Shown here piece after piece: positions 1 through 64,000 of a DNA stretch of 64,000 nucleotides; position 1 is the first letter of the stretch, and each line of letters starts with the position of its first letter. This DNA is from Neophaeotheca triangularis (Eukaryota). The DNA lies in contig BAAIJX010000001.1 of NCBI GenBank assembly GCA_054600435.1, positions 62,001 through 126,000 on the forward strand. The letters run 5' to 3'. Position numbers and translations under genes: made by a program. The notes under the pieces were generated by a model. The model saw only the letters and a list, made by a program, of their open reading frames with translations. It searched no databases and was not told where the DNA came from.

Positions 1-200
1 CCACAAGAAAATGTCTCTAGCCAACATAATCATACAAAAGGGGCGCTGATGAACACCACCAGATACAACGAGTCCTCGCAGCCCGCAAACCTCGCAGGCC
101 AACCAACCCAATCGCAACCACATGACCCTCTTTAGACCGACCCAAAACGCCATCGCTAAAGAAGACTATCACATCCCACAGACCTCAGAACCCGCGCACC

Positions 201-2670
201 TCAAGAATCAACCCCTTCGTTCTCCTCAACCAGATCCAAAGCCACCACCCAGCCACCACCAAACCCCACGGCTTCATCCCCCCGCAACGCAATGTTAACT
301 CCGACATCCGCGAGTGAGACATCCCACTTCTCGCCGGCCTTGACAGCCTCTAGCAGCCCAGCGACGGGAGTGCCAAAACCCAGAACACGCTCTGGTCGTA
401 CGGCTAAAGGCTCGCCTTCGACGAGCGTGGAAGTGCCGTCCAGGCCCGAAACGCCCGTGGGGCAGGAGAGCGAGAGCACGGGCGCGCGTGAGCGGTTGGC
501 CCAGTCAATGATGCTGCGGGCTTCGGTGTGGAGAGCGGGATCGAGGTTTTCGTAGGGCTCGCCGGCTAAGAGCGCGTCAATGATGACGGCGGGCGGGCCT
601 GAAAGTGACTTGATGTAGTTGTTTGCTTTTGTCCAGTTGCCTCTTTTGATGGGTCTGCCGGAGCGGGCGAGCTTCTTGACCGTTGAGAGTTGTTTGGCGA
701 GTTGGGTGGGTTGGCCGTCCAGAGAGCGGTAGCGGTCTGGGTAGCTTGCTTCCGCAAGTATGATGCGCGCGTCGCGATTGACGAGATGCCGCACTGCTGC
801 TACTGCTCGTGCGCCGGTTGCGTGGTTGCCTACGAGTATTACGACGACGGGCTCGGTGTTCAGTGCGCGTGATGTGGACATGCTCGCTCGGCCTCCTGTG
901 GCGGCTACACGGGAGGCCCGGCGGCTCGTGCTGGAAGGAAGGGCCTCGGACATTGACAGAGCGAGCTCGGCGATGTTGCGGGCGGCCGTTTCAGTCATCG
1001 CGTCGGGGGTCAGACCGTAGCGAGATGTCGTCCCCATTTCGAGTGTTTCCAACGCAGTCGGGTGGAGGACTGGACAGGGTGCGCCTGTGTTGCGGACGAT
1101 GAAATGTGGCTCGCTTGGCTCTGTACCCGGTGCGTAGTCGTCAAAAGGTTTTCGAGAACGCGAGATGGCTGACCTAGGTGATTGCTTCCGGCCTTGGTGT
1201 GAAGCTGTGGCAATGCCTGGCAGTGGCTTTCCTCCCTTACTCACTAGAGAAGTAGCTGAGCCATTGGTTGCGCGTTGAGAAGAGAGCGATGCAGCGAGAG
1301 GATGCTGTCTGCCATCAGCAAGTAGGCTGTTTTGCCGGCTTGGCCGTTTCTTCGACGCAGGGGCACGGGTCGTGGAATGCCTAGAAGATGAGCGTCCCGT
1401 CGGGAAGTTGACTTCAGTATCGGCCTCGCTGCTGCTACCATCGAGCTCGTTGCTGTGGTACTTGGGTGCAAGCTTCGGACTGAGCACGTTCTCTGTGGGA
1501 TGAAGGTTCTTGCCGCCATACGTCCCTGGGCGAGCGGCGAGCTTATTGTGACTGACCAGTCGATCCTCATCGGCTGTGGTATCCCCCTGACGGATTTCAT
1601 CGAAGACGCCTTTCTTATCAAAGAGTTTGTGGTTGGCTTCAAAGTCGAAGTCTCCCAGGTCTTGAATGTCAGTCGCGTCTTCCGTAGCCCAGCCATTATT
1701 GTACACCTCCCGCTGCTCTCTCCCGGTCTTGCCGTGTTTCTTGTTGCCACGGCCACTTTGCGGCGACGGCTGCAGCAATGGCGTCGAGCGCCAGCCTTTA
1801 CCCTTGCGCGCACCAGCATTGCCGTTCACATTCATGTTCACAGCGTCGTTCATATCATGCCCATTTCTCGAGACCTCTGCATCGATTACCGTTCTCGGTG
1901 GTTGCTGCTCTTGCGTTGTTTTGGCAGGGGTCTTCGCTCCACCCTTCTTCAAGCCTCTGCGCACCTTCTTCTTCGAGCTCTGGCTCTCCTGGACGCCATC
2001 TTGGTGGCCCAACGAGGGTGCAGTGTCAGTCGGAGGCTGAGTCGATAGCTCAGCGGGCTTTTGCGGTTGTGCGGCAGCGTAATTAGACAGCGTAGGGGCT
2101 CCGACGAAAGGCGAGGAGGTTGTTGGTAGCGACTCGGTGGCATTCGCAAGCCTAGATTTGATCGGCGTGATGGGCGCCGCTGGCGGTGCAGTTGGCGGCT
2201 GAGAGATGGGCTCTGTTTGCGCAGGTGATTTGGCGTAGCTCAGGATGGCCGGGTCAACGAAGTGGGGTGTCTGGCGAGCAGCGGTAGGAGTGCCAGAAGC
2301 TACTGGCGCGGCGGGAAACTCTGGTTGAGCTGCGGGAGCCTGAGGAGGCGCATGTGCTGGCATGATGGCTGTCGCCTGGGATTGTGAAGGTGGAGTAGGG
2401 CCAGATCCGGCGGGAGGCTCGACGATTTTCAGATCGGCCAGGGCACTCCCCTGCACCATCCATTGCTCCCATCTCGCGCCAGTCGCTGGGAAGTAGACTG
2501 TGTTCGCGTTAGCATCCTCCCACAAGTATGCGCGTCGAATCAAAGGGGCTCTTACCATCACGCAGCGACAGATGCTGTCCGGCTACGACCTCTTGAACCG
2601 TCCCAGTGAAGGTGGTGTTCGAGGGGTGTTTGAGCGTAACCTCCACGGTAGAGCCGACGTACATGCTCAT
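201..2670 (-). CDS. EDC3: Enhancer of mRNA decapping Edc3 (LSm-like N-terminus, FDF/DFDF motif, YjeF_N domain); exons 2670-2556 and 2497-201
   Basis: ATG at 2670 gives MSMYVGSTVEVTLKHP...; intron 2555-2498 (GTAAG...GCTAAC...CAG) joins in frame to VYFPATG; motifs WATEDATDIQDLGDFDFEANHKLFDK, RLVSHNK and C-terminal YjeF-like IIDALL...DWANRSRAPVLS. Confidence 0.93.
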
Positions 2671-3581
2671 GGCGCCGAGCGTGCTCTATAGGTAGGTATC
2701 GTACGCTGCGAGTGTACCGGTCAAGTTCGAGCGGAAAGGATGACTTGCGGTCAGGGAGCATATGATATACAATGGACGAGGTCGCGTGGAGGTGTTTATG
2801 AAATTGTAGTCAAGCTCCAGGCGTACGCTCTTATCGATAAGCTTTGTCAACCAAGCAATGACGATTCTTGAAAGGAAAACAGCCCTAGGTACCTTACCTG
2901 TACCTTAGGTTGACGGCAAGTTGCATTTACGGCAGGGCACATTGCAGACGCACTCATCCTATCCAAGACACCCAATGTATGTAGGTGATAATGTCATCTT
3001 TGTAGCCGACCCTGTCGCAAGAAGCAAGACTAGTTTTCATATAAAGAGCAGTTAAGGGGGAAATATTCAATTTTGAACGTTTCATTGGCGATCTATTAAC
3101 ACTACAATGGAAACGCTAACCGGCAAACATTTGCTAGCCAATCTTGTTTTGCCATGCAGCATGAACGACCTCCTTTAGAGGTTGAGCGCTGCGGCAAAGC
3201 AAGTAGCCGTGCTATTAGTCCCTCGAACCATAGCGTTGGGTACAAGGGACAATGGGGGTTGTGGTTTTCCGGAGGGTTTTGCGGCGTCGAAGGGGTCCAT
3301 ACGGGGGTATCGGGCGGGTCGTGGTGCTGGTATAAGGGCATGGGTTCGTACGGGACGTGAGAGCAGTTGTGGGATGGTGACTCGTGCTGGATGAATGCTC
3401 GCCGATGGGTAGGTGTTGAGGACGTTGGTGGGGATGGCTGGCCGGCCTCACTCGCCTTTTGGTCTTTTGTCGGATGGCCGCCGATTTCCAGAACCTCCAC
3501 CTCCTCCTCTTTGAAATAACGTATGCGTTTTGCATGGAAGAACTATTCCCCCTTGGAGAAAAGCATACATGCCATGACCGC

Positions 3582-5361
3582 TTACATGTCCATACTATCA
3601 CCACCGTTGGCGAAGTTGAAGTTTTGCTGCTCCTGCTGAGCACCGAAACCAAACTGTCCATTGGGTGCGCCTTGTGCTAGCTGATCCACGTCTTCACCGC
3701 CCTCGTCGTCGCTGAAGTACTTCTCGATGATGTTGTATGCCTTCATGTAGATCTCCTCGTTGCTGTTGTTCTGGCAGTCGTGGATCTTGAGCATACCGCC
3801 GCACTCCTCGATGAACAAAGCGAAGCGGTTGACGGGCGGCTCACCACTGCCCTCGGCTGCCTCCTTGTCCATGTCGCCAACCTTCAGGATGTTCTCAAGG
3901 CCATCCAGGGCAACTTGGATGATCTTGTTGTCGGGGCACGAAAGGAGATCGCAAAGCGGGCGGATCGCGCTGTTCTGGACAAGGTAGCGGATCTGGTCTG
4001 GTTTTTGAAGCCCGCCGCTAGTCGCATTGGAGATGGCCCAGCAGGCTTCTTTCCTTGTCTTGAAGTCGCCGTTTGAGAGCAGCTGGATGAGAGGAGGAAT
4101 GATGTTGGCGTCGATGACGGCTTGAATCTGTGTTTGGTTGCCGGCAGTGATGTTGGAGATTGTCCAGCAAGCTTCTTTGCGGATGCCGTCCTTGGTGGAA
4201 CTGAGCAGAGACAACAGCGCAGGCAGAGCACCACAGTTGATGATGAGTTGGGTCTGTACATCGTCACCGGTGACAATGTTGCCGACGGAACGAAGAGCCG
4301 GGGTTTGCACCGATGTGGACGCGTGCATGAGGAGCTCTACCAGACGGCGAGGGATGTTGGCTTCGATGACGGCTTGGATCTTGTCGTTGGAGCCGTCGGA
4401 GAGGTAGGAGATAGCCCAGCATGCATCAATGAGGACTTCGTCGTCGAGGGAGTAGACCAGCTTGGCGAGGACCGGGAGCGCAGGCGCAATCTGTGTATCG
4501 TCAGTAGGAATTCCTCTAACCGTTGCCGCAAACACTAAAGAATTTAAGAGCTTACCGTGTTCCAGTCGGGTTGAGGAGTCTTGCCCCTGCAGAAGTTGCT
4601 CAAAGTCCAGGTCGCGTTCCTCAACATGCTGAGCTTGCGGCTGTCGCCAAGCAAGCTGACGAGAGGACCCAACGCACCGCAACCAAGCACAAAGTCCCTG
4701 CAGTTTGGGCTGTCACCAGCAATGTTGCCGAGAGCCCAAACAGCTTGCTCTCTGACATCTGGCTCTGGGCTGCGAAGAAGCTCGACGAAGATGGGCACGG
4801 CACCGGCCTCGATAACCACCTGTGTCTGCTGGGCGGAGCCAGAGGCGATGTTGGTGAGGGCCCAGGCAGCTTCGAACTGAACAAGGGTGTGAGGGGAGCG
4901 CAGGAACTCGACGAAGCGGCCAACGACGCCAGTCTCGATGACGCGCTCGATAGGCGGGTTGCGCTCCTTAGAGAGAAGCTTGCGGAACTTGGTGGTTGAG
5001 GCGATTTGATCTTCAATCTTGTCCGAGAAAACGCCTTGCACCATGATAGGGAGGTCCTCGTTGAGCTGGACATATTGTCAGCGACTGTGTGATAGCGGTG
5101 CATATTGCTGCATATCCATCTTACCTGGCTCTCCGTGTTCAAGCCTTCATCGTCGCTGTCAGGCGCAGCCCCAAGTGAAGCTCCAGGCGCACCATCACCA
5201 CGGTTGCCAATGCCACGCCTCTTCGCAAGGTTCTCTTCACGCTTCTGCTTGCGGATCTCGACCTGCTGCTCCTCGCGGCGACGGCGCAGCTCGTCAGGCT
5301 TGAAGGTGTTTTTCGCCTTGAATGTAGTGCGGCGGTGCTCGGGAATGTATCTGTCCGCCAT
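3582..5361 (-). CDS. SRP1: Importin subunit alpha (karyopherin alpha); introns 5124-5066 and 4555-4491
   Basis: IBB domain ([26 protein letters not shown]), ARM repeats ([39 protein letters not shown]); both introns GTAAG...CAG restore frame. Confidence 0.97.
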
Positions 5362-5653
5362 TCTTGCTCACGTACTGCCTCGTCGGCTAGGTAGACTTGG
5401 CTCTTGCTAGTGTCACCGAAGTAACGGAGGGAGAAAAGTATGGAGTATGTGGGTAGAGTTCGTTGCGGGTGAAAAAGTTCTCGAGAGAAATGTTCGACGG
5501 TGCCGGTTGCAGGTGAAGGTAAGGGTGCGAGGGTGACGTTCAAGCAAAACACAGGCTGCTTACGCTAAAGACTAATTCGGCCCTCGCTTGCCTAGCCCCA
5601 CATGTCTGCCTTAGGCAGGTACGATTCCACTTTTGGCTCGTGACGCTTTTCAG

Positions 5654-5685
5654 ACGCGTCGCAAATCAATCAACCTTGGCGCGTC
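5654..5685. promoter_or_regulatory. MCB-like (ACGCGT/CGCG) sites in the importin-alpha/POT1 divergent promoter
   Basis: ACGCGT at 5654-5659 and GGCGCGTC at 5678-5685 upstream of POT1. Confidence 0.4.
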
Positions 5686-5997
5686 TGTCGAGTATGCCCA
5701 GGTGGAAATACCTTACTTGTCTGTATTGTTCAGGCATCGACACCAGTTGGAAATGCAGTGACGGGATTTACAACTAAGCGCACTTCACTCCCCTTCCACG
5801 ACAGTCTGGACTGGACCACATGTGACGAATAATAGCCCGTGAGCGGAAACAAGAGCGGAAGCAGCGCACATCATCAGCGGTCCCACGCCGCGCCATATAA
5901 GGTACCCATCCATCTTCACCACGGCTGGCCACTTCCTGTTCCGACATCATTTCCGGGCTATTCACACGAATCCTCTTCGGCTGGATTGTTCTCAGTC

Positions 5998-7929
5998 ATG
6001 GCAGCGCCAAAATTGCCCGCGGATTTTACGGACCTTGCGACCGCCTACAAGACTCCGCCAGGTACCCTGGTCAACGTAATTGGATATGTGGTGTATTATT
6101 GGCCTCCAAAAATCGCTCAGAAAACTGGACAACACCAGATGTTGTTTGGAATGCAGGATCGGAGCCTGCTTGATTCTGCTTTGCGCGTTACAGCCTTGGA
6201 TGCAAAGTTCTTCGTTCGAGCTGAAGATCAGTTGCCCAATATAACGGGCACCGGGGACATCGTTTTGTTACGATCAATTAAGGTCAACCCACGCAGCTGG
6301 GGTGGCAGGCCCAGTCTTTTGTCGAGTCAAGACACCGTGGCAATCGTATTTCCCGGAAACACCATACCGGACCCCTCGTGGTCACTACGCTACCAGCAAG
6401 GCAATGAGGACGTTCCTCATCGTGCGACCTCGCATCATGTCAGCAGCATGCGCAAACCCAGTGTCGCGGAGCAGATGTACGCGATCAAACTGAACGACGC
6501 AATTAAACCATCGGACCTTGAAAAGTTTGACTTTCCATCTACATCAGTCGCACCACCCAGGCCGGCACCAGCTCCACCAGCTGCACCAGCAGCATTCAGT
6601 CTTCCGAAACGTCCTGCTGTGGATCAACCCGGCCAACCTATCGCTAAGAAACAGCGTCAGGAATCGACTTTAGGACCTAAGTTCAGGACGATCTCCGAGC
6701 TTCAGGACTACAAGTTCTCAGACCTCTGCGTGGAGATTATTGACAAATACGATGTCTATGGCGACGTTGAGATAAAAGTCACCGACTACACTGAGAATAA
6801 GCAGCTTCACTACTTCGAGGATCCCGATGGCAACCTGTCAGACAAGGCCGGCAAAGAAGGCGATGAATACGGCTACAGCGACGCTCAAAGGACGAAAAGG
6901 TTTCGTGGTCCTTTTGGCCAGCTTGTGTTGTCCGTCGTTCTCAAAAACCCACACGCCGCCTTCGTCAACAGCAAAGTCAACGTTGGCGACATTGTCATGT
7001 TGAAAAACGTCAAGATCTCAGTATGGGGTAACAACCCAGTGATGAGCGGCGATATCTGGTACGACACAAAATTCCCAGATAAGGTCCTGGTCGAAATCTT
7101 GCGCCCGTCCTATGCTCCAGAGGTCGAAGCATTGCTCGAACGCAAGAGGAAGTACTGGGAAGCCAGGGCGCCCAAGGCCGAACCACCACCAAATGCTCCC
7201 AAAGGACCGAAAAATAAGAAGTCGAAGAAGGGGAAGCGGGCCCAGCAGCGACGTGAGGCTGCTGAGATGCAGGAGACTGTGGACTCCATGTCGATCGACT
7301 CCGCATTGGCGCCTAACAAATACATGCGATGCAGCAACCTGGATCAAAAAATCTCTTCGATTGCCAAGATACTCGACATCGATGGCAGGGACGAAGGCGA
7401 AGATGCAGACATGCCTGTGCTTTACCATAACCTCAAGTACCGCGCCAAAGTTAGGGTGGTCGACTTCTTCCCGAACATCGAAGAGTTTGCCGTGAGTGCC
7501 GACACCCAGGAACCTCACGATCAATCGCAATACTACGATCAGTTACTTCGCGATGAGCCTACACAATCTGCCACTGGAAATTATAGGTGGCAATTCTCGT
7601 TGCTTCTTGAAGATGCATCAGCGTCGAACCAGAAAGAGCAGATGTGGGTCAATGTGGGGCATGAAGATGCGCAGTTCTTGTTGGGGAATGATGTCGGCGA
7701 CGCTGCGGACCTTCGAGAATCCGCCCGCTTGCTGTCTCAGCTGAAGGCGCAGATGTATGTACTCTGGGGTGACTTGCAGGAGATCAAGAGCGCAGGAAAT
7801 GAAGATCAAGGACCGTCCAATCGGCCATTTGAGTGCTGCATTGCAGAGTACGGGGTCCAGGGCGAGGAGGAGGATGGAGAGCATGGTGTGGTACGAATGT
7901 ACAAGATGTTCGGCGCCACTGTCTTATGA
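5998..7929 (+). CDS. POT1: Protection of telomeres protein 1 (OB-fold telomere ssDNA-binding)
   Basis: N-terminal OB fold (VNVIGYVV...PP, KFF...QLP..TGTGDIVLLRSIKV) and second OB fold (DLCVEII...VTDYTEN..L, GPFGQLVL); ATG at 5998 preferred over upstream GTG. Confidence 0.85.
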   Translation: MAAPKLPADFTDLATAYKTPPGTLVNVIGYVVYYWPPKIAQKTGQHQMLFGMQDRSLLDSALRVTALDAKFFVRAEDQLPNITGTGDIVLLRSIKVNPRSWGGRPSLLSSQDTVAIVFPGNTIPDPSWSLRYQQGNEDVPHRATSHHVSSMRKPSVAEQMYAIKLNDAIKPSDLEKFDFPSTSVAPPRPAPAPPAAPAAFSLPKRPAVDQPGQPIAKKQRQESTLGPKFRTISELQDYKFSDLCVEIIDKYDVYGDVEIKVTDYTENKQLHYFEDPDGNLSDKAGKEGDEYGYSDAQRTKRFRGPFGQLVLSVVLKNPHAAFVNSKVNVGDIVMLKNVKISVWGNNPVMSGDIWYDTKFPDKVLVEILRPSYAPEVEALLERKRKYWEARAPKAEPPPNAPKGPKNKKSKKGKRAQQRREAAEMQETVDSMSIDSALAPNKYMRCSNLDQKISSIAKILDIDGRDEGEDADMPVLYHNLKYRAKVRVVDFFPNIEEFAVSADTQEPHDQSQYYDQLLRDEPTQSATGNYRWQFSLLLEDASASNQKEQMWVNVGHEDAQFLLGNDVGDAADLRESARLLSQLKAQMYVLWGDLQEIKSAGNEDQGPSNRPFECCIAEYGVQGEEEDGEHGVVRMYKMFGATVL

Positions 7930-8842
7930 TATGTTTGCTGCGATACGGTGCATGGGGCGTTTGAAGCGTTTGGGAGATACCCCTTTTCAGGATTCACAAC
8001 GACGGCAGGGATGCCGTTTCTAATGTTGGCGTAGTGATAGCTCCGCCTCGGGTGATGGAGAGAAAGACGTATAATTCCAAAATGAGACAGATGGTTACCG
8101 ACTGTGCAAAAGCTTGAGCCGTCGCTGCCAATTGAGGACTTTCGATGTCAGCCACAGCGGGAGATTGATTGCCGCCAAGAAATGTCCTGCGACTTCACCT
8201 CACTACACGCTTCATAACACAGCTCATACGAACGGAGCTTTATTACTTCACTGAGCGTGTTGTTGACAAGTGAGTGTGGACGTGTACGCGTTATCTGCGA
8301 ATACAAACAAGTCACTGACACGCCATTGCAAGGGGGTCTCGACCGCGTCTCTCCATACACGCGGCGTCTCCTACCTCACAACAACGAGCGCAGAAAGCCA
8401 TACAGACCCTGAAATCACCAAGAAGTATCCGCCTACCGCTATAGCGGTCGTCATATATCCAGTCTTGCAATGTACTAACCATTGGTGCCTCGAGAACAGA
8501 TCACGAACGATAGTCGGTGCAATCATCTTAATTGTTGCCTGGTCCCTACTGTCACTCCTCGCTTCATATCCAGGAGGCATAACCCTCAGTATTCAATCAG
8601 TGCGCCACACCGTTCACCGGGGGTGCCTCTTCCGTTAGGTAAGCACGCCGTCGTAGGCACCTACAAATTCTTCTCCTCACGCCGACACCTTCTAGTTCCT
8701 TTCCTCCACATCGACACCCTCCATTACCTACTCTGCACTGCTACTTTGACATTTGCTGCATACTTTCAAGTATTGTACATCACCAACACATCGTAGCGCG
8801 TCGCTCTAGGCTCTAAGCGAACGCGCCAGTCCGAACGCAACA

Positions 8843-10779
8843 ATGGTGAAGTTCAACATCCCCGACACGGACTTGGCCTACCCTCTCTCCAAAAGGGGGG
8901 GCGAGTCTGCAGCTTTGCCTCCATCCAAGAGACAGAAGCTCTCCAAGAACGCGTCGACCGGCAGATACATTATCAGCCCGCAGTTGCCTCACCGAGTGCA
9001 CCGTAGCATCAGTCACTTTTCGAAAAAAGCGCCCATCTACCGCCAGGATTTCCCCTTCCTCAGGCTTTCCGGCGAGATCCGCAATAAGGTGTACAGCCAC
9101 TGCTTTTCTCTCAACGGCATCAAGACTTACTTCGAACGCTACTACAACACCATCCGCTACTACCACACTCCCCACAAGATGAAGATCCCCAGCCTGAAGA
9201 GCTCCACACCCACGGTCCTCCTCATCAACAAGAAGATCACGCGCGAGGCGCAGCGCTTCTTGTACTCACAGGGCATCGTTTTTGACCATGGCATCTTCAA
9301 GATCAGCGAGTGGGGCCTCAATGCCGTAGTCTCGCTCAAGCTGCTCCAGAACATTTCTACCGTCACCGTCACCGACTCTGGACACAACTTCATGGAGAAA
9401 AGGATTGCGAACCCGAGCTGGGACGGGACTATCACCCTCCTTCGCATCCTCTCGGCCGTCTTCACCTTCGAGCACAATCTCACCAGCTTGACAATCGCCT
9501 TCAAGAACCCCAACCTCACTCGCCACTTGGACCATTGCTGGAAGGGCAACTGGGTCTGTGGCTTCCGTGACGGTATCAAGAAGGAAATGCTAGCGTTCCG
9601 CAAGGTCCACAACGTCCGCAACGTCACCCTGGAGGGCTTCTCGAAAGCTTGGGCGGCGGATCTTACCATGTGCATGCAGTCTCCGCCTGTCGGCTTTCTC
9701 GACCTTCCAGTCAAGATCCGCAATCGCATTTATGGCTTGGCTCTCAATCGCTCGGGTGATGTCGACCATGCCCTCTTGAACGATATCGACTACGCCACCA
9801 AGCCTTGGTTGGAGTGGGACTTCCAGCCGCCATACTTGAGGCTGAACACTCCTACCGTCCTTCTGATGAACAAGCAGACGTCCAAGGAGGCATCCGAGAT
9901 CTTGGCTCAGCAGCCCTTGCGCATCGTCATGCATGGCGTTGCCGACACGTGGAGACAGGTGAACTTGGTCAAGATGCCCAAGCTCACGGACTTCATCACG
10001 CCGACCACCTTGCGCAATGTCCGCCACCTAGAGCTTGACCTCGACGATGGTAACTGGGCATTTGTGATGCAGGAGTTCCTAGCTGCTTTCGACGCCCTCA
10101 CCAAGCCTGAGGACATCCTTGTTGTCCAGGACGATGCGTCTTCGCCCAGCAACTGCGCCTATAGCGGTGAGAGCAAGGACGACTGCTACTGCAAGGATTG
10201 CTACTACTCCCTGCCCTGTGATGACGAGGGGTACGATGACGAGTCCGACTCCCGCTCAGACATTTCCATGTACGACGCTGACTATAACAGTGATAATGAG
10301 ATCTCCAGCTCCGCAGAAGCCCATGGAATGATGCGCGACCCAGTCTTCGAAGGTTTCGACGACCCCACCATCTATGCCTTCCCACCGGCGCTTCAGACCC
10401 TCAAGATCACCATCTCCGGCAAGCCTATGGGTGTCCTCCGTTACGACACCGAAGGCAAGCGACAGGACCTCTTCGGCAGCCACTTGGTCCGCATGCGCAA
10501 CCTCAAGAGTGTCACATTTGACGGTGTCATGCCTTTCGACTACTGCAGCGAGTTGATCCCAGTCATGACGGGCTCGTCTGTGGAGCGCATCTCATGGGAT
10601 GTCAGCGAAGAAGGTTCGTCGTTCGATTACGGCGATTGCGCAATGTCCGATGACTAACATACTCACCCGCTGATCAAGAAGACGACACTATCGTGCTCGC
10701 CAAAAAGGCCGGCACGCAAGCCGCCATGAACATGGTGCGAATGAAGTGCTCGGAGTCTCTCACAGCGCTTACTTGCTGA
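8843..10779 (+). CDS. Hypothetical protein with two F-box-like (L..LP.EIRN.IY) modules and an acidic/Cys patch; probable last intron 10614-10678
   Basis: 604-codon ORF with strong C-ending codon bias and ACAATG start; GTTCGT...GACTAAC...AAG intron would extend the C-terminus to TGA at 10777-10779. Confidence 0.7.
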
Positions 10780-11030
10780 AACCCAGCGGTTCGAAACTTG
10801 CGTCTTTTGCCATTAGCACTGCGGGTCTACCTCCATTGACCTTTGCGCTTTCCACCGGCTTTTGCTTTGCTTTCTTCCTTTACTACGGCTTTGTGTTACA
10901 ATGCGACACGACACGAGAACTTCGGCTACTTTTCAAGACTCACCGTCGGTACCCGAGCACTCGCCACAGCAGCATGCGGCATGATTCTTGCTATTTCGAC
11001 ACGATACCAGTACTGCGTGCTTTCCACGAG

Positions 11031-11170
11031 ATTTTGCTTTTCCCAACGGCCTTGCTTGCGATTCGACATTTCGCGACGGAGTTCAGCATACTACTTTTAC
11101 CGACGGCCTTGCTAGTGACGCGAAAAATTCCGGCGACTTCTAGTCCCAGCATCTTGCTTCTTCCACGACT
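11031..11170. repeat. Degenerate ~60-nt tandem repeat (about 2.3 units)
   Basis: Repeated ...TTTT.CC.ACGGCCTTGCT.G.GA..CGA.A..T...GCGAC...CAGCAT units. Confidence 0.6.
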
Positions 11171-11285
11171 CAGCGAGCGGTGCATGTTTTCAACTCTACC
11201 TTTTCGACAACTCCAACCCTCAGCAACCCCCAGCGATAGCGTTTCGACGTTTCCTACCGTGGGGTTTTGAGCAACAGGGGGAACG

Positions 11286-11716
11286 GAGAGAGAGAGAGAG
11301 AGACACCATTTGATTTGCGGTTTTCTCTTTTAGTTAGTCAGTTCTACCTACACCAAGAATGAAATTACTTTTTCACCACCTGCGCGTTCCCTTTTTCCTA
11401 ATGGTGAGGTGTCTCGAACCTCTCTTCGCTCTCTGTGCTTCCGATCAGAGGCCTGAAGTCTGCAGTCTGCAGTCCGTGGACTTGTAGACATGCTCAGGCA
11501 CACTTACTCAGCAACCATCCCACCGCTACCGACCTTTTCCTCTCCCCCCCAAATTCTCTGCCCCGGCTACACCAGTGAGCATGCCAACCCGGGCAGCAAT
11601 CCCAGCTTACATACACACCCCCATGTCCCCTGAACTCACCAGCAACCCCCGAGATACCCAAACCGGCGGGAACACCCTGCCGCTCTTCCCAAGGCTCTCT
11701 CTCTCTCTCTCTCTCT
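11286..11716. repeat. (GA)n at 11286-11303 and (CT)n at 11695-11716 microsatellites
   Basis: Direct reading. Confidence 0.9.
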
Positions 11717-12472
11717 CCCGTGGCCTCCAACCCAGTCCGTTCTCCGGTATTAGTTTAACGTGTAGTGCGCTCAACACCATCATCACCATATCCCCCAACA
11801 CCAAAGATGCTAGAAGCGTACTATAGTTTATGCTCCAGGCTAGAGCCGGGCCACTAGACATTATGTAGCTTGAGAGCTCCGCTGCGAGGGCTTGGGGAGG
11901 CTACAAAACTTGCTGCCTTTCGTTACATGAAGAGAGCAGGCAGCGGGGTGCGTTAGTAAGGCGAAGTGGGAGCGGGGAAAGGCGGCAAGGCAATAAGCAG
12001 TATGAGTGATTAAGCACAAAGGTAGAAGACGTGGAGCAGTCTACACCCTAGCTACGTACGGAGGTGGTAGATAGCCTAGCTACTAGCTACTAGCTCCAGG
12101 CTCAAGCTGACTGAAGTTTCCGTTACCTTCAACCTGACCGCCCGACCGATCTTGTTTTGTTTCTCTCGCGCTCCCTTCCCCTTCAAAACACGCAAAGTAT
12201 AGAGAAGGAGATGGGTATCAAAGCCGTTTATCTCCTCCCGCTAGCAAGGCAAGCAAGGCAAGCAAAGCATCGCCAGTAGCAAAGTAGCAGCAAGAATCCA
12301 GTAAGCAAGCAGCATGCACCGTCGAATGTGTACAGAGCACTGCCATACCCCTTCTCCCGTCTGTTCATCAATTAAACCACTTGTCTGCCTGTGTTCAACA
12401 CACCTTCCTCCGCTTACAAAACCTTCCACTGCCGACAGTTTCCGCCTCTGCATAGCAGTGCACTCCAGGCTT

Positions 12473-14255
12473 CTAACCCTGGTAACCACCATACCCACCC
12501 CTGCCACCGCCAAAGGGTCCCGCACTCTGCGGACCACCGGGCTGACCGTGCGACGCGCCAGGGAAACCGCCAGGAGGGCCGCCCATTCCGTAGCCACCAG
12601 CGCTCTGAGGTGCCATGTGAGGAGGTTGGCCGTAACCTTGCATGGGCGGCTGGCCGAGGTGGGGCGTCTGCGGGCCTGGGAATTGGGGTCCGCCGTAGCT
12701 GGCTGGGGTGCCGAAGGCGCCGCCAGGAGAAGGGCCTGTGGCGGGCGACATGGGGTTTGGTGCGCCAGCGTACTGGGGAAAAAAGGTTTGAGGGGTGGGT
12801 GGGTAGCCACCTGGGCCGGGTTGAGGGGCGAAGGGGGTTTGGGGGGTTTGGGCGTCGAACTGACCCGTTGGGGGACGGTCTTTGCCCCACTGTGAGATTA
12901 GGTGTTAGTCGGGGTGTACTATGCGTGGTGTTGAGGGTGAAAAAAGACTTACGCTGCATTTAAGGGGACGGCCGTTAACCTGGTACCCGCTCAACTGGCA
13001 GATGGCCATTGCTGCGTTCTCGTGGGTGTCCATCTTGACGAAGGCGAAGCCGCGGTCCGACTGGAACCGGGTTTCGGTGACATAGCCGAAGTTCTGGAAA
13101 AGGGGGACGAGGTCGTTCTGAGTCGTGTAGGGCGTAAGATTGCCAACGTAGCAAGTCGTCTGCCATTGCGGAGTCTGCTGCACGACCATTTCGTAAGATT
13201 GAGCACCTTGGGTAGGGAAGGAGTGGTGGCCGTAGGGAGTGGTGGGGGTCATGCCCATTTGCGCCATGGCTTGCTGTTGACTAAACGAAGGCTGGCCTTT
13301 TTGGTTGGCCCAGTTGCAGCGAATCGCACGAGAGCCGAGCCATTCACCGTCCATGGCAGAGAGAGCCTTCTCAGCTTCGCCACGGTCACGGAAGGCCACG
13401 AAGCCGTAACCGCGAGAACGGCCTGTCTTCATATCCCACATGACACGTGCTTCGGAGACGTTGCCAAAAGCCGAAAAGGCTTGAAGGAGGACTTCATCGT
13501 TGACCTCATTAGAAAGATCGCCGACAAAGATGTGGAAGTGGTTCGACGTATCTTCCTTGGAAGTGTTGTTGGATTGATAGGCCCAGTTGACACGAATCTC
13601 CTGTTGGTGGACACGACGCCCATTAAGCGTTTGCATGGCACGTTCAGCTGCACCCGGGTCGTCGTACTCTACGAAGCCGTAGTTGAAGCCCTTGGACTGG
13701 AACTGGGAGGGGTGGTAGGTCAGCATGATGTGTGCTAGTGTTGATGTTGTGGTTGGTTTGACGTTTGCTGGAAGGCGGTGAGTTCCACTCCAACAAACTG
13801 CAAGCTCTTATAGCCGCCAGCAAACACGTGGATTGCATGTACTCATTCACGGAGTAGGCACATGTCAAACGCTATTGCGACTGAACCGCAACAAAGACAG
13901 ATGCGTAGGAAAAGAGATTACTCACGTTCTTGTCCGGGATGATCTTGACGTTTTGCACATGTCCGGTCGTCTCGAAAATCTGCTTCAACACATCTTCCGT
14001 GACCCTCGGGTCGAGTCCACCCACGTACAAAGCCCGCTTGTTCGGCTCCGGCGCAGCCCTACGAATACCACTGTTGGGCGAGATAGCGGACTCGGGGCCA
14101 CCGGGCATGGGGTTGTTGTTCTGCGAGGTGTTGATAGGTGGGAGAGGAGGCGGTGGCATGTGGGCCTGGGCGCCGTTTTCGTAGCCTGGCTGTCCAGGCG
14201 CGACACCCGGGTGTGGGGGTAGGGAGGTAGACATCGAGGATGGAGGAGCGGCCAT
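12473..14255 (-). CDS. PUB1: Poly(U)/poly(A)-RNA-binding protein Pub1 (TIA-1 family, three RRMs, Gly/Pro/Gln-rich tail); introns 13925-13703 (or -13697) and 12952-12890
   Basis: RRM1 ALYVGGLDPRVTEDVLKQIF/NYGFVEY, RRM2 HIFVGDLSNEVNDEVL/RGYGFVAF, RRM3 CYVGNLTPY/RGFAFVKM; last intron GTAAGT...GACTAAC...CAG joins to WGKDRPPT. Confidence 0.95.
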
Positions 14256-14540
14256 TAATGATGAAGTCGAGTACAGCAACTGTCTTGATGGCAACGCGAA
14301 AAGGGAAGCTAGAGCTGGGAGAGAGTTAGGCTTACTGGACGAATTGGTCGAGTCTCGAGTGTTGAACGTACAAGGAGATATAGAGGTGTGAAAGTTGTTG
14401 ATCGAGTACTTCCCACAATGCGCCTTGCAACTCGAGAAAGGTCGGGTATCCGCTGTGATATGCGATGCGAGACGACGCGGCGAGAGAAAGCGCTGATGCA
14501 AGAAGAGCTTCGCGCAGGACTGGACGGAAGGGCGAGGGGG

Positions 14541-15151
14541 GTGGTAGTAGTAGTGGTAGTAGTAGTAGTAGTAGTACTAGTACTCGTAGGTAGGAAAGCT
14601 GCTAGTCGGACAAGAAAGCTCGTCAAGGCAAGGAAAAGGGCATGGAGAGAGAGAGAGAGAGAGAGAGCAAGGAGACAGACACGGGAAGCAGAACAAGAGG
14701 AAAAAGACAAGGACTAAGCCTTAAAAGAAACCTCGACTGGAGCTGATCCGGAGGGTGGTAGTGTGTGTGTGTGTGGAAGGGAAAAGGAGAGTGGGAGTTG
14801 GAGTTGGACTTGGAGGAAGAAGAGGAGGAGGGGGGGGAACAACAAGCTGCAGCAGCTTCACAAGTAAGATTGAAGAGACAGGGCGCTAATTCTTATTCGG
14901 TTCCGTTGGCTGCTGCGGCTCAACGTCGGTTCTGCCCACGCGACGGCCCGCCCTTTACACACACACACACACACCTGACCGGGCGCTAAGGGGAAAGGGG
15001 GAAGGGCGTTCGCGGATACCACAAGAGGCTAAGGTCAACTCTGTTCAGACGTCGTCTATTGATCTTCACCCATCACCACCACCACCACTACCACTACCAC
15101 CACTACCACCACTACCACCACTACCACCACTACCACTATTACCACCATCAC
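14541..15151. repeat. Microsatellite cluster in the PUB1/Med2-like divergent intergenic region: (GTA)n 14541-14576, (GA)n 14645-14667, (AC)n 14957-14974, (CAC/TAC)n 15069-15151
   Basis: Direct reading. Confidence 0.9.
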
Positions 15152-15293
15152 TATCTAGCTCTACATACCCAACGTCAATCACTTGCTCCTCGTGCAGATC
15201 ACGTGTCCTTCGATACACTACTACTTGCTCCGACCAATCCAAGCATTGCTGTTTACCTCTTCAATCGTTCCACTCTCTCCATTGACCTCTAAG

Positions 15294-16823
15294 ATGGCCT
15301 CCTCCAACCCAGCACATACACAGGCTCTTGATCGATTACAACATGAAGTCAATCTCATAGTACGTGACCATCATACTGTTTAGACCAGAAGAATCGCTCA
15401 CACATCCCAGCTCGAGTACACCGGAAGGATGTTTGCCGCCTCGACCAAAGAGCACGGTGTTCCAGGCGCGCAAGCATTGCGTCTGAAGCGAGAGATACCA
15501 ACCTCTATGAACCGGTTCCACGATGCTCTCGATTCATTAGAAGGCGAGATCCAAACCGCACAAGCAGTTATGCGTCGTGATCTGGCTGCCTGTCGAGAAA
15601 AGGCCGATCAGAAGCCACAGACCGAGGATGTCGAAATGACCAACAGCCAAGCCGAAGCAAACAAAGACGATGCTGCTGTCAACACATCGACGCACAACCC
15701 TACTAATGCCGAAGACGTCAAACATAGCGCCGAGATGGAGATCGATCAATCCCAAGAAGCCTCGACTGAAAGCGCAGCAGAAACCCAGCCAAAACCCGAA
15801 GAGGCGAAACCCTCTGCTGAAAACAGCCCGGACCTTCTAGCCAACCTCGACCGTGAACTAAACTCACAACAGACGCAGCCGGATCAGAAACAAGAAACCA
15901 CCACAACAAAGACTTCCAGTCCGCCACAATCTCAGCCTACATTCCAAGAACCAAGCCCTACTGCTCAAGCCAACCCAACAAACGATCTCGATTCTCTCTT
16001 CAGCGAACCCCCAAGCACCAACAGCACTACCAACCCAGATCAAAACTCTTTCCCTTTCACCAGCATCGCCAACTCCGAGAATCCGAACAATTCGAATAAC
16101 AATGAGCCCTCACCCCCAGAATTCGATTTCAATGACTTTACCACCAACAACGACACAAACGCTATCACCGTCCCCAACTCCAGCAACCTCGACGCACAAC
16201 GTGATCCCCCAGCCCCGATAATCACAACCACAAACACAAACACGCATACCACCACCAGTTCCGCAGACGGGAGCAACGCCAACAGCGACTCCGGAGCCCT
16301 CTCAGCCCTCATCCCAGGCCTACAAGAATACGCCAACGACGACGACGCACTCCCGATAACCACGAACCCCTCAACACAGGACCTGCAATCCCAAACTCAA
16401 ACCCAAACCCAAACCGACAACTCCACCGCCCAAACCTCCGAACAACCACAACAATTCCCCCTCGGCCCCACCGCCACCACCGCCACCACCACCACGACGA
16501 CGTCCACAACCCAACCCCCCGATTTCAACTTCAACGACACAGCCTCCGCAAGCGCCAGCAGCGTCAACGCCGCCGATTTGGATTTCGGAAACCTCTTCGG
16601 TGACATCTCCGGCACCGACAATAACAACATGAACAACAACTCTGCCAATTTTGCCACGGACACGAATTTCGACGATTTCTTGGATTTTGCCGATCTCGAT
16701 GCGGCGGGGGCGGGAGATGGAAGTGCTGGGAGTTGGAGCGGGGGGTTTGGGGATGGGATGGGGGATGGTAAGGGCGGGGCGGGGAGTGGGGCGGATTTGG
16801 AGTTTGATTTTGGGTTCGGGTAG
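15294..16823 (+). CDS. Putative Mediator tail subunit Med2/Med29-like protein; intron 15360-15410
   Basis: ATG 15294, GTACGT...GCTCAC...CAG intron in phase 0; helical N-terminus with RFHDALDSLEGEIQTA followed by long T/N/D-rich region with DFxF repeats. Confidence 0.55.
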
Positions 16824-17185
16824 GTTGGTGGCTGTCTCTAATGTTGGGTAGAGGGATGGAGAGTAGTCTTGTCGTTAATGGGGGAGTTTGTTAGGGGAAG
16901 ATTTGTGGTTGTACGTGATGGGAGCCTTGGGTTTCCAGTCTTCTTGTTGTCTTCGCGATAGATAAGACGTGCTGAAGCGACTACCGGTTAGTAACGAGCG
17001 AAACTTGTTAGCTTGCTCGTGGGAATTTGCGGGCTTGGATAAAGAAAGATGAGATTAGAGTTCGCCTCCGGGGCGCTTGCACCGTTCAGCATGAATAGGA
17101 ACGGGCAAGGCTGTGAACAATCCTCCAAACTGCGACTTGGTAAGCTATTTTTAAGAATACATTTAACAAGCTACTACCCCTACTC

Positions 17186-20053
17186 CTACAACCGGATATG
17201 ATCAATCTCGTACAACCCCACCCTGCGACTGTGCTCGCGAGCAGCAACCCTACTCTTACCCTTGCGCCCCTTTCCACCCCTCCTCTCACGATCCAGCGCC
17301 TCGCTCCTCCCACCCAGCGGCATCATGGCGGCCCCCTCGACGCCTTCCTCCGCCTTGGCTCGCTCTTCGGCTTCAATAAGCGGTCCGTACCGTCCCAGCT
17401 CTTGCAAGAAACCCTCAAGCGAGAAGTTCTGGTAACATCCTTCCAGCCCGGCGCCGATTTCGCTGGACAGGGTGTCGATGACTTCGGCCGTGCTTTCGTT
17501 GTCGCCGGCCATGCCGACCAGCCAGCCGGACATGCCGACCGCGTCGATTGTGGCGTTGAGCATGTCGCTGATGACCGTGATGGAGCCGTCCAAGGGGCGG
17601 GATTGGGCGTCTTTGTCGCCAGGTTTGGTGTTGGCGTCTGAAGAAGTTTCGGTCGGCGTGCTACTGCCGTCGACATATCGCCGCGTCCATCCGCCATCTG
17701 CGAGTTCTATGCGTAGGATGTTGATGAAGAAGCGGAGGTCTTGGTGGGAGAGCATGGCGCGCATTGAAGCGGTGGTTTCGCGCTGGGGGAAAGCGTGTAA
17801 GCGTGCCAGAGTGTGGCGGAGGGCGTCGCTGCGGGCTTCGAGGCCGTGGTTGAGGGCTTGGTAGGCGTGCTCGAGCTCATGTTCCGCTAGGTCTGTTTCG
17901 GTGTCGAGGGTACTTGTGTTGTTTTCAGGGATGGCATTTTTGTTGGGCGTGGCTGGATTTTGACTTGAGGCTAGCTCGCCGGCTGTGGGGAGGGGGAAAG
18001 GAGAGTTGGGGCGGGAAGGTGTAGTATCGAAGGATTGGACTAGGAGCTTGAGCGCTTGAGTTGTGTCACTGATTTCGAGGCGGCAGGGCAGACCGAGGAC
18101 TTCTCGCATCACTAAAAAGTCGTTGGAGAAGTTGAGGAAAGAGGTGAAGAGGTCGCCGGGCTTGAGTGTTATGCCTGCGGCGGGGAGGCTTTCGTATTTG
18201 TCGAGCGCTTGCTGGAGCGAGGTAGTCGAGAGGCAGCCCATGTGTCCGATCCAGTGAAGAAGCTTCGGTGACAGAAAACTGAGCTCGATACCTGGGGATT
18301 GGTATGGCTCCTCGACTGCGGGACCGAACATGCGACCAAAGATGTAGAGTGCCTTACCGAGGTTATCCTGTCGGCTGTTTTGCGACATTCTGGAAAGGTC
18401 CCAAGCAACGGCTTGAGTACTGATTGTACCCGCTGCAGACGAAGCATTTCCTTCCGTGTTCGCGTCATTGTCAGGCTGCTGGCTGACATCTCCAATTTTG
18501 ACTTGTTCTACGGCAGCCTTTTGCTGCTTCGAAAGACCCAGATCGTGTGCAACAAGCGCTTCTAGCCCCTCGAGGTCGCCTTCCTCGATCAGGTTGTCCG
18601 CTTTGCTTTGCCAGTTGCGCCACCTCTCCAATCGCTTTGCCTGCTCACTTGCTGCTCCACCCGTCTTCAATCCAGTAGTTTGTGAATCCCTGTTCAAGAG
18701 GTCTACGAGGAGGAACCCTTGGGATTTTGGCCTTCCTTCTGTTTTGAGGTCGTCATTGATCTGGATGCCGACCAGGTTATTTCCAGAAATCGCAGCGATC
18801 AAGCCAGTCTCAGCGAAACTTGAGATTACTTCTAGCTTCGAGGATGGTGTTGTTTCTTCGCCTTCCCTTTTGCGCTTCTTTTCCCGGACACCGGACTTTG
18901 AGGAGCTGAAAGATGTGGTAGCTCGTGTTGAGCCATATTTGGTCTCGATCACAGTGGCGCCAGAGCCCGAGAGCGTGATGTATGAATCATGTGTCAATCG
19001 AGCTATACCGTCAACAACGGCTGCGCTTGTGGTGATATTGTGCGCAACAGCAGGTACTGTGCGAGCGAGATCCAGGACCGTGACTTGGGAATGCTGCAGC
19101 TGACAAAGTTTGCCCGTTGGTGCGTGAAAGTCGTAGATCGCATTCTCGGTCGTGTATCGAGGGATGGGTAGAGTGTATCTCATGACAATCTCTAATGCGT
19201 GGCCGAATGTAGTAATGGCGTCCTCGGGGCGTGCTTTGATTGACATGAGCTGCAGTTCCCTAGTTTTTGAAACCTCGTTGTTCACGATGCGGCAGCATAA
19301 CGCAGCCATCGGACGCATGCTTCCCTCATTGCCCATTGCAGCCAGCAAATCTTCCCTTTCTTTCAGCAGTCCTTTGCGCGCACTTTCCAGGTCCAATATC
19401 GCGACGTACTCGACGCGGGTCTTCTGGCTTTCTGCGATATACTGCCACAGCTGGGTCTTCAGCTCCTCATCCCAAGCAACGGCATGCCCACTCGCATGAG
19501 TGACTAGAACGTCCCATCCCGTGCTTGCGTCCTCGAATCTATCCCCACGAGGAATGGTCTCGACGCTAACGATATCTCCCTGCTGGACACGGCACTCCTT
19601 CCTCTGTGGCGCCTGCAGCTCATCTGCGGCGTTTACTTCCTGTCGAAGGTCCTCGGTGAAACAAACTAGTCTTCTGTCTTTCGATTTCTGTCCATCTTTG
19701 AGCACGACATAGGTTCTGCGCTGAGCTGGCGATGTCTGAGACCTTCGACGGTAGACGGAGCACGGTGGGCAGCAAAGGTAAGAGTGAGACGGTATGGCGT
19801 AAGAAGTGACTAGCGACTGGTTCTGGGCCTTTTGGGGTGTTATTGGTGGTGACAATGACTGTGAAGTTGGCCCAAGACTCACATTGTAGATGTTCACAGT
19901 CTCACCGTCAACACCGACGGCGACTTCGTGCCTCTTGCGCTTCCTTGATCCGCGAAGGCTGTATACCGGCGCAGCGCGTGTTTTTCCGTTGGTCGCATCC
20001 AGTGGCACTGGCAGAGCGGCAATGGTATGCGGGGCCTCGATCGAGACGGACAT
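17186..20053 (-). CDS. UTP8: U3 snoRNA-associated protein Utp8/NOL11-like (UtpA subcomplex); probable in-frame intron 19882-19829
   Basis: N-terminus IEAPHTIAALP...VAVGVDGETVNIY (beta-propeller-like) and C-terminal VGLYEIDHIRL resembling the Utp8/NOL11 YxxExxxx terminus. Confidence 0.65.
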   Translation of the reverse strand: MSVSIEAPHTIAALPVPLDATNGKTRAAPVYSLRGSRKRKRHEVAVGVDGETVNIYNVSLGPTSQSLSPPITPQKAQNQSLVTSYAIPSHSYLCCPPCSVYRRRSQTSPAQRRTYVVLKDGQKSKDRRLVCFTEDLRQEVNAADELQAPQRKECRVQQGDIVSVETIPRGDRFEDASTGWDVLVTHASGHAVAWDEELKTQLWQYIAESQKTRVEYVAILDLESARKGLLKEREDLLAAMGNEGSMRPMAALCCRIVNNEVSKTRELQLMSIKARPEDAITTFGHALEIVMRYTLPIPRYTTENAIYDFHAPTGKLCQLQHSQVTVLDLARTVPAVAHNITTSAAVVDGIARLTHDSYITLSGSGATVIETKYGSTRATTSFSSSKSGVREKKRKREGEETTPSSKLEVISSFAETGLIAAISGNNLVGIQINDDLKTEGRPKSQGFLLVDLLNRDSQTTGLKTGGAASEQAKRLERWRNWQSKADNLIEEGDLEGLEALVAHDLGLSKQQKAAVEQVKIGDVSQQPDNDANTEGNASSAAGTISTQAVAWDLSRMSQNSRQDNLGKALYIFGRMFGPAVEEPYQSPGIELSFLSPKLLHWIGHMGCLSTTSLQQALDKYESLPAAGITLKPGDLFTSFLNFSNDFLVMREVLGLPCRLEISDTTQALKLLVQSFDTTPSRPNSPFPLPTAGELASSQNPATPNKNAIPENNTSTLDTETDLAEHELEHAYQALNHGLEARSDALRHTLARLHAFPQRETTASMRAMLSHQDLRFFINILRIELADGGWTRRYVDGSSTPTETSSDANTKPGDKDAQSRPLDGSITVISDMLNATIDAVGMSGWLVGMAGDNESTAEVIDTLSSEIGAGLEGCYQNFSLEGFLQELGRYGPLIEAEERAKAEEGVEGAAMMPLGGRSEALDRERRGGKGRKGKSRVAAREHSRRVGLYEIDHIRL

Positions 20054-20250
20054 TGCGTTACAACACGACTTGCGAGGCGGCGGTATATATGCTCTACTCC
20101 CGTACCATCAATGTAATGTGCCTTGAACTTTTTCTGCGAGCTTGAAGCTCGAGGGCAAGAATCTTGGCAGACTGATGCGGCTCTACGGTCTGCGGCATCG
20201 GACCGTGGATCCGACATCCGAGGGCTACCTAACCTGGATTGGAAAGCACT

Positions 20251-20285
20251 AAACGCGAGGCGCGTCTCCGTCATCCACCCGCGTC
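20251..20285. promoter_or_regulatory. Three CGCG (MCB/SCB-like) sites upstream of ELG1
   Basis: AAACGCGA 20251-20258, GGCGCGTC 20259-20266, CGCGTC 20280-20285. Confidence 0.45.
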
Positions 20286-20439
20286 TTAATGGAGCTCGAC
20301 TTCGAGTTCGAATTCGAGTATACCTACCTTGACAGTGCCTCATGCACCCTACCGACTGCACATTCGCACCGATCTCCGACGTCCTACTTCGATACAACGT
20401 GCTTCCCATGACGCCGAGACGTGTTTTCATTGCAAGTGA

Positions 20440-23400
20440 ATGGCGGTAGCGGCCGTTGCTAGAGCGATGCAGGAGGAAGAGTCGAGAGTATTGCATCCCT
20501 TCTTCACCCAACCCAATGGTAAGCAAGGCGCCGACACCATTTGCATATAACAAACAGCTCTAATGCAATGGATCAGCCCCTTACACATTAGTAGACCTCG
20601 ACCCAGCCCCAGGGAATGGCGAAATCGAGCCCCAGCAGACTGTCGAAGATGAGCCAACTGTCGAAAACGCAACTGCCACCGCATCGAAACCTACCCGGAG
20701 CAAGACCAAATCGAAGAAAAAATCTGGAATGAGTGACAAAGGCCAGCAGACCTTGAGAGCTCTTGTCAAGCCATCCAACAATGCTGCTGAGGTCTTTGCG
20801 CCCAACGAGACCCCCCACGCTGTCGAGCCGGCGGACACGAATCAGAGTGTCGATGGGAAGAGGCACAAGCGAAGGCGGACAAACCAGGATGAGGATGTAG
20901 AGGTTGGGGCAGATGCACCGGTTGCAGTACAGGCTGCCTCTCCCACCGCCACGCCTCCATCAAAGCCAAGGCGGCAGAGTTCCCCTCGCGTTGACGTACC
21001 AGCATCTTCGCCTTTTCAAAAAGAGACAGGTAGTCGGACAAGGTCTGGAGAGACCGCACGAGTGGAACGCACGCCTCCGAGAAAAGTGCTACGTTTGAAT
21101 GCAAAGGGAACTTTTGGATCTACTCCTCCGCGCAAAGACGACATGGTTCAAGAGGCGGCGCAGAATGCAGAAGAGGAGACTGGGTCAAGTGGAAAGCGTC
21201 AACGGAAACCTAGGAAATCCAAGGAGAAGACAAAGGCGGCGCAAATGCTGGTCACTCTTCCGTACCACGAGAACGAACCTAGGCGAGAAGAGATGGGTGA
21301 GACTATCGATCGCATCTTGGCTGGTACTTTCACTGCTAAACCTGCGACCTCTTCGCCAAAGAAAGTGACGCCAAAGAAGCAAAGAACGCCGCGGAAATTG
21401 AAGGCTACTCACCCCTTCTTCACCGGTAAAGCGAACGAGAAGCCCGAGCCACCAAAACCCGAGTCGCCGCGCAAATTCTCAGCCACGACACCTGGAAAGC
21501 TGCGCAGTCAGGCAAATCGCGATCGAGTGTCGCACGTTAAGATGGACGACATCCCTGAGGCTCCCTACCCAGTTGGATCTGCGCTGCTGAAGGATCGCCT
21601 GATGGTCAAACATCCTGGAGCTCGAGAGCCAGCATGGCCTTCTCGAGAGCAGGTACACGTGCGAGGTATCGACAATGAAGAAGCCGTAGCCAGTGCACTT
21701 CCAAGAACGAATAGAGATGACACGCTGCGTAAGGGCAAGAGCGCGAGGCTCCCCTTTCCGCTCGGCGAATCAATTCTGAGGCATTTCGCTTCGTCCTTGC
21801 AACCCGAGGATGACCCGCGAGCGCGAGACGATGGCTTCCTCGAGCCGCATCCTCAGCTTCAACTACCCCAAAGACTGCTCCTCCCAGGTGTCTCGATTCA
21901 GCAACGTATCTTACCCGAACTCAGCAACGTGTTAGACGATGCCGCTGATGAGCTTTCTGCACCTTCAAGCCAAATCGCTCAGTATGGCGCACTCAAGAAC
22001 CTTTACCACAAATTGCCGAGCACTTTGACAGCCTTTGACGAGGGTAAAGGCGAGCCGCAATCATGGGCACACAAATACGCGCCCGCGGCGGCGGACGAAG
22101 TACTTGGCGGAACTCGAGAAGCTGTGATTCTGCGGGACTGGTTGAACGCACTCACAGTCACAGCAGTTGAGGGCGCGGCAGCACCACCAGAAAAAAAGAC
22201 GACTGCAAAGTCTGAACCGAAACCGAAAAAAAGGCGTCGCAAAAATGACCCCGAGATGGATGATTTCCTCGTGGATGACGAAGATGCCCCTCGCGCAATG
22301 GACGAGCTTTCTGAGAATGAGGATATGGCCACAGACACCCAGAGGAATCAACAGAGATCAGTCGTGCAATCAGCTGATGGTGCTTCTAAACTGAACAATG
22401 CTGTCCTTCTCAGCGGCTCCTACGGTTGTGGGAAGACTGCCGCAGTTTACGCAGTAGCAAAGGAGCTTGGATTCAAAGTCTTTGAGATCAGCTCGTGTGA
22501 CCGGCGCAGCGGCAAGGACGTGCTGGAGAAGGTTGGAGATATGACCGAGAACCACATCGTGAAGCATCACGCGGTGGACGCAGGGGAGCTGTCCGCGGCA
22601 GAAGACAATAAAGCCTTTGACGAGCAGTTTCAGAAAGACCTTGAGAGCGGCCGACAAGGCAAGATGAACGCATTCTTCGCGCCTAAAACGACTGCGAAGC
22701 CACCACTGAAGAAGAAAGCACCTACGAACACTAAAGTACTGGAAGCGCTCAAGCAAGAGGTCAAGAAGCCAGCCAAGGAGCAGCAACAATCACTGATCCT
22801 GCTCGAGGAAGTTGACGTCCTCTTTCGAGATGACAGAGACTTCTGGCAGACCGTCTTCAAGTTAATTGCATCTTCCAAGCGGCCCTTTATCATGACGTGC
22901 AACGACGAAGACCTAGTCCCCTCGCAAGCCATGAATCTGCATGCTATGCTCCGTTTCTCACCTCCCCCGATTGACATTGCGACAGACTACATGCTTCTGC
23001 TCGCTGCCAGTGAAGGCCACCTACTTAAGCGAGAAGCGGTCGCATCGCTGTATCAATCAAAGCAGCGTGACCTCCGAGCAAGTATCTCGGAGCTCGATTT
23101 CTGGTGCCAGATGGGCGTCGGGGACCCTCGAGAGGGCTTAGGCTGGATCTACCAGCGCTGGCCACCGGGAAATGACGTCGATGAGGCCGGCCACAAGCTG
23201 AGATTGGTCAGCGAAGGCACATATCAAGCCGCTATGGGACTTTTGAACGAGGATGCCCTGTCGGAAGAAGACGGCATGAGGCAAGCATGGCGCGAGTTCG
23301 ATATTAGTCCCTTCGACCTTTCAACCTGGAGCAACATGTCGGCCTCAGACTGCTTCTCCCAGAGCGCCGAGAGCGTAAGACCCCTAAGCAGCGCCTACAG

Positions 23401-24166
23401 CCTGAAAGACTTCTCAGCGCTCGCCGAGAGCTTAAGCACCATCGACACCTACACGGCACCGGGATCCCCCTCCACACCCCTCGATACCACACAAGCCCCA
23501 CTCTCCGACAAAAGCCGCGCAAACTACACCGAAGGCCTGCGACTCCTCCAAACCGACTTTCACACCACCACAGGCCTCACGACTGCCCTCGCAACAGCCT
23601 CGACCCTCCTAACTCATCGCCTCTACGACCTCGACCTCCCCCGCTCGACCTCACTTCTCAAGCCAGCGATCCTCCTAACTCACCTCAAACAACCCCCAAA
23701 ACGCCAGGCCCTGACCCGCGCATCCTTCACGCCTCTAGATCCCCTTACCTACCCACCCGAAAACTCCACCTCCACCTCCACAACAAAAGCCCTCGCCCCC
23801 TCCGCCCTCGATGGGCCTTTCGAAACCCTCACGACTGAAATAGCTCCCTATGTGCGTTCTATCGCCCGGCACCAGTTGCGGCAACAGCAGCTACGGGAAA
23901 TAGCTGAGGGGGTTTTGGGAAAGAGGGTCAGGAGTACAAGGGCGGCTAGGAGTGCGGGAGCAGGCCAGGGGGAAAGAGCGAGGGTTAGGGGGTTGATGTG
24001 GTGGGGGGAGAGGCTGGGGCTGGATTTGGAGAGGGTTGTTGGGACTGGGGGCGAGTGGGGGGAGATTGTTGAAGGGGTCTTGCCGGAGGTGCGGTTAGAT
24101 GCGGGAGAGGGTGACGAAAAGCAGATTAGTGATGATGGGGAGGATGGGGAGGGTATGGAGGAGTGA
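20440..24166 (+). CDS. ELG1: Elg1/ATAD5 RFC-like clamp unloader large subunit; intron 20519-20576
   Basis: WAHKYAP, Walker A GSYGCGKT followed by AVAKELGFKVFEI, Walker B LILLEEVDVLF, KRPFIMTCN; upstream exon MAVAAV...HPFF joined by GTAAGC...CTAAT...CAG in correct phase. Confidence 0.9.
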
Positions 24167-24832
24167 GGGTGGCTTTTGACCTGGAGTGTCGTGCTGTGCT
24201 TTGGTTGAGATTAACGTCGTGTTGTGTTTACACACGCAAAGAAAGGACTAGCCAACGGTAAAAAGACGTTTGCGGGTCAGCTGATACATTTCCTTCCAAG
24301 GTAGATACGTCGCTATTGAACCTGAGCTCTGTGCCCATACATAGCTAAAGTACAATTCAATGGCGATCCCTACCACAGGGGCCCTCTATCTATCTCCGGC
24401 CCCTCCCTCCACGCGTGGACTCTTCCAACAGCATCAAAGCGTTAAATAGTGGCGCCACCAAAGCACGAGCGCTCACAACCAGCCGGAACACAAGAGAACT
24501 CGAAACTTGAACAGCCCTTCTATGCCATTGACACCAGGTCCACATCGACTCGTGGGAAAGTCCCGGCCAGGCGAGCGCCAATTCAACCCTCCTTTCACGC
24601 CGAATTTTGACGCAAGAAACCTTCCTCGGACCATCGCTCTTAAGGGCAATATATTAGCGACGTCTTCTTTACAGAGTGAAAATGTTGCACGGAGTCCATT
24701 GATTACATAACGCAACGGTCTAACGATCCTAGCCCTACGAGGGTCTGGGACACCAAACCATGCAATTTGGTGCAGGACAGAGAACAGGGACGACCAGATT
24801 TAGCTGTCTACTGCAGCGGCGCCGGTAGTAAC

Positions 24833-26770
24833 CTATCGCGGCTCATCGACAGGACTCTCAGAAAGCCGCTCGTCCAACAAAGCCGGATCTACCGGGTACG
24901 AACGAATCCCGTTCTGCGCAAACTCTTGCTCTTCTCCAATGGAAAGCTCCGACTCCTCCCACTCCATTCCTACCAAATCCAGAACGCCGTTTCTGTAACA
25001 ATCCACCTCCTCAACCTCCATCCATCCGCCCTTCTCTACAGCCACAATCATGCCATCCACGCAGAATTGCCGTTGCCGCTCGTCGTCCTGGTCTTCGGGT
25101 ATTTCGATTCGCAGGCCCCGAGCGGAGTGGTACCCGACACGCTTGTCCCGGTCATGCTGGCCACCATTGTAGGCGGCGTTGATGATGTTTTTGATCTCGT
25201 TGTCGTGCCGAATCCTGCTCGCTCTCTCTTCTCCTTCCCCTTCTCCTTCTACCTCTTTTTCTCCTTCTCCTTTCCGCTCTTCTCCTTGCTTCTCCTTGTT
25301 AGTTTCTTCACCCCCTCGTGGATACAGTTGCCCAAATTCGACTATGCCTATCCCGCCACTCCCGAACCGATGCATGGGTGACATCTCGAACCCTTCCTCT
25401 AAGAATGCACCGCAAGTTGCAAGCAAGAAGGTGTGTTCGGGTCTCAGAAGCTGTTTTTCTTCAGTGGCACCACCGTCTGACCATCCACTAGAGATCGGAA
25501 GATGTCGTGTCGAATCGAAAAGCGTCACATTGCCCTTGTACACGCGCGGCGCGATGACGGTATCTTCATTGCGCAGATATTCTTCCAGAGCTGAGCGAAA
25601 AGACCGAGATGTGGGAGCGCCGCTATTGGTGCTGGCCTCGTCGACTGTTACGGAGGCATGTAGAGCCCAGGAGGCTACAACGGCGCCGTGGATGGTGGGA
25701 ACGCCGTCGACTGCACTCTCTGCTTTATCACCCAAACGGGCTCTTTTGCGAATCTTGCGGAGAGATGCGCCATCTTTACCTCGATCCGTTATTAGGTGAG
25801 CTCCACGAGAGAAAGTTGCCTGGAAGTATGGCAGTGGCTCTGGCTTCCCAAGAAGGAGTGCGCGGAGGCCAAAAGTAGAATGCTGCGATATGCGGTTGCT
25901 TGTTAGAAAGTTGCTGTGTGCAAGGGCATTCTTATGTCCACATGGGAGAAGGCAGAGGACAGGTTTGACATAGCTAGAGGGAGGTGTTATTATCTCCTGC
26001 TCATGGGTTTTTGATAAGTTTTCCGCGGCAGTGAACGGCGACGTGGAGAGTAAGGCATTCAGCAGGTCAGTCAAGCCATTGTCGTCACTTAGGAGAACAA
26101 TAGTCTGAGCGATGCTTCGTTTTGCTCGAGGCAGTAGGGTTGATGTTACTAACTCAAGAATCGTGTCTCTAGAGGCAGCGTAGTGCAGACTATACTCTCT
26201 CCTCTGGGAAAGAGTAAAGTGATCGAGGAGAGGCCGTAAGAGATCGCACCAGGCATTGTTAGCCAAGTCCGTGCCTATGTTGGTCGAAACTACGATGTGA
26301 AGATTGGGTGTCCCGTCCGTAGGTGCGACGAAGAGGTGACTAGGTTCTTCCGGGCATAGAAAATCACTGACCAGGTCTTCAGGTGGTTTGAAAACCTCTA
26401 TAGTGCGTAAAGCCAGTGCTGGAGCATGGTTGCCCTTGTCCCTAGGCAGCGGATCGACGAAGATGAGATTGTAGGTACTCGAGGCTCGACCACCAACGGT
26501 ATGTATTCCTGCGATGTACCCAACGCCAATAACATTGGAATTCTGCGTACTAGCCGACACATTGTCTCCGGGTATTTCCCAACTCAAGCAATCGAATACT
26601 TGTCCGGTGTGGTGGTAATCGCGGCGTTCCAAGTGGTAGGATATGTCGGCATCCTCATGGTTGACTTGGCCTCGTGAGGAATCTCGTAGGGGCGACAACT
26701 CAATGTCAATTGGTGCGTTTTGATACCTACGCAAAATCTCAGCCTTGACTCCGGCATTACTGTCTCCCAT
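24833..26770 (-). CDS. Diacylglycerol/sphingosine kinase catalytic-domain-like protein with degenerate motifs
   Basis: Family-like segments QTIVLLS, LCLLP.G..NALAHS, HGAVVASW.LHAS, YNGGQH, FCVDG; start placed at MGDSN (26770) by inference. Confidence 0.75.
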   Translation of the reverse strand: MGDSNAGVKAEILRRYQNAPIDIELSPLRDSSRGQVNHEDADISYHLERRDYHHTGQVFDCLSWEIPGDNVSASTQNSNVIGVGYIAGIHTVGGRASSTYNLIFVDPLPRDKGNHAPALALRTIEVFKPPEDLVSDFLCPEEPSHLFVAPTDGTPNLHIVVSTNIGTDLANNAWCDLLRPLLDHFTLSQRREYSLHYAASRDTILELVTSTLLPRAKRSIAQTIVLLSDDNGLTDLLNALLSTSPFTAAENLSKTHEQEIITPPSSYVKPVLCLLPCGHKNALAHSNFLTSNRISQHSTFGLRALLLGKPEPLPYFQATFSRGAHLITDRGKDGASLRKIRKRARLGDKAESAVDGVPTIHGAVVASWALHASVTVDEASTNSGAPTSRSFRSALEEYLRNEDTVIAPRVYKGNVTLFDSTRHLPISSGWSDGGATEEKQLLRPEHTFLLATCGAFLEEGFEMSPMHRFGSGGIGIVEFGQLYPRGGEETNKEKQGEERKGEGEKEVEGEGEGEERASRIRHDNEIKNIINAAYNGGQHDRDKRVGYHSARGLRIEIPEDQDDERQRQFCVDGMIVAVEKGGWMEVEEVDCYRNGVLDLVGMEWEESELSIGEEQEFAQNGIRSYPVDPALLDERLSESPVDEPR

Positions 26771-27232
26771 TCTGACAGTCAATCTCCATGTACTTTGGGC
26801 AGATATCTTGGACTGTACTTCGCAGGCAGCCCGAGGTGAGTGAGCTGAGCGAACAGCGGAGACGCCAAGACGCAGTCCAAACTTCCACCGTATATATGCA
26901 TGAGTCGGATATATGTAATTGTCACCAATCAACAACATGGCTGGAATTAGACGTCGTCGTCAACAGTGCCCCCTGGATTTTGCAGACTACTGATCAAATT
27001 CTAGCTACAAGAGCTAAAGATCATATTTGCCTGTTTCGTGACCGCTTCCCAATACCTGTGGTCGTCAAATTGACCGACCGTGATAAGCTAGAGCAAGTAT
27101 GTCTGTTCAATCATTCACGTCCATCATTTATGGCTCGGGCACTGCCTCTCAATATCACCAGTACACCGCAAAACCTAGACTGCATTCGGCTCTGCTTCCC
27201 CGGTGTTTTCCTTGCTCATCACAACTCTGCAG

Positions 27233-27472
27233 CTAACCGCCATAGTTCCAATAACCCCCTGAAGGGTCGCCCATTGCTCCTAGACCGGGACAAAGAACAT
27301 ACGGGTACCAGAAGCCAGGGTGCCAGCTTCTGTAGTCGGGATCGCCTACAGTGCTCTGTCCTGGCCAGTAGCTTGGCGGACGAAGTACCATTAGGTTGTT
27401 TGGAATGTTCTCCCCGTTGACAAACCAGCTGTTTTGGTTAACCTGGCCCTGATCGGCGTAGTAGAACGACAT
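27233..27472 (-). CDS. Candidate 79-aa Tyr/Trp/Gly/Pro-rich microprotein
   Basis: ACAATG start context, C/A-rich leader, TATA-like GATATA near 27645-27650, biased composition; no family recognised. Confidence 0.4.
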   Translation of the reverse strand: MSFYYADQGQVNQNSWFVNGENIPNNLMVLRPPSYWPGQSTVGDPDYRSWHPGFWYPYVLCPGLGAMGDPSGGYWNYGG

Positions 27473-28144
27473 TGTCGAGGCCGGTTAGTTGGTCGAGTGG
27501 TGTTGTGATGTTCCGGGGATTGGCGGAGTTGGAGTTGGTAAGCTATGTTAGGTAATATGATGAGTATGTTGGTGAGGAGACGAAGGTGGTGTTGATGGGG
27601 AGGTATAGAAAGGTAGTGGGAGGGCAGGTGGGAAGGCGCTGGGGTATATCTCGTGAACGTCCGTCACTGTAGTATCGCCGTCCATAGCAGCCTTGAACTC
27701 GCGGTGCGAGGATTGCTGACGCAATGTCAACCCAAATCTATTCACCAGAGTAAAGGAGCCTGGCAGAGGCTTGGTTGGTGTCTAAACCTCTCGAATGGTG
27801 GAGAGGACAAGGACGTCGTGTATTTGTTTAGTCGAAAGTAGACAGACTCGTAGCTCGTATCGTGTCTAGATCTGGGGGAGGAGCGTCCCTCTAGGTGCAT
27901 GATGTCTGCGCCTGGCCTGCTCGTATATTTAAACCGCTGGTTTCCTCGCAATTCGCCGGGTCAGCATCCTCGCACGTGAAGCAGAAGCATTGGCAAAACC
28001 ATTTTGCCTGGCCACTAGCTGGGGACTAAAGGCATTTCGAGTCAATCTCAAACACTCCTTCCAAACCGCGAACTTCTTTGCTCTATGTTCTCTTGGCGTA
28101 GTGAACTTCCGTGGTTCTTTCGTTGAACAACACTTAGGCATCTT

Positions 28145-29251
28145 TTACAACTTCTCTTTATCATCTTTCGATTTGACCCTGATCATTCCCTCTTGCATCA
28201 AGGTGGCAACATGTCTCCCCCTCGCATCCCACACCCTACTATGAAACATTCCCCTCCCACCAGCAGCCCTGGTCGTCCAGTCTTCCTTCACAAACCATTC
28301 TCTTCCCTTGTCGTCCTCCGCCTCATCACTCCCCACAAACATCTCCTCCAAAGGCACATGGAATACAACCGTATGCGCCAGACTGCCCATCTGCGAGTAG
28401 CTATCCCCGGCATTGAAATGATTCGCAACGATAAAAAGCGAATTGCGGTCGCTCGCATACAAATGGGCGCAAGCGTTGAGGTTCGCATCCTTCGGCATCT
28501 TCCCCAACGCCCGATAGTAAATCAACTGCCGCTTATCCAACGGATCCAAACCGCGATTAAAAGCCGTCATGTCAACCTTCCTGGCCTGCAAGCCGGGGAA
28601 TGGGTCATTATACCCCGTCTCCTTCCTCCTGCGCCAATACCAAGGGACATCCATCCCCGGCGCTTCCTCAAAATCCTCAGGTCTCTTGCCCGCGAGCACG
28701 GACTCGTAGGCCGAGGGGATGTCCACGGCGGCCTGTTTATCAAGTGGGCTGGTCTCAGCGGTTTTGAACGATGCCGTGCATGTGAAGCAGATCCCGCTGC
28801 CCTCTCTTTGCGTGACGTTGACGATGCGGATCGCGTAGCTGCGGCCGTTGCGCAGCGTGTGCACTTTGTAGATGAAGGGGACCGAAGGGAGGCCGCCTAG
28901 GAGGAAGAAGCCCGTGACGTTCTGTCATCACCAAGAGGTCAGATCACTCTCATCGCCCGTTTAGCACGGAGTGGTGGTGCTGGGAAAATGCTGCTCTCGT
29001 ACAAAGGGCTACGGTATATGGAAGTTGTATCTACGTACATGCACCACAAAGCCCTCGCCCACGGTCTGTGCCGCCGCCCATACTGCTTGCGCATACACAT
29101 GTCCGCCGTAAGCTCTCTTGACACCGCCGGGGGCTTGCCCGCCCGGGGAGAAGGGAAGCGCCGTCGACCGGTATGTGACTTCGTTGATTTTCTCGAGTTC
29201 CATGAGATCCGCGAAGGGGAGGTATTGGTTGCCGTCTTCGGGGGGAGGCAT
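28145..29251 (-). CDS. Acyl-CoA thioesterase II (double hot-dog, TesB/Tes1 family); intron 29038-28922
   Basis: AYGGHVYAQA, HNVTGFF (formed across splice), LRNGRSY, HLYASDRNSLF, SLAHTVVFH, QEGMIR; C-terminal -EKL. Confidence 0.9.
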
Positions 29252-29791
29252 TGTGATGGTAGTGCGGGCACTGATACAGGGATGTGTTGGGATGGTGGTG
29301 ATGGTGGTGGTGGTTGTGGGTTGGGTCTCCGCGAGAGCATGGCAGAGACGGAAGTTAGACTACATGTTCGGTACTTGGGTTTTGTTATGGGAAAGTATGT
29401 TGCTGCGATTAGGTGAGGTTGGCATGTAGTCTACCTCGGTACAAGTGGTGGCCCACCTTGGAGTGGGGTTGTAGCGATATCCCCAGCTTCATGCCTTGAG
29501 AGACTGAATTAATCAAGTGGGATAAAAATGAGATCGTTTCCGGTTGCTTAGATGGCGAATCTTTGATAGGTTTACATACAGGCTTTGAAGGCCATCGTGT
29601 TGTAATCGCGAAAGCGTGGGTATTCTAAGAGTACATCAGCTGCCTCCCCCGATCAATCACGCCTTCTCGAAAGCGTGATGCGTGCCCAGCACGAGAACAG
29701 CGCCCCCAATCAACGCCCTAGTAGCGTCTACGAGATGAAAAGGCGCCATGCTACAATGCTGTAATTTCAGTGCCCTTGCTAGCCGAAATCC

Positions 29792-32700
29792 TCAATATTT
29801 GAACCCGATTCGATCAAGATACGCCATGAACTCCCGATCAAGCTCCTTCTGCATCTCAGCCAAGCGCTTGCGCTCCTCGGGCATGAAGCTCTGCACCAGC
29901 GGATGATCCATAGGCAGCTCCCGCATTTGGCTTTTGTCGTAAATAATCGTTAGCATGTCTTTGACGCCGTTCTTGTCCTCATCGTCGAACCAGTTGCGCA
30001 GCGCGACGGGGTCCCATGTGTCTTCTTCCGGTTGCTGGGGGGCGTCGTTGGCAGAAGATTCGCTGGGTTCGGCTGAGGTAGAGGTCGACACGGTGGAGGA
30101 CGTTGAGAGGCCGCGGGTCGGCGACGAAGCTTGAGGCTTGGGTGTGTCGTTGTCTTGGGTAGGCGGGGTTTCCTTAAAGGGTGTTTCCGGGGTGAGCAGA
30201 ACACGATTGTCGTTTTGGCTGTCTGCTACTTGGGGAGGTGCTCCTCCGTAGGGCTCTTTGGGTGGCGTGTCGAGGAAACTCGGGCTGGAAGCCTCGCTGG
30301 CACGGTCACGGCGCTCCTCTTCGTCGTCGTCGTTGGGGGACTGACCCTTTGCTGGTGTGGGTATATGTATATTCTCCGTGGCGTGCATGAAAGTCCCGGA
30401 CGTCATTTCGACCGGACTTTCGGATATCTCGTCGTCGTTCTCATCGTGCAGGTTGCGCGCTGCGCTTGAATCCTGATCTGTACTGTTGTTCCTGACGGCT
30501 TGCTGCGCGCTTTCGGATCGAGCTGGCACATTTTCGTCGGGTCCGTTGCCGGCCGGCGGCACCTTATAGCCCGACGACATCTCGTACGAAAGGTCGCCTG
30601 CAGGCAGCTCGGCCATGAAATCTGGAGGGTTATGGAGGTCCTTAGTAGACGAAGAGCTTGGACCTGGCGGCGATTTTTGCAGCTTGCCCCTCACGGAAGC
30701 AGGAGCCTGTGTAAGACTCTGTTTGCTCTCGCTGCGCTGTGCGCTCCTGTGCTGGTCTACCGGGGAAGTATCACCACTCCGCATTGGGGAGCCGCGAGGA
30801 GACTCTCGCGACGCTTCGGAGCTGGCTTTCTCAACTTCGCTTTCGGCGGGAACATCTTCTTTTGACTTCTTGTCCTTCTTCTTGCTTTTGAACAAGCCGG
30901 AAAGCATGCCCTGCTTCTTTTCCTTCTTCGCCTTTGCCTCTTTGCTCTTCTTTTCCTCGGGCGGCGAAGCTATCTTTACCAAGCTCTCCATACTGCTGTT
31001 GCGAGCACTATCTTGGGACGAAGGTTTGCTGTTACCGGACTCGTCGCGCAGTAGCCCAGGAGTAAGAGTGATTTTCCGAGTCTCGATGCTGTCATCCTTG
31101 AGGAAAGAATCGGTGTTGCGTGGCGTGCCTTTCCGAGACTTAAGTGGTGCTGCTTCTGCAAGGTTCGTTAGTCGCGGCTCTGGAAGAAGTGACAGAATAA
31201 TCAACCTACCAGTTCTGTCCACAAGCTTAGGGCTCAATTGCGGGTCTTCGGTCACAGAAGGCGTGGCACCGAGGATACTGCTAGTCGCGGAATTCGTCGA
31301 ATCCACAGATGCTCGCGCCGGATTGACAGTGGGCTCTGGCTCAACAGGAGCTTGCTCAGCGGCCTGTTGATTATCCAGATTTTGCTGTTGGTGGTGCTGC
31401 TGGTCGCTTTGTTGAACCTCCTGCTGCGTGGCAACACCGTTTTGAGGCTCAGCTTCACCCTGCTCTTCGTCGTCTGAATAGTCGTAGTCTGATGCCTCAA
31501 CGTAGGTCGGCGCGGCGAATTGGACCGTCTTTGCGTTTCTTCTACGCATGGCTTTCCTAAGTGGGTTCTTGGACTTCTCGGGATTGTCGCCCAACATGGT
31601 AGCGGATAGCTGTTGATCGGGTCAGTCGCTGCATAAAAGAAAACCTGGAGTTCACCACTTACGTCAATGTTGCGGTGCTTGTTAAGCCTTGCCAGTCGTT
31701 CGGTGGGTGTCTCGATATGCTCAGCGGGCAGGTATCCTGCGTTCAATTAGCCCGAGAACCATGTTCTCCCAGTCGCGGAAGCACACACCTATACTGCTGT
31801 CCTTGACGATCCTGACGAGCCACCAATAACTATTGCTGTCGTCGAGCAATACCATGGTATCACCCTTAGTGGCATTGGCTTGCCCTTCGACCGTGGCGAC
31901 AAACGTATGCAACGCATACACAAATTCGAAATCGATATCTTCTGCTTCACGTAAGCTCTCAGCACCCCAGCCGCTTGCAATGTACGAAGGGGACAGGTCA
32001 TTAAAGAAAGTGTCTGCAGCATCATCCTCTGAGCCAGTATCCGAGTCCGAGTCCGGAAGATCCTCCTAGGAATCCTCTGTATCAGCCGGAGAAGGTGGTA
32101 TGTCCAGAAGAGGGTCGTCCCGTGGGAGTAGCACTTCGTTGAGGTCTATGCTTCTCATGCTGCTGTTGCTCGGACAGGGCCGCAGGCCGATTGTAGTCAT
32201 AGCTGGCGAGCAGCGTGTCATGGACATCTTCCTCGCTGGTACCTCAGGCAACGGCTCATATGGCTCTTGTTCATCGTCAGTGTCCGAGTCGCTATGCTCG
32301 CCATAAGAAATCTCACTTGAGAGGCCGCTATCCATGCTAACACTCCCATTGGCTCCAACGCTTCCTAAAAGTTCCTGCTGCTGCTGCTGCTGTCCGTGCT
32401 CGATGCTTAGTTCCATTGGCTCCACGTCCGGTTCCTGTTGGGACCTTACCACTTGATGCTGACGTGCGGACGAGAATGAAAACAACCTGGCCATCTTTGC
32501 AACACCGAGCTTGGGGCTGGAGTGGACCGATTCCGAGCTGCCGCTTGCCATCGACTCACTCGAAACTTTTCGAAAAGCCAATGGCGAAGGAGAGAACCCC
32601 CCCTCGGCGCCCCCCACTCTCCGTAAAGGGAGATGCTTCGGTGTGTGCAAAAATGGCGAGGAATCAGGGGTCGTGCTTGCCGAACGGTTGAGCGTTCCGC

Positions 32701-33221
32701 TTAAGATTGGTGTTGACTCCGGTGTCAGACTTGAAGTCCTAGCCGGCCACGGCGAAGTACCGCGTTGTTGTGCTGGTGCTGGTGAGGTTGAAGAAGGCAT
32801 CGGGTACCCACCATCGTCTATGCTTGGCGAACTCGAAATTCTGTCCGTCATGTCGTCGGCTTCCTCGTCGTCGCTGTCGTCTTCTCCATTGTCTCGACCT
32901 TCCTGTTGTGAGACCCCCGTGGAGTCGCTACTTTGGTTAAGCTCGTCAGTCGGCTCGCTGTTGCCGTTCCACGCTTCTGCCAGATTCTGCTCCTCGGAAT
33001 GTCGCTCGCGTAGGACATGCTCGACTTCGGCAGCTTGGTGAGGACCAAGACCACCATCATTGTGGGGGTGCGCATGATGTTTGCTGTGATCTGCTGCAGA
33101 GGGCGCATCTTGATCCTGCAGGTCGATTGTGTCTGGAACGACTGTCAATATCCATGACTCTTTGCATTCTGCCGATTTCGCGGGCTCACATACCGGCTCT
33201 CACAATTTTCGGTCTTGCCAT
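29792..33221 (-). CDS. tea4: SH3-domain cell-polarity protein Tea4/TeaC/Bud14; introns 33193-33133, 32811-31942 (long, optional), 31788-31737, 31662-31610, 31209-31156
   Basis: MARPKIVRADTIDLQD N-terminus; SH3 FVYALHTFVATVEGQANATKGD...SYWWLVR...GYLPAEHIETP; ERLARLNKHRN; RVxF-type PP1 motif KTVQF. Confidence 0.9.
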
Positions 33222-34761
33222 AATCCCAGCTTCCACCGCGCAGTCCCTGGCCAACAAGCCAGGACTGCAAGATTGCGCCTACGAAATCTTCTCCGGTCGT
33301 CCCTCGCCCTCGCTGTCGCGCGCTGGTGTTTGTAGTCGAGTGCGTTCGCTATGGCGATTACCGGAAGCGATAGCGGTGCAGCAGTGCTGGGGCTGAGGTG
33401 AGTTTGGACAGTGGGCGAGTGAAGGTCGGGAGGCCGGTCGATAACGCGGGACTTTCGCGTTGGTCTTAGCAGAATGTACGCGTAGTTCAGGCAACAGTCG
33501 AGGAGCGAGTAGACGCCAGCGCCGGTATGGGATACAGCGGGTAGGAAATGAGAGGTGCTGGAAGTTAATAGCGAGATGAAGTAATGTGAAGTATGAACTA
33601 TGGTAGAGTCCCATTCCTGACGTTCCTGCCCCTGCCGCAGTGCTATCTAGGAAATAAAGTTGGCTGGCGTCGGCGTCGGCACTCCGGGAGGGGCCGCTGA
33701 GATCGCCCACATCACCCTAGCCATTCTGGGTGGCTGCACCTCAACTAGAACGTCACGTGCATGTTGAGATATATTCGGTGTCAAGATTGATGAACTGCAG
33801 CGATTGTTGAGTCGTGGAAAGACGGTGCTTGGTGGGAATCCGCAATGGCTACGAAGTCTCTGAGCTAAGAACACTTCATGTAGCTACGAAAGCTCTGTCT
33901 ATCGAGGCAGTTCCTAGTTTCACTGAAACTCGCCACTGCAATACATCTTGTTGGTTACACATGGCCCCCTCCATCTCAAAGGGGCGACCATCTAACAGCT
34001 CTCCAACTTGCGACTCACACACCCGATTCACACCCCCGATGGCGGGCGTTCAGAACTCCTTAGACCTGTCCAGGAGACAACGTTGCGATGCCTCCCCCGA
34101 AAGCCTGAAAGTCGCCCTGGTATTGTTCGTGCAGGCACGAGTCTGGACGCTGATGTCTCTAATCATTGCCGAGTACGTTCTGCTTGCGCATAGAGGCTCC
34201 TTATCATTCCTCTCTTCCTAGCAACACACTGCAGGTTGAGTTCATGTTGAATATCTACCGGCATTGCACTTGCAACGGGCGCGACGCATTCCAATGCGGT
34301 TTTACGCAGCTCAGCAGGTACCGCTCGTCATCGATGCCTAAGTCTCCGGGCTGAAAACTGTCTTTGCTATCGTCATTGCTGCTTTCGGTGGAGCGGCGGT
34401 AGTGGGCTTTGATTGGCGTAAGTGGGCGATGGCAAGAAGGCTACGGCTAATGCGGCGTGAAGATCGACGAGAGAGCCTTGCGGCCCCTGATGTTTCGACG
34501 CCGGTACTCGGCCATGGCGAAATATTGTCCCATTGGCTAGTGCGAATAATGGATGGAGCGTCTGCAACGTTAGGTTGCGACATCCGTCTACCCAGAGCAA
34601 GCGGGCGATATGGTGGCTGTTGAAGGCGACGAGGGCAACCATGGTCTCATCTTCTTCTGGTTTGGAGAAACGGTCAAAAATATTGACGATCTACGTCTCT
34701 ACGAGCAAACAAATAAGATACCAACGCCTTCGCTAGTGTCGAAACATCCAGCACACCATCT

Positions 34762-35832
34762 CTAGGTGCTCTCTCCTTTCACCTGCTTCTTCGCCATGAA
34801 ACGGAAGAATATCGCTGGGTGAGTAACTGTGAGTGCCCAAACTGCGATTACCATCATGCTGTTGCACGGGCAAACGTTAGCCAATAGTGGTGTCTAAGTC
34901 CCCTTGTACTATTAGCTTACCTAGAGTCCAAGACCAGGAAAGTTGGCTCCGTCTGCATCAGGTCGCCAGTCCATCCTTGCGCCATCTCGGGAATACTATC
35001 GCGAGTTTATTAGCACAACAGCCTAGACGGCATCAAAGCAGTTGTGTGCGCCTTACCGGTAGCAGCAACGTATCAGAACGGCCATGAAAGATACGAAGAG
35101 AGTCCAAACAAAGATCCTGAAGCGTTTTACGGCTTCGGGATCCTCGGCTTTGTCTTGTTGGATGGGTGCGGGTGCCTTCTCCGATTCAATGGACTTTTTC
35201 TTCGATCTCTGGTAGTTGAAAGCGAACAGTAGAATCAGGCTGCCGCAGAACACCATGTTCACCACTTGGAAGGAGACACCGGCAACGAGAACAGCGCTCG
35301 CTGCATCCGTCAAATCCGAATTTGTTTCATCTCCGCCCGTCCCAGCCGCCGACATTCCGGCACCGGCGACCTGGATGAAGATGGCTGTGAAGTCCGTTCC
35401 GATGAAAACGAAGGGATAGTACTTGGCGCGCAGTTTTAGGTGCTCCTCTCCGCAGTACAGCGCAATGTGCTTGAAAGTGACGGAGATGGCGGCGTTGACG
35501 AATGAGGGCGCAATGACGGTACCCGTCAAGTGAGCCACCATAGCGCTGTAGTCCCAAGGGTTGTCCCAGAGTGCGACGCGTGCTCCGTAGCCAAGGACTT
35601 CGAGCGCGATGCCGATAAGTAGCCAGGAACTGAATCCGTAATTTTTCATTTTGAAGGCCAGCACAAAGTTGACGATTAGCGGAAGGGTGAACATGATCAG
35701 AAAAAAGACGGCACCGCCCAGGTTTGGTCGGTAGGCGTAGATGGTCCGGTCGAGGGGGCATAATGCCGAAACGCCATCGCAGTTGGAGTATGAAGGCTGC
35801 CAAGTGGGCGAAGGTGGTTGTGGTTGGGCCAT
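34762..35832 (-). CDS. RTA1/Rsb1-family 7-TM lipid-translocating exporter; introns 35056-34996 and 34920-34859
   Basis: IYAYRPNL, LEVLGYGAR, IAPSFVNAA, IQVAGAG, LIRCCYR|IPEMAQGW, FLVLDS, THPAIFF; both introns canonical. Confidence 0.92.
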
Positions 35833-37909
35833 GGTGGGTGGTGGATGGACCTAGAGTGGCCCTGGCTGTGAGCTGGCTGTTGCGCTGGCGATGAAATTTC
35901 CAGGCGCCCTCCTAAAACACAGCAGAGACCCGTGGACTACGAGGTGTAGTAGATGATGGCAAGAGAGATGCGAGGGAGGGAGCGAGAAGAATTGAAGTCA
36001 GGTCCGGGTTGCAATTAGTTACAGTAGGTACCTCCTTCGCCACGTGTATTACGAGTGCAAACCGCCAAACACCTTCCTTCGCGCTAGTATCTCGCAAAAA
36101 GCCCGAGAGCCAAGAGACAAGCGATGCCACCGATGCCGTTGTTCCACCTCTCATAAAACGCCGTTTGCAGTCGCTTAAGGAGAAGCACTACTACTGATAA
36201 GATAGTTACCGTGATAAGTAGATTCGGATGTGACACTTCCCGGAAGCTGGTATAGACTATTAGCGGTGCCCCGTTATTATATTCGACTTAGCGCGGGAGT
36301 GCGCGGGATGCAAATTCACGACTGCGGGCAGCGGACTTTTTGACATTATTTTACTATATTCTCGCCGCCGTTCTTTTTCTGTTACCATAATTTATTGTGG
36401 CTCTCTGACTTTTTTTTGTCTAATCGACAAGGCTTGGACGAAACGAGGCTCGCTGCGTGAGACACGGAAACTTGTAGACAAGGGAAACTCGTCATGTGTT
36501 GGCTGCTATCCTTACAAAGCGAACCGTCTCAACAAAGGATTATCGAACCTGCTCAGAGTAAGATGCCTATGCAACCCGACTGCGCCGTCAAGCCATGGCA
36601 GTCAGATTTTAGCGCCATCTCCACATCCCTAGGCAGTACTCTGCAATGGGTACCTAGGTATTATTATTATTATTGGATCTTTGAATTGGGAAAATCGATC
36701 CTTTATATAGTAGTAAACCCGCTCTGGAAAAGCTTGGCTGTTTCCACCGCACGCCGGTAGGTACTGGAGACTCGGAGTGAGGCTATTCGAATACATGAAT
36801 CATGAGAAAGTATCCTGCAAATGCCTGGCTCGGCAGTAGTTTGAATACAATTTCGAAGAACATACCCGCGCCCTTCTCATTCGAGGGAAGTTTGCAGCAT
36901 TGACCGGAGGAATCTCGACAGCAGTGAGCGCCTGCGCAGACATGCCAAACCCCCTTCCTCGATTGATCAAGCGCCGGCCGAGGGCGAATGGGAAGTTAGA
37001 TCCATCCAAACTCATGGGTACTTGATTAATAGGCTATCGCTACGCTATGTCGCATGCGTAGAGACAAGATAGTTACTACAAGTCGAGATCCTTCTCAGTC
37101 GTGATCAAACGTCGACGTATTCAGTCGGCAAGGGCTTTGGGTTAGTTTGCTAACGAGCCCCCACGACACAGTGAGAGCACGGCCTGGAGATACACCATGT
37201 ATGCAATTTTGCTCTACGATTTTCTACTCAACCTTCGGACTCCCACTTGGGGAGTTCGCACCTCCTGTGGTTGGAAACCTCTTGTATGTCAGAAGTACAC
37301 GTCTGAGGGCTGAGGCCTGGCTCTTGGTAGCTTTCAATATCCTCAACGTGTTGGCAAGGTCGGTCGCGCAAGCGACCCTGGAAGACTGGCGGACTACGGA
37401 CAGTGCTACACTAGCGCTGCTTCGCAATGCTGGTCGAGGAGTCTTGGGATGATCTCCTCGGTAAGGAGAGGGTTGTATGCGATAGGGAACCTGTCTTTGA
37501 AAGCCTTCAAAAGCATATGTTTGGGTTGCCCTACGGCAGCTCTCTCCTCGCAGAAGGCTGGTTGGCCTAGTCGTTCTTCTTTTACAGGAGAAACTGCGCA
37601 GTACAGCTTTCGTGGAGGCACTAAAGCGGTGGGGACCGGCGTGGCGAACAATGAGCCGTGTTGTCCTAATTCTACACTTTCTTAAACTGTTGCGATTGGC
37701 ATGCGAATATCTCATTTCTTCTGAAGTCTAAGGGGGCCGGATCCTCTGCCAGCGCGAGGATGATCTTGTTCCAGGAATTCAGGAGTTCGTGACTGGAAAG
37801 GTTGCTTGAAGCTGATAGTATAATACAGGGGCCACCGCTGCTACGCCTAAAAGACGGCCGCAGTGCCCTCTTATTGAACAAGTAAAACGTACACCGGCTT
37901 GCACCGCAT

Positions 37910-38550
37910 CTACAATGCAGGCTTCGCGTCCTGTTGACCTTGTCCACCCGCTGTGAGCACCTACAGACAAGGCGGTTAGCTTGTTGCCCGCCAAGTACTC
38001 TCCTTGACACCAAACCTACCTCGTTCGCACTCTGCTGCATCCTCATCTCGCGCTCCATCTCCTGAACCTGCTGTTCCTCGCTGAACGCCAGCGCCCATGG
38101 CACTCCGAGCAAGAGCGCACTTGTGCTGACCACCCACAGTGTTTTGCCGCCTAGAGACGCTGCTCGCGAAGCCCAGTCGTACCCCGTGTTGGCGACGTTG
38201 GCGAGATTTTTGCGGTAGGTAGGGGGAATAACATCTTTCAGGGCAGAGATTCGGTCGACGAAAGACTCGTCCATGTCATCGTCGGAGGCAATCGAGGAGA
38301 CATCGCTTTCTGTAGGACATTTAAAGTTAGATTCGACATGAACAGAGCGCAAGGGCATTGAAGGTCGACGGCGGATGCGCATGCGTATTGCTGCATTCTT
38401 TTGCAGAGCAGCGCAGATCGCAAAGATGGCCTTCACAGGATGAGAATGATGCATACCATCACTGGTGTCCCAGTCCTCTTCCTCCTCCTTTCTAGGGCCG
38501 GCTTGCTGCTGGTTGTAGTCCTCGTCTGGTACCTCCTCGAGCTGAACCAT
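37910..38550 (-). CDS. TOM22: Mitochondrial import receptor Tom22; introns 38456-38310 and 38019-37961
   Basis: MVQLEEVPDE, acidic N-terminus, ESFVDRISALKDVIPP, TM WVVSTSALLLGVPWALA, C-terminus ...DAKPAL. Confidence 0.95.
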
Positions 38551-39949
38551 TTTGATAGATTGGGTACAACGGAGTGAGCTGTTGTGGTTGGATCTTCTGA
38601 AAGTAGGCGCAAGACAGTACTAAAGGCTACAAGAAGTTGGCAATGTTCGATTGAAAGGGCTGTACTTTCCGTTCAAAGCGCACGTCGCTGAGCTCAAGAA
38701 GCGGCGAAGATAAGCCGACCACCGACACCACCGAGACGGTCATCCATATCTACCAAGCACGCAACTTCCATTGGAACACTAACCCTCGCTGCCTACTTTC
38801 CCTGCTCCCTCGAACATCCTTCCACGTAGCCGCGTAACCGAGAATCATGACAGAAGCGCTCACGGAGGTAAACGATTGTCGCATCGCACGCACGAGGACC
38901 ATCATACGCATGACGACGGCGAGCTCGACGGCCCCGCAACCACACGCACGAATGGCATCGCTGTTGAAATTGTTCCGTCCGCCGACCTGTGTCATACCAT
39001 GCTCTGCGCCGTCACGCCAACGTCGAAAACAACCTTGGAACTGAACTGCTTGGACATGAGCTAGTAGCGGTGGACGTGGTGGTGATAGCACCGTATCTGC
39101 AACTCAACAGGGTCCAGCGACATCGACATGATTGGTTCGAGCAGCTACTGTACTACTACTGTCTGTGAGACCATCATGACTGGCGAACGGTGCAGATAGC
39201 GCGCAAACTCTGTTGAGCCATCGTTAGTCCCGGGAGACGCGTTTGGGGCGGGCTTGGGAAGAGTGAGAAAGGTGGCTGGTATTCGGATGAGAGACTCTCA
39301 GCTCGATACCATTTGCGAGCTATCGCTTCTCATGAGACATGAAGCAGGAGGTCGTCTTTTATGCTGGGGCTGGGCTGCGCTCGCATAGACGCAGCAAATG
39401 CAGGTGATCAGTAGGGAGCTGCACTCGAAGCGAGTCGTTTGGCACGGCGGCGGACACGGCTCCGGCTCCACATCAATTCCGATGGGATTTGGGGGAATGG
39501 TAATCCGGAAATTGCATGCCGCAAAGCATGCGGAAGGTTTCTACACCACCCACGTCGTTGCGCAGAGAGGAAACCTGAACGCGTTGATGAACGGACTGTT
39601 TCCCCCTCAGCCTCGTCACACGCGCGGGGTTGGCCACTCATTTCCGTGTGCCATCATCATTGGACGGGCGGTCGGCGTCAACGGACTCGTCTCCGATGGT
39701 GGCCTTCGCGGCTCCGCGAGCACTAAGTACTTGCCTTCCTTCTCGACCAGCGCCATCTAAAAGGAACGGGCAGGACGCAGGTTCCACTCCAACAACTGCC
39801 GCTTTCGCGTGTAACCATTCTTTTGTGACACGATCTCCTTTGCAGGTCTTCGGTTAGATGGTGTCCACCTCACCAAGCCTTCGCGATACTCACGCCGGAA
39901 AGTTGACTCTCCACGACAAAACTACAGCGTTTGGAAACGAGTCTTTACA

Positions 39950-42093
39950 ATGGCCTGTAGTACTTTGAGCAACGATGGAGCATCTTCTATCATCAACGAT
40001 AGACCGAAGAAATTGCAGCGAGTTGGTCTCCCCCTCGCGCGCAAGCAAGTCTTCTTGTTCTCATCTTTGCCGTCGGTAAAACCCAGCATAATTAACTTAT
40101 CCGTTTGAACAGGTGTCAAAAGCGTGCGACAAGTGTAATTCTCGCTCAATTCGCTGCCGACCCAGCCTGGAAAACGCATCAGCCCAATGCCAGAACTGCT
40201 ACGATTTTGGAATCGAATGCACGTATCATAGGCCATCAAGGCGGCAGAGGCATGACTCAAACAGCCAGTCGTCTGTATCCACCGGCTTTCAGAATCCAGC
40301 GTCCAACAGTCAGGTGAGGATTAGAATAGACTGTTGAGTGGTTGTCGCTGACCTTCTCCAAGACCTCACGAGGAAACAGCTCGCAAAAGCTGGGCAGCCG
40401 ACCCTCGGTTTCGGTCTCGAACGCTGAGACAGACGACCGAGATGTCACGGGTGCCTATATCAAAGTCAGGGAAGGTCGCTCAGGCGATAAGCTCGAGATC
40501 GCCTGGCGTTCGTTTGCTCTGGCTAGCTATGACGCGATTGAGCATTTGATGAACGTCTACATGACCGTCGCCTATCCCATCTATCCCTTGTTCCATGAGC
40601 CCACGCTCTGGCGGAAACTCAAGTCCAACGAGCATCTCACTGACAAGGGTTTCTTTGCATCAATCATGGCGGCATGTGCGCTGGCATCCGCACGAGCTCG
40701 AGATGGTGCGCTGGGAGATGCCAAAGCCACGCGTGGTAAGACACCCGACGCTCATTCGGAAGTTTTTTTCGCCACGGCACAGGATATCATTGGAAAAGAG
40801 TTCAGTCAAGTTCAGGGATTCGACTACATGAGAGCGTGTGCTCTTCTTGCAGTGACAAGCATCCAATACTCGAACAAGAAGCTGGTCCACGAGTACCTTG
40901 GTCACTACTACACCCTTGTTGCAATGCAAGGCTTCCACAATGAAGCGCTATGGCCTGGGGATTGCGACGAGATAGAAGTGGAAGAGCGACGCCGGTTATT
41001 TTGGAGCATGTACTGCTTCGACGTCTACACCAGCGTGGTGTTCGATAGCATGCTCAAGTCCAGCGAGACCAGCGCTCACGTCCGGTATCCACGAGAGGCC
41101 AAGGACGACGAGCTGACCACCAAGCACGCTTCACCGCCGAATGAAGTTGTGTGGCTGCAGGGTTGGAACTTCACGGTGGACCTTTACCGGATTTTGGAAT
41201 ACACCATTCGACGCCTACGGCGAGGAACTCAGCTTCGTAATGGCAGGATGTCAATCACGGATATCTTGGTCAGGGATGCTGTCCCGGAGTCGCAAATCAT
41301 GGACTGTGCCCTTGCATGCTTCGCTAGGCTACCACCGCGCTTCAAGAACTACACCGAGCCCCCGACTGGTGACAGAGCACAGGACATCTTTGGCTTTCAG
41401 GCTGCAAACATACAAACTACGTTGCAGCTCTTGCGCGTCACTCACTTTAGTATGTGCCCTCTACCAGCTGTGTACCAAAAATGTGACGTGGCGGGGCAAG
41501 TGCTGAGGACTTTCCACGCCGTCCACCTTTTCTATCTGCAAGCCATCTCCACGTCACTGTCCTATCACCTTGGAGGTGTGGGCCACATTCTCTCTTCGAT
41601 CATGGAAGGCCCTATCTGCGAAGAATCCTACGGATCCATTCGCACTCTTCTAGTCAGCATGGCCGAGCTGCTGAAGCTGTTGGAGAGGGGACTTCAACCA
41701 ACTGTGGGCGCATCGACGAGCCTAAGATCGCAAATCGATCGAATCGACGAATACGTGGCCCAACAGAGGAGGAGGGTGGACTCTTTGGCTCCGAAGCAGA
41801 ATTACCCGAATAACAAAAGCCACGCGCCCGTTATTATGGGTCCGAATGCGCCTCTGCCTCCCAACCTGATCCCTGGAGCCCCTGAATCGTACGCAAGCCA
41901 ACAGTCGCAGTTTTCGCCTAACGATGCGATGCCCATCCCCTTGCAGCAGCCCAGTATGGGCGTTGTGAGCGCGCAGGACGAGTTTCATCTACCCAGCGAT
42001 CTGGTGAACGACTGGCCTTGGCCGTTCAATTTCACGCAAGACTATGCCGTTGGTGGCGAGGGTGGAGCCATGCCAGGGTCCGGGTCGTGGTGA
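39950..42093 (+). CDS. Zn(II)2Cys6 transcription factor with fungal-specific middle homology region; introns 40022-40112 and 40314-40362
   Basis: ACDKCNSRSIRC-x10-CQNCYDFGIECTY; YPIYPLFH, EERRRLFWSMY; first exon (GTTGGT donor) less certain. Confidence 0.9.
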
Positions 42094-43241
42094 TGGACAA
42101 GCGAAATTGATTTGCGTGCTACTAGTCGTGCCATTCATGGATAGTGTCGTTGGCGCTCATGGTGCCATCGCAGGCGTTCAAGCATTGGCGTTGGGAGCGC
42201 TCGGCCGATCAGCGACTTTCGCCTAATCCTTGCTGGCGGTTTGGGACACAGTCGTCAGCGCCAACTGCAATCGCGAGTTTGCGGTGGAAGGGAGTCCCAG
42301 ACGGCAGCGGAAGTGCACATAACGGGGCAAATACACCGATACACAGGCTTTCGAGGCCCAAGTGGCCTAGTTCGAGTACGTACACTAGTAATTCTTTCCG
42401 CGAACGCTTTTGCGGAGAACTTTATGAATCATGGCCACGGATGTCTGTACGACTGCTCTTTTCGCGGACGTGGCAAGCTCCACGCAACCAAGCTAGTGAT
42501 ACTCCGCTCTGGTAAGTCCATCACCTCGATTTCAACTTCTAACCTTGTAAATCCTCAGCAGTGGCACCACGGCCGGCGTCGCGACCGGACCGCAGTTCAG
42601 CAGGCATTAGCCTGCCTCATATCAACGCAAGTGCGAGCACAATCCACCGACTTCCCACTAGAATGTGTGAAGAGCGCAGTGTAACATCGTACGAGCGATG
42701 GGACTTCGAAGCCATTGCGCCGTGTGAACCACGTGGAACTTCAACCGAAACGTTTGCTCCAGGGAAGTCTACGGTGCTGTCGACAAGTCCCTTCACCTTG
42801 GCCTCAATCGACATCAAACACTTGAGCGCCGGGATCCGGCGATTACTTCAACTTCAACTTCCTACGTGTTGCAAGAATGTCACGCATTATCTCTCGCAGG
42901 GGCTGTCAAGATCTTTATCGGATCCAATCGCTCGTTCTCCCATGTATGTCTTGGCGCATAATCGCAAGCCATTGAGCTCCCATTCGTCAGCTCTTATCTT
43001 TCCCAAGATACTTTTGTCCAACATTGCCGCGCTGTCATGGCTTTCGGATTCCACCGTTATCTTTTCCTTCCGCCACGCCAGTACTAATAAGTTTTGTAGC
43101 ATCTCACACCCTTGACCCCCAGTTGGGGCTCAAATCTGGGGGTGAGGAGAAGTAAGGTCGGATAGCCCTGCAACCAACCGCAACTACATCGGAGCTTCGG
43201 ATTCGAGGACCCTTTCTTCCACAAACGCAAACACTTCAACA

Positions 43242-44954
43242 ATGTTCAACATCCAGAAAGAGCGTGTTTCCCACGCAATGGGACGCATCCATCGGCCAAA
43301 GCTCTCAGTCAAGCCAAAAGCCTCGCGATGCTTCCCAGGCAATCCCTACACGAACGCCGACCTCGATCCTGTACCCTTTACTCTTCGGACTTGGACCTGG
43401 TATAACATCGGCGGTTTCTGGATTTCAGAAGGCTTCTCTATTCCTATTTTGCAGATGGCTGGCTCGATCGTCGCTTCTGGCCTGAGCCCGGGCATGGCAA
43501 TGGGTGCCATTGTCATTGGGACCTGCCTCATTACGGTACCGTGCGCTCTTTCCGGATATGCAGGAGCGAAGACCGGCCTCAACTACCCATGCTTTAACCG
43601 AGCATCGTGGGGTGTTGAGGGTTCCAAAGCTGCTGTAGCCATCAGAGCCATCGTCGCGATCTTTTGGTCAGGCGTGCAGATGACCACCGGGGGAGACTGC
43701 GTGGAGCTGATGCTCAGAGCTATCTGGCCGGACATCGATGAGCGTGTACCAAACCAACTTCCGGAAAGCGCCAATATCACTTCGCTCGGTCTACTATGTT
43801 TCTTTCTCTTCTTCCTTCTGCACTGCCCTTTCATGCTGATACACATCTCGAAGCTACGCTGGATATTCCTGGTCAAGCTCATCATAGTCCCAATCGGTGG
43901 ACTGGCCCTCTTCATTTGGTGCCTAGTAATGGCAAACGGCTTTGGTCCGGTCTTTTCTCGACCGACAGATGTTGGAACTGGCAGAAGTGTCGCCTTTGTT
44001 TTCTTTTCCAGCGTGACATCTGCCATCGGACCACAGGCCACCTTCGCATTGAACATGGGCGACTTTTGTCGATACGCCAAATCTCCTCGAGCTGCTCTAT
44101 GGTCTCAGATCATTCTCTGTCCAATTGCCACGACTTTAACAACCTTCCTGGGCGTAGTCCTAGCCTCTGCGAGCGCACGCATCTACAGCACCGAAGAAGT
44201 CCCATGGAATCCGCTCGAAACGGTGAGACTGTTCGATTCAAGAGCCGCGATGTTCTTTTGTGCCCTTTGGTTTAGCTATATCACCTTGGTCACCAATGTC
44301 GTAAGGATTCAATAAAGTGCTACGGTCGCGATGCGATGCTGTACTGACAAGTGGCAGGCCGCTAATACTGTTGCATTCGCGAACGACGTCGCAGTCATTC
44401 TGCCCAAGTACATCAGCATCCGCCGTGGCCAGTTCATTTGCGCTATCCTTGGAGTCTGCGTCACCCCCTGGAACATACTGGCAAGCGCAGGGAACTTGCT
44501 GACCTTCCTCAACGGCTACAGTGTCTTTCTGGGTCCCCTATGCGGTGTCATGCTGACCGACTATTTCCTGGTACGAGGACAGCAGGTCAACATTACGCAG
44601 CTCTATCAAAAAGATGGCATGTATACCTACCTACGTGGATGGAACCCGAGGGCGATTGTGGCCTTCCTTCTGGCAGTAACGCCGAACTTACCAGGCCTGG
44701 CATCGGCGGTGAACGATGGCGTCAACGTACCGGTTGGTTTCGACAACATGTACACCATGAACTGGCTTTTCGGGGTGGTCTTCGCTTCGGTGCTGTACTA
44801 CCTAGCGTGCAAGGTGTTCCCAGTGCCGATCGAGGCTCCCGTGGGGCACCAGGATCCTGCTTTGGAGTACCTACTGCACGGAGAGGTTATTGAAGGCCTG
44901 GAGGTTGGAAACGACGATGCTAAAAGGGTGGAAGAAGTTTCGACAAAGGTGTGA
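43242..44954 (+). CDS. NCS1 family nucleobase/allantoin permease (Fur4/Dal4-like); intron 44301-44357
   Basis: NADLDPVP..RTW, RASWG, NMGDFCRYA, WNP, VAANTVAFAND, PWNIL, YSVFLGPLCG, GWNPRA. Confidence 0.95.
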
Positions 44955-45303
44955 GCAGGGTTTCTAGTATTGGGTACACCGTCTAAGATGCATGATTTTG
45001 AGAGGCAGCGTGAGAAATGAAGAAGTTTCGAGGAAAGACACGTGTGGTTGCGATATCACCATGTCTCAACAATTATTTTCCTTGGTTTGTACGGTGCTAA
45101 GGAGGCAAGGCATGGGGTGTCATAAGCATGGGGACGTAGCCGCCAGTATCTGATTTGGTCAACACCTGGGGAGATCGCACAAAATTCAGAGTGCTTAACC
45201 AGCTACAGAAATCCCTGTTCAGTACACACCGATTCACCGAGTTACACTAATCTGTGATCAAACGACCGGTCAGATTATCTGCTGCAATATTCCATTGAAC
45301 CCC

Positions 45304-45517
45304 ACTCTCGCCCTGGAAGGGGGCCAGGTGAAGCTGAGCTTTCCAGCGCACGGGCTCTATCAAAAAAGCACGCCCCTTGAGCGAACAAAACAGACCGATC
45401 GGGATTCAGCCTAACCTCCTTAGCAAAAAGAGGTCACCCACGTGGTCACCCACCGTAGTACTACCTAGGTAGTCACCCGCTTTCAATGCTTGAATATGGG
45501 AGAGCGGACGGGATGCC
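45304..45517 (-). mobile_element. 5S rRNA-derived repeat, copy A (truncated 5S head 45517-45437 plus non-5S tail)
   Basis: Minus strand GGCATCCCGTCCGCTCTCCCATATTCAAGC...TAGTACTACGGTGGGTGACCACGTGGG matches ascomycete 5S rRNA core as I recall it; tail shared with 60398-60601. Confidence 0.75.
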
Positions 45518-46370
45518 TTGCTCGTGCTTTTTCGACATAATCTGTGCGCTGCAAAGCCGGGTTTGGTACGGGCTTTCAGGGTGAGAATTTGAGAGACCGC
45601 ATTGTTGATCGTTTTGCTTTTGTCTCCCTTGTCCTTTCATTTTGCTTCGTTCGTTTACTGCTGATCCTAAAGTGTCACAAGAGGTTGCCTAGCATGAGAG
45701 CTGCACGTGACACAAACATTAGGGCGAGGACGGTTCTGAAGATAGCAAGGAACGGCCAAGAAGCTTTTGAAAAAGTTGAGCAACGAGAGAGACACTGGTC
45801 ATGGAGAAAGCAATGTATAAGCCGAACTCATAGTCACCCAAAACTCACATAGTCTACGCCATCTCAAAAGGTCGGGAGCACGCCTAGGTGCACACTGGAG
45901 TGAGGAGCAGCAGAAAGACGCGGGCGCGCTGGCTATGTCGCAAAAGTCTCGCAAGGGTATCTAACAAGAGCATCAGCACCGTTGCAGCAGCTTGAGCGAG
46001 AACAAGACGCGTCTACCATCCCAATGAGAAGGTTCAGTGTACTTCTCGCGTGCCCTAAAACCAGAACATACTGTGGTAGTAATGATTTCCCCAGGATAAG
46101 ACTTGTGTCGTCTGTGCGCCACAGCGACCCTGTCCCTTTGTCCTTGACTGCCCGCCCAATCTGCGGTGTGCTTTCCACAAGCGAGCTGGTGGGCTGGCCG
46201 CGTTTATCTTGTCGGACACTCGCTTGAAGATCATGCCGGAACGCTTGAGCCAATTGACGCGGTGTCGGCGCGCGGGACAGAGGCGGCGGTTGGAAGTTTG
46301 GGCGTGACTGATAAAGGACGATATGTCGTATTACAAGTAGCTCGTCGCAGACTGGCAATTCCGTGAGATC

Positions 46371-48305
46371 TCACACTCTAACGCTCGCACTCTGACCTCC
46401 GTGACCGCTTCCATTACCGCTGTCATTCGTGTTGCCTTCAGCCGTGCCACCGCTGCCTCTGCTGCCTCTGCTGCCTTTGGTTCCCCGGCTTCCAGCACTC
46501 CCATCGCTATCTTCGCCGCCCTCACCCTCCTCCATAACAGTCTCGCGCACTATACCGTCTAGCCTGTCCTCGCGCCCTCCGCTCTCCCCTCCTACCACGA
46601 AGACGGCCTCGTTGCGTGGCGTCATGGGACCGTCGGCGGCGGTGTAGCTTCCGGACGCTAGAGCGAATTGGGAGGTTGAAGTGGGAGTAGTTGCGGTTTC
46701 CGAGGATGTTGTTGTGCGTTGCGCGGGGCGTTGGGAGATGGGTATCGAGGGGGTAGTGCTGGCTTCTTGTGAGGTAGAGGGTGCTTGGTCCACGACTGTC
46801 TGCCGTGCGGAGTCTGAAGGGTTGCTGATGGAAGTGTTCGTCAATAGACCAGAAAGTTCGTCGTCCGTAATACTCGCGCTCGTTTGTGCAGGCGTCCTCG
46901 CCGTGTCGCGGTCTCGATCGTCTGTCTGATCTGTAGAATGCGCCTCTCTTTCAGCGCCCTCCTGTGCCGCTTCTCCCTCATTTGAATCCTTTCCAGAATG
47001 ATTGTGCTCTTGACCGGTTCCAGCATCCTCATCGTATAGCTCTTCCCATTCTTCCGTCGTCTCTTCGGGTTGCTCTACGTCCGCTTCGAGATCCGCGACA
47101 AATCGACAATTCGGACATAGGAAGTTGGGCCAGCTAGGAGAGTCGATGAGATTTCGCACACACTTGTAGTGCCAGACGTGGCTGCAAGGCGCTACGAAGA
47201 GAGCCTGACACGGCGCGACAGGGTTCAAGCAGATGCTGCACTCTGAGCTATTCACGCTTGCCGCATCCGAATCACGGCTCTTCTTGGTAGTCGCAGATTT
47301 CAGCAGGCGCTTGTGTGTAGAAGTGTTGAAGTTGTTGAGAGACTTTTGCCAGCCGCGGTTGCACTCGATGCGAATCTTTACACAGCGGAAGATGACTTCT
47401 TCTCCTCCTTTGAAGTCTATTCCTAGCTGAACAACGTCTCCGTCGTTGACTGGATATGGTCGAGACTCTACGCCTGGACTGCTTAGTCGAACGTGGTTGA
47501 GGAAGGTGCCGGAGGACGATCCGACGTCTTTAGTGTACCACTGTCCGGAAGCGCACCAGAACTGGCAGTGTCTTCGAGACACGACCTTCGATTTAAAGCC
47601 TACGGGTAGAACAGAAGGATCTGATGGCGTCGTATCCCTCTCAGAGTAGCGTCCAACTTTCACGACGGTCGTGGGTGTTCGGAGGGTGCGGGACATTGCA
47701 TCGAACTCGAGGGAGGGTCGAGAAGCACGTGCCTCGACGTGAGGGATGAACTTTATAGTGGGCATGGAATTGTCCTGCGCAGACGACGACATTGCTGCTG
47801 AGGGGGACTCGCTATTTCCGGAGGCCAAAGCAGCTGAAGTTCGGCGGACAGTGTTGGTGAGCGTTGCGGTGGGAGTCGGCCCCGTAGAGGTGCTGGCCTG
47901 GCTTCTAGCCATTTCAGCTGCGGTAGTCGTACGTTCTGGTGAAGCTGAGTCGGTGGAGGTCGAGGTGAGACTCCGGTCTTGGACGTTAGGTAGCCAGCCG
48001 TTCTCCCCTGTCGATATGTGAGACTCGCCGTTGTCTTGTGCCGCTTGTCTCGCCCTTGGTTGCGAAGCCTGCGAGAGTTGTGTTTGGGTATTTCCTGGGT
48101 GTGGTTGTCCCGGGGAAGAAGTCGATCTATGAAATTGGGGAGCGTCGGATCGTGATGAGGTGCCTCCGAGGTGGGAGTGAAGGTGGTTTGAGGTGTAGCT
48201 GCGCAAGTACGAGAGGCCCCGCAGCCGGCTGGGCCTTGTCGGCGACGCTGGCGTCGTCTCGAGCGTGGAAAGCGTGGTCGTAGCTGGCGCGGGGGAGCCT
48301 AACAT
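46371..48305 (-). CDS. DMA1: FHA-RING E3 ubiquitin ligase Dma1
   Basis: FHA VGRYSE...FKSKVVSRRH...DVGSSSGTFLN...GDVVQLG; RING CSICL..VAPCQALFVAPCSHVWHYKC...CPNCR. Confidence 0.95.
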   Translation of the reverse strand: MLGSPAPATTTLSTLETTPASPTRPSRLRGLSYLRSYTSNHLHSHLGGTSSRSDAPQFHRSTSSPGQPHPGNTQTQLSQASQPRARQAAQDNGESHISTGENGWLPNVQDRSLTSTSTDSASPERTTTAAEMARSQASTSTGPTPTATLTNTVRRTSAALASGNSESPSAAMSSSAQDNSMPTIKFIPHVEARASRPSLEFDAMSRTLRTPTTVVKVGRYSERDTTPSDPSVLPVGFKSKVVSRRHCQFWCASGQWYTKDVGSSSGTFLNHVRLSSPGVESRPYPVNDGDVVQLGIDFKGGEEVIFRCVKIRIECNRGWQKSLNNFNTSTHKRLLKSATTKKSRDSDAASVNSSECSICLNPVAPCQALFVAPCSHVWHYKCVRNLIDSPSWPNFLCPNCRFVADLEADVEQPEETTEEWEELYDEDAGTGQEHNHSGKDSNEGEAAQEGAEREAHSTDQTDDRDRDTARTPAQTSASITDDELSGLLTNTSISNPSDSARQTVVDQAPSTSQEASTTPSIPISQRPAQRTTTSSETATTPTSTSQFALASGSYTAADGPMTPRNEAVFVVGGESGGREDRLDGIVRETVMEEGEGGEDSDGSAGSRGTKGSRGSRGSGGTAEGNTNDSGNGSGHGGQSASVRV

Positions 48306-49030
48306 GGCTTTGAGGAGGGAGTAGGCGGATAAGATGGCAGTAAGTCGCAGGGGGCTAATGTTCGAGGTAAGCGTGTGGAAGAGGACGTTCGAGGGTTGAG
48401 GGTTGACTGGCTGGCGGCGGCGGCGGGGCTAGTCGCGGGACGGTATTACGACAGGCCGTTTCCTCTGTACTCGACCATTCGATGCGAAGGGGCTGGCAAA
48501 AGCACGAGGTACCACCTGAATTGTCAAGGTGAGGCTGACGAGCGGTAAGGAAGCGTAACAGCGTAAAAGCGTAAGAAACAGGATGGAGAGTCGAGTCGAG
48601 TCGAGGGTGCAGGTGGGTAAGGTTAGAGGAAGGGGGAGTTTGGGCAAGGGCCCCGGGCCCCACAGCAGGGCATCTTTCGGCAGGGCTGGCCTGACGCACA
48701 TGACGATACTTTTACTCCTACCAGGTACCGTACCTACCTCCCGTCACCAGGTACTAGTAGGTAGGTTTATGTACCGTACTAGGAAGTAATATTTACGGAG
48801 ACAAACACAACCTGAACGTGATAAAAAAGCTCGAGTGCTTCAATGGTTAATAATAAGGTACAGTACATACAGTACCCCAATCGTCAGTCAAGCGTCAAAC
48901 CTCAAACACCCGTGGACAATGCCCAGACGGTGGACAGTAGTACTACACTACATTCGCCTTAAGGTTGTGATTTAGTATTTATTAATATTATTACCGTATG
49001 ATGTGGCGTGGGGAGAAATTCGGCAGTTAT

Positions 49031-49222
49031 TTACCTACCTACCTACCTACCTACTATGTACCTATGCATATTTCCCTACCTAACCTAACCTAACCGTTGG
49101 CAAGTCCGATAACGCCGAGTCAACTTCGAAGCTTTTGATTCTAGCTTGCTCTTCAGGGAAACATCGACATACGCCCACCACATCATCACCACCACCACCA
49201 CCACCACCACCACCACCACCAC
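49031..49222. repeat. (TACC)n 49032-49053, (CCTAA)3 49079-49095 and (CCA)n 49187-49222 upstream of MAS2
   Basis: Direct reading. Confidence 0.85.
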
Positions 49223-49249
49223 TTCGCCCTCCTTGCGCCCACCCACACC

Positions 49250-50956
49250 ATGAGCAAGGCCCTACACATACCCTCCCGATTATCGCGGCCTGCTATACGG
49301 CCCATCACCAGGTATGCGCGCTTGCGACCCAGACAATATGCCACCGTCTCCACCAAGGCCGATCGAGACCCTGCCGAACTCGACCAGGTAACGCGCCTCC
49401 CAAACGGTATCCGTGTCGCCAGCGAGGCCCTTCCTGGTCACTTTTCCGGAATCGGTGTCTACATCGACGCCGGATCTCGTTACGAGAATGAAAATCTACG
49501 GGGTGTGTCGCACATCATCGATCGTCTGGCTTTCAAATCAACAGGGAGTCGCTCGGCGGATCAGATGCTCGAGGCTATGGAGTCGCTAGGCGGGAATATT
49601 CAGTGCGCTTCTTCGAGAGAAAGTCTCATGTACCAATCGGCCACCTTCAACTCAGCCGTGCCCACCACTCTGGGACTGTTGGCAGAAACGATCAGAGACC
49701 CGCAGATTACAGAAGAGGAGGTGCTGAGACAATTGGAGACGGCAGACTACGAGATTGGCGAGATATGGGGCAGACCGGAACTCATACTTCCTGAACTGGT
49801 CCACATGGCTGCCTACAAAGACAACACGCTCGGGAACCCGCTGCTGTGTCCAAAAGAGAACTTGGAAAGCATCAACCAAGAAACGATCAAAGCCTACCGT
49901 AACGCTTTCTACACCCCAGAGAGAATCGTTGTTGCCTTTGCTGGAGTCCAACACCAAGAAGCCATTCGTCTGACGGAGCAATACTTTGGCGACATGAAAG
50001 CGAGTGCGCCGTCAGCCGAAGCGCAACAGCAACAAATTCAGAACCCGTATCCGACGTCCCAAACGCCACCACAAAAGGACTCTCGGCTTTCCTCTAACGT
50101 CCCATTCATGAAGAATCTCTCCACGTCCGCTTCACAACAGGCCACCGTCTCACCTCGTGATCCATCGGCACTTCAACCGAGCCCTTTCTCATCTGAATCG
50201 ATACCCTACAATCAACCCTCGCAATACACCGGCGGCTTTCTGACTCTACCTCCGCTTCCGATTCCGCCAAACCCAGCGCTTCCCCGTGTTTCCCACATCC
50301 ACCTGGCTTTTGAGGCCCTTCCGATCTCATCGCCCGATATCTACGCCCTCGCAACCCTTCAAACCCTTCTCGGAGGTGGTGGCTCCTTCTCAGCCGGTGG
50401 CCCCGGCAAAGGCATGTACTCGCGCCTATACACAAACGTTCTGAACCAATACGGTTGGGTCGAGTCCTGCACCTCCTTCAACCACGCATACACCGACTCT
50501 GGCCTTTTCGGTATCTCGGCGGCATGCGCCACGCAGTACGTACCACGTATGCTAGACACCATGGCTCGGGAGCTGTCCTTACTCTCCGCCGATGTGGGTT
50601 TCGGTAGGCTCTCGGAGATTGAAGTCAAGCGCGCAAAGAATCAGCTGAGATCGTCGCTCCTCATGAACCTTGAGTCGCGCATGGTCGAGCTTGAAGACCT
50701 GGGCAGGCAAGTGCAGGTTCACGGCCGCAAGGTGGGTGTGCATGAGATGTGCAAGCAAATCGACAGTGTGACCATTGCCGATCTGAAGCGGGTCGCGAAG
50801 ATGGTGTTTTCGGGTGAGGTCAAGAACCCCGGTGGTGGTAGTGGCGCACCTACAGTCGTGCTGCAGCAGGGAGAGGAGGAAGGTGTTACGATGAGGGAGC
50901 TGCCATGGGCCGAGATTCAAGAGAGAATTGCTAGATGGGGGCTTGGGAAGCAGTGA
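49250..50956 (+). CDS. MAS2: Mitochondrial processing peptidase alpha subunit
   Basis: Arg-rich presequence, GVSHIIDRLAFKST, glycine-rich loop GGGGSFSAGGPGKGMYSRLY, RAKNQLRSSLLMNLESR. Confidence 0.97.
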   Translation: MSKALHIPSRLSRPAIRPITRYARLRPRQYATVSTKADRDPAELDQVTRLPNGIRVASEALPGHFSGIGVYIDAGSRYENENLRGVSHIIDRLAFKSTGSRSADQMLEAMESLGGNIQCASSRESLMYQSATFNSAVPTTLGLLAETIRDPQITEEEVLRQLETADYEIGEIWGRPELILPELVHMAAYKDNTLGNPLLCPKENLESINQETIKAYRNAFYTPERIVVAFAGVQHQEAIRLTEQYFGDMKASAPSAEAQQQQIQNPYPTSQTPPQKDSRLSSNVPFMKNLSTSASQQATVSPRDPSALQPSPFSSESIPYNQPSQYTGGFLTLPPLPIPPNPALPRVSHIHLAFEALPISSPDIYALATLQTLLGGGGSFSAGGPGKGMYSRLYTNVLNQYGWVESCTSFNHAYTDSGLFGISAACATQYVPRMLDTMARELSLLSADVGFGRLSEIEVKRAKNQLRSSLLMNLESRMVELEDLGRQVQVHGRKVGVHEMCKQIDSVTIADLKRVAKMVFSGEVKNPGGGSGAPTVVLQQGEEEGVTMRELPWAEIQERIARWGLGKQ

Positions 50957-51288
50957 GGTTGAGGACATATATTCGGGTGCATTTGGGCGGCGAGACCTTG
51001 TAATAACAGGATAGAGCAACGGCATCATGTGTAAAATAGCTTTGTATAGGCAGGGTGATACCCACGAGCGGGCCTTGTGCTCTTCTCTCATGCTTCGGTT
51101 TCCTTAAAACATACCTTCTCCATTCTGACGATGGGTTCTACTCGCGTAATCCCCAGCACGCCCGGGGTATTTTGTGTACTAGCGTCATCTTGACTCGAAG
51201 TGAATCTTCGTACATCGATGTTACATTTTATCATCGTCTCTACCTAGACTACCTGCAGTTCCGTAACGAAATCGTCTGAATTGTAGTC

Positions 51289-54200
51289 ATGCCTGTCGTT
51301 GCGCCAGAGAAGCTGGTGAAGCTACAGCAGGCCGGCGATGGCATACGGAATGTAAGACCTTGACGAGCAACAAAAAAAGTAATGCACCAGCACCGTGAAT
51401 CACAACTAACACTCGTAACCAGATTTGTATATTGGCCCATGTTGTATGTCTGCCCTCATGCCACCATTTCTCCAAAGGGCGGAAAAAAATTAACGAGACT
51501 CCTTTAGGACCACGGCAAAACATCCCTCACAGATGCCCTCCTCGCCACCAACGGCATCATCTCTCCCAAACTCGCCGGCAAGATCCGCTACCTGGACTCG
51601 CGACCCGACGAACAACTCCGCGGTATCACCATGGAATCGTCCGCCATCTCGCTCTACTTTAGCCTTCTCCGCCGCAGCGCACCACAAGCCGAGCCGGAGC
51701 AAAAGGAATTTCTCATCAACCTCATCGACTCGCCAGGCCACATAGACTTCAGCTCGGAAGTCTCCACCGCCAGCCGACTGTGCGATGGCGCCGTCGTGCT
51801 CGTTGACGCCGTCGAGGGCGTGTGCTCGCAGACCGTCACCGTGCTCCGCCAGACGTGGGTCGAGAAGCTGAAGCCCCTGCTCGTTATCAACAAGATGGAT
51901 CGTCTGATCACCGAGTGGAAACTCAGCCCTAGCGAGGCTTACACGCATTTGAGCAAGCTGCTCGAGCAGGTTAATGCTGTTATGGGGAGTTTTGCTCTTG
52001 GAGAGCGGATGGAGGATGATTTAAGGTGGCGGGAGAGGATCGACGAGAAGGTGAACGCTGCCAAGGGGCAGGGGGAGGGAGAGGGCAAGTCGGGGCGGGT
52101 GGCGAGTGTTGTGGAGGACGACGAGGGTATTGTTTCGAACACGCCTGCCGAGTATGAGGAGAAGGATGACGAGAGCATTTACTTCTCGCCTGAGAATAAC
52201 AATGTCATCTTCAGCTCTGCTATCGACGGCTGGGCGTTCACCCCTAGGCAGTTTGCCGGCCTTTACGAAAAGAAGCTCGGCATCAAGCGCAGCGTACTCG
52301 AGAAGGTGCTTTGGGGCGACTTCTATCTGGACCCCAAGACCAAGCGCGTGCTAGGATCTAAGCACTTGAAAGGAAGACATCTGAAGCCAATGTTCGTGCA
52401 GCTTGTTCTTGAGCAGATATGGGCAGTCTACGAGGCTACTATGGGTGGACAGAACAACAAAGGTGATCCTGCTCTACTTGAAAAGATTACCAAAAGCTTG
52501 AACATCTCGATACCGGCGCACATAATGAGATCTAGGGATCCAAAGGCCCTACTTGCTGCCGTCTTCCAAGCCTGGTTACCGCTGAGCACTGCACTATTGG
52601 TGTCCGTTACCGAACACCTCCCTTCTCCACCTTCAGCGCAGAGCAATCGTATGCTGGACATGCTGGACAAATCACCCGGGTCCGATCATATCGACGACAA
52701 AGTGAGAAAAGCAATGGTAGGATCCAACGCCAAGATCGGCGAGCCGTCCGTCGCGTACATTAGCAAAATGGTCTCCATCCCGGAGAGCGAATTACCCAAC
52801 AACAAGCGACGAGGTGGCACCTTGACAGCCGAAGAAGCCAGGGAACTAGGTCGGAAAAAGAGAGCAGAGATTGCCAGAGCCCAGGCCAAAGCCAACGGCG
52901 AGACGAGTGTCGAAACCGTCACCGAAGCTCTGAGTAGTGCGGCCATCGGCGAAGACGACGACAGCATCGCCACAGCCAACGGCGGCGACACCAAAACCGC
53001 GCCCATAGAAGAGGAAGAGAAAGCCGACCCCGAGCACCTCATAGGTTTCGCTCGCCTTTTCTCCGGCACCCTAACCGTCGGCGACGAAGTCTACGTCCTA
53101 CCGCCTAAATACACACCCCTCCGTCCGCACGCCCACCCTTTGCCAAAGAAAGTCACAATCACAGCCCTCTATCTCCTCATGGGCCGCAGTCTCGAAAGCC
53201 TCAACTCCGTGCCCGCTGGCAATGTCGTCGGAATCGCCGGTCTCGAAGGTGCCATCCTCAAGTCCGGGACCATCTGCTCGCAGCTCGAAGGCGGGCCCAA
53301 TCTCTCCTCCACCAGCGCCATCTCCACCAATGCTCCCATTGTCCGCGTCGCGCTCGAACCCGCTTGGCCGAGCGATCTGGACAAGATGATTCGCGGGCTA
53401 AGGCTGCTCGAGCAAGCCGATCCGGCCGTGGTGTATGAGCAGCTTGAAAGTGGTGAGCATGTTATTCTGACGGCGGGTGAACTGCACCTGGAGCGGTGTC
53501 TGAAAGACCTGCGCGAGCGTTTCGCCAAATGCGACATCCAAGCCGGCGAAGCGATTGTGCCATACAGGGAGGGTATTGTGCGAGCGGAAGAGATGAATCC
53601 GCCGAGAGATGCTGGGTTGGGGAGGGGCAGGGTGGTAGGCGTCACCACCAGCAAGCAGGTGACTGTGCGTTTGCGGGTTGCGCCCTTGCCGACACCTGTG
53701 ACGGAGTTTCTTGTCAAGCATACTGGTGCTGTGAAGAGGCTTTATTCGGAGCGGAAAGCTGCGGAGGAGGAGCAGAAGACTGGGCGTGTGGTGGACAGAG
53801 AGGATGGGGAGCATGGGGACGACGTGGAACAAATGGGTGCGCAGGAAATTGAGGCCGAAGACACCGCTGCAGAGGCTGGCCAAAATTTGAGTATGCCTGA
53901 GTTCAAGAAGCTGCTTGCTGAGGCTTTTGCCGAAGCCAAGGTCGACAAGGAGGAGTGGAAGGACGCTGTGGAGAAGATTACGGCTTTCGGGCCTAGGAGA
54001 GTTGGGCCGAACGTCTTGATCGACAATACAGCCACCGGGCTCTGCGGGAAATTGTGAGTTCTCTTCCTTCAGAACTGACAATCTGGCAACACACATACAC
54101 ACACACACTAACAAGCCTTCACAGCCTCCGAGACCACCACGAACCGGACGCCCTCGCCTCAGCCTCCACTTCGGCAGAAAGCTCCGCCGTAACCTTTGCC

Positions 54201-54827
54201 GACAAAGTCGCGCACGCCTTCCAACTCGCCACCTACCAAGGTCCGCTCTGCAACGAGCCCGTCCAAGGCCTGGCCGTCTTCCTCGAAGACCTAACCACCG
54301 ACCTCCCCGAAACCGAAGCCAGCGCCAACATGGGCCGCCTAACGGGCGAAATCATCCGCACGGTGCGCGAAAGCATCCGCACCGGCTTCCTCGACTGGTC
54401 CTCGCGCATCCTGCTGGCCATGTACAGCTGCGAGATCCAGGCCTCGGCCGAAGTCTTGGGCAAAGTCTACAGCGTCATCACGCGACGTCGGGGGCGCATC
54501 GTGTCGGAGTCCCTGCTGGAGCCGTCGCCCAACTTCACCATTTTGGCGCTCTTGCCTGTGGCCGAGAGTTTTGGGTTTTCCGACGAGATCCGCAAGCGCA
54601 CCAGCGGAGCGGCGGCGCCGCAGTTGGTTTTTGAGGGTTTCGAGATGTTGGATCAGGATCCCTTTTGGGTACCGACTACTGAGGAGGAGTTGGAGGATCT
54701 GGGGGAGAAGAGTGATAGGGAGAATGTGGCTAAGCGGTATGTGGATGCTGTGAGGGAGCGGAAGGGTTTGAGTGTGAAGAGGAAGGTTGTGGAGAGTGCG
54801 GAGAAGCAGAAGACGCTGAAGAGGTAG
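51289..54827 (+). CDS. RIA1: EF-2-like GTPase Ria1/Efl1 (60S maturation); introns 51352-51422, 51444-51507, 54054-54124
   Basis: IRNICILAHVDHGKT (assembled over two introns), YLDSRPDEQLRGITM, LIDSPGHIDFSSEVSTASRLCDG, NKMD, GELHLERCL, C-terminal AEKQKTLKR. Confidence 0.96.
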
Positions 54828-56392
54828 GCTGGGTCTTTTGTGACTCGAGGGGGATTGGAGGGTTTTTATACCGTCGTATACCATTTCTCGAGAAGATGCG
54901 CCTTGGTTGTGTGGGGATTGTTGTTGAAGAGTGCTTACGCTGAGAGAAGCGGTTCCGGCCTCCAGTGTTACAGTGCCGTGTAGACGTCAGTTTCTTGCAC
55001 GAGTCAAGCATCAGTAGGCAAGGTATGTAGTACCCGTTGCAGCTGGTCGACGAAAGCGTCCAGCACGAGAAGCAACATGGGTGCAGTTTCAGCGTAGCCC
55101 ACGCTCACGATGGTGCAAGCAAGGGGCGAGCGAGGCAGTCGTAGTCGTAGTAAAGTACAGTAGTAACAACAAGATTGGGCCTCTTGCAAGGTGACGTGTC
55201 ACGTGCAGAGCCGGTTCTGTTCAGTGTTGATACCGCCCAACCTCGGGCCAATGAATTGATCACCCTGTGCAGACGAAGTCGAAGTTGTTGTTTCGTCGTC
55301 TCGTCGCCGTCTGGACTCGTCACTCTGGTGGTCTCCACTGTTGGCGCGGAGCTCGCTTTGGCCCGAGCAAACGCGTCAAAGGGTGAAACACGAAGCTTCG
55401 CGCAGCGTGTTGGCCGATGCTTTTGGTTGGTTTAAACATGTCCAGAGGAGGGAGAGGGGAGAAAGGGAGAGGAGGGGGGATGCTTGTCGTTCTTATCATT
55501 ATCATGTACATAAGATAGGTAGTTAACTTATTTATGAAGGGCGCTTCTTGCTTCTCGTCGTCTCACCTTGGAGTAGTCGGAGTAGTCTTGTGTGCCAGTA
55601 CTTATTAATCGCTGTAACAGGCCCGGACCTTCGATTGTTGTCACTAACTTACAGCTACAGCTACCCACGCCTTGGCGTAATGATAATCCGACTCTAAACG
55701 CGGCGCCAACGACGAGAGACTCTTTCCCCCTTCTCATTCTCCCCTTCCTCCTCTACAATACAACACGACCGTCGTTTGCATCAATCCCTCGTTTGCGCCG
55801 CGTGACGGCCACGGCCTTCCATTGACTGGACACCGGACTACTGTGACTTCCTTACTTTCCAGAGAGCATACCACGATCCTTTTTAATCAAAGCGCCCCTT
55901 GCAGCCCGGAGCTGATCGAGGCCATTCGTAATAATATTACGCCTTACCTTCGACATCGACTTCCTCGCCATCAACCCAGCGAAATACCGAAACAGTGCGT
56001 GTGGTTGTGTAACAAAGGAAGAAACCTACGGGAGCAAACAATCTTTGAAACGACGTCGTGCCAAGAGGGGGCTCAAAGGCCTGCCCGGACAGGAAGGAAC
56101 GAACGCGAACACGAGCACGGAGCGGAGCGGGATAAGATAGCACGAGGGGCATCTCAGGCAGAATCCAGGCGACAGCAACGATATTCAGCTTGCTGCCGGC
56201 TTGACGGAGAGACACTTCACACACACATTCCTTTTGCATACCGTGGACAATAAGCTGTTTGAGACACTGCCACGAGCACTCCATCACTGGTGACACACGC
56301 CTCGCTGCCCACGCAGCACGCACATTGCGCCAAAAGACACAAAAGAAACCTTACACCTTCAATTCGACTTTCGCAACCACGTCAACGCTACG

Positions 56393-57235
56393 ATGCGTCT
56401 TCCCCACTCGATCCTCGCGCTCATTGCCCTGGCATCCCCAGTCTTGTCCGTTTCTCTCTCCGACTTCACACCCCGCGTGCAAGATCTCCCAGACCAGTGC
56501 CAAAAAGTCTACACCCAGCAAATCACCGGTTGCAGCGCCTCGGATTTCACCCAAGAAAACTGCAGTTCCTCTTGCGTCAAGGGTCTGGATGCAATCGCCT
56601 ATTCAGTCGAGGGCGCTTGTGGATCGTTGGGTCTCTCTGGTCTGAACACTCTCACTGCTTTCCTCAACGGAGAGGGTCCTTCGAGCCTTTGCCCAAACGC
56701 CAACGACGTACTTGATGGGTCTGGAGGCGGTGGCAGCGAATCGATCGAGGCCCCAGCCACAACTGCTCCTTTCACCTCCATTGTTTCGAGCACAAGAGTC
56801 GCCAGCTCAGCTACGCAGAGTTCCAGCCTCATGGTCGACACCACCGAGAGGCCCGCCATCGAAACGTCGACAGCCCAGACTTCCGTACCACTCTTCAGCG
56901 ACACCACCATGCAACTACCCAGCAGTGCAACGGAATTCACTACCGAGGCCATTGCCACGGCAGATTCCGCGCAACCTACTAGTTCAGAGACACTGATCAT
57001 GCTCGACACCTCTGGGCCGCAAGCTACCAACACCGGCACGATGGAAGACTCACTCTCGGACTCCGATTCCGACGACGACTCATCGGGAGACTCATCCAAC
57101 GGCAACAGTGGTGGAGGAAGTCCTTTCGACCCTGCAGGCAGTCCTGGAGAGTCTTCGGTGAGTCACTCGGCAACCACAGAATCCACCCTTCTGCTTGGGA
57201 TGGTGTCTTTCGTCGTTCTGGCTGGATTGCGATAA
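56393..57235 (+). CDS. Putative secreted, GPI-anchored protein (6-Cys N-terminal domain, Ser/Thr-rich stalk)
   Basis: Signal peptide MRLPHSILALIALASPVLS, Cys domain, S/T stalk, GGGSPFD, hydrophobic C-terminus LLLGMVSFVVLAGLR. Confidence 0.8.
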   Translation: MRLPHSILALIALASPVLSVSLSDFTPRVQDLPDQCQKVYTQQITGCSASDFTQENCSSSCVKGLDAIAYSVEGACGSLGLSGLNTLTAFLNGEGPSSLCPNANDVLDGSGGGGSESIEAPATTAPFTSIVSSTRVASSATQSSSLMVDTTERPAIETSTAQTSVPLFSDTTMQLPSSATEFTTEAIATADSAQPTSSETLIMLDTSGPQATNTGTMEDSLSDSDSDDDSSGDSSNGNSGGGSPFDPAGSPGESSVSHSATTESTLLLGMVSFVVLAGLR

Positions 57236-58007
57236 TCTCGTTCGACGGTCACTACTCTGCGACATGTTTGCCTGTTCCAAAGATACCCATCAGGTGGTTT
57301 GTTAATTGTTGCGTTTTTCGGCGCGTCGGGCAGGGAGAGCTCAAGGGAGGAGTATTTGCAAGCATTCGAGGAGTATGGGCTCGATGCTGTTGCCCTTTGA
57401 CCGGCCAACAGATTGCTGAATTTGAAGCGATGGATGGAAGAGGGTGCTCACAGCTGTACTTAATCCCGTGTATAGTGCGCCGTCACCCATGTCACTTCGT
57501 CTCAGTAGTAGTAGGGTATCTCTGAACTGACCGCGGTCTTCGTCGAGCTATCATATAGCCTAGGCAAGCGCTCGTTAAGCTATGAAAGTGACGTGCATGG
57601 CTGTCCCTTCCACAGCAGAGCTTCGACCTTGTTTCGAATAAGAGTCGGGGGTGGTGCCTTTTCCCATGAATAGCTGAGAGTACATACCTCCTGTCTATTA
57701 GCCGATTCACATTTGTACCCAGTATTATTATTGTGGATTATCAACCGATCGTCTTATCTTGCACTATTACAGTTACCCACGATCTGGTCTATCTCCTTAT
57801 CCGGATTATTCACCAGTCGGAAGCCTTGGGATCCTATTTAGGGCTGAAGTTGTGAAAGGCCGCGAGAAGCTTGGGCCGCGGCGTTGTCGACGACGCTATC
57901 AAAAAAAGCATAGGGGACGGCAAGTTGAGGTTTGTGTTTCTCGTCGACAGCAACCTCGACCACATTCGCTCCTCTCACCCACTCCACTCACCCCCATCGA
58001 CGACTCC

Positions 58008-59913
58008 ATGGCGGGCGCAGCAGCAGCAAGGCCAATGGCCTCGCTCAGCGCAGCCATTGGCGCAAAGGCCGCCGTCAGACGTTGTTTCGCGACAGCAGCC
58101 CCGAAGAGGTCCGCCTTGCAACCGCAGGCTCCCAGGGCAAAGACCCAACTCCCTACCCAGAGCCTCCGACAGAGCTTCAGGAGGTCATACGCCGATCAGA
58201 AGGGCACCATCAGTCCGGAGACGCAGCAGAAGGTCAAGAGGAAGGGCGCTGGTTTCTTCCGCTGGACATGGAGGCTTACCCTGCTCGCTCTCATCGGAGG
58301 CACTATCAACACCGGATACACCATCTATGTCAACAGGAACCCGGCCGATCAGGCTGACCCCGACCCGTCGAAGAAGACGCTCGTCGTGCTCGGTATGCGC
58401 ATAGCTTTGGTTGCGTAAATTCGGTAGACAAGCACATGCTAATGCTGAACAAGGTACGGGATGGGGCTCGGTCTCCCTCCTGAAGAAACTGGACACCGAA
58501 AACTACAATGTCGTCGTCATCTCGCCCCGAAACTACTTCCTCTTCACGCCCCTTCTGCCATCCTGTACAACTGGTACCATCGAGCACCGATCCATCATGG
58601 AGCCCATTCGTAGCTTCTTGCGCCACAAGAAGGCTGCCGTCAAGTACTACGAGGCCGAGGCCACCAAGATTGACTACGAGAAGCGCGTCGTCTACATCAA
58701 CGATGAGTCGGAAATCAAGGGTCAAACATCTGCTACCGAGGTTCCATTCGACATGCTGGTTGTGGGAGTGGGCGCCGAGAACGCTACCTTTGGCATTCCA
58801 GGTGTCCGCGAGAACGGTTGCTTTTTGAAGGAAGTCACCGACGCCCAACAGATCCGCAAGCGTATCATGGACTGTGTCGAGACTGCTACATTCAAGGACC
58901 AGACACCCGATGAGATCAAGCGTCTGCTGCACATGGTTGTCGTCGGCGGTGGACCTACCGGTGTAGAGTTCGCTGGCGAACTGCAAGACTTTTTTGAGAA
59001 CGACCTGAGGAAATGGATTCCCGAGATTCAGAACAACTTCCATGTCACTCTCGTTGAGGCTCTGCCTTCGGTCCTTCCCATGTTCTCCAAGAACCTCATC
59101 GACTACACCGAGCAAACTTTCAAAGAGGAGACTATCGAGATCCGCACCAAGACTATGGTCAAGAACGTCACGCCCACATACATCGAAGCCGAATATACCG
59201 ACCAACAGGGACAAAAGCAACTCGAGAAGATCCCATACGGCCTCCTCGTCTGGGCAACGGGCAACTCCCTCCGACCCGTCGTCAAGGACCTGATGTCGCA
59301 AATCCCCGCTCAAGCGGAATACCGCCGAGGTCTCGGAGTGAACGAATACCTCGTCGTCAAAGGCACTGACGACGTCTGGGCCGTCGGCGACTGCGCCATC
59401 GCAAACTACGCTCCCACGGCCCAAGTAGCCTCGCAAGAAGGCTCCTTCCTCGCTCGCCTCTTCAACCAAATGGCCAAGACAGAGCAGATTGAGAAAGAGC
59501 TGGCACTTCTGTCAGAGGAGCAGGGCAAGGCCCCCAACAAGCAGAGCAGGGACGACGTCTTCGGCCAGATCAAGGACCTGCAGCGCCGGCTGAGGCGCGT
59601 CAAGCAAATGGGTCCCTTTGAGTACTCGCACCAGGGCTCGCTGGCGTACATTGGGAGTGAAAAGGCTGTCGCCGATATCAGCTGGTTGACCGGTAACTTG
59701 GCCACGGGTGGCCAATTGACGTACTTCTTCTGGCGCAGCGCGTACTTGAGCATGTGCTTTAGCAGTGAGTTTGACCCCTGGGCGTCGTTGCGGATGGTTT
59801 TGTTGGAAAGAAGGAAGCTAACTGGCTTGCGCGAAACAGCTCGTAACCGTATCCTCGTCATTGTCGACTGGACCAAGGCCAAGCTCTTCGGTCGTGACGT
59901 TTCCCGCGAGTAA
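58008..59913 (+). CDS. NDE1: Mitochondrial external alternative NADH dehydrogenase (NDH-2); introns 58393-58453 and 59765-59839
   Basis: Presequence plus TM segment, LVVLGTGWGS (across splice), SPRNYFLFTPLLPS, VVVGGGPTGVEFAGEL, GDCA, PTAQVASQEG, WRSAYL, FGRDVSRE. Confidence 0.93.
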
Positions 59914-60397
59914 GGATTGGGAAGGAAGAAAGGACGTTAGGGTAGTGGTATGGCACGTTGGAGTCTGAGGGAACAGTGTAGCACGCTGTCCCTTGTTGGC
60001 CGGGGCTGGGCGTTGGACGAGAGGCGCTCTGATACCAGGGCGAGTCACAGCCTGTGTGTTCTGGACTGTAGTTCTAGTTCTTTGGACATGCGACGATAGC
60101 GGAGTGAACTTGCCGCAAATGTCTTTACCAAGGGTTGTTTCCTCTTCCTGCCGATCGAGGTCTTGTGTGTGCGAGCTGGCTCCCGGCTACCTACGAACTT
60201 CTTTACGTTGTCAATACCCGCCCGACCTCTGCCTAACATCATGTTCCTTGAGTCCAGCAACGTGAGCGTGTGTCGGGGTCGGGAGAGCCTGAGCTTCGTC
60301 GAAGCCGAGAGATTGTATGATGCGTTTGCAGAAAGCTAAAGATGGTTCGTCGTAGCCGAAACCAAACATACTACAAAAAAGAGAGCCCGGTCTCTCA

Positions 60398-60601
60398 AAC
60401 TCTCGCCCTTCCAAGCCCGGCTTCGCGCAGTGTACGGGCTCTATCGAAAGAAGCACGCACGCCCCGTGAGCGAACAAAACAGATCGACTCAGCCTACCTT
60501 GGTCTCCTTGGTAAAAAGAGGTCTTGGAAACAGGTGGGATTCCCACGTGATCACCTACCGTAGTACTAATCATGCGCTTCAATGCTTGAAGATAGCAGAG
60601 G
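60398..60601 (-). mobile_element. 5S rRNA-derived repeat, copy B (5S 3' half 60601-60529 plus non-5S tail)
   Basis: Minus strand TTCAAGCATTGAAGCGCATGATTAGTACTACGGTAGGTGATCACGTGGGAATCCCACCTGTT; collinear identity blocks with copy A. Confidence 0.72.
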
Positions 60602-63600
60602 TAGAGTAGTAAGAAGGTAGGAAGGTAGGAAAGGAGTCCCAAAGCGAGACCGAACTTTACTTAGGTATGTACATGTCACACACGACAGCCGCCATACATA
60701 TCAAAGCAGTGCAATATTGCGGATGCCTTGGATTCATTGAGCCATGGTCGTATGCACTGGACCTGGCGCGCATGCGTATATGACCCTTTATTCTAGTCGT
60801 CGCTCGTGAGGATATGTCGCTCACAGATGATACTCTCCTCATGTGCCAGCGCTTAGTTCTCGATGCGAATCGTCGCATCTCGCAGCTAAGCAGAGAGCAG
60901 CAAAACCTGCAACCCTTTGCGTAGTCGTCGTGACTCTATGAAAAGCACTGCCCAGCGTCAGGGTATTCCTGAACTAGAAGTCGAAGCGCTCGCTCATCGT
61001 GCTTGTTTTTGATTAATTCCGTCTGCTGAGTCGAATCGATCCCTTCGCTAGCAAGAGCGGAATACCTAGCTTTGTAAAAGACTTCCACTTGAACGAGTAG
61101 ACGGTAGTATTGTTGCATGGTTCACCCGACATAAGTTAAAGCTGCAGTATCAGGCAACATTCTAGCGACGGTTGCAGCCGGTCAAGCAAAAATCAGACCG
61201 AGGGCTTCGTGATGAAGGTTGATGTTCGGAACTACTGCCTGGAATCTCTGGCACCACGGTGAAAAAAGCGTCGAGCCGAGCAAGTTGGATCGAAGACCAG
61301 ATTCGCGTCTCCAAAGCCTACTACTGTATCGGAGAGAATCATGCGTAGTAAAAGAGCTCTTTGGGATTCTCCCGCTTGTGAACAGCAGTGGCACTGTCAC
61401 AGTAGTAGTGCCATGTCGCTGCCAGCCGCGTTTCGCGAAGAGGGCTCGCTCACAGGGATCATTCCGTAAACGAGGAGCGGCCGGAGGGTTCGAATGTCAA
61501 GATACGATCATAAGACAAAGGCAAAGTGACACCGCGGCGAGGGACTTGATTCATTTAGCGAGCCGGACGGAGTCGAGTCGGATGGAGGCTGCCTCGAAAC
61601 TGCGGCCTGCAGCGGGAGTGGTAACTCATGCGAGACGACCAATTTGCCGAAGAATAGTGGACAGATAATCATACAGCAGCGCAGGGTCGGTCGGCTTGAC
61701 GGGCGAAAGATTGGCGTGCAGTTAAGAAGGAAGACTCGGATGGTAGAGGGTACATACGTGTGATACGTCTAACGCTGAGGTGGGGGCCTCGGTGATGGGA
61801 TGCCGTTGGTAGGGGACAAGCTCCGACGACGTTCCAGTTGTTATCAATAATGAATGAGTACTAGACTACGGACTAGTACACCGCCGGGGGTTGACCAAGG
61901 CGTGCCAGCCAAACTTGAAAGGGCACGCCGCACACCGGGTGGACAGGTGATGGTCTGATCTGATGAACGAAGGAAGTTTTGAGGTCAAAACACTGAAAGC
62001 AGCGCCGGTGTTGCCGGCACCCCGGCGTGAAATGGAGGACTGCGGGCTCCGCTGTTCAGACCATAGAGGTGCTTTACCTTGTCTATCGTGTATCGTTGAT
62101 ATTAAATGTCCAAGTTCTAGACGCCGTGGCATTGCCGCATGTCGACTTCGCTACAAAGAGACTCTTGGCTGGCTCACTCAGGCCCTCACCTCGGGAAGGC
62201 ATAGCGCAGCAATGACAATAATCACCGACTTTCATGCAGCCTTTAACTACCTTAGGCGGGGAGTGGCGGGGCTAGGAGTAGGAGTGTTTGGCAGACTCCA
62301 TTATTATTACTACTGATATCCTGGCAAAGTCTGTCACGAGCGATGATGTTGCTTCTTCCGCACTACCTTACCTAGGTGCTGCTACTTTTTCCTGACCCTA
62401 CTACTCACTAATCATTTAAGTTACTACTGTGACATGTCGGAAGATCAGGATTCAGGAGAGGGACGGGCATGGGGAATTCCTCGGATTGCGAGGCACAAAA
62501 GGATCGCCGTGCTCGCGTTCCGACGCCAGGTGACGAGACTATCGTCCCTCGCGCATATTGGCTCTGATATTACCCGCTGTTATGCCCGCTACCTATACTA
62601 CTCCCCTCTGTAGCAGTCATGCATGACGCTTCCTTTAGAAACGCGGTGTGTGTGTGAATGTGATGCTGTGGATGCCTTGCCTGGAATCCTCGGTTTGGAA
62701 GTCATCTACCACGCAAGGCGAGCCGTTACAGTGTGACGCCGAGCCACCGGCTGCTCTACCATCAATCACAGCGAGGCTGGCTGGGTACTAGGTACACCAC
62801 ACCGTACGACTGCCTTCAGCGTCTAGGAGCAGCACACGCATCCACCTCGTTTGTTGTTGATCATCAATCAGCAGGATGCATCACGGATCACCACTTCAAA
62901 GCGTACTGGAGTCACTGGACACAACTCGCATCGCATCGCATCGCATCGCGTCTGAAGACTTGCGGATGCCTACATACAGGTCACAGCCTTGCGTTGCTCA
63001 GCCAGCCGCTACGCTCCTTCGCATTTTGCCCTTTTACGGCGACCCGTCGGCGAAGGTGTCTTGGGTGTATCTTCACGCCTTACGGATTCGGCTTCTTGTG
63101 GATGATGATTTCTGAGACAAGCCGCTAGTTGCACGCGTGTCTTAAGCTAGGTAGGTAGCATGCTGGACCGATGAAGCAATTCAGGTCACGCAGAATCGGG
63201 AAAGGACGCCGCCCGCACAAGAATCCCACATACGATCCCGGGAGACGGCGTTAGTAGGCAGTAGGTTGTGGGAAGCTAACCTCCGTATTCCACTCGCTCA
63301 AAGTGACAGCATGTACCGATAGGAGGTAGTTATGACTTTTATTGCCAGTAGTGGATCGTGAACTGTGCCGTAACTTGCCTCTGGCCTCGCGGAGGTAGAC
63401 TTTTTGCACATTGACTCGTGAAGTTTTTCTTAAATGGCCTTGGCCGCCTTGTCGTGGGCTCGCAGCCGCCCAGATCCGGCATGCGACGTTTGATCCTGTG
63501 GCGTTTTGTCCCATGGCGCGTGCATGTACGCCAGAGGCCAACGGACGCTCGATACACTGAACACTACACACACTACTTTCATGAGCCACCCTAGCTACCG

Positions 63601-64000
63601 TACCTTAGGTGGTGTGTGAGAGAGGGGGGGCAGGCAGAAAGCCGGCCCAATAATGGCATCCACAGGCGCAGACGAGTCATCAACGACATGCGTTACACAG
63701 TTTGACGATAGGGCTCCATCGAGCCCATGTGGCTCGGCTGAAGCGGGACACGACTTTTTTTGCATTCCAGTCGTCTCCGAGACCAAACAGCAAAACATGC
63801 GCATGCGCCGCAGGAGTCGTGCCATTAGTCTTGGTGGCTTCGCAAAGAGTAGTTGCAGCCCGGCCACGGTCGAAGTTAGGCTCGTCCCCGAAAAGAGGAG
63901 TGATGAAGTTTTTTCTTTCATCATGGGCATGGCGTGCGGCCTCGCAATCCATCATTTCTCCACCTCGACGGGGAGTAACATACCTAGTCAAAGTGCCAGG

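Follow-up and report, generated by a model that had tools for sequence, protein, structure and literature searches.

An internal TAG at an ancestral tryptophan codon of tea4 in Neophaeotheca triangularis, apparently conserved among relatives and probably bypassed

The tea4 gene of Neophaeotheca triangularis, a cell-polarity gene of a marine black yeast, contains a real stop codon where relatives have tryptophan. Judged from alignments, this TAG is a premature stop, ancestrally TGG, within an otherwise intact and selected gene; it falls in a disordered stretch shortly before the SH3 domain and the part that docks protein phosphatase 1 (PP1). Both sides of the stop are kept intact, and the cell therefore probably gets past it; we infer, as likely, that the stop is old and retained and that the downstream protein is still made, the UAG being bypassed at least sometimes. 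The leading mechanism is A-to-I editing of the UAG to a Trp codon, and the proposal that includes this step is put forward tentatively. The features discussed are listed in Table 1; the window is the whole stretch of 64,000 nucleotides that was analysed.

Table 1. Features of the tea4 gene region, in coordinates of the window
Feature	Position	Strand	Description
tea4/Bud14/TeaC-type gene	29792..33221	-	ATG 33221-33219, TGA 29794-29792
tea4 exons	33221-33194, 33132-31789, 31736-31663, 31609-31210, 31155-29792	-	
Intron 1	33133..33193	-	61 nt, GTATGT..CAG
Intron 2	31737..31788	-	52 nt, GTGTGT..CAG, within the SH3 domain
Intron 3	31610..31662	-	53 nt, GTAAGT..CAG
Intron 4	31156..31209	-	54 nt, GTAGGT..CAG; in frame, stop-free; used as neutral control
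870-nt stretch in exon 2, initially annotated as an exitron	31942..32811	-	conserved coding sequence; disordered region with conserved blocks
In-frame TAG	32066..32068	-	replaces conserved Trp (motif S-W-E-S); from sequence and orthologue alignments
Intron in public annotation	32066..32134	-	69 nt, GTGCTA..CTGAT..TAG; removes VLLPRDDPLLDIPPSPADTEDS and the stop
Alternative candidate in-frame intron	32066..32449	-	384 nt, GTAAGG..CTGAT..TAG; best of 14 in-frame donors
Exon 2 remainder 3' of the stop	31789..32065	-	acidic linker, SGWG..LRE block, most of SH3
Predicted RNA hairpin	32056..32077	-	8-bp stem, 6-nt loop; single-sequence prediction
Hairpin 5' arm	32077-32070	-	GAGGAUUC
Hairpin loop	32069-32064	-	CUAGGA, A of UAG at 32067
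Hairpin 3' arm	32063-32056	-	GGAUCUUC

Gene structure and identity

The five exons of tea4 make up 1069 codons if the TAG is read through, with the internal stop as codon 365. The minus-strand frame is open from 33199 to 32069 (377 codons), reaches the TAG, and continues for another 114 open codons into the SH3 exon. When the annotator's 69-nt segment is skipped as well, translation of the exons matches the annotated protein (P0002, 1046 aa) exactly. Matches in a one-way search carry the source names 'Tip elongation aberrant protein Tea4' and 'protein phosphatase regulator'. The SH3_1 profile (PF00018, cut-off 22.9 bits) scores 23.2 bits in P0002, 24.3 in P0003 and 23.5 in P0005, and 20.6 bits, under the cut-off, in the unspliced tea4 exon alone; the SH3 part encoded 3' of the stop in exon 2 is identical to the aligned orthologues. 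Farther downstream there is a docking motif, RRRNAKTVQFAAPTY, whose K-T-V-Q-F we take to be of the RVxF type that docks PP1, and in the docking region R26-V33 and F35 are invariant in five aligned C-terminal ORFs. According to the accessible part of one source, the landmarks Tea1 and Tea4 recruit Pom1, the PP1 Dis2 and For3 (PMC6080602).

The TAG and its ancestry

The initial annotation had placed a single in-frame TAG within the 870-nt stretch, at 32068-32066, and both its position and its singularity are confirmed. The comparison with orthologues that it called for puts tryptophan at the TAG column in 10 of 11 aligned orthologues and in two further sets of ORFs (3/3 and 6/6); one orthologue, P0025, has tyrosine there. 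In a metagenome scan of 61 loci, all from distant relatives outside the window's clade, the alignment spans the codon at 49, of which 17 have TGG and none a stop, and no stop occurs at the Trp site in the 48 loci with the SH3 motif; two loci (L059 and L060) show a change of frame at this site.

DNA reads, another check suggested, agree with the assembly. The Logan contig of run X1 is identical to the window over 31700-33250, TAG included, at a word depth of about 130, although X1 is the probable source of the window and hence not an independent sample. The other sample under the same organism label, X2, is about 1.1% diverged and has the whole stretch in one contig; over 1551 nt it differs from the window by 17 substitutions and one 3-nt deletion, none at 32066-32068, and the TAG is kept. 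The TAG is real DNA in two samples and, on the evidence of the alignments, the codon is an ancestral TGG (Trp) turned into TAG.

A RIP-like origin of the TAG was considered and rejected, as this is one isolated change with no cluster. Nor is reassignment of TAG as a sense codon suggested, with 6 of the 21 longest open frames (300 codons or more) terminating in TAG, and a tRNA scan found no tRNA genes in the window. The window contains 24 other single-stop junctions. A plus-strand TAG at 28898 was set aside, being an antisense reading of an acyl-CoA thioesterase gene on the minus strand.

Retention in relatives and constraint on both sides of the stop

In a relative, ORFs P0122 and P0242 (75% identical, 196/261) end with ...PPSPAETDDS, at the codon that corresponds to the TAG. 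Relatives are known here from ORF translations, with the type of stop codon inferred, and an ORF ending in Ser would look identical if it read through into a phase-2 intron (TC followed by GTRAGT). P0243 and P0344, which are C-terminal ORFs of the relative, run uninterrupted to the same C-terminus and share 70% identity with the window; they lie on contigs equal in size (28203 and 4577) to those of P0122 and P0242, apparently the same contig. At columns at least 90% conserved in 11 distant orthologues, the window and the relative agree at 164 of 179 positions, against 262 of 399 elsewhere (Fisher p = 3e-12), so that substitutions avoid the family-conserved columns. The conservation reaches the stop itself: 19 of the 22 residues before it are identical in the relative, compared with 7 of 18 when the true intron 4 is read through (p = 0.0027). 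The 705 codons downstream of the stop contain no other stop and no frameshift.

Variation between samples gives a similar picture. Exon 2 differs between X1 and X2 by seven synonymous and five non-synonymous changes (binomial p 0.014-0.039); 10 of these 12 lie upstream of the stop, and the two in 31789..32065 are both synonymous. In the divergent run X9, which covers 10 of 30 bins, the TAG codon lying outside them, all nine listed SH3-exon differences in the same interval are synonymous. The only RNA run, metatranscriptome X7, yields two short stretches of less than 90% identity at 32852-32895.

Further ORFs from distant lineages (P0347, P0348, P0351 and P0353), known from ORFs only, end at or near the TAG column, and P0353 has a counterpart in P0335, a C-terminal ORF that is intact and lies on a contig of equal size. 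P0335 is placed apart from the window's clade in the full tree (built by a quick method) and is basal in the C-terminal tree, and an AU test does not reject a single clade of the three stop-bearing rows (p = 0.275). A stop in the disordered stretch before the SH3 domain is perhaps confined to this clade, or perhaps found in a few others too. By these comparisons the parts downstream of the stop are evolving under protein-level constraint, and the stop appears to be conserved among relatives with the gene otherwise intact.

A predicted hairpin and the editing proposal

The stop is enclosed by a predicted hairpin, which comes out as the minimum-free-energy structure for folded contexts between 41 and 201 nt long (-7.8 kcal/mol in isolation), and the A of the UAG is predicted to be unpaired (P = 0.99) in every context tried. 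In a control set of 600 TAGs, hairpin loops hold 152; loops no longer than 8 nt account for 10 when the stem has 6 bp or more, and for none when it has 8 bp or more. As a whole, the 81-nt segment folds with unremarkable energy (z = 0.79, not significant). At the TGG-bearing orthologous loci the corresponding base is in a hairpin loop in one of eight distinct loci, on a 4-bp stem. Fungal A-to-I editing prefers hairpin loops and a U at -1, so that UAG is often a target, according to the available text of PMC11156358; tea4 has both the U at -1 and the A in a predicted loop.

We propose that the A of the UAG, held in the 6-nt loop with U at -1 and purines downstream, would be deaminated to inosine, converting UAG to UIG, which would be read as Trp. 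Editing would restore the ancestral residue and the 1069-residue protein, and mRNA on which the stop is not bypassed would either be degraded or yield an N-terminal fragment of 364 residues. Such editing would be restorative, by a deaminase of the Tad2/Tad3 kind, as in Sordariomycetes, and the supply of full-length Tea4 could depend on growth or developmental state. The recoding idea raised in the initial annotation gains indirect support from the retention of the stop, the constraint on both sides and the predicted exposure of the A in the loop. A wider reading, possible but doubtful, is that Dothideomycetes have site-specific UAG-to-Trp mRNA recoding, for example an A-to-I system independent of that in Sordariomycetes, that tea4 uses it as a switch between truncated and full-length forms, and that in several separate lineages this codon turned from Trp to stop because, with the hairpin, the change does almost no harm or is of use.

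Alternative explanations

The TAG could itself be a 3' splice site, with an in-frame donor (GTGCTA for 69 nt or GTAAGG for 384 nt) allowing the stop to be removed, which we regard as rather unlikely. The G-to-A change would then have made an AG behind a pyrimidine-rich PPSP-coding tract and a branch-like CTGAT 16 nt 5' of the AG; splicing would leave a form that is full-length apart from 23 or 128 missing residues, and the truncated form would come from unspliced mRNA. The TAG as an acceptor could pair in frame with 14 donors, and a filter for G at +5, a YAG and a YTRAY branch site 8-50 nt upstream passes four candidate introns, the 384-nt one included, all of which end at the TAG. The conserved PPSP tract also means that the same mutation would make a similar acceptor in other lineages. 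P0002 lacks exactly the 23 codons of 32066..32134 and is thus precisely the 69-nt-spliced product. Against splicing, the peptide removed is conserved in the relative (the 19/22 given above, against 7/18 for a true intron) and in the family (VLLPxDDPLLDxPPSP), and is hence translated; the intron in P0002 hides the stop. Moreover, GTGCTA has neither the G at +5 nor the T at +6 common to all four real introns, 384 nt is atypical next to real introns of 52-61 nt, and one would not expect the loop of a stable hairpin to contain a splice site. On this sequence evidence the 69-nt intron is probably an annotation device, and it could be a minor splice form.

Readthrough of the UAG by a near-cognate tRNA, yielding mostly the 364-residue fragment and a few full-length proteins with a residue such as Gln, Tyr or Lys at the site, is unlikely. 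It would account for the constraint on both sides, right up to the stop, with no new machinery, and the Tyr in P0025 suggests that the site tolerates other residues. However, known leaky stops are typically followed by CUAG or CARYYA, and the context here, UAG GAG GAU, fits neither; basal readthrough is low; and the hairpin, which encloses the stop, would be of no help, having been unwound by the time the ribosome gets there. Readthrough also leaves unexplained why a stop that one base change could revert has been kept, and why it sits at a Trp codon.

It is fairly improbable that the stop is never bypassed, with only the N-terminal fragment made or the mRNA lost to nonsense-mediated decay, and the downstream part either decaying or expressed separately. 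Under such a scheme the loss of full-length Tea4 would be tolerated in a fungus without polarised tip growth, and the growth form of this fungus is indeed yeast-like or meristematic. Of all readings of a stop codon this is the simplest, and the X1-X2 constraint is mostly upstream of the stop. Against it stand the 705 downstream codons free of further stops and frameshifts, the relative's intact C-terminal ORF with its 70% identity and its substitutions away from conserved columns, and the purely synonymous SH3-exon changes in X2 and X9. Nor could a separately expressed product contain the whole SH3 domain, because the frame has no ATG from the stop to the SGWG..DIDFEF block.

The initial annotation had explained the 870-nt stretch as an exitron, spliced from GTGGGT at 32811 to CAG at 31942 to give a short Tea4 with the SH3 domain beside the acidic N-terminus. 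The letters and coordinates are correct: GTGGGT starts at 32811, CAG ends at 31942, the span is 870 nt or 290 codons, the GT and AG are in frame, and joining the ends gives ...SIDD-E-DIDFEF. As an explanation it is nonetheless highly improbable. The orthologues (1046-1114 aa, 96% query cover) align across the entire stretch as coding sequence, which is conserved as such in all of them and in the relative, and the donor for the short product falls within the invariant peptide SSSPSIDDGG. Exon 2 holds 296 in-frame GT..AG pairs, 45 nt or longer, that span the TAG, and this pair is just one of them; it has no YTRAY branch site 8-50 nt 5' of the acceptor, and the intron would be 14 to 17 times the length of the gene's real introns. 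In run X9 the stretch differs in length by 75 nt, or 25 codons. The argument that one stop in 290 codons is unlikely for an intron stands in that the stretch is, by alignment, coding sequence and not an intron; a single stop exceeds chance only for this reason, and the GT..AG pair is nothing special.

Barring a systematic read error common to X1 and X2 at this base, a mistake in sequencing or assembly is virtually excluded, as is a nonsense mutation confined to a single strain, by the identity and depth of X1, by the same codon in X2 alongside 17 differences elsewhere, and by the relative's ORF ending at the same place.

Implications

A retained UAG at an ancestral Trp codon, in a gene selected on both sides of it, provides a concrete site in a culturable Dothideomycete. 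Any mechanism of bypass would make the amount of full-length Tea4 conditional, which is of interest in fungi that switch growth form. Gene predictors hide such stops behind introns that are probably invented, as in P0002, and annotated fungal proteomes may thus conceal similar cases.

Comparison with known systems

The gene resembles Tea4 of S. pombe, Bud14 of S. cerevisiae and TeaC of Aspergillus nidulans, which are polarity landmarks and PP1 regulators, in its SH3 domain, its K-T-V-Q-F docking-type motif and the names of its orthologues. It differs in the stretch of about 290 disordered residues from the N-terminus to the SH3 domain, aligned here among Dothideomycete-type orthologues only.

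As in programmed readthrough in fungi, for example of the peroxisomal isoforms of glycolytic enzymes, a stop is followed by in-frame conserved coding sequence, but in those genes the stop is the normal terminator with a short extension beyond it, whereas that in tea4 is internal, at codon 365 of 1069. An exitron is an internal in-frame coding stretch bounded by GT..AG, and such a stretch is present in tea4; as with newly created 3' splice sites, the mutation that makes the stop also makes an AG. In tea4, by contrast, the donors are weak or distant, and the candidate intron evolves like coding sequence.

The remaining comparison is with the premature-stop (PSC) pseudogenes of Fusarium graminearum and Neurospora, such as PUK1 and AMD1, which are restored by A-to-I editing. 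The host of tea4 differs in class, belonging to the Dothideomycetes; the tea4 case is known here from DNA alone, and we know of no sexual stage in this fungus. A search of literature titles and abstracts found no report of A-to-I mRNA editing in Dothideomycetes. The available portion of PMC11156358 places such editing in Sordariomycetes and Pyronema and reports negative results for Aspergillus nidulans and Botrytis cinerea, and the accessible text of PMC11087585 calls the enabling interaction of Ame1 with Tad3 an innovation of Sordariomycetes. The main text of PMC10776026 does not mention tea4, and reports that edited premature TAGs derive mostly from TGG, are usually conserved, and are mostly N-terminal or located in or before conserved domains, with 50 of the 71 genes encoding disordered regions. 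The tea4 TAG is like these in its origin from an ancestral TGG (compare PMC10776026 and PMC4817773, as far as accessible) and in its position in a disordered region before a conserved domain of an otherwise intact gene. It is also like them in its U at -1, in the A placed in a predicted loop, and in being apparently kept among relatives (compare the available text of PMC11156358).

Organization of tea4 and the 870-nt segment

The public annotated protein of the tea4 gene, P0002 (1046 aa; hypothetical protein, Neophaeotheca triangularis, to its source), is the exact translation of the five exons once 69 nt are skipped. Its relatives carry the names Tea4 or protein phosphatase regulator, its SH3 domain scores 23.2 bits (cut-off 22.9), and a K-T-V-Q-F docking-type motif is present.

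Features of tea4 and the neighboring gene
Feature	Position	Strand	Basis or remark
tea4-type gene, five exons	33221..29792	minus	translation match to P0002, family names of relatives
Exon 2	33132-31789	minus	open frame apart from one TAG
In-frame TAG	32068-32066	minus	codon 365 of 1069
Annotated 69-nt intron, GTGCTA..TAG	32066-32134	minus	P0002 without the 22 residues and the stop
Predicted hairpin, 6-nt loop CUAGGA, uninterrupted 8-bp stem	32077-32070 with 32063-32056	minus	minimum-free-energy fold
Acyl-CoA thioesterase gene	28148-28924	minus	Pfam 4HBT_3C, Acyl_CoA_thio, 4HBT_3; directly downstream of tea4, same strand

The initial annotation proposed an exitron with one in-frame UAG at 32811–31942, and its letters and coordinates are right: GTGGGT lies at 32811, the CAG ends at 31942, and the span is 870 nt. 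The exitron itself is rejected because conserved coding blocks run throughout the stretch, the unremarkable GT..AG pair is one of 296 in-frame pairs of at least 45 nt that cross the TAG within exon 2, a YTRAY branch site is absent 8–50 nt upstream of the acceptor (31942), and the four real introns (starting GTATGT, GTGTGT, GTAAGT and GTAGGT) span only 52–61 nt. Twelve proteins, P0002 and eleven orthologues of 1072–1114 aa with 37–45% identity to the query, cover 96% of a 469-residue query that spans exon 2. The conserved blocks of their alignment across the 870 nt are SSSPSIDDGGY (within which the proposed donor sits), TPDSSPFLxTPxHLPL, VLLPxDDPLLDxPPSP, SWES, and FIDSGWGGECLRE, the last directly N-terminal of the SH3 domain. 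Divergent run X9, under the same organism label, has 766 letters against the window's 841 in this stretch, or 25 codons fewer. Judged by its sequence, the 870 nt is coding.

X9 is 75 nt shorter than the window between its two aligned segments, 31787–31960 and 32802–32858 (a gap corresponding to window 31960–32802), and this alignment leaves the TAG codon uncovered. In the most conserved exon (31787–31960) 17 of 174 bases differ, and all nine SH3-exon differences listed are synonymous; the organism label of X9 seems to be shared by two or more lineages at species level.

A stop codon in a tryptophan column

Alignment of orthologues, which the initial annotation suggested as a check for TGG or a conserved TAG, places Trp at the TAG codon in 10 of the 11 aligned orthologues (one has Tyr, and P0002 is gapped), in 3/3 ORF-level proteins, and in 6/6 further ones. 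Across 49 metagenome loci aligned over the codon, TGG occurs in 17, a stop in none, and another residue or a gap in the remaining 32; the region is acidic and of low complexity, and alignments of distant sequences are unsafe there. The alternative of a sequencing error is countered by two assemblies. The Logan contig of X1, an independent assembly but, X1 being the probable source run, not an independent sample, equals the window over 31700–33250 at a word depth of about 130. In X2, another sample with the same organism label, one contig spans the stretch; it differs by 17 substitutions and by a 3-nt deletion in the CAG run, none of them at 32066–32068. The TAG is real DNA shared between samples, and a gene that remains under constraint has kept the change from TGG to TAG.

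The 12 X2 differences in exon 2 comprise seven synonymous and five non-synonymous changes (binomial p = 0.014 or 0.039 with 25% or 30% synonymous expected); ten lie upstream of the stop, and the two downstream are both synonymous. At 33207 in exon 1, AAA is replaced by AAC (K to N, worked out by hand), so that codon 5 encodes Asn, the residue of most orthologues (MTRPNIV), rather than the window's Lys. At 32375, X2 has one CAG unit fewer in the glutamine run.

Constraint on both sides of the stop

A search of shorter proteins gave P0122, a 258-aa ORF on a 28,203-nt Logan contig with 75% identity (196/261) to the window protein, which begins at the first ATG and closes with ...LLPRDDPLLDTPPSPAETDDS, the residue preceding the window's TAG. 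P0242, on a 4,577-nt contig, is identical over the shared part and has the same end point; the two are counted as one lineage and may be one strain. P0243 and P0344, on contigs of 28,203 and 4,577 nt, carry the C-terminal exon at 70% identity (414/589) and reach the same C-terminus as the window protein, and from the equal contig sizes we infer that the N- and C-terminal ORFs of this relative share a contig. The stop seems to be old. A phase-2 intron (TC|GTRAGT) read through would in principle mimic an ORF ending in Ser, including P0122, but the sister lineage, that of the window, plainly has TAG without an intron.

Agreement between window and relative was counted separately for columns with at least 90% conservation among 11 distant orthologues and for all other columns. 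Downstream of the stop the two sequences agree at 164/179 conserved columns versus 262/399 elsewhere (Fisher p = 3e-12), and upstream at 54/66 versus 189/274 (p = 0.048). The last 22 residues before the stop are identical at 19/22 positions, versus 7/18 for the in-frame true intron 4, which was read through in both lineages as a neutral yardstick (p = 0.0027). On these comparisons, together with the all-synonymous SH3-exon differences listed for X9, both sides of the stop are constrained. Since its 22 residues evolve as coding sequence, the 69-nt intron of P0002, which has a poor donor and hides the in-frame stop, is most probably an artifact of gene prediction, with translation continuing to the stop; other such stops may be masked likewise in annotated fungal proteomes.

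Further lineages with frames ending near the column

Cluster representatives yielded 28 matches, four of which end at or near the Trp column. P0353, a 431-aa ORF of about 40% identity from an ENA contig of 24,935 nt, terminates in ...DPLLDRSPSPTDSTDS, P0347 in ...TPPSPTDSTNS, P0348 in ...DSSSDSVSS, and P0351, with a less certain column assignment, in ...ATFEDQDDD. Among 125 proteins with the LLPxxDPLL motif, only these four, P0122 and P0242 end within 25 residues past it; a W follows within 26 residues in 99, leaving 20 with neither W nor an end, the window's own read-through translation included. The four share 33–43% identity with one another and each is equally close to W-bearing ORFs, and the AU test leaves one clade for the stop-bearing rows unrejected (p = 0.275). 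P0335 (579 aa, ENA), whose contig has the length of the P0353 contig, is a C-terminal ORF that is intact and carries the family motifs; the trees disagree on its placement. A phase-2 intron read through would, in principle, explain the Ser-ending ORFs of these lineages equally well.

In a distant orthologue (L059 and L060, about 3775–4005) the stretch from the LLPVDDPLLD motif to the SH3 block contains a change of frame, an intron or frameshift at about the window's stop position. Other ORF-level relatives (P0346, P0350/P0359 and P0352) end elsewhere in the disordered region, probably at lineage-specific introns; P0352 has SWES and ends 15 residues on.

Other features of the window

A mechanical scan of both strands gave 24 single stops with at least 90 open codons on either side, nine of them TAG, of which the tea4 site and 28898 were examined. 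The plus-strand ORF pair split by the TAG at 28898–28900 is the antisense frame of the thioesterase gene and not a gene. Pfam matches at E ≤0.001 were not found for the minus-strand open frames 24836–26959 (708 codons) and 28942–29430 (163 codons).

Possible routes past the stop

Because the stop is kept and the downstream part is under protein-level selection, either a bypass is needed or the gene yields two products. Between the stop and the SGWG..DIDFEF block there is no in-frame ATG, so a separate downstream product could not hold the whole SH3 domain. We tentatively place first, at less than even confidence, A-to-I editing, by which UAG would become UIG and be read as Trp. Splicing with the TAG as acceptor comes second and is rather unlikely: the 3' side looks favorable, since the PPSP tract is rich in pyrimidines and a CTGAT lies 16 nt upstream, but the donors are either poor or far away, and the peptide that would be lost is conserved. 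Readthrough is somewhat less likely still, and plain truncation is the most doubtful of the four.

Against editing, PMC11087585 describes it as a Sordariomycetes innovation with an independent origin in Pyronema, and according to PMC11156358 it was not found in A. nidulans or B. cinerea; a literature search at the level of titles and abstracts gave no report of editing in Dothideomycetes. Contexts from 41 to 201 nt all give the predicted hairpin as their minimum-free-energy fold, with the A of UAG unpaired (probability 0.99). Among 600 random window TAGs, 152 fall in a hairpin loop. Loops of at most 8 nt hold ten of them when the stem has 6 bp or more, and none when it has 8 bp or more; at TGG-bearing orthologous loci the base lies in a hairpin loop in one of eight distinct cases, on a 4-bp stem. 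The whole-segment fold energy is ordinary (z = 0.79). Edited premature TAGs are described in PMC10776026 as derived mostly from TGG and generally conserved; most fall within the N-terminal part, inside a conserved domain or ahead of one, and disordered regions are encoded by 50 of the 71 genes that carry them. Fungal Tad2/Tad3-type mRNA editing is reported in PMC11156358 to prefer a hairpin loop and U at -1, and with a predicted hairpin loop around the A of its UAG the window's tea4 resembles this substrate preference.
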